Below are positions 1-48,290 of a stretch of DNA of 48,290 bases, piece by piece. Within the stretch, counting starts at the first letter, position 1. The number at the start of each line of letters is the position of its first letter. The notes below the pieces were generated by a model, which did not search any database, was not told where the DNA came from, and saw nothing but the letters and a program-made list of their open reading frames with translations. Origin of the DNA: Candidatus Heimdallarchaeota archaeon (GTDB taxonomy: Archaea; Asgardarchaeota; Heimdallarchaeia; Heimdallarchaeales; Heimdallarchaeaceae); assembly GCA_019057815.1 (NCBI GenBank), contig JAHLWR010000026.1, positions 1 through 48,290 on the forward strand, read 5' to 3'. The position numbers and the translations under genes were made by a program.

Positions 1-47
1 CTCTAGAGGAATTTACAAGTATTTATGAAGAATTACAAGAAGATTGA
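1..47 (+). CDS. 3' end of a gene entering from the left edge, probably type I R-M methyltransferase subunit (HsdM-like tail)
   Basis: Frame from position 3 reads LEEFTSIYEELQED*. The longer paralogous copy at 1185-1280 (PSEEIVVKIVENLRAALEDF) resembles the amphipathic C-terminal helix of HsdM proteins. Confidence 0.5.
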   Translation, partial: LEEFTSIYEELQED

Positions 48-225
48 AAAAACTGGATGAAACACCTTAGTTCTAAGATTTGTTGAGTTTACCTTCAGAA
101 AGAACTTTACTACAGAAGTAGAGATTAAAACTAGTTTTCAAGTGAAGGGATGTATGGGTATGGATATGTTTAATTGTATTACTCTCATATTCATTTTTTA
201 GTTATTTTACTCTGATTATTCTTTT

Positions 226-1023
226 TTACTTTAATTTTAAAGGAGTAAATGATGATTGAGTAAATTTCTTCAAGTTAAAAATAAGTTCAGGAAATTGACT
301 TATTAATAATTTATCAATTTTCATAATGATTTTAAGCAGCAATCTCTCTATTTTTTCAAGGTAATCATCAGAAATATATACCTTATCTCCAATATCATAA
401 CCTGAATCTGGAAATTTGGATTTGTATCGTATATCAATTCTTCCACTAGAATGAACAATAACATTTCGTATTGCATAGAACTCATTTAATGCTTCAAGAT
501 CATTTTTATCAAAGTTAAGATTTACTTTGAATCTTTTGTTTATTGCAGAAAAAATATGTTCATAATCTTTTTTGAATAGAGTGTCATGTATGAAATCATC
601 AATTTTTTGATAGATTAATTCTTCTTTTTCCAGCTGTCTTAGTTCTTTTAAAGATACACTACATTCATCAAGGATACCAATTCTATTCTCTAACCAGTGC
701 TGAGCAAATTTATACAAATAACTCTCGAATGTTGTATTTAGCTGAACAATGCAAATATTATTTTTGTACGAATTACGTCCAGTTCTAAGCGCGTTTACAA
801 TAACATCTAATATTCCTTTTGCTTCGTCTGTTTGTTCAAATTCTTTAAGGACTTTTGTATCAATATAGTCCTTTATTTTCTCTTCGAATTCTTCTGTACC
901 ATATCGAATGTATAACGATTCAAACAATGCTATCTCTAAAACATAATAGAGGAAAAATTCACTAAAATCCTTCTTTTGCAAGAAATCAACATATTCTTTA
1001 AACTTAAGCATATTAATCATCAA
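226..1023 (-). CDS. HEPN-domain protein (putative RNase, RiboL-PSP-HEPN/MAE_28990-like)
   Basis: 265 aa. Upstream helix 'NTTFESYL' and Rx4H motif 'IRNVIVHSSG'. Confidence 0.7.
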   Translation of the reverse strand: MMINMLKFKEYVDFLQKKDFSEFFLYYVLEIALFESLYIRYGTEEFEEKIKDYIDTKVLKEFEQTDEAKGILDVIVNALRTGRNSYKNNICIVQLNTTFESYLYKFAQHWLENRIGILDECSVSLKELRQLEKEELIYQKIDDFIHDTLFKKDYEHIFSAINKRFKVNLNFDKNDLEALNEFYAIRNVIVHSSGRIDIRYKSKFPDSGYDIGDKVYISDDYLEKIERLLLKIIMKIDKLLISQFPELIFNLKKFTQSSFTPLKLK

Positions 1024-1184
1024 AGAGTAATTATAATCTTATTAAAATTATTGTTTTGTTATTATATTTGAAGAAATTATTCATTTCTGCTGTTTCGTGC
1101 ACTTCAATTCTATTTAGTATTAAATCCGCTTCCATATTAGCTACCTTTGGTTCTGTAGAAACCATTCCAGCTTCCCAGCTTTGT

Positions 1185-1280
1185 CCTTCTGAAGAAATAG
1201 TTGTAAAGATAGTAGAAAATCTGCGAGCAGCTCTCGAAGATTTTACAAGTATATATGAGGAATTAAATAGAGAAGAATAA
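1185..1280 (+). pseudogene. orphan duplicate 3' end of the HsdM-like gene
   Basis: 1231-1265 matches 1-35 at 30/35 nt. Peptide ALEDFTSIYEEL vs LEEFTSIYEEL. No matching 5' part is present. Confidence 0.6.
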
Positions 1281-1377
1281 AAGATATAAAATATAATAGT
1301 AATTTATACCTTCCAACCTATTTTTCTACAAAAAACAATAAAATTATTTCTTACTTTTATTTCCATCATTTTTAATC

Positions 1378-4335
1378 TTAGAATGGTTTTCCATAATGTC
1401 TAAATGCACCCCATCTAATTATGGAATGATTATTCTTATTTCTTTCTTGGGTGTATTTTTCATAAATAAAATATCTTGCATCTCTTAGAGCTTCTGAAAT
1501 TGGTTTCTGATTAAACAACTCATTATAGAAAACTTGGAAAAATTCTCTAGTGGAATCATCTAGAATTTTCCATCCTGTCAGAATAGTATTTGTACACCCT
1601 GCTTCCACAATTCCTCTAGTTAACCCATAAACTTCATCACCAACTTTTGTTACAACTAATCCTGTTTCACAAGCACTTAAAATAAGTAATGGATTATTAT
1701 CTAAATTAATATCCAAGGGGATCATATTACCATAGAGATTTATTATTTCACCAGATTCTCTGAATATTAACGAGCTTAATTCAGGATTATCACCATTGAA
1801 CATTGCATGACCTGCAAAGTGGATAATCTGATATTTGTTTTTTCTTAGAAGTTCAATGAAATCACTTAAATTAGCTTCTTTACCAATCAATGGTTCAACT
1901 TTAAGCTTATTTCTTTCAAGTATATCAACTATATATTCTGCTTCTTTTTTAGCATCAAGTAAACTACTTGTTATTCCTTCAGTTGGGTTTCCAACTACTA
2001 ATGCTCGAGTTGCATTTCTTTCTTTTGTTTTAAAACTTGATACTAAAGTTTGTAGGTTAAATGTTCTCGAAAAATTATATTTCAAACCCAAATATTCATT
2101 TCTAATCAGAATAGTCTCTAATGGAAAATTATGCATAAAACCAGTAGGTACTATAGTTAAAAACGAGATTTCTTTACTATCCAGGTACTTTATTAATTCT
2201 ATCGGAAAGTAGATTTCTGAAGAATTTTTTCCTATTTTCCTAAATCTTTCCTCCAGTGCATTATTATGCCACTTAAATTCTTTCTGAACATTTTCTTGAT
2301 TTATTGGGACATTTTTTGAGATTAAATGATTCAAAATATTGATTCTAATATTCTGGTACTCATTAAGAACTCTCACTAGATTCTTTTTAATTGCAGTGAA
2401 TTTTTCTTCATCTATTTTATACTTTATAATCTTTATATTTTGCTTTTTTTCAATTATAAATATATACATCTCATTTGTAAGGATATTATGATGATATTCA
2501 AGAATCATCCAATCTTTAATTAATATCTCTTTAAACTCTTTAACAATCACCAAAGGATCTGATGGAAAAATTATTCCTTTTGATGGAAATTTAATCCTCA
2601 TTTCATCCTGAAGTATTTTTCTTTGTTTGTTTAAATTTTCTAATCTTTGTAATAAAAATTCCATTTTTGAATCTAAATGTTTTTTTGATATTATCTCATC
2701 CTCATAATCAGATCGTATCCTTGATATTTTCAATAAGGTTCGTTGGATATGCTCTTTTACTTGATTTAATCGTTCTACATGATTTTTAAAATCTTCATTG
2801 ATAGAACCTTTATGAATTTCACCATAATTTATCATTTCTCTCCCTTTAATATATTCAGAATAAGCGAGTGCTTCGCCTATCTTATTCAATTCAATACAAC
2901 AAGAGACAATTTTATTTAAAATTTGAATCGAAGAATTTTCTCTCATTTCAGTTCGCATAATTGATAGAGGGGGAAGTGAGTCTAGAATGTCTTTGATTTT
3001 GAATGATTCTTTTAGTTGTTTCAATGCTTTTGAATAGTTTCTTTGAACAATATGAATATCAGCTATATTAAGTAATGTAGTGGCTTCACCTATTTTGTTT
3101 CCTATCTTCTTAGATAATTTCAATGATTTCCTATAATATTTGAGAGCAACACTGAATTTTTTTGTTAAAGATAAGAAATTGCCAATATTGTTCAAAACAG
3201 TCGAAACGCCTAACAAATCTTGAATTTCTTTTCGAATTTTTAGCGATGTAATCAACCTCTCATAGGCTTCATCAAATTTTTTCTGCTGTTTAAACAATGA
3301 TGCTATATTATCTAATGTTGAAGCTATACCCTTTCTATCATTTAATAAATTACTAATCTCCATAGATTTATTAAAATACTCCATAGCGTCAGTATATTGT
3401 TTTATCTTTTGGAAAACACTTCCCAAATTATTATAGACTCTACCTTGCCCTTCTTTGTTCTCTATCTCAGTAAAAATCTTTAGAGCTCTTTCATGATATT
3501 CTAGTGCTTCATTGTAATTTGCCATAACATGAAAAACATTTCCAATATTATCTAGAATTGTCGCAACACCAAGTTTATCTCCAGTTTCTTCAACTAGGGA
3601 AAGAGATTCTTGGTATTTTTGTAGTGACTGATCAATATTCCCCAAATGAAAATTGGATAGTGCTAAATTATTGAGTGTTGCTCCAATTTCTCTAGCATTT
3701 TTTAGAGCATACTGAATTTCTTGAGCTTTATAATAGTATTCTATTGCTTTCCCAAAGTTACCCTGGTGATAGTATATCCCTCCTAAATTGTTATAGCATG
3801 AAGCTTCAGTTTTTCTAAAACCAGCTTTCTTTGAGAGTTCTAGAGATCTTTTAATAAAACTCTTAGCCATTTTATAGTTTCCTTGTTTTTGATTTAAATC
3901 ACCGATAGCAAGAAAAATACCAGATTTTAATCTAAGATTTTTAACTTCTTCCAAAATCACTTCAACTTCTGAAAAATACTCTTGAGCTTTTTTGTAATCC
4001 CCCAAATCCTGAAAAAGCGCTCCCAAATTGCTTATTATTATAGAGACTAACCCCTTATCACCTATTTTTCTACTTATTTCTAGAGCGAGATCATAATTTA
4101 TTCTAGCTTTTTTCATTTCTCCCAATTGACTATTAATACTAGCAATATTATTCAGAGTATTTGCAACTTCTTTTTTATTATCTACCTTCTTAAGTGAATT
4201 AAGTGCTTTATTGTAATATTCTATTGCTTGAATATACTTTCCCCACTCACTATATATGTTACCAAGATTATTAAAAATAACACCTTCAAGCTCTGAATCA
4301 TCAATTTCAACCAATAATTTTTGAGAATGAAGCAA
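1378..4335 (-). CDS. TPR-CHAT (caspase-like protease) protein, possibly N-terminally truncated
   Basis: About 11 TPR repeats (NNLGxxY...A..YY.KAL), a coiled coil, then a CHAT catalytic dyad 'IIHFAGHA' / 'LSACETG' and the C-terminal 'WGAF' motif. TTG start falls inside a repeat. Confidence 0.9.
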   Translation of the reverse strand: MLHSQKLLVEIDDSELEGVIFNNLGNIYSEWGKYIQAIEYYNKALNSLKKVDNKKEVANTLNNIASINSQLGEMKKARINYDLALEISRKIGDKGLVSIIISNLGALFQDLGDYKKAQEYFSEVEVILEEVKNLRLKSGIFLAIGDLNQKQGNYKMAKSFIKRSLELSKKAGFRKTEASCYNNLGGIYYHQGNFGKAIEYYYKAQEIQYALKNAREIGATLNNLALSNFHLGNIDQSLQKYQESLSLVEETGDKLGVATILDNIGNVFHVMANYNEALEYHERALKIFTEIENKEGQGRVYNNLGSVFQKIKQYTDAMEYFNKSMEISNLLNDRKGIASTLDNIASLFKQQKKFDEAYERLITSLKIRKEIQDLLGVSTVLNNIGNFLSLTKKFSVALKYYRKSLKLSKKIGNKIGEATTLLNIADIHIVQRNYSKALKQLKESFKIKDILDSLPPLSIMRTEMRENSSIQILNKIVSCCIELNKIGEALAYSEYIKGREMINYGEIHKGSINEDFKNHVERLNQVKEHIQRTLLKISRIRSDYEDEIISKKHLDSKMEFLLQRLENLNKQRKILQDEMRIKFPSKGIIFPSDPLVIVKEFKEILIKDWMILEYHHNILTNEMYIFIIEKKQNIKIIKYKIDEEKFTAIKKNLVRVLNEYQNIRINILNHLISKNVPINQENVQKEFKWHNNALEERFRKIGKNSSEIYFPIELIKYLDSKEISFLTIVPTGFMHNFPLETILIRNEYLGLKYNFSRTFNLQTLVSSFKTKERNATRALVVGNPTEGITSSLLDAKKEAEYIVDILERNKLKVEPLIGKEANLSDFIELLRKNKYQIIHFAGHAMFNGDNPELSSLIFRESGEIINLYGNMIPLDINLDNNPLLILSACETGLVVTKVGDEVYGLTRGIVEAGCTNTILTGWKILDDSTREFFQVFYNELFNQKPISEALRDARYFIYEKYTQERNKNNHSIIRWGAFRHYGKPF

Positions 4336-4657
4336 TTTCTTTCATGTTTTTAGAAAAATACCATTTGTTCATTTTTTCATGATTAATTCCTTTTTTTTGC
4401 GCTAAAATACCTACTCTAGCCAACGCTAATAGAGATTCAATATTTCTTATAACATGAGACATTAGATCAGCATTTAATAATCGTAACACTGCTTTTTCAT
4501 CCTTAGGTTCAAAACCTTTTTTCCAATTATATTTGCCATTTTTTATATTTTGATAATTTGTTGTTAGAAAGACAGCATATTTTTGCCTACTCTCCAAAGC
4601 ATCATTCATTGCTTTCACTGTATAATACCAATGTTTTGTTTGTTCATTGAAACTCAA
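4307..4657 (-). CDS. hypothetical protein, probably 3'-truncated
   Basis: 116-aa ORF with a GGTGG RBS-like motif upstream. Overlaps the start of TPR-CHAT out of frame. Confidence 0.45.
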   Translation of the reverse strand: MSFNEQTKHWYYTVKAMNDALESRQKYAVFLTTNYQNIKNGKYNWKKGFEPKDEKAVLRLLNADLMSHVIRNIESLLALARVGILAQKKGINHEKMNKWYFSKNMKEIASFSKIIG

Positions 4658-4734
4658 ACATATACCACCTTCTAGTTTAAAGAGTTATTTTACTCATATA
4701 AATTCAATTATTAAAAATAACTCAGATAGCTATG

Positions 4735-6375
4735 TCATAAATTTAGGTTCATTTCCTTAATTTCATCAAAAAAGAGTTTAGATTCCCTAATGAAATATAA
4801 ATTTAGAGGTAAATCTCTTTCAATTCCTAATAAAAGGTCATCAAGTAAGTTTACTAATTCTTTTCTTGGTGTGATTTCCATTTTATTTTCGTTCACCTTA
4901 AGTATTCGTAATATTATCAGTCTTACCATCTTCTTTGCTATATTTGAAGCCTGTTTAGCTCCTCCAAATCTTTTCTTAGCAATATTTTTGACCTTGATAC
5001 CTCCTTCGTGAACAATATTGCTTCTTATATCATAGATTCTTTTTACAATGTTTTGAATAATTTTCTTTTCTTCATCATTAAGTGCTAGTAACCAAGGAAG
5101 CTTTGTTCTCAATTGAAATCCCAATTCTTTTGGATCGCTGGTTATAAGCATCTCAAAGATTATACATGATTCTAGAATGCTATCTTTTGGATCAGAGAAC
5201 TTAATCAAGCGCATAAACCTTGTTAAAACAATATCTTCATTCGATTCTTTTTGTATTTTACTTCTAAATAATGGATATAGTTGTAAGAAGTGCAATCGAC
5301 TATCATCTATTTCAAAAATTTCTTTATTTCTGAGCTTACTAGTTTGACTATGATCTCTAGACATCCAATAAGGATAAGTCAGAAAACCTGTTCCAGAGCT
5401 GTAAAAAACACCATAAGGTGTTACATCAATTGAAAACTGTCTAAAATGATTTTCATTCTGAAAACTTACATATTTGACATCAATTTTTTCCCCACTTAAC
5501 AAACAAAGTGCTTCTTCAATATGTAAGTTTGAGAAGAGATTGGTATTTTTAAGTTTTAAATCTTCAAGAGTAGAAAGACCTTCGAGAGTAGAATTTCCCT
5601 TCTTAATTGCTGGTTTTTTTATTTTTAAATTTCCACTAATCCAACCTGAACAAAAAAGAAGTGAATCAATATGATTTTTTGTATATCCAAATCCCCAAAG
5701 AGTTGCACCTCTAAACCTAAATTTATCAATTAATTTTTCTCTTTTGATATTGTCAGGTACCACCAACTGACTTTTGGGTTTTGAAGTAAACAAAACATCT
5801 CTCCCTTTTAGTGTTGATCCTGTAATAATATAGTAGAAATCAACTTCAACTTCATTTTTCATTTCGTATCTTAAAACCTCATTAAAGATTACTTTGAATA
5901 ACACATTGTCATAATCTACACTCTTAATAGTATCAATCAGATTCTTTGATTTAGTTTTATATAACTCCTCAAAATACCTTGTAATTATGAAACCAAAAAG
6001 AGTATTGTCGGGATTCAACAATTGAAATTCATTTTTTCTGATTGCTTTTATCTTTTCTAGATTCTGCAAATTTTCGTGATTGTTTTTGTTTACTATGTAT
6101 TGAGACAGGAGATTTCTTATCGATAAATACGATAGAGAGTAGACTTCAGGATATGTCCAACTCATTTGATTAGTTTCTGGACTTCCTTCTTCAATTTTAC
6201 ACTGAATTCTATAAGTGTTGAAAGAAATACTTTGTTTTTTGAGTTCCTTTTCATCCAGTGTTTTCAGATATGTGATAGTATGAATAATGAAATCCTCTAC
6301 AATCTGTTCTAGAATTATGCTCTCAGACTCATTCATTAAATAACCTCGTTTTATCTGTATATCTGAACCACTCAA
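4735..6375 (-). CDS. Apea-like HEPN domain protein (putative RNase effector)
   Basis: C-terminal 'FEMLI...ELGFQLRTKLPWLL...IYDIRSNIVHEG' (Rx4H). The true start is probably the ATG at 6336, preceded by GAGGT. Confidence 0.75.
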   Translation of the reverse strand: MSGSDIQIKRGYLMNESESIILEQIVEDFIIHTITYLKTLDEKELKKQSISFNTYRIQCKIEEGSPETNQMSWTYPEVYSLSYLSIRNLLSQYIVNKNNHENLQNLEKIKAIRKNEFQLLNPDNTLFGFIITRYFEELYKTKSKNLIDTIKSVDYDNVLFKVIFNEVLRYEMKNEVEVDFYYIITGSTLKGRDVLFTSKPKSQLVVPDNIKREKLIDKFRFRGATLWGFGYTKNHIDSLLFCSGWISGNLKIKKPAIKKGNSTLEGLSTLEDLKLKNTNLFSNLHIEEALCLLSGEKIDVKYVSFQNENHFRQFSIDVTPYGVFYSSGTGFLTYPYWMSRDHSQTSKLRNKEIFEIDDSRLHFLQLYPLFRSKIQKESNEDIVLTRFMRLIKFSDPKDSILESCIIFEMLITSDPKELGFQLRTKLPWLLALNDEEKKIIQNIVKRIYDIRSNIVHEGGIKVKNIAKKRFGGAKQASNIAKKMVRLIILRILKVNENKMEITPRKELVNLLDDLLLGIERDLPLNLYFIRESKLFFDEIKEMNLNL

Positions 6376-6382
6376 TTAGTAA

Positions 6383-7096
6383 TCATTCAAGTGACATATG
6401 ATAATGTGTTTTTTTGGTTGAAAATGTCTTATTTTTCCACTTCACACTACTTCTTTCCCACATGTCAGTTTTTTGGTTGTTTTTTGTTGTATATTTCACT
6501 TCATCTGTTAGATTTGTGTAAGTATTATTCGAAATTTCAATATTGTATGGATAACTTGTATTTTTTGACATTGCTACTGAAAAATTAATACAGTTTCCAA
6601 TGAAAATTAGGTCATTATTATTTGCATCTCTTGAAATTCCTGCTCTTAGTATATATACTAAACCAAAATCAATCCCTATTCCAAAATCAAGCTTTGAATA
6701 TTTTTCAAAGTAAGGTGAAAGCTTATTGTTCAAGAACCATGAAAGAATCATAGCAGTTTTTACAGATTCTGAAATCTCTTTCATGTATTGTGCCAACCAA
6801 AGTGCTTGCAAACCATCTCCTGTGAAACTTCTAATCTGTCCTCCATATTCTTTCACAACCATAGCTGTTGCTGTAAGAAAAGCTTTGTGAATTTTACCTG
6901 AAGTTTGCCTCTGATGGATATCCAGTAGTTCAGATGATTTCCGTAAATCTATATTGAAAACAGTAACATACATTTTTTTCGCTTTTTTTCCAAAAGGTAC
7001 GTTCTCAACTGATGGAATGCTTTCTACTTCTTCAACTTCGTAATCACCATCAAGATAATCTTTAACCTTGTTTGAAACATCATTTACTAAACCCAT
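6383..7096 (-). CDS. pycC: class III nucleotide cyclase, Pycsar PycC-like
   Basis: Metal-binding 'IDLRKSS' and 'FTGDG', 'GIGIDFG', 'IFIGNCINFS'. Stand-alone 237 aa with N-terminal extension, adjacent to a Pycsar-type TM effector. Confidence 0.75.
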   Translation of the reverse strand: MGLVNDVSNKVKDYLDGDYEVEEVESIPSVENVPFGKKAKKMYVTVFNIDLRKSSELLDIHQRQTSGKIHKAFLTATAMVVKEYGGQIRSFTGDGLQALWLAQYMKEISESVKTAMILSWFLNNKLSPYFEKYSKLDFGIGIDFGLVYILRAGISRDANNNDLIFIGNCINFSVAMSKNTSYPYNIEISNNTYTNLTDEVKYTTKNNQKTDMWERSSVKWKNKTFSTKKTHYHMSLE

Positions 7097-7099
7097 TTT

Positions 7100-7660
7100 T
7101 TAACCTCCATTCGTCATAATTACTCCGATTACACCACTCAATGTTAGTAAAACAATCCAAGAAATCAAGTTTACCAATAGCATTAATATTGATGTTTTAA
7201 CATATTTCATTTTAGTACTTGCCAATCTTGATACAGCGTAAGATTGCTTTACTAAGTCCTCAAACCAATCCTCGTAATTTAATTTATCTAGTTTTTCTTT
7301 ATATTCATTACTTGTCTTGAAATTCTTAATATGTTCGAAGAAAAGATAACCAAGTCGTTTTTTTTCAGGTTTTTCTTTTGGTTTTACATTAGGAAAATAT
7401 GTTAAAACTGAAGCTGTTATACCCAATATTGAAAATAACGCAAAAATACCAAAAAAAGCAAAATAGCTATTTTTGAGTGCATTATTATTCACTAATGCTG
7501 TTGCTTTTTCAAATGTTCCCATAAGTAATGATCCTGCAAGACCCACGCTAACCAATAAACTTTGAATAGTTATCGAAATAGTTGCTTTAATATCAGCTTG
7601 TCTGATTGTATTCTGTGAGTTTTCATATGCCATTCTAGTGTGATTGAATTTTCTTTCCAT
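7100..7660 (-). CDS. pycTM: Pycsar transmembrane effector (PycTM/DUF5706-like)
   Basis: 'NTIRQADIKA' N-terminal motif, three hydrophobic helices, 'LFFEHI' and 'Q...VSRLASTKMKY'. Lies 3 bp upstream of the cyclase. Confidence 0.75.
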   Translation of the reverse strand: MERKFNHTRMAYENSQNTIRQADIKATISITIQSLLVSVGLAGSLLMGTFEKATALVNNNALKNSYFAFFGIFALFSILGITASVLTYFPNVKPKEKPEKKRLGYLFFEHIKNFKTSNEYKEKLDKLNYEDWFEDLVKQSYAVSRLASTKMKYVKTSILMLLVNLISWIVLLTLSGVIGVIMTNGG

Positions 7661-8037
7661 TATAATTCCCTCTCACATTTATTTTGATTTTACATAAATA
7701 AAGATTTTGTGCAGAAAAATACTTGCGGGTGGATCACCCCTATGTTTGGAAGATTCCGATGATGATTGTGAAGATAGTAAACAAACTGGAAGAATATTGT
7801 TTGGTAGAGAAATTCAAACAAATTTAAATCAGTTTTTAATATTGATAATAACGATGATTGATTTTTTCTTATATTTTTCTTTGGAGCTGGCACATTTACT
7901 ATAAAATAATAACCCGATTACTTGTAGGTGCTAGCTCCTTTATTCTTAAACAAGATTAAAAAAGAATTGCTTTAGTTTACTTTTCAGAACATCAAGCTTT
8001 TTTAGACAATATTTAAAATCATTATAATGGAATTATA

Positions 8038-9816
8038 ATGATTAATGTGGTTCTTTCAATAGGTGAAATTCTAGATTCAATCAAACTATACAAACTTCTA
8101 CGAGGAGAATATCGAAAGAGAAAAAAATACTATCAAGTAATATGGCAAAAAGCTCACAAGATAAAATCTGATGATTTATCAAAATTGAGAAAATTCAGAC
8201 CTTACTATTACTCTAGATCAGCTGATGATATAATACTAGAATGTTTAGAAAGAAAAAAGAGTATCTTAATTGTTGGAAAACCGTTAATTGGTAAAACCAG
8301 AGCAGCTTTTGAAGCGTGCAAAAAGGTATCAATACCCTATATTGTAACCATTGCTAGAAGTGTTAATATTAATGAAAAAGAAGAAGATTTTTTCTTTCCA
8401 AGGAGTTTGAGATATAAGAAGAATAAACTTGTCATAGTTGATGATCTTCATGATTTTGCTGTAAAACAAAAATTTCAATTACTTATTGAACACATTTTGA
8501 AGAGGAATTGCGTTCTTTTAGCTACTTGTAGATCAGGATTCGAATTTACTAAAACAAAGAATGTTTTTACTTCTACACCTTACTCATTTGACGTCTTATT
8601 TGGAGAAAATATTATTGAAATTGAGAAAATAAAGGATGAAAAAGCCAAAAAAATAGCAAAAAAACTGAATATCTCATGGGATAAGGTAGGAAGCAGATTT
8701 GATGGCACACCAGGTTCAATTCTATTACAATTGTTAGAGATGGAGAAGAGATTCGATAATTGCAGCTTTGAAGAAAAAACAATCCTCCGCTCAATCAAAA
8801 AAATGTATGAATGTGGGATTTATGAAGAAAAAGAAATATTTTCAAAAGCTTTGCTAAAAAATGTATGTCAAAAAGAATATGATTATGAGAAATTGTTTGA
8901 GGAACTACAGAAAAAAGAATTCTTAGAATTAACCAAAGAGAATGTTCTTGCTGAAAAAGCTTATCTAGAAACAATTGTTACTTTTGCAACTAAATTTACT
9001 ATTTTTGATCTTTTTGAGGAAATGCTTGAAATTTTTGAAAAAACACCAAAAGCATTGTACAAATTAGGAAACAAAGCTCATTTCACAGGATTAGGAGGTA
9101 TTGATACTGAAAAGCATATTATTATTGCCATTAGAGCTTATGAAAGTGCGATTGATGAGAATACTTTTGAAAAATCCCCTTTAGATTATGGTAAAATTAA
9201 GGCAAATATAGGAAATGCTTATACGACACTTGCTGATATCGGAAAAGGAGCAGAAAATTGCTGGAAAGCAATTGGATGTATACAAGATGCATTTAAGGTT
9301 TACACATCTGAAAATTACCCTTTCGATCATGCACATTTATTGAATAATCTTGGAAACATCTACCGTAAACTCGCAGAGTTAGATGAAGACAAAGATAAAA
9401 AAATAGAATATAGAGCAATGGCTATTGAATTCCTTTTAAAAACACTACAAGTGTTTAATTTAAAGAATTTTCCTATGAATTATGGTGTTTCCAATTTAAA
9501 TCTTGGAGCTGTATATACTTCTATTCTAAAAATAGAGCTTAAAGTTGAGATTGGTAAAAAAGCACTAGAAAAATATATAGAAGCATTGAAAGTCTTTACA
9601 ATTGAAAAATTTCCAAAAGAATATGCAACAACGAAGTATAATATTGGTGTAACGTATCAAGCACTCGCAAAGATAGTAAATAAGAAAGAAAATTGCAAAA
9701 ATGCACATAGAGATTATAAGGAATCACTAAAGATTTTTACTGAAGATAAATTTCCAAATAATTATAAATTAGTAATAAAACAAATTCAAGAGTTATCAGA
9801 TTTCTGTCGCGAATAA
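8038..9816 (+). CDS. P-loop NTPase + TPR protein (STAND-like)
   Basis: Walker A 'GKPLIGKT', Walker B 'LVIVDDLH', 'ATCR', then C-terminal TPRs of the 'VYT.E.YP..YA....NLG' type. Confidence 0.75.
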   Translation: MINVVLSIGEILDSIKLYKLLRGEYRKRKKYYQVIWQKAHKIKSDDLSKLRKFRPYYYSRSADDIILECLERKKSILIVGKPLIGKTRAAFEACKKVSIPYIVTIARSVNINEKEEDFFFPRSLRYKKNKLVIVDDLHDFAVKQKFQLLIEHILKRNCVLLATCRSGFEFTKTKNVFTSTPYSFDVLFGENIIEIEKIKDEKAKKIAKKLNISWDKVGSRFDGTPGSILLQLLEMEKRFDNCSFEEKTILRSIKKMYECGIYEEKEIFSKALLKNVCQKEYDYEKLFEELQKKEFLELTKENVLAEKAYLETIVTFATKFTIFDLFEEMLEIFEKTPKALYKLGNKAHFTGLGGIDTEKHIIIAIRAYESAIDENTFEKSPLDYGKIKANIGNAYTTLADIGKGAENCWKAIGCIQDAFKVYTSENYPFDHAHLLNNLGNIYRKLAELDEDKDKKIEYRAMAIEFLLKTLQVFNLKNFPMNYGVSNLNLGAVYTSILKIELKVEIGKKALEKYIEALKVFTIEKFPKEYATTKYNIGVTYQALAKIVNKKENCKNAHRDYKESLKIFTEDKFPNNYKLVIKQIQELSDFCRE

Positions 9817-9831
9817 GTTATTTCAAATTTA

Positions 9832-10230
9832 CTAATCTATCTTCTTTTTTTCTTTACTAATTATTCTTTTTGCAAAATCTATCATTATTTTCTCTTCAGT
9901 GGCATATTCTTCATAATACTCCTTCGCTCTTTCAATCCATTCCCCTATCTCTTCCTTCGGTTGAGTATCCATGGATAATAAAACAAACAGTATTTGATGT
10001 GGTATATTCCTGAAATACTTCTGGAGATTATTTCCATATTTCCATGCCATGTTGAATTCTTCTACTGCTTGTGTCTTTTTATCTTTTATTGAATACAGAT
10101 TAGCTAGATAGAAATGTCCTGAAGCATTCTTTGGAAATAGCTTTATCGATTCTTTGAATGTAGCTATTGCTGAATTTATTTCACCCTTTTTTATATCTAC
10201 TAATCCTTTCTCAATCAACTTTGTATGCAT
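9832..10230 (-). CDS. small TPR protein
   Basis: 'AIATFKESIKLFPKNASGHFYLANLY' TPR consensus. Confidence 0.7.
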   Translation of the reverse strand: MHTKLIEKGLVDIKKGEINSAIATFKESIKLFPKNASGHFYLANLYSIKDKKTQAVEEFNMAWKYGNNLQKYFRNIPHQILFVLLSMDTQPKEEIGEWIERAKEYYEEYATEEKIMIDFAKRIISKEKKKID

Positions 10231-10733
10231 ATCATCTCATGCATAAAGATTTTATTATAAAAATATAATATTGCTTCTTTCTTCTTCAACTACACTTCTC
10301 TTTTTTCATTTCTTCCTTCCCTTGTCTCTTCTTCCAATTGTTCCTTCTGTTCTTCTAAGAACCTTGCTAATATTTTTTCTAGTCTTTCACTGTTTATTAC
10401 CTTGTATTTTGCTATCTCTGTACTCTTCTCTTCTTTTCCCGCATATAGTTTCAGTATCATTCCCCAAGTCATTTCTCTTCTATCTTTTTATCTCTCATTT
10501 CCTTTTTATACTAGGCTATTTTCCCTATATTTAGTTTGTATTTTTTCTCTAATAAAGAAAATAATAGTTAAAATAGTATCAGTTCAATCCCATTCTTCTT
10601 CTATTTTTTCATCAAAACTAGTCTATTATTGATTACTAAACTACTGTTTTCCACTCTATTTTCTTTTGCTACTCTCTCTTTCTCTCCCTCCTTTTTGTTA
10701 CATATTTCCTTATATCCACATCTTTTACAATGC

Positions 10734-11078
10734 TTACCCTCTGGCTATTATCTTACCTTCCTTAATGGTTGGTTCAAAAGGAGGTGATTCCCATAATTCA
10801 ATAGGATCTTCTGGTTGAACATCGTAATGATCGTAGAATATCAGTGTCTTTTTTGCTTCAGGATTCATTAATTCTGAACAAAAAACGGGGTTTCCAGGCG
10901 TTTCAGCAACAAAATAATTAAAACCTATTTCTCTAAATATTCTACTTAAGAAATCTATAGCCTCTTTAGTGCCGGTTCCCTTTGCAGCAATAGAAGGGAT
11001 TTTAAGCAACTCTGATAGGATATCAATTGATTCATCTTTCTTTTGATCGATTGATTCAAAAACTTCATTAAGAGACAT
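10734..11078 (-). pseudogene. M20/M25/M40 family peptidase, 5' fragment only
   Basis: 'LLKIPSIAA', 'YDHYDVQP', 'WESPPFEP...IIARG', then stop. The expected metal-binding DxKG motif and the remaining ~3/4 of the protein are absent. Confidence 0.8.
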
Positions 11079-11170
11079 GTTTGGAAAGAAAAAAGTAGTT
11101 TAAAAAAACTTTCTGAACGAAATCAAAATTTGAATAGTAAAAATAAAGGGAAATTATCCTTTATTAGAAT

Positions 11171-11971
11171 TTATTTTTTTGAATCACATAGTATTTTCTC
11201 TACTAGCTTATATTGTTCTGGTTTATCGATATCCATTGCTATTTCAGCATAAGGACTAATTATAGCTCTACCTTTTATCCTCATTCCTCTTGAAAATACC
11301 GTCTCTGCTTCTTTTAAATTTATTCCTTTGAAAACCATCTTTAATGCTATGAGTGGAGATATGAATATAGTTTGTAATAAGAAACTCTTTCTTTTTACTT
11401 GTAGTTTGTGGACTTTTTCTTTAACTTTATCAAAGTCAATAGGTTTATACAAGTAAATATCTCCTCCACAAAATGTTATATCAATTAATTTTGTGTATGT
11501 TCTCATTGAATTTGGAAATTTTGCTTCCATTAAATCTTTCTCAACCAATGGACATACAATATCTGCTTCTTTTTTTAGTGCTTCTTCGATGAAATAATCT
11601 ATAGCTTCTGAAGTGATTAAAGGAATATCTGCATTGGCATTAACAATATATTTTGGAAGTTCTCCCTTATTCTCTTCATACCAGTCAATCCAAGCTTGGA
11701 CTTTATCAACAATTTTTGATTCAGCTGGATAGGGGATACATGTTACTCTTACATCAGGAAACTGTTCTGGTGATAATCCAACTATATATATATCTCTAAT
11801 TCTTTCACATTGTTCAACAGCGTCAATTATCCATTTTATAATTGGCTTTCCGCAAATAGGAAGTAAAGCTTTCAAATTGTGTTGAAAATTTTCAACAAGT
11901 TTGAATAATTCTGAATCGAGAGGTGACCTTCCAACAGTGATTAGCATATCTAATTTTGCTTGGCTCATCAA
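11171..11971 (-). CDS. nucleotidyltransferase (MobA/NTP_transf-like) family protein
   Basis: 'KALLPICGKPII.W', 'ADIPLI', 'MDIDKPE' motifs. Confidence 0.75.
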   Translation of the reverse strand: MMSQAKLDMLITVGRSPLDSELFKLVENFQHNLKALLPICGKPIIKWIIDAVEQCERIRDIYIVGLSPEQFPDVRVTCIPYPAESKIVDKVQAWIDWYEENKGELPKYIVNANADIPLITSEAIDYFIEEALKKEADIVCPLVEKDLMEAKFPNSMRTYTKLIDITFCGGDIYLYKPIDFDKVKEKVHKLQVKRKSFLLQTIFISPLIALKMVFKGINLKEAETVFSRGMRIKGRAIISPYAEIAMDIDKPEQYKLVEKILCDSKK

Positions 11972-12069
11972 CGAAACCCAAAAATCAGCACTATATAAAC
12001 TATTCTTTTAAAACTCTTCTAAATAAAGGATTATGAAAGTTTTATAAATCGTTTACTGTACATTTCTTA

Positions 12070-13263
12070 ATGACTGAAGGAAAGAAGACAAGATACAAAT
12101 TTGACACTCTCTGTGTTCATGCAGGACATGACGTCTTAGAATCCAAAACAATTTCTCCACCTATTTACCAAAGTGTTGCATACCCCTTTGAAAGCGCAGA
12201 TTATGCGGCTAAATTATTTAGGTACGAGATTGAGGGGCATATGTATGGTCGTATGGACAACCCTACTAACAAAATGTTTGAAGAAAGACTTGCTGCTGTA
12301 GAACTTACAGATAAAGCTTTGGTAACATCTTCTGGAATGGCAGCTGAATTTGTAGCCTGTTTACGATTATTGGAAACAGGAGACAATTTTGTTTCTTCTA
12401 GCAAAATTTATGGAGGTTCAAATCGACTCTTCCTTCAAACTTTTCCTAAGATGGGATTTGAATCGATATTTGTTTATCAACCAGAAAATATAGATACTTG
12501 GGCTGAATCTATCAACAAGAAAACTAGATTCTTGTATGTAGAAACACCATCAAACCCCAATTTGTTTATCGGTGATATTTCTTCTTTAGCTAAATTAGCT
12601 CATGAAAACGAGATACCTTTGATTGTGGATAACACTATTGCTTCACCTGCACTTCAACAACCAAAAGCTCTGGGCGCTGATATCGTGGTTCATTCTGCAA
12701 CTAAATATCTAAGTGGTAATGCGACATGTATTTCTGGTGTTGTTGCAGGATCAGCTGATTACATTGATAATATACGAGAAATCGAATATAGGAATATAGG
12801 TCCTTCGCTGAGCCCTTTTAACAGTTGGTTGCTATTGTTGGGGATGGAAACACTAAGTCTTAGAATGGCAAAGCATTGCGAAAATGCACAAATAATTGCA
12901 GAATTTCTTGAAGAGCATTCTAAAGTGATATCTGTAAATTACCCTGGTTTAGCAAGTCACCCTCAACATGAATTAGCAAAAAAACAAATGAATGGTTTTA
13001 GTGCTTTACTCTCCTTTGTGACTAAAGGAGAATTAATAGACACTAAGAACGTAATTGATGCTTTTGACTTAATAATTCATACTGGGCATTTAGGAACAAC
13101 AAAAACTTTAGCTACACACCCCGCTTTTACAACTCATCAACAGCTTTCACGCGAAGAAAGACTTGCTATAGATATCCCTGACACCATGATTCGACTTTCT
13201 GTGGGGATTGAAGATGTTAACGATATAATTGAAGATTTAGATAGTGCACTTCTGAAAATATAA
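12070..13263 (+). CDS. PLP-dependent trans-sulfuration enzyme (O-acylhomoserine sulfhydrylase / methionine gamma-lyase family)
   Basis: 'YGRMDNPT', 'SSGMAA', 'ETPSNP', 'DNT', PLP-lysine 'HSATKY', 'IRLSVGIE'. Confidence 0.9.
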   Translation: MTEGKKTRYKFDTLCVHAGHDVLESKTISPPIYQSVAYPFESADYAAKLFRYEIEGHMYGRMDNPTNKMFEERLAAVELTDKALVTSSGMAAEFVACLRLLETGDNFVSSSKIYGGSNRLFLQTFPKMGFESIFVYQPENIDTWAESINKKTRFLYVETPSNPNLFIGDISSLAKLAHENEIPLIVDNTIASPALQQPKALGADIVVHSATKYLSGNATCISGVVAGSADYIDNIREIEYRNIGPSLSPFNSWLLLLGMETLSLRMAKHCENAQIIAEFLEEHSKVISVNYPGLASHPQHELAKKQMNGFSALLSFVTKGELIDTKNVIDAFDLIIHTGHLGTTKTLATHPAFTTHQQLSREERLAIDIPDTMIRLSVGIEDVNDIIEDLDSALLKI

Positions 13264-13313
13264 AGTCCGATAAAGATTAGAAGCTTAATAATCGAAAATA
13301 AAGAAAACGAGGT

Positions 13314-13898
13314 TTAGAAATCGAACGCATTGATTTCATCCAAAGTAATGTAAGTATTGTCAACTGCTTTTAATACTTGTTCTTCTGTTTTTGCACCTGT
13401 ACAAACAAGGTTTCCTGATTGGAACAGAAGTAAAACAGTTTTTGGTTCAACAAGTCTGTAAATCAATCCTGGGAATTGCTCTGGTTCATACATTGATCTA
13501 TCCAGCCAGAGTGCGGCTAACTCAAGGTTAATTGTTCTGTGGTTAAAGTTACCAGAAGCAACGATATTTTGAACTATTATTTCAGGTTTTTCTGTTATTT
13601 TCGTTCCCACACCTTGAAGGATTTCGATCATCACTAGAACACCTTCATGTACCATTTCGGTTGATTTTGCCCCTGTTAGTACAAGTTTACCTGAACTAAA
13701 AACAAGACTTGATATCTTGGGTTTTTTAATTTTTAGAATTAAACCTGGAAATGTCTCAGGGTTGTATGAAACAAAAAGTTCATCATCATCAATCAATGTT
13801 TGGTATGCTGTTACTAAGTCGATTGTTGTATACAAGTTTATACTAGCAACCACATTTTGGATAACTATACCATATTCTCTGTCTTTTTTAGGTGACAT
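13314..13898 (-). CDS. tbp: TATA-box-binding protein
   Basis: Two repeats 'IQNVVAS...YNPETFPGLI...LVFSSGKLVLTGAK' and 'VQNIVAS...YEPEQFPGLI...LLFQSGNLVCTGAK'. Confidence 0.97.
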   Translation of the reverse strand: MSPKKDREYGIVIQNVVASINLYTTIDLVTAYQTLIDDDELFVSYNPETFPGLILKIKKPKISSLVFSSGKLVLTGAKSTEMVHEGVLVMIEILQGVGTKITEKPEIIVQNIVASGNFNHRTINLELAALWLDRSMYEPEQFPGLIYRLVEPKTVLLLFQSGNLVCTGAKTEEQVLKAVDNTYITLDEINAFDF

Positions 13899-14065
13899 AT
13901 TATTATCATCCCTTATAATCAGTTTGTCTTTGGCAATTATTTATAAATCTTTTTATATACAGTTTAAATAGAGTTTAAAAAGGAAACCTTCTTGATATTA
14001 AATCTAGTATCTTTAAGCATATTAGAGATACTTAGTTTTCTGTCGTTTATTGAAACTAACTCTCA

Positions 14066-14857
14066 CTATTTTCTGCAATCACAAATAGGTTCCTCAAAAC
14101 TATGAGTAATTGTGCTTTTTAACACTCTTTGTATGACATTGATGTTTTCTCTAAATACCTCAACTACTTCTTCATGAGAAACTGTTTCTTGCATTCCAGC
14201 CCCATAATTTGTGACAAGGCATAAAGTTGCATAGCATATTTTTGCTTCTCTTGCTAACGTTGCTTCTGGTACTGTTGTCATACCAACTAAAGTTCCACCT
14301 ATTTTTTGATACATCACAATTTCAGCTGAACTTTCAAACCTAGGTCCCTCCGTGCATACATACACTCCACCGTCATATACTTTCTTCTTTTCAGATCTTA
14401 ATAGAGAAACAAAAGCATTTCTTATTCTTGGACAGTATGGGGATGTATAATCTAAATGAACTACACCATTTCTAATAGTTCCATCTCCAAATTCAAGAGT
14501 TGTGTCACCGTCGAAAAAAGTTGAAGATCTATTTTTTGTCATATCAATAAATTGATCTGGAATAACAAAATGCCCAGGTTTAATTTTTGGGGAGATAGAA
14601 CCTACTGCATTAGTTGAAAAAATACTCTCTACACCTAATTTGAAAAAAGCGTAAATATTGGCTCTATAATTAACTTTGTGTGGTGGTACAGAGTGATCTG
14701 ATCCATGTCTTGATAAGAAATAAATCTCTATCTCCTCTAATCTTACCATATTAATGCCTTTAACGTCTCCGTATGGTGTATCAACATCTATGGCGCTCAT
14801 ATCATCAAAAAGGTCATAAACACCTGAACCACCAATGACAGCTATTTTCTCTACCAT
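14066..14857 (-). CDS. mtnP: S-methyl-5'-thioadenosine/thioinosine phosphorylase
   Basis: 'IGGSG', 'TPYG', 'RHG..H..PPH.VNYRANI', 'EGPRFES.AE', 'GMT.VPE', 'VTNY'. Confidence 0.9.
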   Translation of the reverse strand: MVEKIAVIGGSGVYDLFDDMSAIDVDTPYGDVKGINMVRLEEIEIYFLSRHGSDHSVPPHKVNYRANIYAFFKLGVESIFSTNAVGSISPKIKPGHFVIPDQFIDMTKNRSSTFFDGDTTLEFGDGTIRNGVVHLDYTSPYCPRIRNAFVSLLRSEKKKVYDGGVYVCTEGPRFESSAEIVMYQKIGGTLVGMTTVPEATLAREAKICYATLCLVTNYGAGMQETVSHEEVVEVFRENINVIQRVLKSTITHSFEEPICDCRK

Positions 14858-14999
14858 AACTTAAGAAAGGTTTTCATTTAAAATAAGTTTTCGGAGAAAC
14901 TTTAGTTTCTTTTTATCATTAATGAGTTCTTGAAGTTTTTTCAGATTAACTTCATGATAGAATAGCTGTTTTTGTTAGATTTTGGTTTTACCTATCTTA

Positions 15000-16733
15000 C
15001 TAACTTTTAGGTGTTTTGATTTCGATGTCGTCAAATGATTTCCAATGAATTTTGCATCCAAGGAATTGGCATATGGTTACCAAACTCTCTTTATATTTAG
15101 GGAATTTATTCTTTAAGTCATTGAGTGGAATTCTAGTACATGACTTTAGAAAATCGTTTACTTCATCAATTATTTTCTTGGTTACAAGCCCATAGCTTTT
15201 CAAAAAGATAATAGAGTTTTTTTGTAAAATCTGCTGGATTTCTGAAGATTGTAAGACTTTAATTGTTTCATCAACTGTATATGTTTCTAGTTTTTCGTTC
15301 AACTGGGTTAATGTAACGGTGTGTACTTCTTCTTCCAAAAGGCTGATTAAATCCTCTACTTTTTCAACGAACATTGGAAATCTTGCCTCATAATCTGAAT
15401 AAGTTTTTTCAAGAAGCTTTGCAAGTTCTTTTGAAGGTATATTATTTGAGCTGTAATAAATGATTTTAATATCTCTTAACTCTAGAAAATTCTGCTTCAA
15501 TTCGTTATCCACAAGGTAGATTATTGGTATATTAGCTCTATCCAATTCTTGCATTTTGTTCTTCTTTTTTACAATATACTTGTTTGTGTAGAACCCTACT
15601 ATTTCTAAGTAAACCTTGATTTTACCCCTTATTAGTAAGAAATCGGGAATGTACATCTTCTTACCAAGTAGGATTGCATCAGGTTCAGGTATTGCTTTCC
15701 AACCCTTGTAATTCTTCCAAGTTTTCAAAAACTGATCTTCTATTTTTGAATCAACTTCTGGTTTAACTTCTATCTCTTCTTCATCAATTATTGGTTTTTT
15801 TAATGGTAAAGGTGGCAAGGATTCCGAGTTTAGCGTGAAAACAGCTTTCCTTTTTCTAGGCTGCACAACAGCTTTTATTTGGAAAGGTATTTTTTCATTA
15901 ATGACTTTCCTTATTATGTACATGACCACTTCTGCTATATTTTTACCCCATCTACTCTTTTCTCTAAAGAGCTCCAAAGGGGATTCAATCAGTAAAGTGT
16001 ATCCATCCTCTGTTTTCGATATATCTGTGAAAATGTAATTCTTTTTTGAGAGATAAACCACGTTCTTAGCGAGCGCTCCAGGTAACTTTTTTAATTTAAT
16101 TTGAATGTTCTGGGAAAAAGAAAGAATTGTCTCTATTGTATCATAATTAAAGTATTCAATGAGTTGCATTGGGGAAACGTCTTTGTTTTTAGTTAGAATC
16201 CGCGCTGAATCTATGTCTGAATATAGAATAGAGTCTAAACTATTATCGGGTAAACCTAGTTCATTTTCTATTCCTCTCATTATTTCATCACGCAATACAA
16301 ATGGAACGAAACCATGAGCTATGTTATTCACCGTATCAAAAATAAGTGCTCTAATTTCATCATGAGTTAGAAATTTAAAACTATCATTATCAACTTTTAA
16401 AGAAGCTAAATAAGATGCTATATCATCTCTTTTCACAAATTTAATCGTAGTCTTAGGTTTTTTGTCTATCATCTCTTTGATACTTCGCGAAGAAAAAGAG
16501 TAAAAACGTAAGATACTTGTTTGTAGAGATTTAAGAGTTTTTTCTGATTCAAAAAGATTGTTTAATTGTGAGAAATTCACATCGGTTTTTCTGCTTTCCA
16601 GATTCTTTTCCATAAATTCTATGAAGACCTTAACCTGATTCTCATGCTTAGGATTTAAGTAAAAGGGTTGTATAACTGTTTTTGATCCCTTACCAGTGAT
16701 ATTAATCTCAAAAATAGATAATGAAAATCTCAT
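15000..16733 (-). CDS. DUF790 / Bax1-like endonuclease
   Basis: 'DSKIEDQF', 'EP', 'IPDF', 'LEIVGFYT..YI.KK' motifs. Overlaps the upstream XPB helicase. Confidence 0.8.
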   Translation of the reverse strand: MRFSLSIFEINITGKGSKTVIQPFYLNPKHENQVKVFIEFMEKNLESRKTDVNFSQLNNLFESEKTLKSLQTSILRFYSFSSRSIKEMIDKKPKTTIKFVKRDDIASYLASLKVDNDSFKFLTHDEIRALIFDTVNNIAHGFVPFVLRDEIMRGIENELGLPDNSLDSILYSDIDSARILTKNKDVSPMQLIEYFNYDTIETILSFSQNIQIKLKKLPGALAKNVVYLSKKNYIFTDISKTEDGYTLLIESPLELFREKSRWGKNIAEVVMYIIRKVINEKIPFQIKAVVQPRKRKAVFTLNSESLPPLPLKKPIIDEEEIEVKPEVDSKIEDQFLKTWKNYKGWKAIPEPDAILLGKKMYIPDFLLIRGKIKVYLEIVGFYTNKYIVKKKNKMQELDRANIPIIYLVDNELKQNFLELRDIKIIYYSSNNIPSKELAKLLEKTYSDYEARFPMFVEKVEDLISLLEEEVHTVTLTQLNEKLETYTVDETIKVLQSSEIQQILQKNSIIFLKSYGLVTKKIIDEVNDFLKSCTRIPLNDLKNKFPKYKESLVTICQFLGCKIHWKSFDDIEIKTPKS

Positions 16734-18136
16734 TAAATCATCTCAGTCTTTTTTCTTCTGGTTGCTGTTTTCGATTCTAGCGTATCTGGAGTGACTAGTT
16801 CATATAGAACAGCTTTTCCTTCTTTTGGTCGTAATAACCTGCCTAAACGTTGAATAAATTGTCTAGCAACACTAGTTCCACTAATAATGATACCAACGTT
16901 TGCTTTCTGAACATCGAAACCTTCGTCAAGAACTTTTCCAGTGATAATTTTCGTATATTGCCCATTAGTAAACTTCTTCAATATCTTCTTTCTCTCACTC
17001 GTTTTTGTTTCATGAGTGATAGCTGGTATAAGATTCCTTCTACTTACTGTATAAACCATTTCATTAAATTCTGAAAATAGAATAACATGATCTTGACTGT
17101 GCTTTTCAAGTAACTTTTCAACCTTATTTAGTTTAGCTCTAGATGAAAAAACTAAATTCCTTGCCTTTCTGTGGGCATCAACAGCTTCTTTTGCTTGTGG
17201 ATCAACATTGACTCGAAATATCAGAAATCTTTCATAATCCCTTGGACTACGTATTTGTATATTTCTTTGGCGTAAATACGTCTTATAAATACTCATAAGT
17301 TCGTTATACTTTTTCCTTTCTTCATCTGTCAGCTGGACTTTTATTGTCTTTAACTCAAAATCTGCAACATAACCCTGTTTAGACAATTCTGAAGCTCTAG
17401 TAACAGCTATTTTTGATCCTATAAGATGGAAAAGTATACTCTCTCTTTCATCTGTTCTTTCTGGAGTTGCAGTTAAACCTAGCCTATGCTTTGCAGGAAA
17501 CCCTTCTAATACTTTGGTTGTTTCTTCGGCTACGCTGTGATGACACTCATCTAGAACTAGAAGACTAAACTCTTTACGTAAAAGGTTGATGTTTAACCTT
17601 GCGCTGTCATAGGTTGTTACAGTGATCTCCTTTATTTCCTTAACTTTATCGCCTAGTTGACCAATCATATCTTTTGTAAGGGAGGTATACTTTGTTAAAC
17701 TATCAATCCATTGGTAAAGGAGGTTTTTAGTAGGAACTATTATCAAAGTTTTTTGTTGTAATCCTTCAATAATTTTAAGACCGATAACAGTTTTCCCTGC
17801 AGCTGTCGGTAAAACTATAACTCCCCTCCCATTATTTTTAAAGAAAAGGTCATACGATTCTTGTTGATACTCTCTTAGTTTTATCGATGATCTAATGTTA
17901 GTGCGATATAAATTTGACAAAATTGGACTCTTAAGGATATCTGTTTGAATCTCAAATCCTTCATTTTTGAAGTGCTCACATATCTGCGAAAAAAGATGTG
18001 GTGGTGCTCTGTATTCGTATCGTTTTTTGGGATTATGTTTCAAATTTTTAATTAAGAAGGAATCTGTAAACTCGTCCTCAGTTTCTACTAAAAGGTCGAA
18101 AACCAATGAGAATTTTAGATTAACAGATTTAGACAT
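16733..18136 (-). CDS. xpb: XPB/Rad25-like SF2 DNA helicase
   Basis: 'LREYQ', 'LPTAAGKT', 'DECHH', 'GLTATPER.D', 'VLDEGFDV', 'QRLGRLLR'. Confidence 0.88.
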   Translation of the reverse strand: MSKSVNLKFSLVFDLLVETEDEFTDSFLIKNLKHNPKKRYEYRAPPHLFSQICEHFKNEGFEIQTDILKSPILSNLYRTNIRSSIKLREYQQESYDLFFKNNGRGVIVLPTAAGKTVIGLKIIEGLQQKTLIIVPTKNLLYQWIDSLTKYTSLTKDMIGQLGDKVKEIKEITVTTYDSARLNINLLRKEFSLLVLDECHHSVAEETTKVLEGFPAKHRLGLTATPERTDERESILFHLIGSKIAVTRASELSKQGYVADFELKTIKVQLTDEERKKYNELMSIYKTYLRQRNIQIRSPRDYERFLIFRVNVDPQAKEAVDAHRKARNLVFSSRAKLNKVEKLLEKHSQDHVILFSEFNEMVYTVSRRNLIPAITHETKTSERKKILKKFTNGQYTKIITGKVLDEGFDVQKANVGIIISGTSVARQFIQRLGRLLRPKEGKAVLYELVTPDTLESKTATRRKKTEMI

Positions 18137-18234
18137 GATATTCCTTCGATTTTATAATTGGATTTGTGTATAAAAATGCTCTCAAAAAATTGAAAATCCA
18201 AAGAAAAGAAAAGAAGAAAAATGAAAAGAAGAAA

Positions 18235-19212
18235 TTATATTGATAATTTCCTTGGATTTAGATATAAATTACTTTCACTGTCATCAAGTTTAACTTTAGT
18301 ATCTGATTGTCTAAGCTCTTTAAGCGATTTTTTGATGTTTTTCTTGATGTCTTTATGGAAACGTAGAGTGGAACTGAAGAGTATCAGAATTGTGAAAAAT
18401 GTTCTGTCTTTAGCTAAATCAGGATCAAAGATGTGTATATCAAATTTACCTCCTAAATTAGCAAATTTTCCGTCTATCTTCGCTATAACATTGTCTTGCA
18501 CGTTTTTAATGTACCAGTCAGAACCAAATGTGAGTCTTTTATCGTCAATTGTGAATGATTGAAAAATATCATTTTCATCAAGATAGCTAAAACAAAAAAC
18601 TTCTCCTTGAAAACGTGGAAAATGAGCTAAACGTTTTATTCTAAATAAGTTTCTTGTGTGTTTGAAATTACAGATATATGCTGGACAGGGCTCTTTTGCT
18701 GCTTGAGAGTTTGCAAAACTTTCTCCCTGTAACCTCTCCAAACTTGCTCGATGGTATCCACCTGGAGAGAAGAGTTTCATCACAAATCTTCTAGCTAAAT
18801 GGTCTTCAGCTTTCCACAATTTTTCTCTAAGTCCTAGAGATCCGTACTCCTCACCATCTCTTTTTACTGTTCCAATCAGATCCATATCACGAGTCCATTG
18901 TCTATCCTTTTGAGTTCGTTGTGCGTCTAATCTTATTCCCCATTCTTTTCTGTGCATTTTTGTTCGCCAAAGATCAACTTCAATCTTTGAATAAACCACA
19001 CTTTTTTTCTTCTCTTTCTTCTCTTTCTTCTTCTCTTCCTTCTTCTTGTCTTCTGTCTTATCTTTGACTTTATCTGCGGTCATTTTTCCTTCACTTCTTA
19101 TTGTTTTCATCTCTTCTTTAGGTTCTTCTATCTTCTCTTGAACAACGTCTTTCTTTATTTGTTCTTGTAATTCTTCATTCGTTTCTATCTGTTCGACTTG
19201 TTCATTAGACAT
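18235..19212 (-). CDS. hypothetical protein; charged N-terminus, tubby-C/LURP-one/scramblase-like C-terminal region
   Basis: 'FTIDDKRLTFGSDWYIKNVQDNVIAKIDGKF...KFDIHI' beta-strand pattern followed by a hydrophobic C-terminal helix. Confidence 0.5.
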   Translation of the reverse strand: MSNEQVEQIETNEELQEQIKKDVVQEKIEEPKEEMKTIRSEGKMTADKVKDKTEDKKKEEKKKEKKEKKKSVVYSKIEVDLWRTKMHRKEWGIRLDAQRTQKDRQWTRDMDLIGTVKRDGEEYGSLGLREKLWKAEDHLARRFVMKLFSPGGYHRASLERLQGESFANSQAAKEPCPAYICNFKHTRNLFRIKRLAHFPRFQGEVFCFSYLDENDIFQSFTIDDKRLTFGSDWYIKNVQDNVIAKIDGKFANLGGKFDIHIFDPDLAKDRTFFTILILFSSTLRFHKDIKKNIKKSLKELRQSDTKVKLDDSESNLYLNPRKLSI

Positions 19213-19271
19213 TCAAATCATCCTTATTCTTTTGGTAGATGTTTCAACACTTTAAATCTTGTGTAAGACTG

Positions 19272-20090
19272 TTAAAAATCGTTAGTATCTGTTATTTTCT
19301 TCTTTAAATCCTTATTTTCTTCTGAAGATAAGATTTTCTCCACTTCTTTGACCAATACAGGAAGAGTATCCACAACATCTCCGAGTATAATATAATGTAA
19401 TAATTTATCATAAGTTGTGGGTGTGAGGTTGAAGAGAGCTTTCTTAATTTTATTGGGAGAAGGGGCTAGTAGTATATCAGCTGCAGGGAAAATCCCTAAG
19501 CTGGTACCAACTCCTATAATTAGGTCACTTTTTCTAGCAAGTTTCATCGAAGTAGATAAAATTGTTGGGTCTAGAAGTTCTTCAAAAAGAACAATTTTAG
19601 GTTTTAATGGTTTTTTACACTTAGAACATATTGGATAAGGTTTAATTTTCGTATGTTTTTCTATATCAACTTTTTCCTCGAAGCCACAATGAATGCAATG
19701 TAAGATCTCTGATGTTCCATGAACCTCATAAACATTCTTTGAATCTGCAAGTTGATGTAGACCATCAATGTTCTGAGTGACAATGAAGACATTGTCTACT
19801 CCCTTGAGTTTTTGAATATCAGTTATTGCATAGTGAGCAGGATTGGGTTTTCTTTCAGTAAATAATGTATAGAGATCTCTTATGAATGTCCAAACTTTCT
19901 CAGGTCGTTCCTTAAAAGCTCGAAGAGTACCTACTTCAAACATGTCATATGTTTCCCAGATACCTCCTGGAGAGCGGAAATCAGGTATTCCGCTCGGAAC
20001 ACTTATTCCTGCACCTGAAAAGAAAGTGATTCTTTTTGCATCAGCGACTAACTTGGCAACTTTGTTTAAGTTTTCATGAGTCTTGTGCAT
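19272..20090 (-). CDS. cobB: Sir2 family NAD-dependent protein deacylase
   Basis: 'GAGIS..SGIPDFR', 'TQNIDGLH', 'HG', CxxC...CxxC, 'GTS'. Confidence 0.92.
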   Translation of the reverse strand: MHKTHENLNKVAKLVADAKRITFFSGAGISVPSGIPDFRSPGGIWETYDMFEVGTLRAFKERPEKVWTFIRDLYTLFTERKPNPAHYAITDIQKLKGVDNVFIVTQNIDGLHQLADSKNVYEVHGTSEILHCIHCGFEEKVDIEKHTKIKPYPICSKCKKPLKPKIVLFEELLDPTILSTSMKLARKSDLIIGVGTSLGIFPAADILLAPSPNKIKKALFNLTPTTYDKLLHYIILGDVVDTLPVLVKEVEKILSSEENKDLKKKITDTNDF

Positions 20091-20198
20091 AATAAAATCT
20101 CTCTTATGATATTATACAGCTTTTTTACTTTAAAAATCGTTTGAATTGTCTCGTGTTTAGACGTAAAAACTTTTTAGCATATATCAATCTTCACAACT

Positions 20199-20795
20199 AT
20201 GGAACACTATTTGACTACTCCAATTTCCCCAGAGGATCTAACAACAATCAAGATAGGGGATATAGTGTACATAACGGGAACAATAATTACAGCTCGAGAT
20301 GAAGCTCATTTAGAAGCTTTGAATCTTCATAAAGAAGGTAAAAAACCTCCAGTTGATTTTCAAGGTAATGGACTTTTTCACTGTGGTCCTGTTATGAAGA
20401 AAAATGCGCAAGGCGAATGGACTGTTGTAGCAGCTGGTCCTACTACTTCAGCTCGTATGGAAATCTTCCAAGATGAATTCATCAAGGTTTTTCACCCAGG
20501 AATCATTATCGGTAAGGGTGGTATGGGAGAACGAACAACAAAAGCATGTCAAGAAGAAAAATGTATTTATGGCTACTTTACAGGTGGAGCAGCATTACTC
20601 GCTGCTGATAGAATTACCAAAGTAAGAGATGTCTTCTGGTTTGAAGAACTAGGAATGCCAGAATGTCTATGGCTATTCGAAGTTGAAAACTTTGGTCCTT
20701 TAACTGTAACTATCGATACTCATGGTGGAAATTTGACTGAACAAATCAAAAGAAAGATAGAACAAAATAAAGACAAGATTTTGCAAAATTTGTAA
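20199..20795 (+). CDS. Fe-S hydro-lyase (fumarate hydratase/tartrate dehydratase) beta subunit
   Basis: 'TARDEAH', 'HCGP', 'GPTTSARM', 'GKGGM', 'LGMPE', 'IDTHG'. Confidence 0.93.
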   Translation: MEHYLTTPISPEDLTTIKIGDIVYITGTIITARDEAHLEALNLHKEGKKPPVDFQGNGLFHCGPVMKKNAQGEWTVVAAGPTTSARMEIFQDEFIKVFHPGIIIGKGGMGERTTKACQEEKCIYGYFTGGAALLAADRITKVRDVFWFEELGMPECLWLFEVENFGPLTVTIDTHGGNLTEQIKRKIEQNKDKILQNL

Positions 20796-20813
20796 AAGAA
20801 AAATCTTGTCTTT
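20769..20813. repeat. perfect 14-bp inverted repeat spanning the beta-subunit stop codon (possible terminator or element end structure)
   Basis: AAAGACAAGATTTT (20769-20782) / AAAATCTTGTCTTT (20800-20813). Confidence 0.75.
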
Positions 20814-20923
20814 CTCACTTTATATTTCATAAATCTTAATCGCTTTCTACATCCCCTTAATTAGTATTGTATTTTTCACTAGTTTTTAAATCAATTTAAA
20901 CATAATATTATGAAGTTATTATA

Positions 20924-23761
20924 ATGAATACAAATACAAGGACAAATGAAAGTCAAGATCATAAACAGATAGAGTTGGATGTTTTGTATAAGAAAATAGA
21001 GGAAGAATTAAAGAAGATTAAACAAGTAAAAAAACAAATACAACAATTAATGTCACAAACACAATTAAGTAAAAAGAAACAAAGATTTCCTGTTCTTAAT
21101 AATTCAGAAATTGAGGAGCTTAATAAACATAGTCTAGATAAGAAACTAGAGCAAAAACGAGAATTTAGTATGGAAACTAAAAAACGAAATAATTTAGACT
21201 TTGTAAATAGTAGATTTGCTATACAAAACAATCTAATGGAAAACGAAAACCAACTTAAGAAGGTTCTAATTTCACGTCTAAAAGAGAGCATTGAAAATTC
21301 AAAACACCTCAGAAATGATGTAAAAAATTTGCATGGAAAATCAGAAATTAGTTGTAGTAGGTGGGCTAATTATCTCATTAATGATATTGAAAGTCTTAAC
21401 AAGATTTTTGGTCCAATTAATCAAAATGGAAAAAGAAATGTAAATGAGCTTGGAATACATCTATTAAAGGATTTCAATGATTCAAAAAAAGAAAACCATC
21501 AAAAGTTTCAGAAAACTGCTGTTTCTTCCGGCTTAAAACAATTTTCAACACCTCTTGAACCTTCAGAATCTGATTCATATGTGAGAGTACTATTGACTAA
21601 ATTTGGAGTTAAAGGAATTACAAGTACTCATACTGCAGAGAGTTTTCTAAAGGCTCAAATTAAACTAAACTTCGAAGAAGATAAAATGCGACGGTTTTGG
21701 AATATCAATGGAGTTCCATTAAAGCTGGATAAGGTATTAATAAGAGGATTAAAAGGAAAATTTTCCAGTTCAAATGGATTTGATGACTTAATGTTAGGAG
21801 TAATTGGAAAAGGAAAATCTGCAAAATATGATCTTAGGACAGTAGAAATGAAAGTAGGGGAAGATTTGGGTGGTTTTTTTGACTATATTAGAACAAGCAA
21901 AAATAGCAAATTTAATACACAAATATCTGAGGATATTGATTCATTTTTGACTGTAAAATGTAAGAAACTTTCGAAATTAAAAATTAACTTTATGAGAGTA
22001 CATGATATAGTGGTAGCTTTAAATAACAAATATTTGTTTACAACCTCTGGTGTTGGTTTTAATTTTAATATAAAAATTAAATCGGGAAATTTACGGAATG
22101 CTCTGATAGATTCTGGGCTTCCCCAAACTACAATTAATAGAATCCTAAAAGGAGCTATAAGACAAAACCAATTAATTTCCTTAATTCAGCATGGTAATGC
22201 TCATAAATTAGCAACAAAAAACGGATATTTCACTGTTGCAGATGAAGCTGTCCAGGAAATAGAACTTAAAATAAAAACTAGAATAAATAACAATGATAGA
22301 TTTGTATCCATCAAAGTACACCGAGATGCATTTCTACCAAACTTTGTAAAAACGAAAGATGGAACCATAAGACTAACACTAGAAGGTTTTGATTCAGTTC
22401 TTCAAAATATGAAAAAAACAGGAAAGCAATTATCTGATAAATACAAAACCTACTTAATGCTTAATTCTATCTTGAAAAGTGATTTAGATAAACTCTCTCC
22501 TTGTTTGATTCATGATGGTATATCTGAACATGAAGTAATCAAAAAATTAAGTGGCATGCAAAGAACTGCCTACTATGAAATAATGAAACTTAGTCAAAGA
22601 GGGAGTATTAAGGAATTTTTAGTTTTTAATTGTGGGATGATGTTTCATTGTCTTGAGACTCTAAATAATTTAGGACAAAAAACCTTTGATAAATTACATA
22701 AATACTTCGAAAGTAAAAGTGTTGTGCCATATAAATTTCATCAGCATTGGGAGTGTTCTTACTCACTTGAGAATATTTTCAAAAGAATTCACATAACAGA
22801 TAATTCTCATTCTTTTAATGGTTGGAGTAAATTAAAAACAAAATTTTTTGGAAATCTCTTAACAAGTGATAGTGTAAATGTTGAAACTGAAGAAGAAATT
22901 TGGCAATATTACTTAGATAATCCAAATTGGATACAGAAAATATTAAGAGATTTGACACCACCATATAAAATACCTGATGGTTTTAATCTAAATCATAAAT
23001 CAAATTTGGTTCACCCTCTAATTTTCTTTGATAGAAAAACAATGAACCCTGTTGAAGTTGTAGGCTATAATGAAAGATTGCCTTGGTTAGGTGTTAAATT
23101 GGATTTGAATCAATATATTAAAACTAATAAAACTATGAACAAAATGCTTTTACAATTTCCAATAAAAATCAATGTAAGAGGCGTTGAATTAAGTAACTCT
23201 AATAAGATAGTTGGTGCTTGGAAAAAACGACTGGTTCAATCTGGTATTCCAGTAGAACAAGTAAATTTTCTAGGATCTAAATATAATTTTAGAAAATCTG
23301 AAGGAGATTTCAGCATCAAACTTTTTTTTGCAATAGTATTTGAATACCAAAAAGTTTGGAGAGACTTTTTCTCTTGGATACTAGAATATATCCAAACCAT
23401 AGATGATTGGTCATTCGTTTTACCTAGTTCTATTGAACCTCGAAATGGGTTTAGAATTCGGGTTGTTGGAAAACAAGTTCAGTTTGATTATACGGATAAT
23501 GGAAATTGGAAAGAAGTACTTCTAGGAATTGGAACAAAACATGGTGATGATATTTGGAATATTAGAAAAGAAATAAATAGAACATTTATTCTCCCCATAC
23601 AAAATAATTTGTTTAGTAAACTGATAGATGACATTCAATTTCAAATATGGAAAGAAGTACTTAACTCTCCTCCGGGTATCTATTGCAGAAACATGGGATT
23701 TCATAGTTTCAAATTGGAAAGATATTTGATTCAGATCATTCGAGTTCTGATCGAAATCTAA
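20924..23761 (+). CDS. large hypothetical protein; N-terminal coiled coil, putative PD-(D/E)xK nuclease motif and XRE-like HTH
   Basis: 945-aa open frame. 'TAESFL...GFDDLML...VEMKVG' and 'SGLPQTTINRILKG'. The domain calls are motif-level only. Confidence 0.6.
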   Translation: MNTNTRTNESQDHKQIELDVLYKKIEEELKKIKQVKKQIQQLMSQTQLSKKKQRFPVLNNSEIEELNKHSLDKKLEQKREFSMETKKRNNLDFVNSRFAIQNNLMENENQLKKVLISRLKESIENSKHLRNDVKNLHGKSEISCSRWANYLINDIESLNKIFGPINQNGKRNVNELGIHLLKDFNDSKKENHQKFQKTAVSSGLKQFSTPLEPSESDSYVRVLLTKFGVKGITSTHTAESFLKAQIKLNFEEDKMRRFWNINGVPLKLDKVLIRGLKGKFSSSNGFDDLMLGVIGKGKSAKYDLRTVEMKVGEDLGGFFDYIRTSKNSKFNTQISEDIDSFLTVKCKKLSKLKINFMRVHDIVVALNNKYLFTTSGVGFNFNIKIKSGNLRNALIDSGLPQTTINRILKGAIRQNQLISLIQHGNAHKLATKNGYFTVADEAVQEIELKIKTRINNNDRFVSIKVHRDAFLPNFVKTKDGTIRLTLEGFDSVLQNMKKTGKQLSDKYKTYLMLNSILKSDLDKLSPCLIHDGISEHEVIKKLSGMQRTAYYEIMKLSQRGSIKEFLVFNCGMMFHCLETLNNLGQKTFDKLHKYFESKSVVPYKFHQHWECSYSLENIFKRIHITDNSHSFNGWSKLKTKFFGNLLTSDSVNVETEEEIWQYYLDNPNWIQKILRDLTPPYKIPDGFNLNHKSNLVHPLIFFDRKTMNPVEVVGYNERLPWLGVKLDLNQYIKTNKTMNKMLLQFPIKINVRGVELSNSNKIVGAWKKRLVQSGIPVEQVNFLGSKYNFRKSEGDFSIKLFFAIVFEYQKVWRDFFSWILEYIQTIDDWSFVLPSSIEPRNGFRIRVVGKQVQFDYTDNGNWKEVLLGIGTKHGDDIWNIRKEINRTFILPIQNNLFSKLIDDIQFQIWKEVLNSPPGIYCRNMGFHSFKLERYLIQIIRVLIEI

Positions 23762-23841
23762 TTATGATACACATTTGGAAAACTACAAGTATATATCATA
23801 AGATTTTAAACTTAATCATTTCTTGGGAACTTGTGGATTCA

Positions 23842-23979
23842 CCTGAATGTTTATGGGTTTATGAAGTAGAAAACTTCGGACCTTTAACTATTACAATCGA
23901 TATTCATGGTGGTAACCTTACTGAAGAAAGTATAAAAAACATCGCTAAAAATAAGGAGAAAATATTGAAGGAGTTGTAA
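23842..23979 (+). pseudogene. orphan duplicate 3' end (45 codons) of the hydro-lyase beta subunit
   Basis: PECLWVYEVENFGPLTITIDIHGGNLTE... is 31/45 aa identical and colinear (138 bp) with 20658-20795. Confidence 0.9.
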
Positions 23980-23982
23980 AAG

Positions 23983-24861
23983 ATGATAGATATAGCTCAA
24001 GTTATTGAAGATACAGCTGCTCAGTTATTAAAGATAGCAGCAACAAAATTACCAAGTGAAGTAAAAGAAACTTTATTGAAAGGAGAAGAAGAAACAGAGG
24101 GAACTTTAGGAAAATCACAAATGCATGCAATTAATGAGAATGTAAAACTTGCTGAAACACATAGTAAGCCTATGTGCCAAGATACAGGTCTAGTGTCTTT
24201 CTTTATAAAAATAGGCGATAAATTTCCATTACGATCAGAAGTTAAGACTGCCCTCATAAAAGCGACAAAGAAAGCAACTCCCAATATTCCTCTTAGACCT
24301 AATGCTGTAGATATGTTTAAAGGAAACACAAAAAACAATGTAGGGTTGAGAGGATATGTTCCTTGGTTCTACATAGACCTAGTAGAAGGAGATAATTTAG
24401 AGATAATCGCGATGCCAAAAGGTGGTGGTTCTTCTAATGTTGGAAAGATGAAAATGGTTCCACCAGGGAAAGGGATTAAGGGAGTTAAAGAGTTTGTAGT
24501 GGAAGCAACAGCAGCTGCTGGACCTCTTGCTTGTCCACCATATACAATAGGAGTAGGTGTTGGGGGTGGCGAAGATATGTGTATGAATCTCGCAAAAAAA
24601 TCACTTTTAAGACCATTATATCAGTATCATGAAGATGAGAAGATAGCTGAATTAGAAAAAGAATTGGTAAAAACTTTGAACAAATTAGAGATAGGTGCAA
24701 TGGGATTAGGTGAAGGACCTTCTGTTTTGGATGTTCATATGGAGTTTGCAGCTAGACATCCTGCATCTTTACCAGTTGGAGTCGTTATCTCCTGTTGGGC
24801 TTTAAGACACGCAGGTGCAACTATTGATAAAGAAGGAAATGTTGAGTGGCATCCACATTAA
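23983..24861 (+). CDS. Fe-S hydro-lyase (fumarate hydratase/tartrate dehydratase) alpha subunit
   Basis: 'PMCQDTG', 'LRPN', 'KGGGS', 'ACPP', 'HPAS', 'CWA.R'. Confidence 0.93.
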   Translation: MIDIAQVIEDTAAQLLKIAATKLPSEVKETLLKGEEETEGTLGKSQMHAINENVKLAETHSKPMCQDTGLVSFFIKIGDKFPLRSEVKTALIKATKKATPNIPLRPNAVDMFKGNTKNNVGLRGYVPWFYIDLVEGDNLEIIAMPKGGGSSNVGKMKMVPPGKGIKGVKEFVVEATAAAGPLACPPYTIGVGVGGGEDMCMNLAKKSLLRPLYQYHEDEKIAELEKELVKTLNKLEIGAMGLGEGPSVLDVHMEFAARHPASLPVGVVISCWALRHAGATIDKEGNVEWHPH

Positions 24862-24892
24862 TTTTTTATCAATTTTTTTCTCTTTTCAAGTA

Positions 24893-25360
24893 TTAATCAC
24901 CTAAATAAAGCTCGTGGTGACCTTTATACCATCCTTTCAGATATTTGGGTTTTAGTCTCAATATTGTGAAATCCGGATCTGTATAACCTTTTGGATAGTA
25001 CATCTCCCAATCATCGACCCAGATTTTTTCTTTTAACTCAATATCATCTAGAATTTCAGCATGTCCCTGTAACATTATTCCTTTTACTTCACTTGGAAGA
25101 GAATAGTAGATAGCTATATTGTTATTTTCCTTTATTTGTTTCATCTTTATTGAAGAAGTGTTTGTTGAGATATAAACAGTCAGGGGATTTTCCTCATATT
25201 CTTCAATTACTTCTGCTGGATGGGGAAACTTTTTAGAACACCTTAAATTGAAAATTGCTCTTATATGGGGAAAACCATTTCTATCAATAGTTGCAAGATA
25301 CGCAATGGAAGGTTTTGATAAAAGCTCTAGAGCTAAAATTTCAATATCTTTTATTGTCAT
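24893..25360 (-). CDS. pyridoxamine 5'-phosphate oxidase-like FMN-binding protein (general stress protein 26-like)
   Basis: 'LATID.NG.PHIR', 'STNTSS.K', 'W...W..YYP.G..DPD'. Confidence 0.8.
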   Translation of the reverse strand: MTIKDIEILALELLSKPSIAYLATIDRNGFPHIRAIFNLRCSKKFPHPAEVIEEYEENPLTVYISTNTSSIKMKQIKENNNIAIYYSLPSEVKGIMLQGHAEILDDIELKEKIWVDDWEMYYPKGYTDPDFTILRLKPKYLKGWYKGHHELYLGD

Positions 25361-25472
25361 GATAAACCTACAAGATTTTTTTATAAAAAGAAGCTTCTTG
25401 TTTCTAATAAAAAATATGATAGTGAAAAATAATAACCCAATAAATTTGTCAGATTTTAATTAAAAAATGCTG

Positions 25473-26417
25473 TTAATCAGAAAGAGCATATTTAGTGGTT
25501 GTATAGGTTTCTTTTATTTCGACTTTTCCATTATTATATTTAGTTGCAAATTGCCCACAATTTGTTCCAATCTCATTTTCTTCGTATTCCCCAAAACTTA
25601 TTTCAGCCTCAAATCCTCTTTTTATGAATTCTTGAACTAATGGAAAGAATTCTGAATTTTCTTCTGTTATGCCACTTTTTATTTTATTTGTTACAGCTTT
25701 GTTTGTTGGATTTATTGGAGTTAACTTAATCCAATATTTATCTGGGTTGAAATGTTTTCTTACAATTTCTGGATCTATCTCTGAATCTTCTGCAACTGCA
25801 AAATTAAGAGTTATTTTCCTATCTCCTTCTTTGAACCATTTTTCTCCGTATGACGCAATCTCACTTAGATTCCAAATCTTTGGAGAAATCCATTTCCTTC
25901 TCTTTTCATCACTTGTAGAATGAATTGAGAACTGAAGTTGGAATTTTCCTTTAGGATATAATTGATCTTTAATTGTTATCAATCTGTTAAAAAACTCTTC
26001 AGAATTTTTTGGTGCGACAGTACTAATACATGGCATTAATCCTGGAGCTTCATACTTCTTATACAACTCTTCAAGAACTTCTAGAACATTTTCGTTCAGA
26101 GCAGGTTCTCCCATTCTAGCAAATTGGACTTTAAATTTTTCAACTAGTACTTTTCCATCTGTGTAACGAGCTTTAACCATATAATCTATTTCCTCAAGCA
26201 TCTCTTCTTTTGATACTTTCCCGTGGAAATACTCTCCAGCATCACACATTAAACAGCCAATAGGACAACCGTACATTGTAGAGATGATTAGCACCCATTT
26301 TTTCTCCCTGGGGATGGGTGGTTGTAAACTCTCAACAAATTCTAGGACTTTGTCATCATTTTTGGCTACGTATAATATTGCTAAGTCCTCTTTTCCATAC
26401 TTACCTAGAAGTTCCAT
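25473..26417 (-). CDS. radical SAM protein, RlmN/Cfr-like
   Basis: 'GCPIGCLMC' (CxxxCxxC), 'RMGEP', 'QFSIH', C-terminal 'NCGQ'. Confidence 0.85.
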   Translation of the reverse strand: MELLGKYGKEDLAILYVAKNDDKVLEFVESLQPPIPREKKWVLIISTMYGCPIGCLMCDAGEYFHGKVSKEEMLEEIDYMVKARYTDGKVLVEKFKVQFARMGEPALNENVLEVLEELYKKYEAPGLMPCISTVAPKNSEEFFNRLITIKDQLYPKGKFQLQFSIHSTSDEKRRKWISPKIWNLSEIASYGEKWFKEGDRKITLNFAVAEDSEIDPEIVRKHFNPDKYWIKLTPINPTNKAVTNKIKSGITEENSEFFPLVQEFIKRGFEAEISFGEYEENEIGTNCGQFATKYNNGKVEIKETYTTTKYALSD

Positions 26418-27324
26418 TGTAATCTTCCTTAACTAATACCTTTTTTATTATTTCCATTGCTGCTTTCATTCCATCTCCCATTGCAATTGACACTTGTCGA
26501 AAATTGCCTGATTTTACATCTCCAATAAAGTAAAGACCTGAATCATCATTTGGATTTTTATATTGTTGCATACATTTAGAATCTAAGAAGCTGATATTTG
26601 GTTCTCTACCTATAGCTACAAGAATATAATTAGATGTAATTTGCTCTTCTCTTCCTTCATTTAAGATTGTTAAAATTATCTTATCATCTTCTATTTCTAC
26701 TTTCATTGGTTCTCTGTCTTTCAGAAATGTGATATTTTCTTGTTCTTTTACTCTCTCTTGCAGAACTGGTAGACTCTTTGTTTTCTGTTGTCTTTGTATA
26801 ATTGTTATAAGACCCATCGATTTACATAAATTGAGTGCGTAATCATAAGCAACGTCCCCACTTCCAATAATTGTTATTTTTTTATTAGCGATTATATTCG
26901 ATTTTAGGTTGAAGATTTCATAAAAAAGTAGATTCTTTTTCTTGGCTTTTTCTTCTCCCTTAACGTTTAATCTTTTTGGTTTAGACCCTGTTCCGATTAT
27001 AACTTGATCAGCTAATATTCTGCTTTTTGAAGTTATTATTTCATATTCATTCTTTAGTAAAGTAACTTTTTCGACTTCTTCTAAAATCACTTGAACATCA
27101 TTTTTTTCTAATTGTTTTTGAATCAATGTAACATAGTCTTCTCCACTAATTCCTTCAGGAAAACCAAGTAAATTCTCTATTAAGTTCGCATTTTTAATTG
27201 TCCCACCAATATTTTCGCTTAGGAGCGTGGGTTTCATATCTGAACGACTCAGTTGTATTGCTGCTGTAACACATGCTGGTCCCCCACCTATCAACACAAT
27301 CCTAGTTTTCTTATTCTCTTTCAT
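26401..27324 (-). CDS. thioredoxin-reductase-like FAD/NAD(P) oxidoreductase lacking CxxC
   Basis: 'IGGGPA', 'IGTGS', 'IGSGDVA', 'AIGREPN', 'IGDV...RQ...A.GDG'. 'FYEIFN' stands where TrxB has YCxxC. Confidence 0.8.
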   Translation of the reverse strand: MKENKKTRIVLIGGGPACVTAAIQLSRSDMKPTLLSENIGGTIKNANLIENLLGFPEGISGEDYVTLIQKQLEKNDVQVILEEVEKVTLLKNEYEIITSKSRILADQVIIGTGSKPKRLNVKGEEKAKKKNLLFYEIFNLKSNIIANKKITIIGSGDVAYDYALNLCKSMGLITIIQRQQKTKSLPVLQERVKEQENITFLKDREPMKVEIEDDKIILTILNEGREEQITSNYILVAIGREPNISFLDSKCMQQYKNPNDDSGLYFIGDVKSGNFRQVSIAMGDGMKAAMEIIKKVLVKEDYNGTSR

Positions 27325-27964
27325 TCAAAATCTCCTCCGAAGAAAGACATACACCAAAACCGTGTGAAACCGCTCTTATTGTTCCCAGATGAAGTTGTTC
27401 AGTATATGTTGCTGTAGCATCTACAATAAAAAAAGGTTCAAATCCCCGCATAAAAGCTTCCCTTAACGTTGTTTCGCAACAAAGATGAGACATCACTCCA
27501 GTAATCAAGACTTGACTAATTTCACTCTTATTTAACATATTTTCAAGTTCTGTATTCATAAATGCGCTATAATGATTCTTTATTATCTTAGTTCCTTGAT
27601 CAGCTTGTAACTCTTTGATGATTTCAGATTCTTTTTCATCGATTGAAATACTATCCCTCCACCATAATCTCATTAAGTCTTTTTCTTGACCGCTGGTAAC
27701 GTGTCTTGTAAAAATGATAGGTCTATCTAACAATGCCATTTTTTTGATGATTCTTTGTATAGGTTTAATTATGCATTGAACCGAAGGAATGAATGCATGG
27801 GAGTTGTAATCAGTAAAATAATTTTGCATGTCAAGCACTAAAAGAGCTGCTTTCATCAAATCCAATTTGAACATTTTCCGTGATTTGTGTATTTGGCTTT
27901 CTTTTAACCAATAATCAATTTTTTCCTTCCAATTTGATGATGTTAAATACAGTTCTTTTTGCAT
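27311..27964 (-). CDS. isochorismatase-family cysteine hydrolase
   Basis: 'LLVLDMQNYF', 'K..YSAF', 'GV.SHLCCETT.R.AF.RG' (D-K-C triad). Confidence 0.9.
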   Translation of the reverse strand: MQKELYLTSSNWKEKIDYWLKESQIHKSRKMFKLDLMKAALLVLDMQNYFTDYNSHAFIPSVQCIIKPIQRIIKKMALLDRPIIFTRHVTSGQEKDLMRLWWRDSISIDEKESEIIKELQADQGTKIIKNHYSAFMNTELENMLNKSEISQVLITGVMSHLCCETTLREAFMRGFEPFFIVDATATYTEQLHLGTIRAVSHGFGVCLSSEEILNERE

Positions 27965-28132
27965 ATAATCTGATTTATAGATAATCCATTATTGAAAGTT
28001 TTGTTATTAAGAAAATCCTCTATATAGATAAGAATCATATTATTGCAATGTACTGAAAATGGAAGAACAGTATATGAATACTGATAACCTTGCTGTTTTT
28101 ATGAGTTTATAAATGAAATTAAGTATTAAGTA

Positions 28133-30058
28133 TTGATGTCCTCTGTTTCAAAGGTGTCTATATTAGGACTTAGTAGTAAAGTTCTAAGGACATACACCTT
28201 AGGTGTTAAATTTGAAGGTGATAAAAGAACAAAGAGGACAAAAGAGATTGAAGCAAACAAACGCGTAAAAGGTTTACAAGTAAGACAAGAAGACATGATT
28301 TATAATACAAAAACCATTAATACAGCTCTAAATATCGCAAGAGAATTACCAGATAAAGACAGTAAATTTGCACCAGCCGTTATCCAAGAACACACAAAAA
28401 ACTATGCTAACATTGGGAATAGTGCATATTATCAGCTTTTCATTGCAGCTAAAGGTACCATTGATAGAGAAAAAAAAGTTTCTGATATTTTTCAATTATT
28501 ATTAAAATGGAAATCCCAAGCTTTAGAGTGGATTATTTTCGGTAGAAGTCCTAGAGTTGAAAACATTCTGACTTTTCAATGGAAAATAAAGCGAATCTAT
28601 ATCATTAATCTATTAACTAGCTCTCGAAGACAAATAGATAATTTTGTACCTCAGGAAATACACTTCAATAAAAGTCTTCCAAATCTTACTGAAAGAGAGA
28701 TCAAAAGTGCTTTCTCCAAATTCTATCAGAAAAAGTGTAAGGAGTTATCTTTAAAAAAAATGACATCTAAAGAGAAATCATTTCTTGAAAAATTAAAGCT
28801 CTTTGATAATAATCTAGATTTTATATCTTCTAACCTACATGAATGGAATAATATGGAGCATAAATCTCGTTGGCAAAGTCTCAAAAAACTTAGTAGAGGA
28901 ATAGCAAAAACATTTGGTAATGAAAGTAGAAGATTATTCTCTCCTTTAAGATCGATTATACTCTTCGCACTTTCTTCAAAATTAGAAGAAACTGTCTCTA
29001 AAATTATTAAAAATTCTGACCCAAAAAAATGTGTTTCTCCTCCATTTAAAACAAAAAAGAAAGGAAGATTGCCAATAATCCTGTTAATGAAGAAAGATTA
29101 CGTTATTGTAAGACCTGGTAATGCCAAGCAGATGACTGAACTAGTACAAAGAGATGGCAGTTTTGAACTTGGGTTTCCATTAAAAGGTTATTCTAGAATA
29201 AATGGTAATCTAGTATTTCCAAGAAAAGTAAAGGAATATATCAGAAATGGTGCTAAGATAAAATTATTGAAAATTCAACATGGAAAAGCTCCAAGTTATA
29301 AAATCTGTGTGTCTGTGGTTTTGGAAGGATCTAATTCAATGTTTATTAGTCACAAACTTACTAAAAAACTTCTGAAACCAATAAGAACAAACTCTTCAAG
29401 TGTACTAGGTTTGGATATAAATCGTCTTAGTGACTATATTCTTGCATTTTCAAATCAAATAAGAATACCTAAAGAAATTAAGATATTGATAAGAAAATAT
29501 AATCACCTGAACTCAAGAATCATTCCACAGCTTAGTTACGCTTTGAAAAACAAAGGTAGAGATAAGAATTCACATGATTACTGCAAATTGAAAGGTGAAT
29601 TAGACAGGGTTTATTCAAAAAGAAAGAAGATTTTATCTGAAATCAAGAATTTACTACCACATCTGATAGCTGCTGTGTTAATAAAAAGTGGTAGTTGTTA
29701 TCTATGCATTGAAAATCTAGATTTTGATCCTAGAGGAAAAAAGGGGGCTCTTGGGAAAGCGTTTTATTCCATGCCTGATGAAATAGACATTTTCGAAAAA
29801 GCTATATTAATTGCTACAAAAATTTCTGGAAGAATTATTCGCTTAATAAAGGTACCACCCCAAGGCACCAGCACCTATCATTTCCAATGTAGAGGAATTT
29901 TAGATAGAACCAATCATTATTATGATAAAGCTTTGTGTAAGAAATGTGGAGATTATGTTGATACTCACCACAATGCAGCTCGAAATATTAAAGATAAAGG
30001 AGAGCAACTATTGCAATCACTAAATCGTCCCTCTTCGCATGCGAGGGTTACAGAATGA
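28133..30058 (+). CDS. tnpB: large TnpB/Cas12-like RuvC protein (IS200/IS605/IS607-derived RNA-guided nuclease family)
   Basis: N-terminal 'RTYTLGV', RuvC-I 'VLGLDIN', RuvC-II 'CIENL', 'GTS', Zn-finger HxxC...CxxC, RuvC-III 'DTHHNAARNI'. 641 aa, with no transposase gene adjacent. Confidence 0.8.
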   Translation: MMSSVSKVSILGLSSKVLRTYTLGVKFEGDKRTKRTKEIEANKRVKGLQVRQEDMIYNTKTINTALNIARELPDKDSKFAPAVIQEHTKNYANIGNSAYYQLFIAAKGTIDREKKVSDIFQLLLKWKSQALEWIIFGRSPRVENILTFQWKIKRIYIINLLTSSRRQIDNFVPQEIHFNKSLPNLTEREIKSAFSKFYQKKCKELSLKKMTSKEKSFLEKLKLFDNNLDFISSNLHEWNNMEHKSRWQSLKKLSRGIAKTFGNESRRLFSPLRSIILFALSSKLEETVSKIIKNSDPKKCVSPPFKTKKKGRLPIILLMKKDYVIVRPGNAKQMTELVQRDGSFELGFPLKGYSRINGNLVFPRKVKEYIRNGAKIKLLKIQHGKAPSYKICVSVVLEGSNSMFISHKLTKKLLKPIRTNSSSVLGLDINRLSDYILAFSNQIRIPKEIKILIRKYNHLNSRIIPQLSYALKNKGRDKNSHDYCKLKGELDRVYSKRKKILSEIKNLLPHLIAAVLIKSGSCYLCIENLDFDPRGKKGALGKAFYSMPDEIDIFEKAILIATKISGRIIRLIKVPPQGTSTYHFQCRGILDRTNHYYDKALCKKCGDYVDTHHNAARNIKDKGEQLLQSLNRPSSHARVTE

Positions 30059-30165
30059 AATCTGTCAAGTTGTAAAACTTCATAGCATGTGTGCTGTTTA
30101 GAGGACCTTACTGTCCTAAATGAAACTCTTCTGACTTAGGGATCATTATTTACATTATTAATAAA
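30025..30165 (+). ncRNA. putative omegaRNA/reRNA overlapping the 3' end of the TnpB-like gene
   Basis: Consecutive hairpins CCCTC..GAGGG (30029-30047), ACAGA..TCTGT, AAGTT..AACTT, AGCA..TGCT, AGGAC..GTCCT. Possible long-range TCCCT/AGGGA pairing (30028/30142). The position is typical of TnpB RNAs; boundaries are approximate. Confidence 0.55.
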
Positions 30166-30305
30166 CGAAAATATATGGTTTTCTTATTCTCCATTTTTGC
30201 AGTATAATGATATTTGTTTCTCACTAACTGAATAATACCAAGCTTGCTGTTTAGTGGACATTATTATAAGGGAGTGCTTGCCTTACACAGTTTCTAACTA
30301 GTTTA

Positions 30306-31306
30306 ATGGCAATATATTTAGCATATCAGTACACATCAGATTATGTGAAGAAGTTATACATTATCATTGTTTCAATAATCATTCTAGCCTCTCTAATTAG
30401 CCCAGTTCTCTATTTTGTCTTAAAACCCGAGCTGATTCCAATTGTACAACCATCTTTCTTAATTAATGATAGAGAAATTAATGATTTCACGTATCAACTT
30501 CAAGATATAGATATTGACGAGATAGGTAATTCAAAATATGATCTTCTCATTATCGATTATTCCTCTGATGGGTCAGAAGAAGGTGAGTATCCCATTTCTG
30601 ATTTACAGCTCATGAAAGAACCAGAAGACAAACTTCTTCTGAGTTACTTGAGTATTGGAGAAGCTGAAACATATCGTTTTTATTGGGATGAAGTTTGGGA
30701 TTCGAATAATGATGGTATCCCTGATCCTTCTGCTCCTGAGTGGTTAGATGTGGAGAATCCTGAATGGGCTGGTAATTTCAAAGTCAAATATTGGATTAAG
30801 GAGTGGCAGAACATTATATTTGGTTCTAATGATAGTTACTTGGATAGAATAATCAATAATGGTTTTGATGGTTGTTATCTTGATATAATCGATGCATATG
30901 AGTACTATCAAGATTCATTTCCAGAATCTAAACAAGAAATGATGAATTTTGTGGGTAATCTAAGTCTATATACCAAGGCAAAAAAAGTGATTTTTTAGTA
31001 TTTGTTCAAAACAGTGAACAATTGTTAGATAATTCAAATTATATAGATTCAATAGATGGAATAGGAAGAGAAGATGTTTATTACTATGACAATAGTAAAA
31101 ATAATCAAGAAGAAATCGAGGAGATTAAATCTTATCTCGACATAATGTTGTCAGCTGGAAAACCAGTTTTGATAGTAGATTATCCAACCAGAAACTCAAG
31201 AATCTATGATGTTTATCAAAGAGCTTCTGGCGATGGTTTTCTTGCATATGTTGGTCCAAGAGATTTACATAAACTTCGTTATTACGATTTTGCACTTCCG
31301 GATTAG
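30306..31306 (+). pseudogene. MJ1477/TM1410-like membrane-anchored glycoside hydrolase split by a frameshift (ORFs 30306-30998 and 31022-31306)
   Basis: 'YQLQ', 'SYLSIGEAETYR.YW', 'ENPEW.GN', 'GFDG.YLD', then 'QN', 'GIGRED' in the -1 frame. The break is at the A7 run 30980-30986. Likely start is the GTG near 30345. Confidence 0.8.
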
Positions 31307-31386
31307 ATTTGTTTTAGATATCAGTTGGACCTTTTCTGATGATTTCTCTTAATTCTTCTATGTTCACTCTCCAATCGCTATTGTTT

Positions 31387-31779
31387 CTATCCAGTTACTG
31401 AAATATGACCTTGAACTATTTTCCATTTACCTTCAATCTCCCTTAAAACACCAGTTAACCTTGCAGGAATACTTCTCCACTCACCTTCAATTTTTACTTT
31501 AACGTTAACCTCAGCAGCAATCCAAGCGATTATACCATGTGAGTTTATTGTTAACCAGTCATATGTAAGAGAAATCTCTCCATGTCTTTCCTTGTCTTCT
31601 GCTGGTGCATTTTTGTACTCTTCCCATCCTAACCATTTTTCACCTGTACCAAACATTACAAGATTTTCATCTTGTAAAAAAAGGTTAAGATATCTGTCTA
31701 GGTCATCTTTAGGATAAGCTTCTACAAATTCTTTAAAAAATGCTTTTACTTCTGCTTCAACTCGTGGATCATTAATCAT
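31387..31779 (-). CDS. NTF2/SnoaL-like protein
   Basis: 'GTGEKW.G', 'R.TGVL....G.WKIVQGHIS'. GAGG RBS upstream. Confidence 0.85.
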   Translation of the reverse strand: MINDPRVEAEVKAFFKEFVEAYPKDDLDRYLNLFLQDENLVMFGTGEKWLGWEEYKNAPAEDKERHGEISLTYDWLTINSHGIIAWIAAEVNVKVKIEGEWRSIPARLTGVLREIEGKWKIVQGHISVTG

Positions 31780-31972
31780 AAGATTACCTCCTCATAAGGG
31801 ATACTTGAAAGGAGTTATTAAATTTTTATGAGATAAATTGAATCTTCAGTTAAATAGATTTGAATCTAAAAGGTCAGTAAAATATACATATCAATGGTTA
31901 AGAAAAACTGGATCAGAAAGTGTAATCTGATTTGTCATATTTTAAATACTACTTTGAATATTTAATTCTAGT

Positions 31973-32959
31973 ATGGGTACTGTAGTTGAGTGCAAGAACC
32001 TAACAAAAAAATTTGGTGATTTTCAAGCAATTGATAATGTTTCATTTACAGTCGAAGAGGGTGAGCTTTTCACACTTCTTGGTCCAAATGGAGCAGGCAA
32101 AACCACCATTGTGAAGATACTCACAGGACAACTAAGTGCTACTTCTGGAAGAGCCGAAGTGCTAGGCGTTAATATTAGTGAGATATTGAAAAGTGATATG
32201 AAATACAAATTAAGTTATGTTCCACAAGAACATCTAGTTTGGGACGATTTAACTGTTCAAGAGAATGTATCACTGATGGGTAAGTTATATGGTTTAAAAA
32301 AGGTTGAACTTCAAAAAAAAGTTTCAAAAATGATTGAAAACTTTGGTCTGAAAGGGCATGAGAAAAAACGTGCAGATAAGTTGTCAGGAGGTATGAAGAG
32401 AAAATTAAGCATAATTATGGCATTGATGAATGATCCATTACTACTGTTTTTAGACGAACCAACTACAGGATTAGATGTCCATGCACGAACATTACTTATG
32501 GAAGACTTGAAGCGATTAAAGAATGCAGGAACAACGATAATCTTAACCACACATCTAATGGAAGAAGCTGAAGCTCTTTCTAGCCGCGTTTTAATCATAA
32601 ATAAAGGTAAAATTGTGTCTATGGGTACGGTTGAAGAGCTGATACAGAGTTATGTAGGAGAAAAGGTGCTTCAAGTAGGGCTTACAAAAGATTCAGATGA
32701 TTTTGAACGGTTCCTCAAAACGAAGAAGAAAGAAAATGCTGAATTGGATTATATTAGAATAAAAGATACTTTTTTTGTAAAAAGTGATGAAATCACAAGA
32801 TTGATGGATGAAATCATGAAAATTGAAGCGATTATGGGCGATATAATGGAGATGAATATTAAAAAAGGAGGTTTGAAAGAATCATTCCTCTTTATGACGA
32901 GGGAATTGTATGATAATTCTACTGTTATTGTCGAAACGAAGGAGAGTGAAGAAAAATGA
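31973..32959 (+). CDS. ABC exporter ATP-binding subunit
   Basis: 'GPNGAGKT', 'LSGGMKRK', 'FLDEPT', 'TTH'. Confidence 0.95.
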   Translation: MGTVVECKNLTKKFGDFQAIDNVSFTVEEGELFTLLGPNGAGKTTIVKILTGQLSATSGRAEVLGVNISEILKSDMKYKLSYVPQEHLVWDDLTVQENVSLMGKLYGLKKVELQKKVSKMIENFGLKGHEKKRADKLSGGMKRKLSIIMALMNDPLLLFLDEPTTGLDVHARTLLMEDLKRLKNAGTTIILTTHLMEEAEALSSRVLIINKGKIVSMGTVEELIQSYVGEKVLQVGLTKDSDDFERFLKTKKKENAELDYIRIKDTFFVKSDEITRLMDEIMKIEAIMGDIMEMNIKKGGLKESFLFMTRELYDNSTVIVETKESEEK

Positions 32960-34365
32960 TAGTGTTTGATTTAGCCTTTATAAGAATAAAACAAGTGATT
33001 AGGTCAAAGGAATTTTACTTTTATGTAATAGGATTTCCTCTTTTCTTCATGATTTTATTTGGTTTTATTAGTAGAAGTTGGGCTCCCGCTGTTACAACAC
33101 TTGATATTGGTCTCTACACAGCAGATAATCCAATTGTAGATCCAATTACAGACGAAATGCTAGCAATGGGTAATCTGTTTACATCTGTACTCTCTGATTA
33201 TAAGAGTGAAAGTGGCATTAAAATTTTCTCTACTATTTCTTATGCTGAATTGGAAAAAATGGATACTGATATCCGGAATCTGGTCATCTATGGTGGGGTA
33301 GAGATTCCTTCTGATTTTTCTTCTCAAGCGAGTAATATGACGAGGTATTATGCATCGTTAATATTAATTCAACAACTTACAGCTGAGTTTGAGAATTATC
33401 CCAGCGAAACTGTCAATATCTCTAATGCCATAAACCAGCTCTCAGTTTACTTAAATAGTTCAGCAAATCTTGTTCTGAATTTTCATGGGGATGTTACTCT
33501 GCAAGACACAATGCAATCATACACATATTTATGGCAAATAATGAGTGAGTTCATTTCAAACCATTCAATAATTCACGCTAATTCTATTTGGACGATATTA
33601 CAACAAAACTATAGTTTTTCGTTTGACTTAAATCTAACTAGTGATATATCTTCTAGTAGTTCTGTAAGTTTTGATGTTCAATTAGTTAGCTCTAGTACTG
33701 GGGATGCAATTGAGGATTTTCAACGTGAATTTTATTCTAAACTTCTTCCTGGAAATATCATCAGTACTATACTACTGTCATCAGTTAGTGCTATTTGGAT
33801 TCTAGACCAAGAAAATAAAACAGGATTATTAAAAAGATTGAAACTTACTAAATTAAGCTCTGTCCAGTACTTAGGTAGTATATTGTTAGCATGGTCTACC
33901 ATTGCCATACTGCAAGGAATCTTTATGCTGACATTTGCTGCAATGCTTGGTTTCATTAGTTTCTCATTGAATCCCCTTGTCTGGTTAATGATGATAGCAA
34001 CTATGGCATTACTAGGTATAATTAGTGCAACTATAGCTCTTATAATAGGTTCATTTATTCAGGCAAGAATTGCAGCTCCTATTCTTATTCTCTTTGGTTC
34101 CACTTTACATATGTTTGTTGCAGAATTCTTTATCACGATTAAACCTATTTTTTCGTTTGCTGGTAAAAATTTCTCGTGGCTTGATGCTACTCCTTTCAGA
34201 TCAGCTTTTCTCGTTATGAAAAATGGAATAATGCTCGAATCATCTAGTGAAATAACTGGTTTGTTGTTTGATTTCCTACTTCTAGTCATTTGGACAATTG
34301 TATTATTTGTGATAGGTGCAATAATCTTTAACAAGTATAAATTAAAATATGCAGAAAAAGAGTGA
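32956..34365 (+). CDS. ABC-2 type permease
   Basis: N-terminal TM helix, large extracellular loop, five to six C-terminal TM helices, 'E...GLLKRL'. ATGA overlap with the ATPase. Confidence 0.85.
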   Translation: MIVFDLAFIRIKQVIRSKEFYFYVIGFPLFFMILFGFISRSWAPAVTTLDIGLYTADNPIVDPITDEMLAMGNLFTSVLSDYKSESGIKIFSTISYAELEKMDTDIRNLVIYGGVEIPSDFSSQASNMTRYYASLILIQQLTAEFENYPSETVNISNAINQLSVYLNSSANLVLNFHGDVTLQDTMQSYTYLWQIMSEFISNHSIIHANSIWTILQQNYSFSFDLNLTSDISSSSSVSFDVQLVSSSTGDAIEDFQREFYSKLLPGNIISTILLSSVSAIWILDQENKTGLLKRLKLTKLSSVQYLGSILLAWSTIAILQGIFMLTFAAMLGFISFSLNPLVWLMMIATMALLGIISATIALIIGSFIQARIAAPILILFGSTLHMFVAEFFITIKPIFSFAGKNFSWLDATPFRSAFLVMKNGIMLESSSEITGLLFDFLLLVIWTIVLFVIGAIIFNKYKLKYAEKE

Positions 34366-34485
34366 AAAATTATTCGCTTTTCTTTTTTTATCTTTTTATC
34401 TCCTAAATTACAATTGTATTAAGATTTAAATTCTTGTTGTTGAAATAAAATAAAAAAAGAGGGTTGTAATAGGTAATTAAGTAGT

Positions 34486-36150
34486 TTACCTTATCTCTTC
34501 ATATAGTTGAATTAAACGATTTTGAACTGCTTCCTCTCTATATTCTGGTAATAAAATTGGCGCATATTTTTTATCCTTTATGTTTAGTGCATCTAATGCA
34601 GTAACCGTCTTTTTTAAGTGGTTTAGAGTCAAGTTTCCTTTAGCTATCTGTTTTTTGTATTCTTTTGCAGCCGTTATCCCTGCTCTTCTTCCAAAAACAT
34701 TGATTTCCAGTAATGAATTGCCCATAAGACGGTTCTTACCATGTACTCCTCCAGAGATTTCTCCAGCAGCAAGTAGACCTTTGAGGGAAGTGTAACAGTT
34801 CTTATTGTGGATAACTCCTCCGTTTTGGTAATGTAGTGCTGGATACACAAGAATTGGATCTTCAGTAATGTCAATATCGAATCTTTGGAACATTCTATAC
34901 ATTGCGCTTAAATCTCTTTGAATGGTTCCTTTTCCTTTGATTTCTTCAATTATAGGGCTATCAAGCCACACTCCGCGCATTCCAGAAGGTGTTTCTATAT
35001 AATTCTCTGTTGATATGCAGCAACGAATTAGAGCTGAAGCTTCGACATCTCTAGGTTCGAGAGGATAACAAAGTTGTTCTCCATCATAGCCGAGTACTTG
35101 ACCTCCTAAACTCCTGACTTTCTCTGTCACAAGCAATCCTATAATTTGTTCAGGAAAAGCTGCTCCTGTTGGATGGAACTGAGTACTATCTAGGTGTTTA
35201 AGTTGAGCACCCGCACGGTATGCCATCAAGACTCCATCCATTGTTGCACCATAATGGTTAGTAGTAGGGAATCCTGCAACGTGTAGTCTGCCAAAACCCC
35301 CAGTTGTAAGAACAGTAATTTTTGCTCGGACAACGAAGTATTGTTTGGTTTCAAGATGATACAGTAACGCACCAGTTATTTTACCTTTTTCATCCGTTAA
35401 AAGTTCAATAGCTGGCATGAATTCTAGAACAGGGATAGATAAATCTCTGAATTCGTCTCTTAATGTTCTAAAAATTTCCATACCTGTATAATCTTTCGTA
35501 GCATGCATTCTATTTCTTGATGTTCCACCACCAGGATTTTCTACAAAACTTCCATCTTCGTTTAGATCATACATTGTTCCTATGTCTTTGTGCCATTTGA
35601 TTATTGCTGGAGCATCTTCTGTTAAGGCTCTTGCAAGTTCTGGTTCATTCGTGAAGTGACCTCCTCCCATTACATCCAAGTAGTGTATTAGTGGTGAGTC
35701 TTCAGATCGATCAGCAGCTTGTATTCCTCCTTGAGCCATGATTGTATTACAATCCCCATGTCTCAATTTTGTAACAACAAGTATTTGATTTTCAGGCACT
35801 CCCGAATATTTTGCCCATAAAGCAGCTGATGTTCCTGCTCCTCCAGCACCAATAATGAGAACCCCAACATCATAGTCAACTTTTGATAAATCTATAGTAT
35901 CTGGACTAACTGTTGGATAGGCGTTTAGAATCGATGCTACTTCTATAGGTACTATATCTCCCTTGTTTGATCCCCAAGCGATATTCTCTTTTGTTTCTTT
36001 TTTATAATCAGGGTGAAAACTCTTCAATACTTTATCTCTTTCCTCAAGAGTCATATCTGCTATTACTTCATCTATTCGTTTCGAACGTGTTTTGTTTACA
36101 TTATCTATGCTTTTACGCATTGTTTCTGGATATCCTCTAATAAACTTCAT
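34486..36150 (-). CDS. succinate dehydrogenase/fumarate reductase-type flavoprotein subunit
   Basis: 'IGAGGAG', 'MAQGG', 'QFHPT', 'TEKVR..G', 'PRD', 'HYQNGG', 'HGKNRLMGNS'. Confidence 0.88.
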   Translation of the reverse strand: MKFIRGYPETMRKSIDNVNKTRSKRIDEVIADMTLEERDKVLKSFHPDYKKETKENIAWGSNKGDIVPIEVASILNAYPTVSPDTIDLSKVDYDVGVLIIGAGGAGTSAALWAKYSGVPENQILVVTKLRHGDCNTIMAQGGIQAADRSEDSPLIHYLDVMGGGHFTNEPELARALTEDAPAIIKWHKDIGTMYDLNEDGSFVENPGGGTSRNRMHATKDYTGMEIFRTLRDEFRDLSIPVLEFMPAIELLTDEKGKITGALLYHLETKQYFVVRAKITVLTTGGFGRLHVAGFPTTNHYGATMDGVLMAYRAGAQLKHLDSTQFHPTGAAFPEQIIGLLVTEKVRSLGGQVLGYDGEQLCYPLEPRDVEASALIRCCISTENYIETPSGMRGVWLDSPIIEEIKGKGTIQRDLSAMYRMFQRFDIDITEDPILVYPALHYQNGGVIHNKNCYTSLKGLLAAGEISGGVHGKNRLMGNSLLEINVFGRRAGITAAKEYKKQIAKGNLTLNHLKKTVTALDALNIKDKKYAPILLPEYREEAVQNRLIQLYEEIR

Positions 36151-36156
36151 AATACG

Positions 36157-36882
36157 TCACTTCTTTTTTTGATCAATAAAATCCCTAGCTTTGTATTTTT
36201 CTACAATCTCATCGTGGGACATGGACATAAACTCCTTGAAACCTTCTTCAAAAACACCATCTTCAATCTCTTTTACTCTCTTATCAAGTGTTTCAGGATA
36301 TTTTTGTATATATTTTCCATACAACCTTCGAACTAATTCTGCTACATGATATTGCGGTATCTCTGCTGGACACCTTATTGCACAAAGACCACAGCTTACA
36401 CAGTCAAAACTTGCTTCTGTGGCTTTTTCGATCTGTCCCTGCAGTGCATATTGAACATAATCCATTACTGATAAATCTTGAGGACAAACTTTACTACATG
36501 CGTTACAGCTTAAACAACGTGCTACTTCGGGATAATAGCGAAGTATCGTTTCAGCTGATGGAGATAAATCCTTGATATTGTATTTTACCTTTTCAGCAGG
36601 AACAAAGGGTAATTGCGTTAAATACATCCCATCTTCTACCATCGTTTGACAAGCTAGAGCTGTATAAATCCGATAATCACCTTCTTTCCTATATATTGTC
36701 GCACATGCTCCACAGAAACCAGCTCGACACCCAGCTCCTCTTGTTAATTTGTAACCTGCATATTCAATAGCTTTCATTATAGTTAAGGAAGCTGGAACAT
36801 CCTTTGCTTCTCCCATTATGTATATTCTTACTGTTGGGGAGACATTATCCTTTGGTTTTGAGTTCGCTTTAGCTTTTGACAT
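36157..36882 (-). CDS. SdhB/FrdB-like iron-sulfur subunit
   Basis: 2Fe-2S motif 'GCRAGFCGAC...AC' plus two CxxCxxCxxxCP motifs. Confidence 0.85.
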   Translation of the reverse strand: MSKAKANSKPKDNVSPTVRIYIMGEAKDVPASLTIMKAIEYAGYKLTRGAGCRAGFCGACATIYRKEGDYRIYTALACQTMVEDGMYLTQLPFVPAEKVKYNIKDLSPSAETILRYYPEVARCLSCNACSKVCPQDLSVMDYVQYALQGQIEKATEASFDCVSCGLCAIRCPAEIPQYHVAELVRRLYGKYIQKYPETLDKRVKEIEDGVFEEGFKEFMSMSHDEIVEKYKARDFIDQKKK

Positions 36883-36893
36883 TTTTTAACCCT

Positions 36894-37805
36894 CTATATT
36901 AGTTTTAATTTTTTTAATAATTTCTTTGGATTAATATGATGTTCTTCAAAATGATTAATATTAATTGGTTCTCCCATTGCTATAGCCATTAATTGGGTAA
37001 AATAAAATATAGGGAGCAATTCTTTATCTTGACCTTGTTTTTCCATTAATTTTTGTTGAGCATCTAAATTGTAGGCACACAATGGACATGCTACAACAAC
37101 TGCATTTGCACCACTTTGTTTTGCTGATTGTATTATTTTCTGTACTTGAGTGTTGACTATATCTTCTTGGTCTACAATATGATATGAACCACAACAATAT
37201 TTGAAGAGTGGAGAGAAAATAATCTCAGCTCCAAGAGATTCGGAAAGATCTTCAAGAACGGCTGGCATCTCTTCATCATCAATTTTTGCTTCATCTGGAT
37301 GTAGCAACATGCAACCGTAATAACAAAAAACCTTTAACCCTTTAAGTGGTTTTTTAACATTTTTTTCTATTTTTTCATATCCAACGCTATCTCTGAGAAT
37401 TTCAAGAAAATGTTTTACTTCCATATCCTTCTTGTATTCTTCTTCATCGAATTCAAGTTGGAAGTTGATTGGTTCAAGTTTACTCTCATCGTTTTTGATA
37501 TCTTTGTTAACAACTTTTAATGTAGAATTACACATTGAACAAAGAGTAACAACCTCTTTAGGAGAATTTTCTAGCATTTCAACGTGTTTGGATGATCTTG
37601 ATAGAATTCTTGTAGGTGCTATCCTTTTCATTAGATTATCTGAGACCAATGTATGCACTGTCCCACAGCAGTTCCAATTAGGCATCTCAACTAATTCTGC
37701 ATCCAATTGTTTAGAGACTGCTAAGGCTGATTTCTCAAAGCCTTTGGCGTTTGTCTTTAAATTACAACCTGGGAAATATGAATATTGAACCATTTGTCTC
37801 TTCAT
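36894..37805 (-). CDS. hdrB: heterodisulfide reductase subunit B-like
   Basis: Two CCG domains: 'YFPGC', 'WNCCG', 'YYGC', 'CCG', 'ACPLC..NLD'. Confidence 0.9.
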   Translation of the reverse strand: MKRQMVQYSYFPGCNLKTNAKGFEKSALAVSKQLDAELVEMPNWNCCGTVHTLVSDNLMKRIAPTRILSRSSKHVEMLENSPKEVVTLCSMCNSTLKVVNKDIKNDESKLEPINFQLEFDEEEYKKDMEVKHFLEILRDSVGYEKIEKNVKKPLKGLKVFCYYGCMLLHPDEAKIDDEEMPAVLEDLSESLGAEIIFSPLFKYCCGSYHIVDQEDIVNTQVQKIIQSAKQSGANAVVVACPLCAYNLDAQQKLMEKQGQDKELLPIFYFTQLMAIAMGEPININHFEEHHINPKKLLKKLKLI

Positions 37806-38212
37806 CCTGTCTTTTTACGAAAATTGCTTACTAAAGCGATATTTGGGAGTTTTTCTAAGGATTCTTTTGGAAGATCAGCTATTCGTACTTTCTCTGGATT
37901 TTCTCTGAGACTAATTTCTCGAACAGCTTCCATAAGGGCCGCTACATCGATTTCTCTGGGACAACGGACAGTACAAGTAAAGCAACTAGCACAAATCCAA
38001 TGGGTATTAGCATCCAATGTTCTCTCCTTTTGTCCTAGCTGAATGAGATGAATGAATTGATTTACTGTTTTATCCATTTTATAACTGAAAGCACAGCCAG
38101 CAGAACATTTACCGCATTGATAACAGCTATAAACGTTTTGACCCGAAATCTCCTCGACTTTTGCGATGAATGCTTTCTCTTCCGATCCAATTTTTATATA
38201 TTCATAAGACAT
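37802..38212 (-). CDS. hdrC: heterodisulfide reductase subunit C-like
   Basis: 'CYQCGKCSAGC', 'WICASCFTCTVRCP'. Confidence 0.9.
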   Translation of the reverse strand: MSYEYIKIGSEEKAFIAKVEEISGQNVYSCYQCGKCSAGCAFSYKMDKTVNQFIHLIQLGQKERTLDANTHWICASCFTCTVRCPREIDVAALMEAVREISLRENPEKVRIADLPKESLEKLPNIALVSNFRKKTG

Positions 38213-38232
38213 TTGCTTTATCTCCTTAACCT

Positions 38233-40200
38233 TTAATCTCCTCCTAATGCACTTATCAGTGCAAGGATTTGACTGTCTGTATAGCCAAGTTGGTTAATAG
38301 CTCCATTCAAACATGCTGCTGCGCAGCTTCCACAGCCTTTACACATCGCTTCATTTACATAAGCAATTCTAGTAGAATGACCGTACTGGTTTATTACTTG
38401 CATCTCAATAGCGCTATATGGGCACGCTTCAGCACACATACCACAACCTCGACATAATGAGTCATCAACTATAGCAACTGTAGCTTCTATCTCTAGTTCA
38501 TCTTGTGATAATATACCACACGCTTTTGACGCAGCTCCACTTGCTTGCGAAACTGTGTCTGGAATATCTTTTGGACCTGTAGCTGTTCCTGCAATAAATA
38601 TACCTGCAATGGCTGTGTCGATAGGTTTTAATTTTGGATGAGCTTCTCTTATGAAACCATTTATATCAACTGCTAGGTTCATCAAACTAGCCATTTCTTT
38701 AGTTCCTTCACTAGGTGTTATTCCAGTAGCTAAAACTACCATGTCTGCGTGGAGTTCTACTGTTTCACCCGAGAGTGTATCAACTCCCTTTATTAATATT
38801 TGATTCCCATCTTTTAAAACTTCAGAGACTTTTCCTCTAATATAGATCACTTTATCTTCTTCTGCAGCTCTCTGGTAGAATTCTTCATAGTCTTTTCCTG
38901 CAGTTCTGATATCTATATAGAAGTTGATAGCAGTTCCATTATGTACAATGTGTTTATATTGCAAAGCATGTTTTGTTGAATACATACAACAAATCTTCGA
39001 ACAATATGGGAGATGTTTAGAGGGATCGCGTGATCCAGCACAGTGAATAAAAACAACTGTTTCAGGGATTTTTCCATCAGATGGTCGTAGAATTTTACCT
39101 TCCGTTGGTCCACTAGCTGATACTATTCTTTCATAATCTAGACCAGAGATTACGTCATGAATTGTTCCATATCCGTACTCTCCTATATTTTCAATTGGAT
39201 AAGGAGCAAAACCTGTTGCTACTATAATTGCTCCAAATTCTTCCTCTATTATTTCTGGTTGCATATCAAAATCTATTGCCTCGGGTCCGCATACTTCTTT
39301 ACATTTTGTGCAAATCAACGGATCAATTCCTAAACAATCATCAGGATTAATAATAAAAGAAGCTGGTATTGCTTGTGGATAAGAGATGTAAATTGCTTTT
39401 CTAGGTGAAAAACCCTGATTGTATTCATCATGAGCTATAACAGGACAAACAGGCAAACAATCACCACAGAGAGTGCATTTATCCTCTATAACATAACGTG
39501 GATTTCTCTTGATTTTTACTTTAAAATTACCTACATAACCGTCAACTGCTACTACTTCACTTAATGAAAGTAACTTAATGTTAGGATGGCGATTCACTTC
39601 AACCATTTTGGGGCTTAATATACATTGTGAGCAATCTAAAGTTGGAAATGTCTTATCAAGCTGAGACATTTTTCCACCAATAGATGATGTTTTTTCAACT
39701 AGTGTAGTTTTATATCCCATATTGGCTATATCAAGAGCTGCTTGAATACCTGCAATTCCTCCTCCTATGACAAGAGCTGTATGTATAACACCTACCTTTT
39801 TCCTTTCTAAAGGTTTCATTAAAGCAGAACGATGCACTGCTCCAGTCAAAAGTGCCATAGATTTTTCTGTTCCCTTATCTTTATCAGAATTAACCCATGA
39901 AACATGTTCTCTAATGTTAACAATCTCCAGAACATAGGGGTTTAACCCTTTATCTTCTAAGACAGATCTAAAAGTTGCTTCGTGCATGCGAGGAGAACAT
40001 GCTGCAACAACTATTTTATCCAAATCGTATTCGTCTATATCATTTTTAATTAGTTCTTGACCTGGATCTGAACACATATATTTGTAAACTCGACTAACAG
40101 CAACATTTGGTAGATCTTTTGCTTCTTCTACTATTTTATCAACGTCAACAGTACTTGCAATGTTACTGCCACACTCACAAACATAAACACCAATTTTCAT
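38233..40200 (-). CDS. hdrA: heterodisulfide reductase subunit A
   Basis: 'IGVYVCECG.NI', 'ACSPRMHE', 'GGGIAG', 'KTFPTLDCS.C', 'CSKICC', inserted and C-terminal ferredoxins. Confidence 0.95.
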   Translation of the reverse strand: MKIGVYVCECGSNIASTVDVDKIVEEAKDLPNVAVSRVYKYMCSDPGQELIKNDIDEYDLDKIVVAACSPRMHEATFRSVLEDKGLNPYVLEIVNIREHVSWVNSDKDKGTEKSMALLTGAVHRSALMKPLERKKVGVIHTALVIGGGIAGIQAALDIANMGYKTTLVEKTSSIGGKMSQLDKTFPTLDCSQCILSPKMVEVNRHPNIKLLSLSEVVAVDGYVGNFKVKIKRNPRYVIEDKCTLCGDCLPVCPVIAHDEYNQGFSPRKAIYISYPQAIPASFIINPDDCLGIDPLICTKCKEVCGPEAIDFDMQPEIIEEEFGAIIVATGFAPYPIENIGEYGYGTIHDVISGLDYERIVSASGPTEGKILRPSDGKIPETVVFIHCAGSRDPSKHLPYCSKICCMYSTKHALQYKHIVHNGTAINFYIDIRTAGKDYEEFYQRAAEEDKVIYIRGKVSEVLKDGNQILIKGVDTLSGETVELHADMVVLATGITPSEGTKEMASLMNLAVDINGFIREAHPKLKPIDTAIAGIFIAGTATGPKDIPDTVSQASGAASKACGILSQDELEIEATVAIVDDSLCRGCGMCAEACPYSAIEMQVINQYGHSTRIAYVNEAMCKGCGSCAAACLNGAINQLGYTDSQILALISALGGD

Positions 40201-40215
40201 TTTTTTCTCACGCCT

Positions 40216-41055
40216 CTACATATCTCCTTCAAGATCCTTTAGTTGATCATATGAGAAAACTGGACCATCTTTGCAGACATAGATGTTGCCAATATTACAC
40301 CTGCCGCAGATTCCAATTCCACACTTCATTCTCATTTCTAAAGTTGTGTAAATTTGATTTTCTTTGAAACCTAGTTCTAATAGATTTTGAATAACAAATT
40401 TGATCATAATTGGAGGCCCGCAAGTAATTGCAATAGTATTCTCTGGTGAAGGATTAAGTCTTTGTAAATTCGCAGGAACGAAACCTACATAATGATCCCA
40501 TCCTTTTTCCTGTACATCTATAGAAAGATGAACATCAACATCTTGCTGTTTTTGCATCTCGTCGAATTTTTCTTTAAAACAAATATCTTCTGATGTTCGA
40601 GCACCATAGATCACTTCTAAATTGTCATAATCACTTCTATTATCTAAACAATAATTTAACAAGGAACGAAGAGGAGCTTGACCTATTCCACCCCCTATAA
40701 AGAGTAGGTTCTTTTTCTTCCAACCTTCTATATCAAAATGATTTCCATAAGGTCCTCTTGCTCCTACTGTATCTCCCACAACCATTTCATGCAGAGCATT
40801 TGTAACTTTACCAAGTTTCATCACACTTACTTCAATATATCCCTTTTCAGTAGGAGATGAGGAAATAGCAAACATACTCTCACCTGTTCCAAATAGACTT
40901 ATCATAATGGTTTGACCAGGTAAGAAGCTGAAATTCTCTTTAACCTTTTCATCTTGAAACTCAAGTTTAAATGTTTTAATAGCCCTATTTCCACTTACTT
41001 CTTCTTTAATGTCTACTACCGTGGCTAACATTGGTTGATACGGGTTTTTTGTCAT
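40216..41055 (-). CDS. FAD/NAD(P)-binding oxidoreductase (FlxA/AsrB/HydG-like)
   Basis: 'PGQ', 'RGPYG', 'GGGIG.AP', 'CGPP.M', 'MKCGIGICGRC...CKDGPVF'. Confidence 0.88.
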   Translation of the reverse strand: MTKNPYQPMLATVVDIKEEVSGNRAIKTFKLEFQDEKVKENFSFLPGQTIMISLFGTGESMFAISSSPTEKGYIEVSVMKLGKVTNALHEMVVGDTVGARGPYGNHFDIEGWKKKNLLFIGGGIGQAPLRSLLNYCLDNRSDYDNLEVIYGARTSEDICFKEKFDEMQKQQDVDVHLSIDVQEKGWDHYVGFVPANLQRLNPSPENTIAITCGPPIMIKFVIQNLLELGFKENQIYTTLEMRMKCGIGICGRCNIGNIYVCKDGPVFSYDQLKDLEGDM

Positions 41056-42089
41056 ATTTTTGCCTCCTTAACTTTAGCAATTACGTCAATGATGTCAATA
41101 TTAACAGGGCAATAATCTATACATCTTCCACAACCAGTACATGCGAAAATCTTGTCATTTTTTGGAAAGTAACTAAATTTGTGATAAACCCTATTTCTTA
41201 CTCTGTTCATCCTTGCTGGTCTTGGGTTGTGTCCTGATGCATGCATAGTGTATTCTGGGTACATACACGAATCCCATACACGAATTCTGGCACCTTCTTT
41301 TAGGGTTGCCTCATCTTGCATATCAAAACAATGACAAGTAGGGCATAAATATGTGCAAATTCCACATCCTATACATCTCATCGCTGTTTTTTGCCAGAGT
41401 TCATGATTAAACATTTTTTCTAATTTTTCTACGACTCCCTCAGTATTCATGTGACGTGTAATTGCATTTATTGCGTCTTGTTCTACCCTTTCCCTTACTT
41501 CTCCGTCTTCTTCAGAAGCTTTTGAAAAAAGGTTACCTAAGTTTTCAATTAGTTCTTTCCCTTTTTCTGTAACTATGTCAATAAAGTATTTTTCACCAAT
41601 ATCTGTGAATAGAATATCGACATTTTTCATAGAAGCAGGACTATCGTCAAATGATGTACAAAAACAATTTACCTCTGGTTTGTTACAACTTAAACCAATT
41701 AATGTACTTCTATTTCTTTTCTTAGTATAAAATGGATCTTTATAATCTCCTTCCCTTTTTCCTTCGAAAACAGGATCTAATATGCTATAACCTCTAGCAT
41801 CACAAGATCTTATCCCAAAAATAACTCTTTTCGCTTCGTCAATTTGTGGTGTGTTTACTTTGACTTCTTTACCTTTACTAAATGTGAAGAGTGTTTCCGT
41901 TTGTTGAAAAATTAAATCTTTTGGAGATATTCTAGAGCGTAAGTAATCGAGATTGATTTCTTGTGAATTGCTTATATGTTTAAATGAAGTAACTCCATTC
42001 TCTTCTATAGGTCCAAACAAAGCATATTTTGATGCTATTTCTGTAAGCATTTCAGGTAGTTTTTCCTTAGACAATACAAGATTTTCCAT
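41052..42089 (-). CDS. 4Fe-4S protein (FlxB/AsrA/HydB-like)
   Basis: 'GIRSCD', 'CFC', 'CIGCGICTYLCPTCHCF', 'WDSC', 'HK', 'CTGCGRC...CP'. Confidence 0.88.
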   Translation of the reverse strand: MENLVLSKEKLPEMLTEIASKYALFGPIEENGVTSFKHISNSQEINLDYLRSRISPKDLIFQQTETLFTFSKGKEVKVNTPQIDEAKRVIFGIRSCDARGYSILDPVFEGKREGDYKDPFYTKKRNRSTLIGLSCNKPEVNCFCTSFDDSPASMKNVDILFTDIGEKYFIDIVTEKGKELIENLGNLFSKASEEDGEVRERVEQDAINAITRHMNTEGVVEKLEKMFNHELWQKTAMRCIGCGICTYLCPTCHCFDMQDEATLKEGARIRVWDSCMYPEYTMHASGHNPRPARMNRVRNRVYHKFSYFPKNDKIFACTGCGRCIDYCPVNIDIIDVIAKVKEAKI

Positions 42090-42098
42090 TTCATCACC

Positions 42099-43085
42099 TT
42101 ACAGAATAAAATCCTCAGGATCATCGGGTTTGAACATCCCGAATAGTGGTTTTTCTTCCTCATCCAATCCTGATGTGTAGTCAAACATCTTCTTTACATC
42201 TCTCTCGATTTTCTTGTTGAGTTCCATTAAAGGAATATTTACTGGACATACTCTTTCACATTCTCCGCAGCTTACACACCTCCCAGCGAGATGGTATGCT
42301 CTCATTATATTCCATGCTGCATTTTCTGATAGATTCACTGATCGTCTAATCCATTGCGGATTTAATGTATCGGCCATACATTCCTTACAATAGCATAGAG
42401 GACATGCTTCTCTGCAAGCATAACAGCGTATGCATCTCTCAAAGTGCCTTTTCCAGTATTCCCATTTATCTTCTGTATGTTTTTCATCCAACTCGTCTAT
42501 TTTACTAAATTCCTCTATTTCTGTAATTTCCACTTCCTCTCCCAATAGAACATCATAAAGTGGTGGGTTGGGAAATTCGCAGCTTTTACAAACATCTGAT
42601 AGTAATTCGTTTTTAGGAACTTTGTGGGTTTTTCCACCAATATTTATGATATATTCACTATTATCATTTTCAATTACATCAATAAGATCAGTTTGATTTG
42701 GGAACATTTTTTCAATCTTTTTCGGTTCGATAACACCTTTGCAAGGTATTCCAATTAAAACTAAATCTTCTCTTTTCAATCCCTTTTCTTGAATAATTTG
42801 TACAATTGCTCTTGAATCACAGCCTTTTACAACAACACCTATTTTTCTTTTATCTTCTTCTTCTCCTCTTTTCAGCGGTAACTTTTCTTCTAAAATAGTA
42901 TAAACAGCTAAATTTTTTGAACATACAGGAGAATAAATGAAATCTTCTGCATCTTCAGGAGTATAAGCAAAAGCTGGCATTATTTGAAATCCATATGTTC
43001 CTTTTTTATAACCTACAACATATCTGACATCTTCTCTAGAAACAATTTTTTTCGTGATTTCGATAAGATTTTTCAGATCTACCAT
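42099..43085 (-). CDS. 4Fe-4S protein (FlxC / FdhB-FrhB-like)
   Basis: 'KGCDSRA', 'CIRCYACREACPLCYC', 'HLAGRCVSCGECERVCP'. Confidence 0.85.
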   Translation of the reverse strand: MVDLKNLIEITKKIVSREDVRYVVGYKKGTYGFQIMPAFAYTPEDAEDFIYSPVCSKNLAVYTILEEKLPLKRGEEEDKRKIGVVVKGCDSRAIVQIIQEKGLKREDLVLIGIPCKGVIEPKKIEKMFPNQTDLIDVIENDNSEYIINIGGKTHKVPKNELLSDVCKSCEFPNPPLYDVLLGEEVEITEIEEFSKIDELDEKHTEDKWEYWKRHFERCIRCYACREACPLCYCKECMADTLNPQWIRRSVNLSENAAWNIMRAYHLAGRCVSCGECERVCPVNIPLMELNKKIERDVKKMFDYTSGLDEEEKPLFGMFKPDDPEDFIL

Positions 43086-43519
43086 ATATTTTCCCTCCTT
43101 ATCTTTTTCATAGGCCCTATTTTCTTGATGTCTTTTGTGATTTCTTCCACTACTTCTGCAAATTTTCTACCTTCTGCTGCTGATACCCAGGTCATTCTGA
43201 CCCTCTCAGGTTCAATACCAATGTACTCTAATAATCTCTTCATTACAGCTATTCTTCTTCTAGCCAAGTAATTACCTCGACTGTAATGACAGTCACCTGG
43301 ATGACATCCACCTATTAATACACCATCAGCTCCTTGTTGAAGCGCATTAACTACATACATTGGATTTACTCTCCCCGAACACATGACTTTTATTATTTTT
43401 ACATTTGGTGGATATTGAATTCTACTTGTTCCAGCTAGGTCTGCTCCAGCATAAGAACACCAGTTACACAAAAAACCAATGATGTTTGGTTCAAATTCTT
43501 CCATTTTCTTTTCCTTCAT
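43079..43519 (-). CDS. mvhD: MvhD/FlxD 2Fe-2S subunit
   Basis: 'FLCNWCSYAGADLAG', 'MCSGRV', 'GCHPGDCHY..GN', 'WVSAAEG'. Confidence 0.93.
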   Translation of the reverse strand: MKEKKMEEFEPNIIGFLCNWCSYAGADLAGTSRIQYPPNVKIIKVMCSGRVNPMYVVNALQQGADGVLIGGCHPGDCHYSRGNYLARRRIAVMKRLLEYIGIEPERVRMTWVSAAEGRKFAEVVEEITKDIKKIGPMKKIRRENIW

Positions 43520-44070
43520 TCTTGTTTGTATTCTTTCCCTTTTTGAAAAGCAATGAGATTCTTTTCCACATATTTAGCTTTAATTTTTTCTTTCATCACT
43601 TGTGTTAAGGCTTCTTCAGAGACAATTCCTTCTGTATTCGCATAAACAAAACCTAACATAGCAATATTAGCAAAGAGTCTACTACCAAGCGTTTCAGCAA
43701 TTTTTGTGGCTGGGATTTTGAAAATTTTCTTAGCTTTATTAGCTTGATCGTCTAGAGTGACCAAATCTTCTTCTACAAAAAGAACACCGCCTTTCTTTAG
43801 TTTTGGTATGTACTTTTGATAAGCTTCTTCTGACAGAACAACAAAATAATCTAATTCTGTTGCTTTTGGATAATCAATTTCTTCAGTATCGATTACAACA
43901 TCGGTACTGCTTGCTCCTCCTCTGCTCTCTGGACCATAACTTTGAGTCATAACTGAATTCTTTCCTTCTTCATATAATGAAACAGCTTCCCCTAATAGTC
44001 TGCCTAATAGACCTATTCCTTGTCCTCCAAAACCTGCAAAACGTATTTCTATTCTACCCATTTTTATCAA
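43516..44070 (-). CDS. korC: 2-oxoacid:ferredoxin oxidoreductase gamma subunit
   Basis: 'AGFGGQG', 'QSYGPESRGG', 'N..MLG'. Confidence 0.9.
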   Translation of the reverse strand: MIKMGRIEIRFAGFGGQGIGLLGRLLGEAVSLYEEGKNSVMTQSYGPESRGGASSTDVVIDTEEIDYPKATELDYFVVLSEEAYQKYIPKLKKGGVLFVEEDLVTLDDQANKAKKIFKIPATKIAETLGSRLFANIAMLGFVYANTEGIVSEEALTQVMKEKIKAKYVEKNLIAFQKGKEYKQE

Positions 44071-44942
44071 CTCTTTTTATCAGAAGCTTGACTTATTCGT
44101 TGTATCGCTAATAAATTGTCTGTTAGAGTAGGTTTATCTTCGATATCAACAAATTTTCCAACTATGAAAGGACCATTTTTTTCTATTTTAGTTTCTTTAG
44201 GGTCAGCGTCGTGTTTGAGAACAGTATGATCCGCAAAATGTTGTAGTATTTTTTTACCTTCAGCTAGTTGATTTCGGCGACCAAAAGTAGTTGGACAACT
44301 ACCCAAGACTTCAACAAAAGAAAATCCTTTCTTTTTAAAAGCTTCAACAAAAGAGTCTTTTATTCTTCTCACATCTAGTGCTGTCCATCTAGCAACATAA
44401 ACTGCTCCGCAAGTTATAGCTAAATGTGGGAGATTGAATGATTCCTCATTGAAACCATAAGGAGCTGTAGTTTGAACCTGTCCCATATATGATGTTGGTC
44501 CTACTTGTCCTCCTGTCATACCATAGTTGAAATTATTTACACATATTACTGTTATATCCGCGTTTCTTCTAGCAGCATGAATGAAGTGATTTCCTCCTAT
44601 TGCAAACAAGTCACCATCACCAGAGATAACTATAACCTTACGTTCAGGGTCAGTAATACTCAACCCTATTGCAAATGGAATTGATCTCCCATGAGTAGTG
44701 TGAAAACTGTCATAATTTAGGTATCCAGAAATCCTTCCTGTACATCCAATGCCGGAAACAACAGAAACTTTTTTTGGATCAAAACCTGCTTCATTTATAG
44801 CTTCAATTATAACGTTAGTAATTGAGCCTAAACTGCATCCTGGGCAGAAAATATGTGGAATTCTACCCTCTCTTAGATATCCATCTAGAGGATGTTCATG
44901 TGATTCTATTAGTTCTCTATCTTCTTCTGCCATTATACACAC
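44067..44942 (-). CDS. korB: 2-oxoacid:ferredoxin oxidoreductase beta subunit
   Basis: 'FCPGC', 'SGIGC', 'HGR', TPP motif 'GDGD...NN..YGMTGGQ'. Confidence 0.93.
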   Translation of the reverse strand: MCIMAEEDRELIESHEHPLDGYLREGRIPHIFCPGCSLGSITNVIIEAINEAGFDPKKVSVVSGIGCTGRISGYLNYDSFHTTHGRSIPFAIGLSITDPERKVIVISGDGDLFAIGGNHFIHAARRNADITVICVNNFNYGMTGGQVGPTSYMGQVQTTAPYGFNEESFNLPHLAITCGAVYVARWTALDVRRIKDSFVEAFKKKGFSFVEVLGSCPTTFGRRNQLAEGKKILQHFADHTVLKHDADPKETKIEKNGPFIVGKFVDIEDKPTLTDNLLAIQRISQASDKKS

Positions 44943-46114
44943 TTCTCAATTTCACTTAGGATTTCTTGTGGGTTATGCATTGTTCCCATTTTGAATAATC
45001 CTTTAACATTGGTTTTGCCCTGGGCTGCTCTCTCAACTTCCCTTGTTATTTGCCCATAGTTAATTTCAGGAACAAGTATTGTTTTAACTTGATTTGCTAA
45101 TGCTTCAATTCTTTCATCTGGGAATGGCCAAATAGTTATTAGTCGTAGTAATCCAGCTTTGATTCCTTTCTCTCTTGCTCTATTCACTGCTCCTTTTGCT
45201 GCTCTTGCAACAGAACCAAATGAAAGTATAGCTATTTCTGCATCATCGAGCATGTATTCTTCCAAAATAATGATTTTATCCTTGTTCTTCCTGATTTTGT
45301 CATTAATTCTTCTTACTAACTTTTCTTGAGTTTCAACATCAAGTACAGGGTATCCTCTCTCATCATGAGTCAATCCTGTAACCATAATATTGTATCCATC
45401 TCCTGCGATAGCCATAGGAGGAACTAAATCTTTATCAGGCTTGTAAGGTAAATATTCCTCAGGAGGAACATTAGGTTTTTTTGCATTTACTCTTTTAATT
45501 TTACTTTTATCTGGGATGATTAGTTTTTCACTCATATGACCCAAAATTTCGTCCATCAAAACTGTAACCGGCAATCTATATTGTTCAGCGTAGTTAAAGG
45601 CTTGAATAGCTAAATCAAAACACTCTTGAACACTACTGGGGCATAATACAATTGGTTCGAAGTCACCATGAGCGCCCCATTTTGTTTGCATAATATCTTG
45701 TTGTCCCACTAATGTTGGTAGACCTGTTGATGGACCTCCTCTTTGAACATTTATAATTACGCATGGGGTTTCAGTCATCATACCAAGACCTATATTCTCA
45801 ACCATTAGGGAATATCCTGGTCCTGATGTTGCAGTCATACTCTTGTATCCTCCCCACCTTGCACCCAAAATACCAATAATTGAAGCTAACTCGTCTTCAA
45901 ATTGAACGAAGTGTCCATTTACTCTTGGTAAACGTAGTGCCATATGTTCTGCAATTTCAGAACTGGGTGTAATAGGGTAACCACCAAAGAACTTACAACC
46001 TACAGCAAGTGCTCCTTCAGCAGTAGCATGATTACCTGTTGTAAAGTGTTCTCCGGTTAATATTTCTGGTAAGTCTAAATTTCCATCACTCATCATTATT
46101 ACCTCTTTCATCAT
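44933..46114 (-). CDS. korA: 2-oxoacid:ferredoxin oxidoreductase alpha subunit
   Basis: 'GYPITPSSE', 'EDE', 'TATSGPG', 'QRGGPSTGLPT'. Confidence 0.93.
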   Translation of the reverse strand: MMKEVIMMSDGNLDLPEILTGEHFTTGNHATAEGALAVGCKFFGGYPITPSSEIAEHMALRLPRVNGHFVQFEDELASIIGILGARWGGYKSMTATSGPGYSLMVENIGLGMMTETPCVIINVQRGGPSTGLPTLVGQQDIMQTKWGAHGDFEPIVLCPSSVQECFDLAIQAFNYAEQYRLPVTVLMDEILGHMSEKLIIPDKSKIKRVNAKKPNVPPEEYLPYKPDKDLVPPMAIAGDGYNIMVTGLTHDERGYPVLDVETQEKLVRRINDKIRKNKDKIIILEEYMLDDAEIAILSFGSVARAAKGAVNRAREKGIKAGLLRLITIWPFPDERIEALANQVKTILVPEINYGQITREVERAAQGKTNVKGLFKMGTMHNPQEILSEIEKCV

Positions 46115-46406
46115 CTTGTTTTACAACATAAATTGCAAACTCAGGACAAATAAGTTCACAGAAGTGACATTCAGCACAATCCTCAAAGCTCTTGCCATCT
46201 ATCAATTTTGGATGGTGATAACCTTTCGCATTAATCTCATCAGACTTTTCTAGAATCTGTTCTGGGCAATAGATAATACACCATTCACATTCTTTACATC
46301 TCTCTTTTATAATGAAGACTTGTGATGGTGTGGTCTTGTATTCATCTATATTTGTAAAAGCCGGCCATTCCGGTTTTTTTCTTCGTCTTTCAAGTGACGA
46401 TTTCAT
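46086..46406 (-). CDS. korD: 2-oxoacid:ferredoxin oxidoreductase delta (ferredoxin) subunit
   Basis: Two CxxCxxCxxxCP motifs and 'N.KGYH'. First gene of the operon. Confidence 0.88.
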   Translation of the reverse strand: MKSSLERRRKKPEWPAFTNIDEYKTTPSQVFIIKERCKECEWCIIYCPEQILEKSDEINAKGYHHPKLIDGKSFEDCAECHFCELICPEFAIYVVKQDDERGNNDE

Positions 46407-46656
46407 AGAATATACCGTTCTCTAATGATGTCCGCGGGCAAATTTCTAATTATATAAACTTTTATTTTTAACCTTGATTATTAATATAAGCGAAATTATG
46501 ACAGTATTCTCATTCATTAGCTAAAAATTAATGGGATTATATAGTCAGACATTTAGCTATCAGAATTTGGACTGAAACAAAGTGAAAATAGCTCGAACTT
46601 ACCTCAAAACGATATAAACCTGTTTCTAAAAACAAAAAGACTTAATTAATGGGTTT

Positions 46657-47355
46657 ATGAAAAGTACTTTTTTAGGGAAAAAATTGAAATACGCTTTCAT
46701 CATAATAGAAAATGATATGTTAACAAGGGATTTATCAATAACAATTCTCGGAAATAGTGGAGTAGGAAAAACAACATTGATTAAACGTCTTAAAGGGGAA
46801 AGTGTTGAAGATATCAGTCCTACAACTCAGATTGAAATACATGAGAAGAAAATAAAATTGAGGAGTCAGTCTTTCAAATCTACTTTTAGTATAGAACGTC
46901 ATCGTAGCTATCGTGTAAGAGCCGTAGATTGTCCAGGAGACATGAGTCTTTGGCCCTATTGGAAGAAAGCCCTTATTGATTACAAAACGAATGGTATTAT
47001 TTTCATGATTGATCCAAAACAAGATCACAAGGTACAAACCGATGCTCTGACACAAGTTTCAAATTATTTTCTTATGACATTAGATGAGGACATAGTAAAA
47101 GCTGAAAGAAAAGCACGCAAAGTAAAAGCCATCTTCTTCCTTCTTGTAAATAAAATAGATCTTCTGGAATATAATAAAGGTAAAGCTGATCAAATCATAA
47201 GAGAATACTATTCTGCAGTTTGGAATCATCTGAAGGAAAGATTCCCTAATTCTGGTCATTACTGGGATGCTATTTCGGCTATTGATGAAACTGAACAAAT
47301 GTTTGAAACTATTGATGGTATTTTCGAAACTATAAAAAGAGAAATATACGACTGA
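46657..47355 (+). CDS. Ras/Arf-superfamily small GTPase
   Basis: G1 'GNSGVGKT', G2 'PT', G3 'DCPG', G4 'NKID', G5 'SA'. The start may be the ATG at 46717. Confidence 0.85.
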   Translation: MKSTFLGKKLKYAFIIIENDMLTRDLSITILGNSGVGKTTLIKRLKGESVEDISPTTQIEIHEKKIKLRSQSFKSTFSIERHRSYRVRAVDCPGDMSLWPYWKKALIDYKTNGIIFMIDPKQDHKVQTDALTQVSNYFLMTLDEDIVKAERKARKVKAIFFLLVNKIDLLEYNKGKADQIIREYYSAVWNHLKERFPNSGHYWDAISAIDETEQMFETIDGIFETIKREIYD

Positions 47356-47481
47356 AATTAACCAAGTATTCACTTAAAAACTAGTTTTACTTCCCAATCT
47401 TGTAATCAGTTGTAGGCTTCAATATATGTGTCACTATCGAAAAGGTTTATTTCTTATTCATTCTTTTTCACTTCGATTAGT

Positions 47482-48290
47482 ATGAATTCATCAAATAAAG
47501 AGAGTATCAAGAAAGAAGAAATAGATAAGGATACTGACGAAGATAAGACTGTTGACGAAGATAAGACTGTTGACGAAGATAAGACTGTTGACGAAGATAA
47601 GACTGTTGACGAAGAGAAAAAAAAGCCTGAAAAATTTGTTTTTAATTGTACTAAATGTGGAGAATGCTGTGAAAAATGGGCTGAAATACCCATTTACTTG
47701 AAAGATCTAGAAAGATGGATTAATGATGGATCTTTAAACTATGTTTTACCCTTCCTACAAATGCGAGAAGAACCTCCGTTTAATGTTAAAATTGTTATTC
47801 AAAGACCATCTCTTGAAGGTGATGACCCTAACCCTTCAGGTTGCCCCTTATATGATTATGAAAATAAGATATGCAATTTGTACTCTAGTTTACCGATTCA
47901 TTGTGACGCTTATCCATTGGGATTCAATGGTGAAAAATTCTTTTTAATAGACAGAGAATGCCCTGGAATAGGTAAAGGGACAATGACTAAGGAATTATTA
48001 TTGCAGATGAGAGATAAAGCAGAAAACCATCATAATTCACAGGTTCTATCAAGATTAATTCTTCCAATAATGAACAGTCTCATTATGGCAAATATGTACA
48101 AAAGAAGTCAAGAAGCTATGGATTCCTTATCAGAAGAAGATAGAAAGAAACTTGAAGAGATGTTATCTAAAGCGAAAGAGGAAGAAGATTCTGTTTCCTC
48201 TGAAGACAGTAAAAAGGAAGGTTCTGTTTCCTCCGAAGACAGTAAAAAGGAAGATTCTGTTTCCTCCAAAGACAGTAAAAAGGAAGATTC
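47482..48290 (+). CDS. YkgJ/CxxCxxCC family metal-binding protein with repeat-derived acidic tails (runs off the window; absent from the ORF track)
   Basis: Manual translation from ATG 47482: MNSSNKES...FNCTKCGECC...GCPLYD..NKICNLY...PIHCDAYP...ECPGIG. The frame is open to the window end. Confidence 0.85.
   Translation, partial: MNSSNKESIKKEEIDKDTDEDKTVDEDKTVDEDKTVDEDKTVDEEKKKPEKFVFNCTKCGECCEKWAEIPIYLKDLERWINDGSLNYVLPFLQMREEPPFNVKIVIQRPSLEGDDPNPSGCPLYDYENKICNLYSSLPIHCDAYPLGFNGEKFFLIDRECPGIGKGTMTKELLLQMRDKAENHHNSQVLSRLILPIMNSLIMANMYKRSQEAMDSLSEEDRKKLEEMLSKAKEEEDSVSSEDSKKEGSVSSEDSKKEDSVSSKDSKKED
47536..47615 (+). repeat. 18-bp perfect tandem repeat, 4 copies plus partial (DEDKTV)
   Basis: GACGAAGATAAGACTGTT at 47536, 47554, 47572 and 47590. 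Confidence 0.97.
48184..48290 (+). repeat. 33-bp tandem repeat, 3 copies plus partial (EDSVSSEDSKK), cut by the window end
   Basis: GAAGATTCTGTTTCCTCYGAAGACAGTAAAAAG-like units at 48184, 48217, 48250 and 48283 (partial). Confidence 0.95.

Follow-up and report, generated by a model that had tools for sequence, protein, structure and literature searches.

Why should a fumarase beta-subunit gene end twice, with a single large open reading frame (ORF) between the two ends? This question is raised by a 48,290-nt stretch of DNA (the window) from a Heimdall-group Asgard archaeon, and our analysis largely supports the answer that 3.2 kb of selfish DNA targets one fixed spot in the gene.

A duplicated fumarase tail encloses a single large ORF

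The original prediction, made from the sequence letters alone, held that the 3' end of a hydro-lyase beta gene is duplicated around a large ORF, and this was confirmed. A 142-nt repeat (20658-20799 and 23842-23983; 75% identity, spacing 3184) contains two 138-nt beta tails sharing 31/45 amino acids and 103/138 nucleotides, and the TAA of the downstream tail ends at 23979, leaving a 3-nt gap before the alpha-subunit ATG at 23983. In a Pfam search the beta product was identified as Fumerase_C and the alpha product as Fumerase. The view that the tails differ by synonymous recoding needs amending: the copies are indeed equal in length and 31/45 residues are identical, but 14/45 residues differ, so that the recoding is not mainly synonymous. 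Likewise the duplication is real, but its true junction is at 23845 (codon 155). The features are listed below; G001 is a genome of the same genus whose allele is empty.

20199-20660, plus strand: host-derived beta 5' part, codons 1-154 (441/459 nt identical to G001; Fumerase_C)
20661-23844, plus strand: whole element, 3184 bp, comprising replacement tail, spacer, nuclease ORF and right end (comparison with the G001 empty allele)
20661-20795, plus strand: element-borne replacement beta 3' end, codons 155-198 and stop (102/138 nt to the G001 tail; groups with the tails of other elements, support 98/96)
20924-23761, plus strand: putative PD-(D/E)XK nuclease ORF, 945 aa here (homologs, motif, fold matches)
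21776-21853, plus strand: predicted active site, G285-F286-D287 ... E308-x-K310, beta-hairpin (D287, E308 and K310 invariant in 14/14 close homologs; strands in model)
23800-23810, plus strand: BRE/TATA-like box at the element right end, facing the alpha gene (in 13/13 fumB elements)
23833-23835, plus strand: GTG start codon contributed by the element, sharing the reading frame of the remnant (in frame in 10/13 loci)
23845-23979, plus strand: displaced native beta 3' end, 3 nt ahead of the alpha ATG (130/138 nt to the G001 tail; clade with G001, 100/100)
23983-24861, plus strand: host fumarase alpha-subunit gene (Fumerase; 842/879 nt to G001)

The left switch point of the element falls at approximately 20649-20666, and the beta gene remains intact at 198 aa with its 3' end supplied by the element.

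A chimeric assembly of two strains, which would have undermined the original prediction, was ruled out, since a single 4329-nt contig of the independent run X6 spans 20154-24476 and independent assemblies show the same locus layout. This window carries a private lesion: two nucleotides present in runs X3, X4 and X6 are deleted after 23679. The predicted 945-aa ORF is therefore present here, but its length derives from this deletion; the relatives encode 935 aa, the ancestral stop lies at 23727-23729, and owing to the frameshift a conserved C-terminal N-W motif is missing from the window's nuclease. Runs X3 and X6 further carry a G to A change at 23833, in the element start codon.

The downstream tail is native and the junction is fixed

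The downstream copy had been proposed as the original gene end and the upstream copy as the incoming one, and identities and trees agree on this. The tail of the G001 empty allele matches the downstream copy at 130/138 nt and the upstream copy at 102/138 nt; in the tail tree the downstream tail forms a clade with G001 (100/100), the incoming tails of the elements fall together on one side of a branch (98/96), and the alternative of a native upstream tail was rejected (p-AU 0.005). The displaced tail begins at the same codon, P154/E155, in 12/13 loci, the junction thus lying at the conserved GMPE-CLW codons near which it had been expected. Relative to G001, the host signal is lost inside a 30-nt interval at the junction; it returns with the remnant, whose initial 30 nt contain no mismatches. 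Displaced tails were functional until recently, because their pN/pS against kin (0.136) equals that among intact genes (0.132).

At codon 156, serine occurs in 11/14 incoming tails, and cysteine in 14/16 empty alleles and 12/13 remnants; the window's own incoming tail retains Cys156 and shows only third-position differences right at the junction. The four codons that vary most among empty alleles include 159 and 164 but also ones distant from the site, and we therefore do not count this as an arms-race signal at the target.

Among ten distinct loci no att core was found, the junctions sharing 0-7 identical nucleotides; no pairing of the element ends exists among the 25 longest inverted repeats, and the single ORF of the element has no recombinase or transposase family match in Pfam. 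These results bear out the reported lack of integrase or transposase motifs and of terminal repeats. The locus does not fit an insertion sequence or transposon, given the missing transposase match, the missing end-pairing among these repeats, and the occurrence of close homologs at one site only. Integrative elements such as e14 and phage 21 in the E. coli icd gene restore the 3' end of their target at a fixed site, and the locus could accordingly be an island whose circle integrates at an att site in beta together with a gene 3' end, the recombinase being encoded elsewhere or representing a new activity of the ORF. The fixed site, the replaced 3' end, the variable cargo and the stacking of inserts are all typical of such islands; the absence of a recombinase family match, the minimal identity between the two junctions, and a conserved motif of restriction type, with weak fold matches of the same kind, make this origin scarcely probable.

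The ORF encodes a putative restriction-type nuclease

The ORF had been called an orphan, a description contradicted by 13 homologs with 47-96% identity, which make up a Heimdallarchaeaceae family. D287, E308 and K310 are invariant in 14/14 close homologs, and down to 14-30% identity GFD is retained in 23/23 rows and ExK in 21/23. In the structural model the conserved Asp and the ExK occupy adjacent beta strands (model residues 109-115 and 122-132), and the predicted core seems to be interrupted by an insertion of about 260 residues. The best matches in structure comparison were all weak (Z <8), namely HamA (Z 5.2, rmsd 4.4, 140 aligned), PaqCI (4.5) and MspJI (3.9), as was the match of Mrr_cat to the model (TM 0.51). 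With the good model Foldseek returned nothing at E 0.001, while folding the full-length protein on 14 close sequences yielded a poor model (pLDDT 43) and a meaningless Foldseek search. Pfam, PADLOC and PDB sequence searches assigned no family to the ORF, and similarity to I-Ssp6803I or the EDxHD homing endonucleases was supported neither by a Pfam match nor by any nuclease among the PDB sequence matches. The earlier guess of a nuclease thus gains support from the GFD...ExK motif and weak PD-(D/E)XK fold matches; in the absence of cleavage data the protein remains a putative PD-(D/E)XK nuclease.

An Atlas feature search of the ORF gave scores of at most 0.85, with Tox-REase-7 as a lead at 0.83, below the reliable range.

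Values of dN/dS between 0.18 and 0.30 show that, as judged from substitution patterns, the ORF family is under purifying selection. At about 935 aa the protein is, to our knowledge, far above the size of known homing endonucleases.

The element moves between lineages

Empty alleles, which the original prediction implied, are common: within the Heimdallarchaeaceae 20 genomes are empty and seven carry the element, and in some samples, X4 for example, both alleles are present. Close homologs lie directly behind fumarase beta, at this one site only, with the displaced tail present wherever the contig reaches, and hence not in unrelated contexts without duplicated tails, a finding that would have refuted the proposal. 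One short homolog contig was uninformative on its flanks and is left out of this statement, and one locus was contributed by a metagenome pattern scan. The phylum-wide search scored two candidates per genome, so that absence outside the Heimdallarchaeaceae is a lower bound on distribution.

On the host tree the occupied genomes lie scattered. Both their grouping as one clade (p-AU 5e-100) and that of the hosts of the closest ORF subtype (p-AU 2e-62) were rejected, and with them a single ancestral insertion followed by vertical inheritance. Between the window and genome G014, dS is 1.41 in the beta head and 0.42 in the ORF; G014 and L008 differ by a head dS of only 0.22, yet each carries a different one of the two deep ORF subtypes. 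The tree of incoming tails matches the ORF tree. On these trees and distances, the element has spread between lineages, nuclease ORF and replacement tail travelling together.

A probable homing-type mechanism

We consider it probable that the locus is a free-standing homing-type element with a site-specific PD-(D/E)XK endonuclease of about 935 aa, cleavage being inferred. When occupied and empty alleles share a cell, the endonuclease would cut the empty fumarase beta gene at or next to G-M-P/E-C-L-W, and the host would mend the break by homologous recombination, copying from the occupied allele: on the left the broken end would pair with the donor beta head, and on the right with the donor displaced tail and alpha. 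The recipient would receive a foreign in-frame 3' end that keeps beta whole and alters the site, presumably rendering it resistant, and the nuclease gene and any cargo would come along. How donor DNA enters the cell is likewise a matter of inference.

The recipient's own tail would be pushed downstream, and alpha would probably be expressed again from the TATA-like box and start codon of the element. A BRE/TATA-like box occurs in 13/13 fumB elements against a genome background of 0.09 per kb, although the pattern was defined after the fact. The start codon, ATG in relatives, lies 32-34 nt behind the box start and is in frame with the remnant in 10/13 loci. The right end of the element is thus probably a promoter for the alpha gene, a function inferred from these features.

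Several points weigh against homing: the fold matches are weak, cleavage data are lacking, tail duplications without the ORF exist, and some family members have no displaced tail. The window copy is itself atypical for the model, with Cys156 kept in its incoming tail and the N-W motif lost by frameshift.

Distant members adjoin other conserved genes

Distant family members adjoin displaced tails of fhs, cysS, pepF, a GTPase gene and 16S rRNA. At the first four, a family member or remnant lies between the full gene and its displaced tail, as anticipated for homologs between duplicated 3' ends of conserved genes, and all four breaks fall within conserved motifs. Eight fhs fragments share approximately one starting codon, GP/FAN, and the tail polarity in G014 is the same. 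For members before infB, near lipA and near the DNA polymerase small subunit, a displaced tail was not found. Minimal fumB elements contain the nuclease ORF only, while other versions carry kilobases of cargo, with stacked inserts at one site, and fumB and fhs also harbour cargo inserts that lack the nuclease. The original prediction had not foreseen the versions with cargo, the further target genes, the promoter-like right end or the frameshift of this copy.

Duplicated tails as such are common in this genome: by a rough count, about ten further gene-tail duplications, making up about 1% of genome length, enclose no family member. Together with the nuclease-free inserts at fumB and fhs, and with one-sided homologous integration being a described process (PMC3240628), this frequency leaves room for another history, in which one ancient homology-facilitated illegitimate insertion fixed the right junction, the allele spread by ordinary recombination, and the ORF is a passenger with a host benefit such as defence. 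We consider this distinctly unlikely. Crossovers lie right at the junction even where lineages are saturated at silent sites, whereas ordinary recombination would place them at scattered positions; the remnants still resemble host sequence and have hardly decayed; the same family recurs beside five different targets, the four protein-coding ones broken in conserved motifs; and a defence role finds no PADLOC match.

In giant exported proteins (1625-4635 aa), a 750-aa module of the family also makes up the C-terminus, preceded by hydrophobic segments, a form seen only among distant homologs. In this genome a ParA-like gene is followed by two giant genes in tandem, and one distant homolog forms the end of the second; no giant-protein match was found in two single-contig genomes searched. 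A plain homing role leaves these fusions unexplained. They, the C-terminal family remnants dispersed in several genomes, and the Tox-REase-7 lead, itself below the reliable range, would fit an exported or orphan polymorphic-toxin nuclease that cuts conserved genes in recipients, with repair from donor DNA and the inserts as by-products of competition between cells. This seems very unlikely, as the fumB form begins with a charged helical segment and not a signal peptide, has no immunity ORF beside it, and brings along a replacement tail of its own as well as a right end that is fixed.

The homing reading might also be extended, albeit speculatively and with low confidence. Each nuclease subfamily would be tuned to the most conserved motif of another essential gene (fumB, fhs, cysS, pepF, GTPase, 16S rRNA), opening the site, also in trans, for a replacement tail and surface-protein cargo and so building stacked islands, while giant exported fusions would deliver the cut to neighbour cells, amounting to lineage-wide, integrase-free gene delivery.

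Significance and relation to known systems

In the open literature we found no gene-repairing homing element that resides on an archaeal chromosome, nor one that uses a nuclease of restriction type. If cleavage is confirmed, these proteins would constitute a new family of homing nucleases, from a lineage close to eukaryotes, and would explain cargo gain in these genomes without integrases. Foreign phylogenetic signal may then reside in the 3' ends of housekeeping genes, fhs and cysS among them, and the family would offer related rare-cutting enzymes with predicted targets as well as a handle on unexplained giant proteins sharing the C-terminal module.

Like e14, phage 21 and the Asgard tyrosine-integrase elements (PMC11529989), the fumB element combines a fixed housekeeping-gene site with a replacement 3' end and cargo, but it lacks an integrase and a shared att core. 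With the Aloposons of Ca. Heimdallarchaeum (PMC8813620) it shares the archaeal family and, through a distant homolog, a tandem giant gene behind a ParA-like gene, whereas the fumB locus itself has neither giant genes nor a tRNA site. I-Ssp6803I and I-Bth0305I (PD-(D/E)xK, EDxHD; PMC3384342) would be comparable in bringing a restriction-type catalytic core into a selfish element that targets conserved gene sequence; the fumB nuclease differs in having no Pfam or PDB sequence match, no intron or intein, and a model core that is seemingly split.

Many features are shared with the mORF endonuclease elements that generate hybrid genes in the mitochondria of fungi, at atp6 in Allomyces macrogynus and at atp6, atp9, cox2 and nad3 in Glomus (PMC3630166): a foreign in-frame C-terminal part, a free-standing endonuclease ORF, a displaced native C-terminus matching close relatives, kin with empty alleles, and horizontal movement. 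In contrast to these, the fumB element resides on an archaeal chromosome and encodes an approximately 935-aa PD-(D/E)XK-like protein with a GFD...ExK motif and no Pfam match in place of a LAGLIDADG or GIY-YIG enzyme, and the Heimdallarchaeaceae elements add kilobases of cargo, a promoter-like right end for the next operon gene, and a module fused to giant exported proteins.

The fumarase locus and its two beta tails

The element (20661-23844) begins inside the beta gene (fumB) of a fumarase operon and ends ahead of the alpha gene; the following features were annotated there:

20199-20795, + strand: fumarase beta (Fumerase_C)
20924-23761, + strand: 945-aa ORF without Pfam family
23983-24861, + strand: fumarase alpha (Fumerase)

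A 142-nt repeat (75% identity, copies 3184 nt apart) includes the last 45 beta codons, the second copy of which (23842-23979) ends 3 nt ahead of alpha; together with sequence comparison, which gave identity of the tails at 31/45 aa and 103/138 nt, this reproduces the duplication described in the original prediction. A chimeric assembly of two strains, which would have refuted that prediction, was excluded because one contig of an independent run spans 20154-24476, with 140 letters differing from the window, and separate assemblies have the same gene order. Three independent runs hold two additional bases after 23679 that are absent from the probable source run, and the window strain's ORF thus has a private frameshift replacing the last 14 conserved residues (relatives' ORF length is 935 aa, against 945 aa in the window).

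The downstream copy had been proposed as the original end of beta, and comparison with an empty allele, in which alpha directly follows beta, bears this out. G001, which belongs to the same genus, agrees with the window at 441/459 nt in the beta head (codons 1-154) and 842/879 nt in alpha. Its tail is closer to the downstream copy (130/138 nt) than to the upstream one (102/138 nt). In a tail tree across loci, upstream tails lie together on one side of a single branch (support 98/96) and downstream tails intermix with empty alleles according to host lineage. Vertical inheritance of the upstream tail, a further potential refutation, did not hold, as forced grouping of the window's upstream tail with G001 was rejected (p-AU 0.005). 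Since the downstream tail matches G001 and the host lineages and upstream tails group apart, the intact beta gene joins a head from the host to a tail of foreign origin.

Distribution and mobility

The ORF is not the orphan it was taken for: it has 13 close homologs (47-96% identity), the named ones all from Heimdallarchaeaceae or Heimdallarchaeota. Ten of the 11 homolog loci looked up adjoin fumarase beta directly on its 3' side, as anticipated, the eleventh contig being too short to show this. The empty alleles that had been predicted were found in 20 of 31 Heimdallarchaeaceae genomes; 7 are occupied, in 1 an insert lacking the nuclease lies close to the site, and 3 are uninformative. One marine sediment run contains an empty junction at 20672 together with element pieces, probably from different strains. 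A deeper profile search of 400 phylum genomes, scoring two candidates per genome only, placed the ORF family in at least 19/30 Heimdallarchaeaceae genomes and at least one genome outside them.

Grouping the occupied hosts as one clade was rejected (p-AU 5e-100), as was a single clade for hosts of the window's ORF subtype (p-AU 2e-62). The ORF tree and the upstream-tail tree contain the same groups. Synonymous divergence (dS) is 1.41 in the beta head and 0.42 in the ORF between the window and G014, and 2.16 and 0.46 between G014 and G022; although a head dS of 0.22 makes G014 and locus L008 close kin, the two deep ORF subtypes are split between them. Purifying selection acts on the ORF (dN/dS 0.18-0.30). 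Displaced tails were working sequence until recently, since their pN/pS against the nearest empty alleles (0.136) equals that of intact tails (0.132). This fits repeated recent arrival of the element rather than one old insertion, and passive spread of an old illegitimate insertion is considered unlikely.

Junctions and right end

The remnant starts at the Glu155 codon in 12/13 loci, and in the thirteenth a few codons are eroded. On the left side, the 30-nt block that contains the junction has 6-10 mismatches between the window and G001, up from 1-3 per 30 nt; the first 30 nt of the remnant have 0 mismatches to G001. An att core would need more than the 0-7 identical bases that the two junctions have in common, and no pairing of the element ends was seen among the 25 longest inverted repeats, in line with the lack of terminal repeats noted earlier; an integrase-type island is judged very improbable.

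Most incoming tails (11/14) have Ser at codon 156, whereas Cys is encoded there by 14/16 empty alleles and 12/13 remnants; escape of the new tail from recognition would produce such a pattern. The incoming tail in the window retains Cys156, its differences lying at third positions. In G007 the empty allele carries a patch of ~30 nt of element-type sequence at the junction, which we infer to be the trace expected from conversion without insertion, or from loss between the repeats.

A purine-rich TTTAA box precedes the junction by 44-65 nt in 13/13 fumB elements (genome background 0.09 per kb, the pattern being derived from these same sequences); it is absent from eight right ends examined at fhs, cysS, pepF and a GTPase gene. 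Ten of the 13 fumB elements also have a start codon in the remnant's reading frame, 32-34 nt behind the box start; its distance to the junction is 4 codons in one subtype but 11 in another. In the absence of RNA data, we infer that the right end may be an outward promoter with a short leader ORF keeping alpha expressed.

A putative nuclease

D287, E308 and K310 are invariant across the close homologs, and in an alignment reaching down to 14-30% identity GFD is present in 23/23 covering rows and ExK in 21/23. A structure model of residues 180-919 on this alignment (confident; pLDDT 81.7) places both on one predicted beta-hairpin. Its best structural matches, all weak, are PD-(D/E)XK nucleases (HamA, Z 5.2; PaqCI, 4.5; MspJI, 3.9; NgoMIV, 3.2), and 6/10 rows of an Atlas fold search, also weak, belong to this class (including Mrr_cat, TM 0.51 over 120 residues). 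The matches extend over model residues ~40-430, which points to a PD-(D/E)XK core interrupted by a large insertion. There are thus good grounds to propose nuclease activity, though it is not demonstrated.

ExK reads NLK in G004 and at L147:947-5239 (G005), where the family gene is interrupted by a 483-aa ORF, TnpB-like by eye, giving two pieces. A divergent 980-1024-aa subfamily lies directly before infB (L089:7255-10329, L090:7804-10746, L091:5837-8794). Upstream of it is a partner ORF of ~255 aa, and no tail is displaced; the subfamily may have been domesticated, or its target may be a gene next to it.

A low-GC stretch elsewhere in the window, possibly a defence island, contains unannotated ORFs beside genes for a TPR-CHAT (caspase-like) protein and a Pycsar-type membrane effector (1378-4335 and 7100-7660), and a 641-aa ORF (28133-30058) has a weak Cas12f1/TnpB zinc-ribbon match near its C-terminus.

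Other targets and cargo

Distant members of the family, or what remains of them, are found in inverted orientation between a full gene and its displaced tail at pepF (G003, without cargo, i.e. extra genes), a small GTPase (G007), cysS (G030) and fhs (G014), extending to other genes the predicted association with duplicated 3' ends. The breaks fall within conserved motifs (GP|FANIAHG, GWH.EC, D|TGGQE and NYPY). Eight fhs fragments, from six genomes, begin close to the GP|FANIAHG codon; the remnant in G014 shares 91.9% identity with the tail of a near relative, versus 83.7% for the upstream tail, which is itself 93.8% identical to the tail adjoining an intact homolog in G018. In the window's genome, an exported 1625-aa protein with the family's ~750-aa nuclease module at its C-terminus converges on a 16S rRNA 3' end (L104, G000:C23:13389-18530 and 3670-4015), and 347 nt, including 110 nt of 16S, recur 14.5 kb downstream. 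At L141 a comparable giant likewise runs up to a 16S end. At L105:6058-19944 (G000:C38), a 4628-aa exported giant with the module at its end converges on a zinc-ribbon gene, preceded by another giant and a ParA-like gene in an aloposon-like layout.

Several fumB elements hold exported-protein cargo, and nuclease-free inserts are stacked at the fhs site; L218 (G030:C22) has two such cargo inserts at the same codon, each leaving a tail that begins FANIAHG. At L070:2087-6490 (G008) and L240:3539-7075 the insert brings two cargo genes together with a complete alpha gene and a beta tail; behind it comes a second remnant of beta, which begins near codon 159. Adjoining a fumB element, L001:9942-10823 (G022) encodes a 222-aa exported protein between alpha and a duplicated alpha tail (226-292). 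Decayed fumB tails lie upstream of fhs, far from the fumarase operon, at L072:4200-4448 and L073:5101-5235, in two genomes with empty alleles.

No displaced tail was found beside several distant family members in the neighbourhoods examined, and, as a caveat, ~10 tail duplications in this genome, ~1% of it, occur without a family member. That the inserts are a by-product of a toxin-like nuclease module is regarded as improbable. The element probably spreads by break-repair homing: the nuclease would cut the empty allele at the conserved motif (cleavage being inferred), the occupied donor would serve as repair template, and the replacement tail, nuclease gene and any cargo would be copied into the recipient, pushing its native tail downstream.

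Relation to known systems

We conclude that the element is real and mobile, is specific to its site, repairs the gene it enters and carries a member of a new nuclease-like family. Passages searched in papers on mobile elements of Asgard archaea cover aloposons, viruses and elements with integrases, and no such gene-repairing element. The ORF has no detectable relation to the PD-(D/E)xK and EDxHD homing families (PMC3384342). In fungal mitochondria, mobile ORFs create gene hybrids in which an endonuclease ORF brings a foreign C-terminus and the native one is left downstream (PMC3630166). The fumB element appears to work alike, although the fungal endonucleases are LAGLIDADG or GIY-YIG proteins and its ORF stands outside both groups.

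Follow-up and report, generated by a model that had tools for sequence, protein, structure and literature searches.

IS607 TnpB/OMEGA systems (ISFba1, 8iaz; ISDra2, 8h1j) combine a protein with a WED-REC-RuvC-TNB core, a scaffold RNA that overlaps the 3' end of the gene and has a pseudoknot adjoining the guide, and a guide that is the DNA past the right end of the element. These features recur at the locus described here, which lies in a window of 48,290 nucleotides (the whole stretch of DNA analysed, contig JAHLWR010000026.1). Unlike those systems, the window protein has approximately 240 extra residues, mostly in REC, with His in place of the RuvC-III Asp and an HCCC in place of a C4 zinc finger. 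Its clade has no TnpA and lies within one conserved element of the host, termed E, with an altered spare E after it.

TnpB clades in which the RuvC-III Asp is changed to His have already been catalogued and were predicted to be active; one of them, RIIIr-4, was reported to have no zinc finger and to be associated with RHH/MazE genes (Altae-Tran et al. 2023, PMC10691335). A search of the literature on TnpB or Fanzor in Asgard or Heimdall archaea returned no description of the present large D-E-H TnpB family, and no assay of any D-E-H TnpB was found in the literature searched. Two further comparisons bear on function. TnpB is said, in work by Meers et al. in 2023, to drive the homing and retention of IS200/IS605 elements, and the TldR proteins of Wiegand et al. 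in 2024 are reportedly nuclease-dead, TnpB-derived transcription regulators.

The TnpB-like protein and its clade

The TnpB-like gene, P0001 (28133..30058; features are given on the + strand of the window), encodes 641 amino acids from a TTG codon. The ATG at 28136 is the probable start and gives 640 amino acids, the length of the database entry. A TATA-like box (TTTATAAAT, 28106..28114) lies approximately 22 nt 5' of the ATG, is kept across both clades of the family and is the putative promoter of the gene.

The original prediction, made from the sequence, was of a 641-residue frame with intact RuvC-I Asp and RuvC-II Glu, a zinc finger of the form HxxC...CxxC and a His replacing the RuvC-III Asp, and each of these was located. 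Asp428 in GLDINR (codon 29414..29416) and Glu527 in CIENL (codon 29711..29713) are invariant in 65 sequences. The RuvC-III stretch reads VDTHHNAARNI, and His612 (codon 29966..29968), two residues ahead of N-A-A, was placed at the Asp position by alignments and clade counts; HMMER profiles aligned it to the catalytic Asp of CnCas12f1, Cas12f 9nzq and ISFba1 TnpB. The third position of the canonical D-E-D triad is thus His612, clade-wide. The Asp noted two residues before it is present in the window as D610 but is not conserved, being Asn in most relatives. The TNB insert between RuvC-II and RuvC-III holds the HCCC finger H583-x2-C586...C602-x2-C605 (29879..29947), of which H583, C586 and C602 are invariant and C605 is kept in at least 90% of sequences.

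An AlphaFold model of the protein (pLDDT 87) comprises a WED strand (residues 16-27), a helical REC lobe (approximately 31-300), WED again (315-400) and RuvC from residue 424, with the TNB zinc finger at 583-605 and a RuvC-III helix at 611-630. The best matches of the model by Foldseek and VIA-align were Cas12f and TnpB: Z was 13.2 for ISDra2 TnpB, with 338 residues aligned across model residues 15-629, and 12.1 for ISFba1 TnpB, while Cas12f gave a Foldseek E value of 5e-9. The model thus has the WED-REC-RuvC-TNB fold of TnpB, with a REC lobe enlarged to approximately 270 amino acids, and the oversized lobe that had been proposed is visible in the predicted structure. The only Pfam match was to the TNB domain (PF07282, E = 3e-5, below the cut-off), and an NCBIfam search of the protein gave no match. 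As the Pfam match is sub-threshold, the family assignment rests on profile and fold evidence, which points, as the original prediction had it, to an RNA-guided effector of the TnpB/Cas12 type, from a separate clade found essentially in Asgard archaea. There is little doubt in our view that P0001 is an IS607-lineage TnpB that has an omegaRNA and a guide matching E.

One-off decay of the catalytic site, with Asp in all close homologues, had been named as one result that would overturn the original reading. The RuvC-III His is instead retained in about 61 of 63 close homologues. It is also kept by nearly every member of a wider, apparently Asgard clade; here, counted over 148 remote representatives and the query from 228 matches, 73 sequences were D-E-H, nine D-D-H, five D-E-Q and two D-D-D. 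The three residues D, E and H are as conserved in the window's clade as in the sister clade that still has TnpA. The D-E-H triad with the HCCC finger is, to judge by these alignments, a fixed state of the clade and not decay. Purifying selection on the whole gene is evident from a dN/dS of 0.14 between the window and locus L005, and from values of 0.13-0.18 in nine family pairs, paralogues inside one genome included. The window's clade and RIIIr-4, RIIIr-6 and Ser-6 (PMC10691335) share the RuvC-III Asp-to-His change as a clade feature, an archaeal distribution and the want of a canonical C4 finger. Going by the published description of RIIIr-4, the window differs in having an HC3 finger and no RHH/MazE neighbour; giant relatives of the window protein gave weak, sub-threshold MazE-like matches.

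All family loci come from Asgard MAGs, and the host of the window is Heimdallarchaeial, which agrees with the Asgard host that had been entertained. The suggested relevance to the origin of Fanzor fared less well. IS607 ancestry has been proposed for Fanzor2, and the window protein shares the TnpB core with it, but the fold match to Fanzor2 (ApmFz2, 9b0l) was weaker, at Z 11.5, where TnpB and Cas12f score 13.2-13.8. The catalytic change also differs, with His in RuvC-III here and a relocated Glu in Fanzor. The named long relatives are Asgard and not eukaryotic, with no eukaryotic relative among the named remote matches. No special bearing of the window's TnpB on the origin of Fanzor was found.

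A lineage without transposase

The window gene most likely belongs to a branch, now without transposase, of an IS607-like family of transposons in Heimdallarchaeia. A tblastn search of the window gave no serine recombinase resembling the family TnpA, and TnpA is absent from the 15 loci of the window's clade. In the sister clade an IS607-type serine-recombinase TnpA, with a MerR-type HTH and a resolvase domain (PF00239, E = 6e-20), lies upstream in at least 15 loci, and remnants occur elsewhere. The description of the gene as solo therefore stands for the window locus and its clade but not for the sister clade. The TnpA-bearing relatives have a common LE starting AC[CT]GT, and the window element is without such an LE. 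A separate proposal, that the left flank derives from the 3' end of a former tnpA, was unsupported, there being no tblastn match in the window.

As had been noted, the window has neither array-like repeats nor cas-like neighbours beside the TnpB-like gene, so the CRISPR array or adaptation gene of a Cas12 locus is missing here. Nearby lie genes for an isochorismatase, a GH114 protein and a SnoaL-like protein. Other family loci showed no synteny with this immediate neighbourhood; the E locus itself is loosely syntenic across the family, so that long vertical inheritance with losses is possible. Near-identical copies were absent from every genome examined, and as the best pair is only 93% identical there is no sign of recent bursts. 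No tRNA was detected in the window or in the E loci, nor did Rfam report anything there at the gathering score; relaxed Rfam thresholds yielded only sub-threshold C/D-box snoRNA-family noise.

The guide RNA and the host element E

An omegaRNA-like scaffold was delimited by conservation and covariation at 30029..30092, with the conserved end CTTCATAGCATGTGT. These coordinates cover only its 3' part, the 5' end of the RNA lying further upstream, inside the ORF. This part comprises the 3' end of the gene and the next 34 nt (30059-30092). Two helices, H1 (30029-30033 with 30043-30047) and H2 (30050-30054 with 30061-30065), were recovered independently by RNAalifold. The H1 loop (30036-30042) pairs with 30085-30091 as a pseudoknot, which shows compensatory changes in six of eight pairs and 91% of cells paired; none of 500 shuffles reached this level, and shifted controls gave 35-60%. 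Across 69 loci conservation drops sharply after TTCATAACGTGCGT, and the stop codon lies anywhere from 4 nt past the scaffold end to 89 nt before it. Comparative data place the boundary between scaffold and guide at 30092/30093, to within a few bases. The structured 3'-end RNA with a sharp scaffold/guide boundary that marks a TnpB is seen here at the DNA level, in conservation and covariation. Of the predicted structured 3' RNA, the hairpin and a covarying pseudoknot were recovered, but the end lies at 30092 and not at about 30146 or 30165.

The guide segment that follows (GCTGTTTAGAGGACCTTA, 18 nt, 30093..30110) agrees with the E consensus over its whole length. L005 has the same first 16 nt, and guide and scaffold together are nearly identical between the two loci despite saturated synonymous divergence (dS about 1.5). 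In loci L132 and L135 the guide and E agree without mismatch across 19 nt. E belongs to the host, is conserved and non-coding, and is present as a single copy in each of 15 out of 31 family genomes. Consensus structure prediction gave no convincing fold of E on either strand, and inspection revealed neither an open frame nor a clear inverted-arm architecture.

At the window locus E is split. The left flank (28036..28098), aligned with the E consensus, is the displaced 5' half of E (the E1 copy) and ends in ATAACCTTGCTGTTT. In G001, a genome from the same genus, this flank aligns as uninterrupted host DNA (L105 1-1447 against window 26651-28098, 90%), and there the site is empty and matches the guide. 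Alignment with this empty site shows a 2141-bp segment (28099..30239) that is absent from G001 and is bounded in the window by a 13-nt direct repeat, AACCTTGCTGTTT (28086-28098) and AAGCTTGCTGTTT (30240-30252), matching at 12 of 13 positions. The element sits exactly between the left part of E (...AACCTT) and the guide-matching right part. The guide is followed by a filler (30111..30184) that is unalignable between four composite loci, and then by a complete copy of E, E2 (30185..30287), with a promoter-like ATTTTTGCAGTATAATGATA (30193-30212) and the core AAGCTTGCTGTTTAGTGGACATTATTATAAGGGAGTGCTTGCCTTACA (30240-30287). This layout of split E, element, guide, filler and complete E is found in the window, in L005, L136 and L137, and as a relic in genome G196.

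The spare copy is not a faithful target. Its target-like 16-mer (30246-30261) matches the guide at 14 of 16 positions, differing at positions 10 and 15, and a further change, C-to-G, lies 4 nt upstream, so that the resident variant reads ...AAGCTT followed by GCTGTTTAGTGGAC. The near-match lies downstream of the TATA-like box, and the mismatches between guide and resident copy are conserved: position 10 is A in the guide and T in the resident E of every composite, and the resident E always has the upstream C-to-G as well.

Homing, regulation and other readings

The balance of the evidence tilts modestly towards a transposase-less TnpB nuclease that serves as a site-specific homing or retention element and supplies a guide-resistant replacement of its target. 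Its cleavage-and-homing part, judged by itself, falls slightly short of an even chance. A natural RNA-guided homing element in the full sense, in which a TnpB that has lost its transposase spreads or persists at one conserved locus of the host by cutting unoccupied alleles with a hard-wired guide, and the carried replacement is protected by a TAM-side and a seed change, is offered as a tentative proposal. The omegaRNA would be cut out of the 3' end of the mRNA, and the RNP would recognise unoccupied E alleles by a TAM within ...AACCTT and the 18-nt target. The unoccupied E would then be cleaved by the His-containing, metal-dependent RuvC site, and repair from an occupied copy would install or restore the element. 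The spare copy of E would preserve host function, with its two changes sparing it from the RNP.

Such a scheme has in common with the homing and retention of IS200/IS605 elements that the guide matches the unoccupied site and that, after cleavage, recombinational repair would bring the element back. It differs in that there is no transposase by which the empty site could arise, a single fixed element of the host is targeted, and an altered replacement is brought along; the window element resembles homing-endonuclease genes and tRNA-targeting integrative elements. Against homing, the left-side homology is short, approximately 15 nt between distant lineages, and the G001 sequence could have arisen otherwise, by excision from a composite and then deletion between two 16-nt repeats.

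If the homing reading is true, the D-E-H RuvC site is a working nuclease, and the same logic would apply to tRNA-adjacent relatives. The model would allow a direct and simple test of DNA cutting by a His-containing RuvC site, since the natural target is known, as are the side on which the TAM probably lies and a naturally resistant variant. TnpB would have survived without its transposase through site-specific homing and target replacement, a route intermediate between domestication and the selfish retention of transposons. With its enlarged REC lobe and short 18-nt guide, this system from an Asgard host extends the range of catalogued compact editors.

The strongest competitor, though an unlikely one, is a TldR-like guided binder or regulator with a non-cutting His site, whose RNP would bind E2 past the promoter-like box and tune transcription, the mismatch at position 10 limiting completion of the R-loop. 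Like TldR, the window's clade lacks a transposase and has a conserved guide with a match near the gene: the long-conserved guide lies 150 nt from the near-match, itself 30-50 nt after a TATA-like box. Guide position 13 also covaries with the resident E2 in four of four composites, and the absence of recent copies suits a regulator. Known dead TnpB derivatives, however, lose catalytic residues, whereas the window protein keeps the catalytic positions, with D, E and H conserved to the same degree as in the TnpA-bearing sister clade, and is enlarged rather than trimmed. In every composite the guide is perfect against distant, unoccupied E alleles and imperfect against its own neighbour, and a repressor would have no need of the further change that the resident copy carries at the likely TAM position. 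The pattern of guide and target seems to fit a nuclease acting at unoccupied sites better than a local repressor.

Less probable again is movement of the element at the core CTTGCTGTTT by a recombinase supplied in trans, such as a host Xer-type enzyme or another integrase, with TnpB acting in retention only or having no role in placement. Some elements integrate at dif or tRNA sites, and this explanation would account for the direct repeat bounding the 2141-bp insert and for the diverged left half of the target at its right end, which is like the attP of integrative elements; six resolvase-domain matches occur elsewhere in the genome. It is countered by the lack of a recombinase encoded by the element, of the LE of the TnpA-bearing relatives and of clear inverted arms in E, and it leaves selection on the guide unexplained.

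A functionless, stranded relic of an old IS607 insertion, its guide matching the flank by construction and the second E an accidental duplication, is very improbable. In its favour, the transposase is missing, recent copies are not seen and a decayed version exists in G196. Against it, the window ORF is intact at its low dN/dS over saturated synonymous divergence, the layout is conserved in four lineages, and scaffold and guide are nearly invariant in these lineages while the gene-less G196 relic has drifted.

The TnpB-like protein and its RuvC-III site

The open frame at window positions 28133-30058 (+ strand) encodes 641 aa when counted from TTG; an ATG one codon later gives 640 aa, the length of the database entry. 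Searches with the window protein yielded a single sub-threshold Pfam match, to the Cas12f1-like TNB domain (E = 3e-5), and no NCBIfam match. A profile of 65 members of the ~640-aa family, compared with PDB chains, matched Cas12f and TnpB, including CnCas12f1 (8hr5, E = 6e-8) and the TnpB of ISFba1 (8iaz, E = 3e-5). His612 is assigned to the catalytic Asp position because the family motif 'vnTHxNAAkNIa' aligns onto 'vnADyNAArNIa' in these profile alignments. D428 (GLDINR) and E527 (IEN/DL) were invariant across the 65 sequences, as were H583, C586 and C602, with C605 nearly so. His612 was present in all complete sequences except two, one carrying Gln and the other a frameshifted tail. The original prediction of an open frame with an altered RuvC-III motif was borne out, with D428, E527, His612 and the zinc finger residues in place; the Asp it had noted two residues before the His is Asn in most family members.

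An AlphaFold2 model built from the 65-row alignment was confident (mean pLDDT 87, pTM 0.73), and the top Foldseek matches were to Cas12f, TnpB and other Cas12 proteins. VIA-align superposed the model on AsCas12f (8dzj; Z 13.8, 352 residues aligned), ISDra2 TnpB (8h1j; Z 13.2, 338 of 362 residues, spanning model residues 15-629), ISFba1 TnpB (8iaz; Z 12.1, 329 residues) and mimivirus Fanzor2 (9b0l; Z 11.5, 350 residues). From the alignments to TnpB and Cas12f, the window protein is predicted to contain the complete TnpB core, with the extra ~240 residues lying mostly in a helical REC region of ~270 aa (residues 31-300).

When 1.8 billion representatives were searched exhaustively by profile, just 228 relatives were recovered, ranging from 330 to ~1800 aa. 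Among 148 aligned remote representatives plus the query, the catalytic triads were D-E-H in 73, D-D-H in nine, D-E-Q in five and D-D-D in two. From these counts and the conservation within the family, the His is the normal state of a sizeable and apparently mostly Asgard clade. One-off decay, with close homologues all retaining Asp, had been named beforehand as the outcome that would overturn the prediction; on comparison the His proved to be clade-wide. RNase H-fold nucleases tolerate His at a metal-binding position: the Argonaute PIWI domain occurs in a DEDH form, and some RuvC resolvases also carry a His. By this analogy nuclease activity of the D-E-H site is plausible.

The D-to-H change in RuvC-III is not new in itself. 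A 2023 census of TnpB and Cas12 described six large branches with altered RuvC-III, several rearranged branches being nearly exclusive to archaea; its authors took the conservation as an argument that these enzymes are active (PMC10691335). The largest altered branch, RIIIr-4, has His in place of the Asp (PMC10691335), a substitution that the window family shares. A literature search found no paper assaying a D-E-H TnpB and none describing this Heimdall family.

The named long relatives came from Thor-, Odin- and Hod-archaea. Four of these (P0097, P0110, P0126 and P0132, from MAGs) are giants of 1200-1800 aa whose C-terminal portion is TnpB-like with a D-E-H triad, and two of the four gave weak MazE/AbrB-like matches near residue 650-700.

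Distribution and transposon ancestry

The protein database held 69 homologues of ~640 aa, the named ones being from Heimdallarchaeota MAGs with one Thorarchaeota entry. The 79 loci fetched from genome assemblies were likewise nearly all from MAGs named Heimdallarchaeota, with one Thorarchaeota and a few labelled just 'archaeon', and multiple copies per genome were common. In a phylum-wide sample of 251 genomes, strong matches clustered in the window's own taxonomic family (21 of 25 genomes), reaching 20 of 20 genomes in one genus. The source genome (3.7 Mb, 48 contigs) carries three further copies, which are 652 aa long and share 42% identity with the window protein. It is rich in OMEGA-type elements, since it also holds ~35 canonical TnpB genes, their open frames 400-505 aa long, alongside six resolvase-domain matches.

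On contig 27 of the source genome, the paralogue is preceded by a gene whose product combines a MerR-type HTH with a resolvase domain (PF00239, E = 6e-20); this is an IS607-type TnpA interrupted by an in-frame stop. At least 15 of the fetched loci have this TnpA, full-length or nearly complete, immediately before the TnpB-like gene, and 3'-end remnants of TnpA occur in a dozen more, including those of the two other paralogues. Twelve full-length elements share a left end starting AC[CT]GT, ~130 nt before tnpA. In-frame stops were seen in the TnpA genes beside two 652-aa paralogues (L004:764-1360, on contig 27, and L026:2041-2607), the adjacent TnpB-like genes being intact.

With four remote relatives as the root, 65 family members fall into two clades in a FastTree phylogeny: 50 loci with scattered TnpA or its remnants, and 15 loci with none. 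The TnpA-free clade (SH-like support 99) contains the window protein, and many of its members adjoin tRNA genes. The copies are old: the closest pair is 93% identical in DNA. dN/dS was 0.13-0.18 in all nine pairs tested, source-genome paralogues included. The window protein is of a catalogued but uncharacterised kind, a TnpB of IS607 lineage with a His-containing RuvC-III. The broader interpretation first offered is partly supported; its proposed relevance to Fanzor found no support, as no evidence sets the protein closer to Fanzor than to TnpB.

The 3' RNA scaffold and its guide

Across 69 loci, conservation was high up to ...TTCATAACGTGCGT and at background level from the next base; the window version ends ...CTTCATAGCATGTGT, with its last base at 30092. 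Since the stop codon lies anywhere from 89 nt before this end to 4 nt past it, coding does not account for the conservation. In the window, hairpin H1 pairs CCCTC (30029-30033) with GAGGG (30043-30047), and the terminal motif pairs with the H1 loop as a pseudoknot of eight pairs, six of which show compensatory double changes. Loop/terminus combinations include ACGCACGT/ACGTGCGT, ACACACGT/ACGTGTGT, ATGCACGT/ACGTGCAT, CGCATAC/GTATGCG and TGCATAC/GTATGCA. Pseudoknot cells were paired in 91% of cases against 35-60% in shifted controls, and none of 500 shuffles was as good. RNAalifold independently found stem H2 (ACAGA 30050-30054 with TCTGT 30061-65 in the window) among loci of the window's clade, where each of its five pairs shows double changes. 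The structured RNA originally proposed is supported by the hairpin, the pseudoknot and stem H2; its boundary, placed near 30146 in a companion note, moves to 30092/30093 on the comparative data, within a few bases. A scaffold overlapping the gene end, a pseudoknot adjoining the guide and then the guide itself is, as read from sequence, the anatomy of a TnpB omegaRNA.

The first 16 nt of the guide, directly after the scaffold (GCTGTTTAGAGGACCT), are identical in the closest homologous locus, L005, and the two loci diverge beyond them; the L005 protein is 68% identical to the window protein (dS ~1.5) and its gene neighbourhood is different. At 30246-30261, 153 nt further downstream, there is a near-copy, GCTGTTTAGTGGACAT; it is one of just two sites in the genome that match with at most two mismatches. 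A contig of a same-genus genome, G001, matches window 26651-28098 at 90% and continues directly with 30240-31790 at 94.6%; the 2141 bp at 28099-30239, flanked by a 13-nt repeat, are therefore missing there. The empty site, ...ATAACCTT GCTGTTTAGAGGACAT..., differs from the guide at just one of 16 positions. No orthologue of the window gene was found in G001 (89% complete), which holds four copies of the 652-aa type.

The target element E and the composite locus

The guide target is part of a conserved unit, E, comprising a promoter-like box (TTTTT[TG]CA[TG]TATAATG[AC]AAA), ~25-30 variable bases and ATAA[CG]CTTG[CT]TGTTTAG[AT]GG[AT]CCTTATTGGAAGGGAGTGCTTGCCTTACA. Exactly one copy was present in 15 of the 31 genomes of the family, mostly within 1.5 kb of a SnoaL-like gene, and a reversed-pattern control gave zero matches. 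E yielded no Rfam family, tRNA or open frame, and its consensus fold was weak. Across window 30185-30287 and loci L122-L135 it has the form of a non-coding unit in which a TATA-like box is followed by a variable stretch and then by a conserved core of 55 nt. The AACCTT...AGAGG haplotype matches the guide, and in two genomes the match is perfect over 19 nt; the AAGCTT...AGTGG haplotype matches incompletely.

The same composite occurs in the window, L005 and two metagenomic loci (L136 and L137): the left half of an AACCTT-type E (absent from L137), the element, an AGAGG-type guide, 70-130 nt of unalignable filler and a complete AAGCTT/AGTGG-type E. A fifth genome has the scaffold 3' part, a drifted guide (GCTATTTAGAGGTCCT) and an AGTGG-type E without tnpB, the relic lying upstream of E at L124:1300-1400. 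In all composites the guide fits unoccupied E alleles better than its own neighbouring E, which differs at guide position 10 and, on the side expected to hold a TAM, at the base 4 nt before the target.

At the level of sequence, these comparisons show an intact TnpB-type gene under selection, with scaffold and guide likewise selected, a specific conserved host target with presence/absence polymorphism, and a conserved variant target copy beside each element. The RNP would cut unoccupied E, repair from the occupied copy would install or restore the element, and the spare E copy would keep E function and escape the guide. The short left-side homology is a weak point of this cut-and-repair reading. 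The difference between the source genome and G001 could also have arisen in the reverse direction, as excision followed by deletion between the two 16-nt repeats would yield the exact sequence of G001 too. Alternatively, a recombinase supplied in trans might place the element by acting on the shared core. A regulatory RNP may bind the complete downstream copy of E without cutting, but this leaves unexplained both the imperfect match of the resident copy and its TAM-side change. The novelty of the locus lies in its site-specific layout without a transposase, in which a fixed guide is combined with a variant copy that replaces the target.

Downstream of E, a GH114-family glycoside hydrolase gene is split into frames at 30306-30998 (230 aa) and 31022-31306 (94 aa), by disruption of the gene or by sequencing error; its relatives are single frames of 311-360 aa (338 aa in a same-genus genome at 97% identity).

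Loci L006, L009-L011, L074, L013, L015, L017-L019 and L021 adjoin tRNA genes or are no more than 80 nt away from one. L019 and L021 belong to an adjacent basal branch, the others to the transposase-less clade. In both L019 and L021, tRNA 3' fragments lie to the left, and in L021 a complete tRNA gene lies to the right as well, a layout that resembles the displaced 5' half and complete copy of E on either side of the window element.
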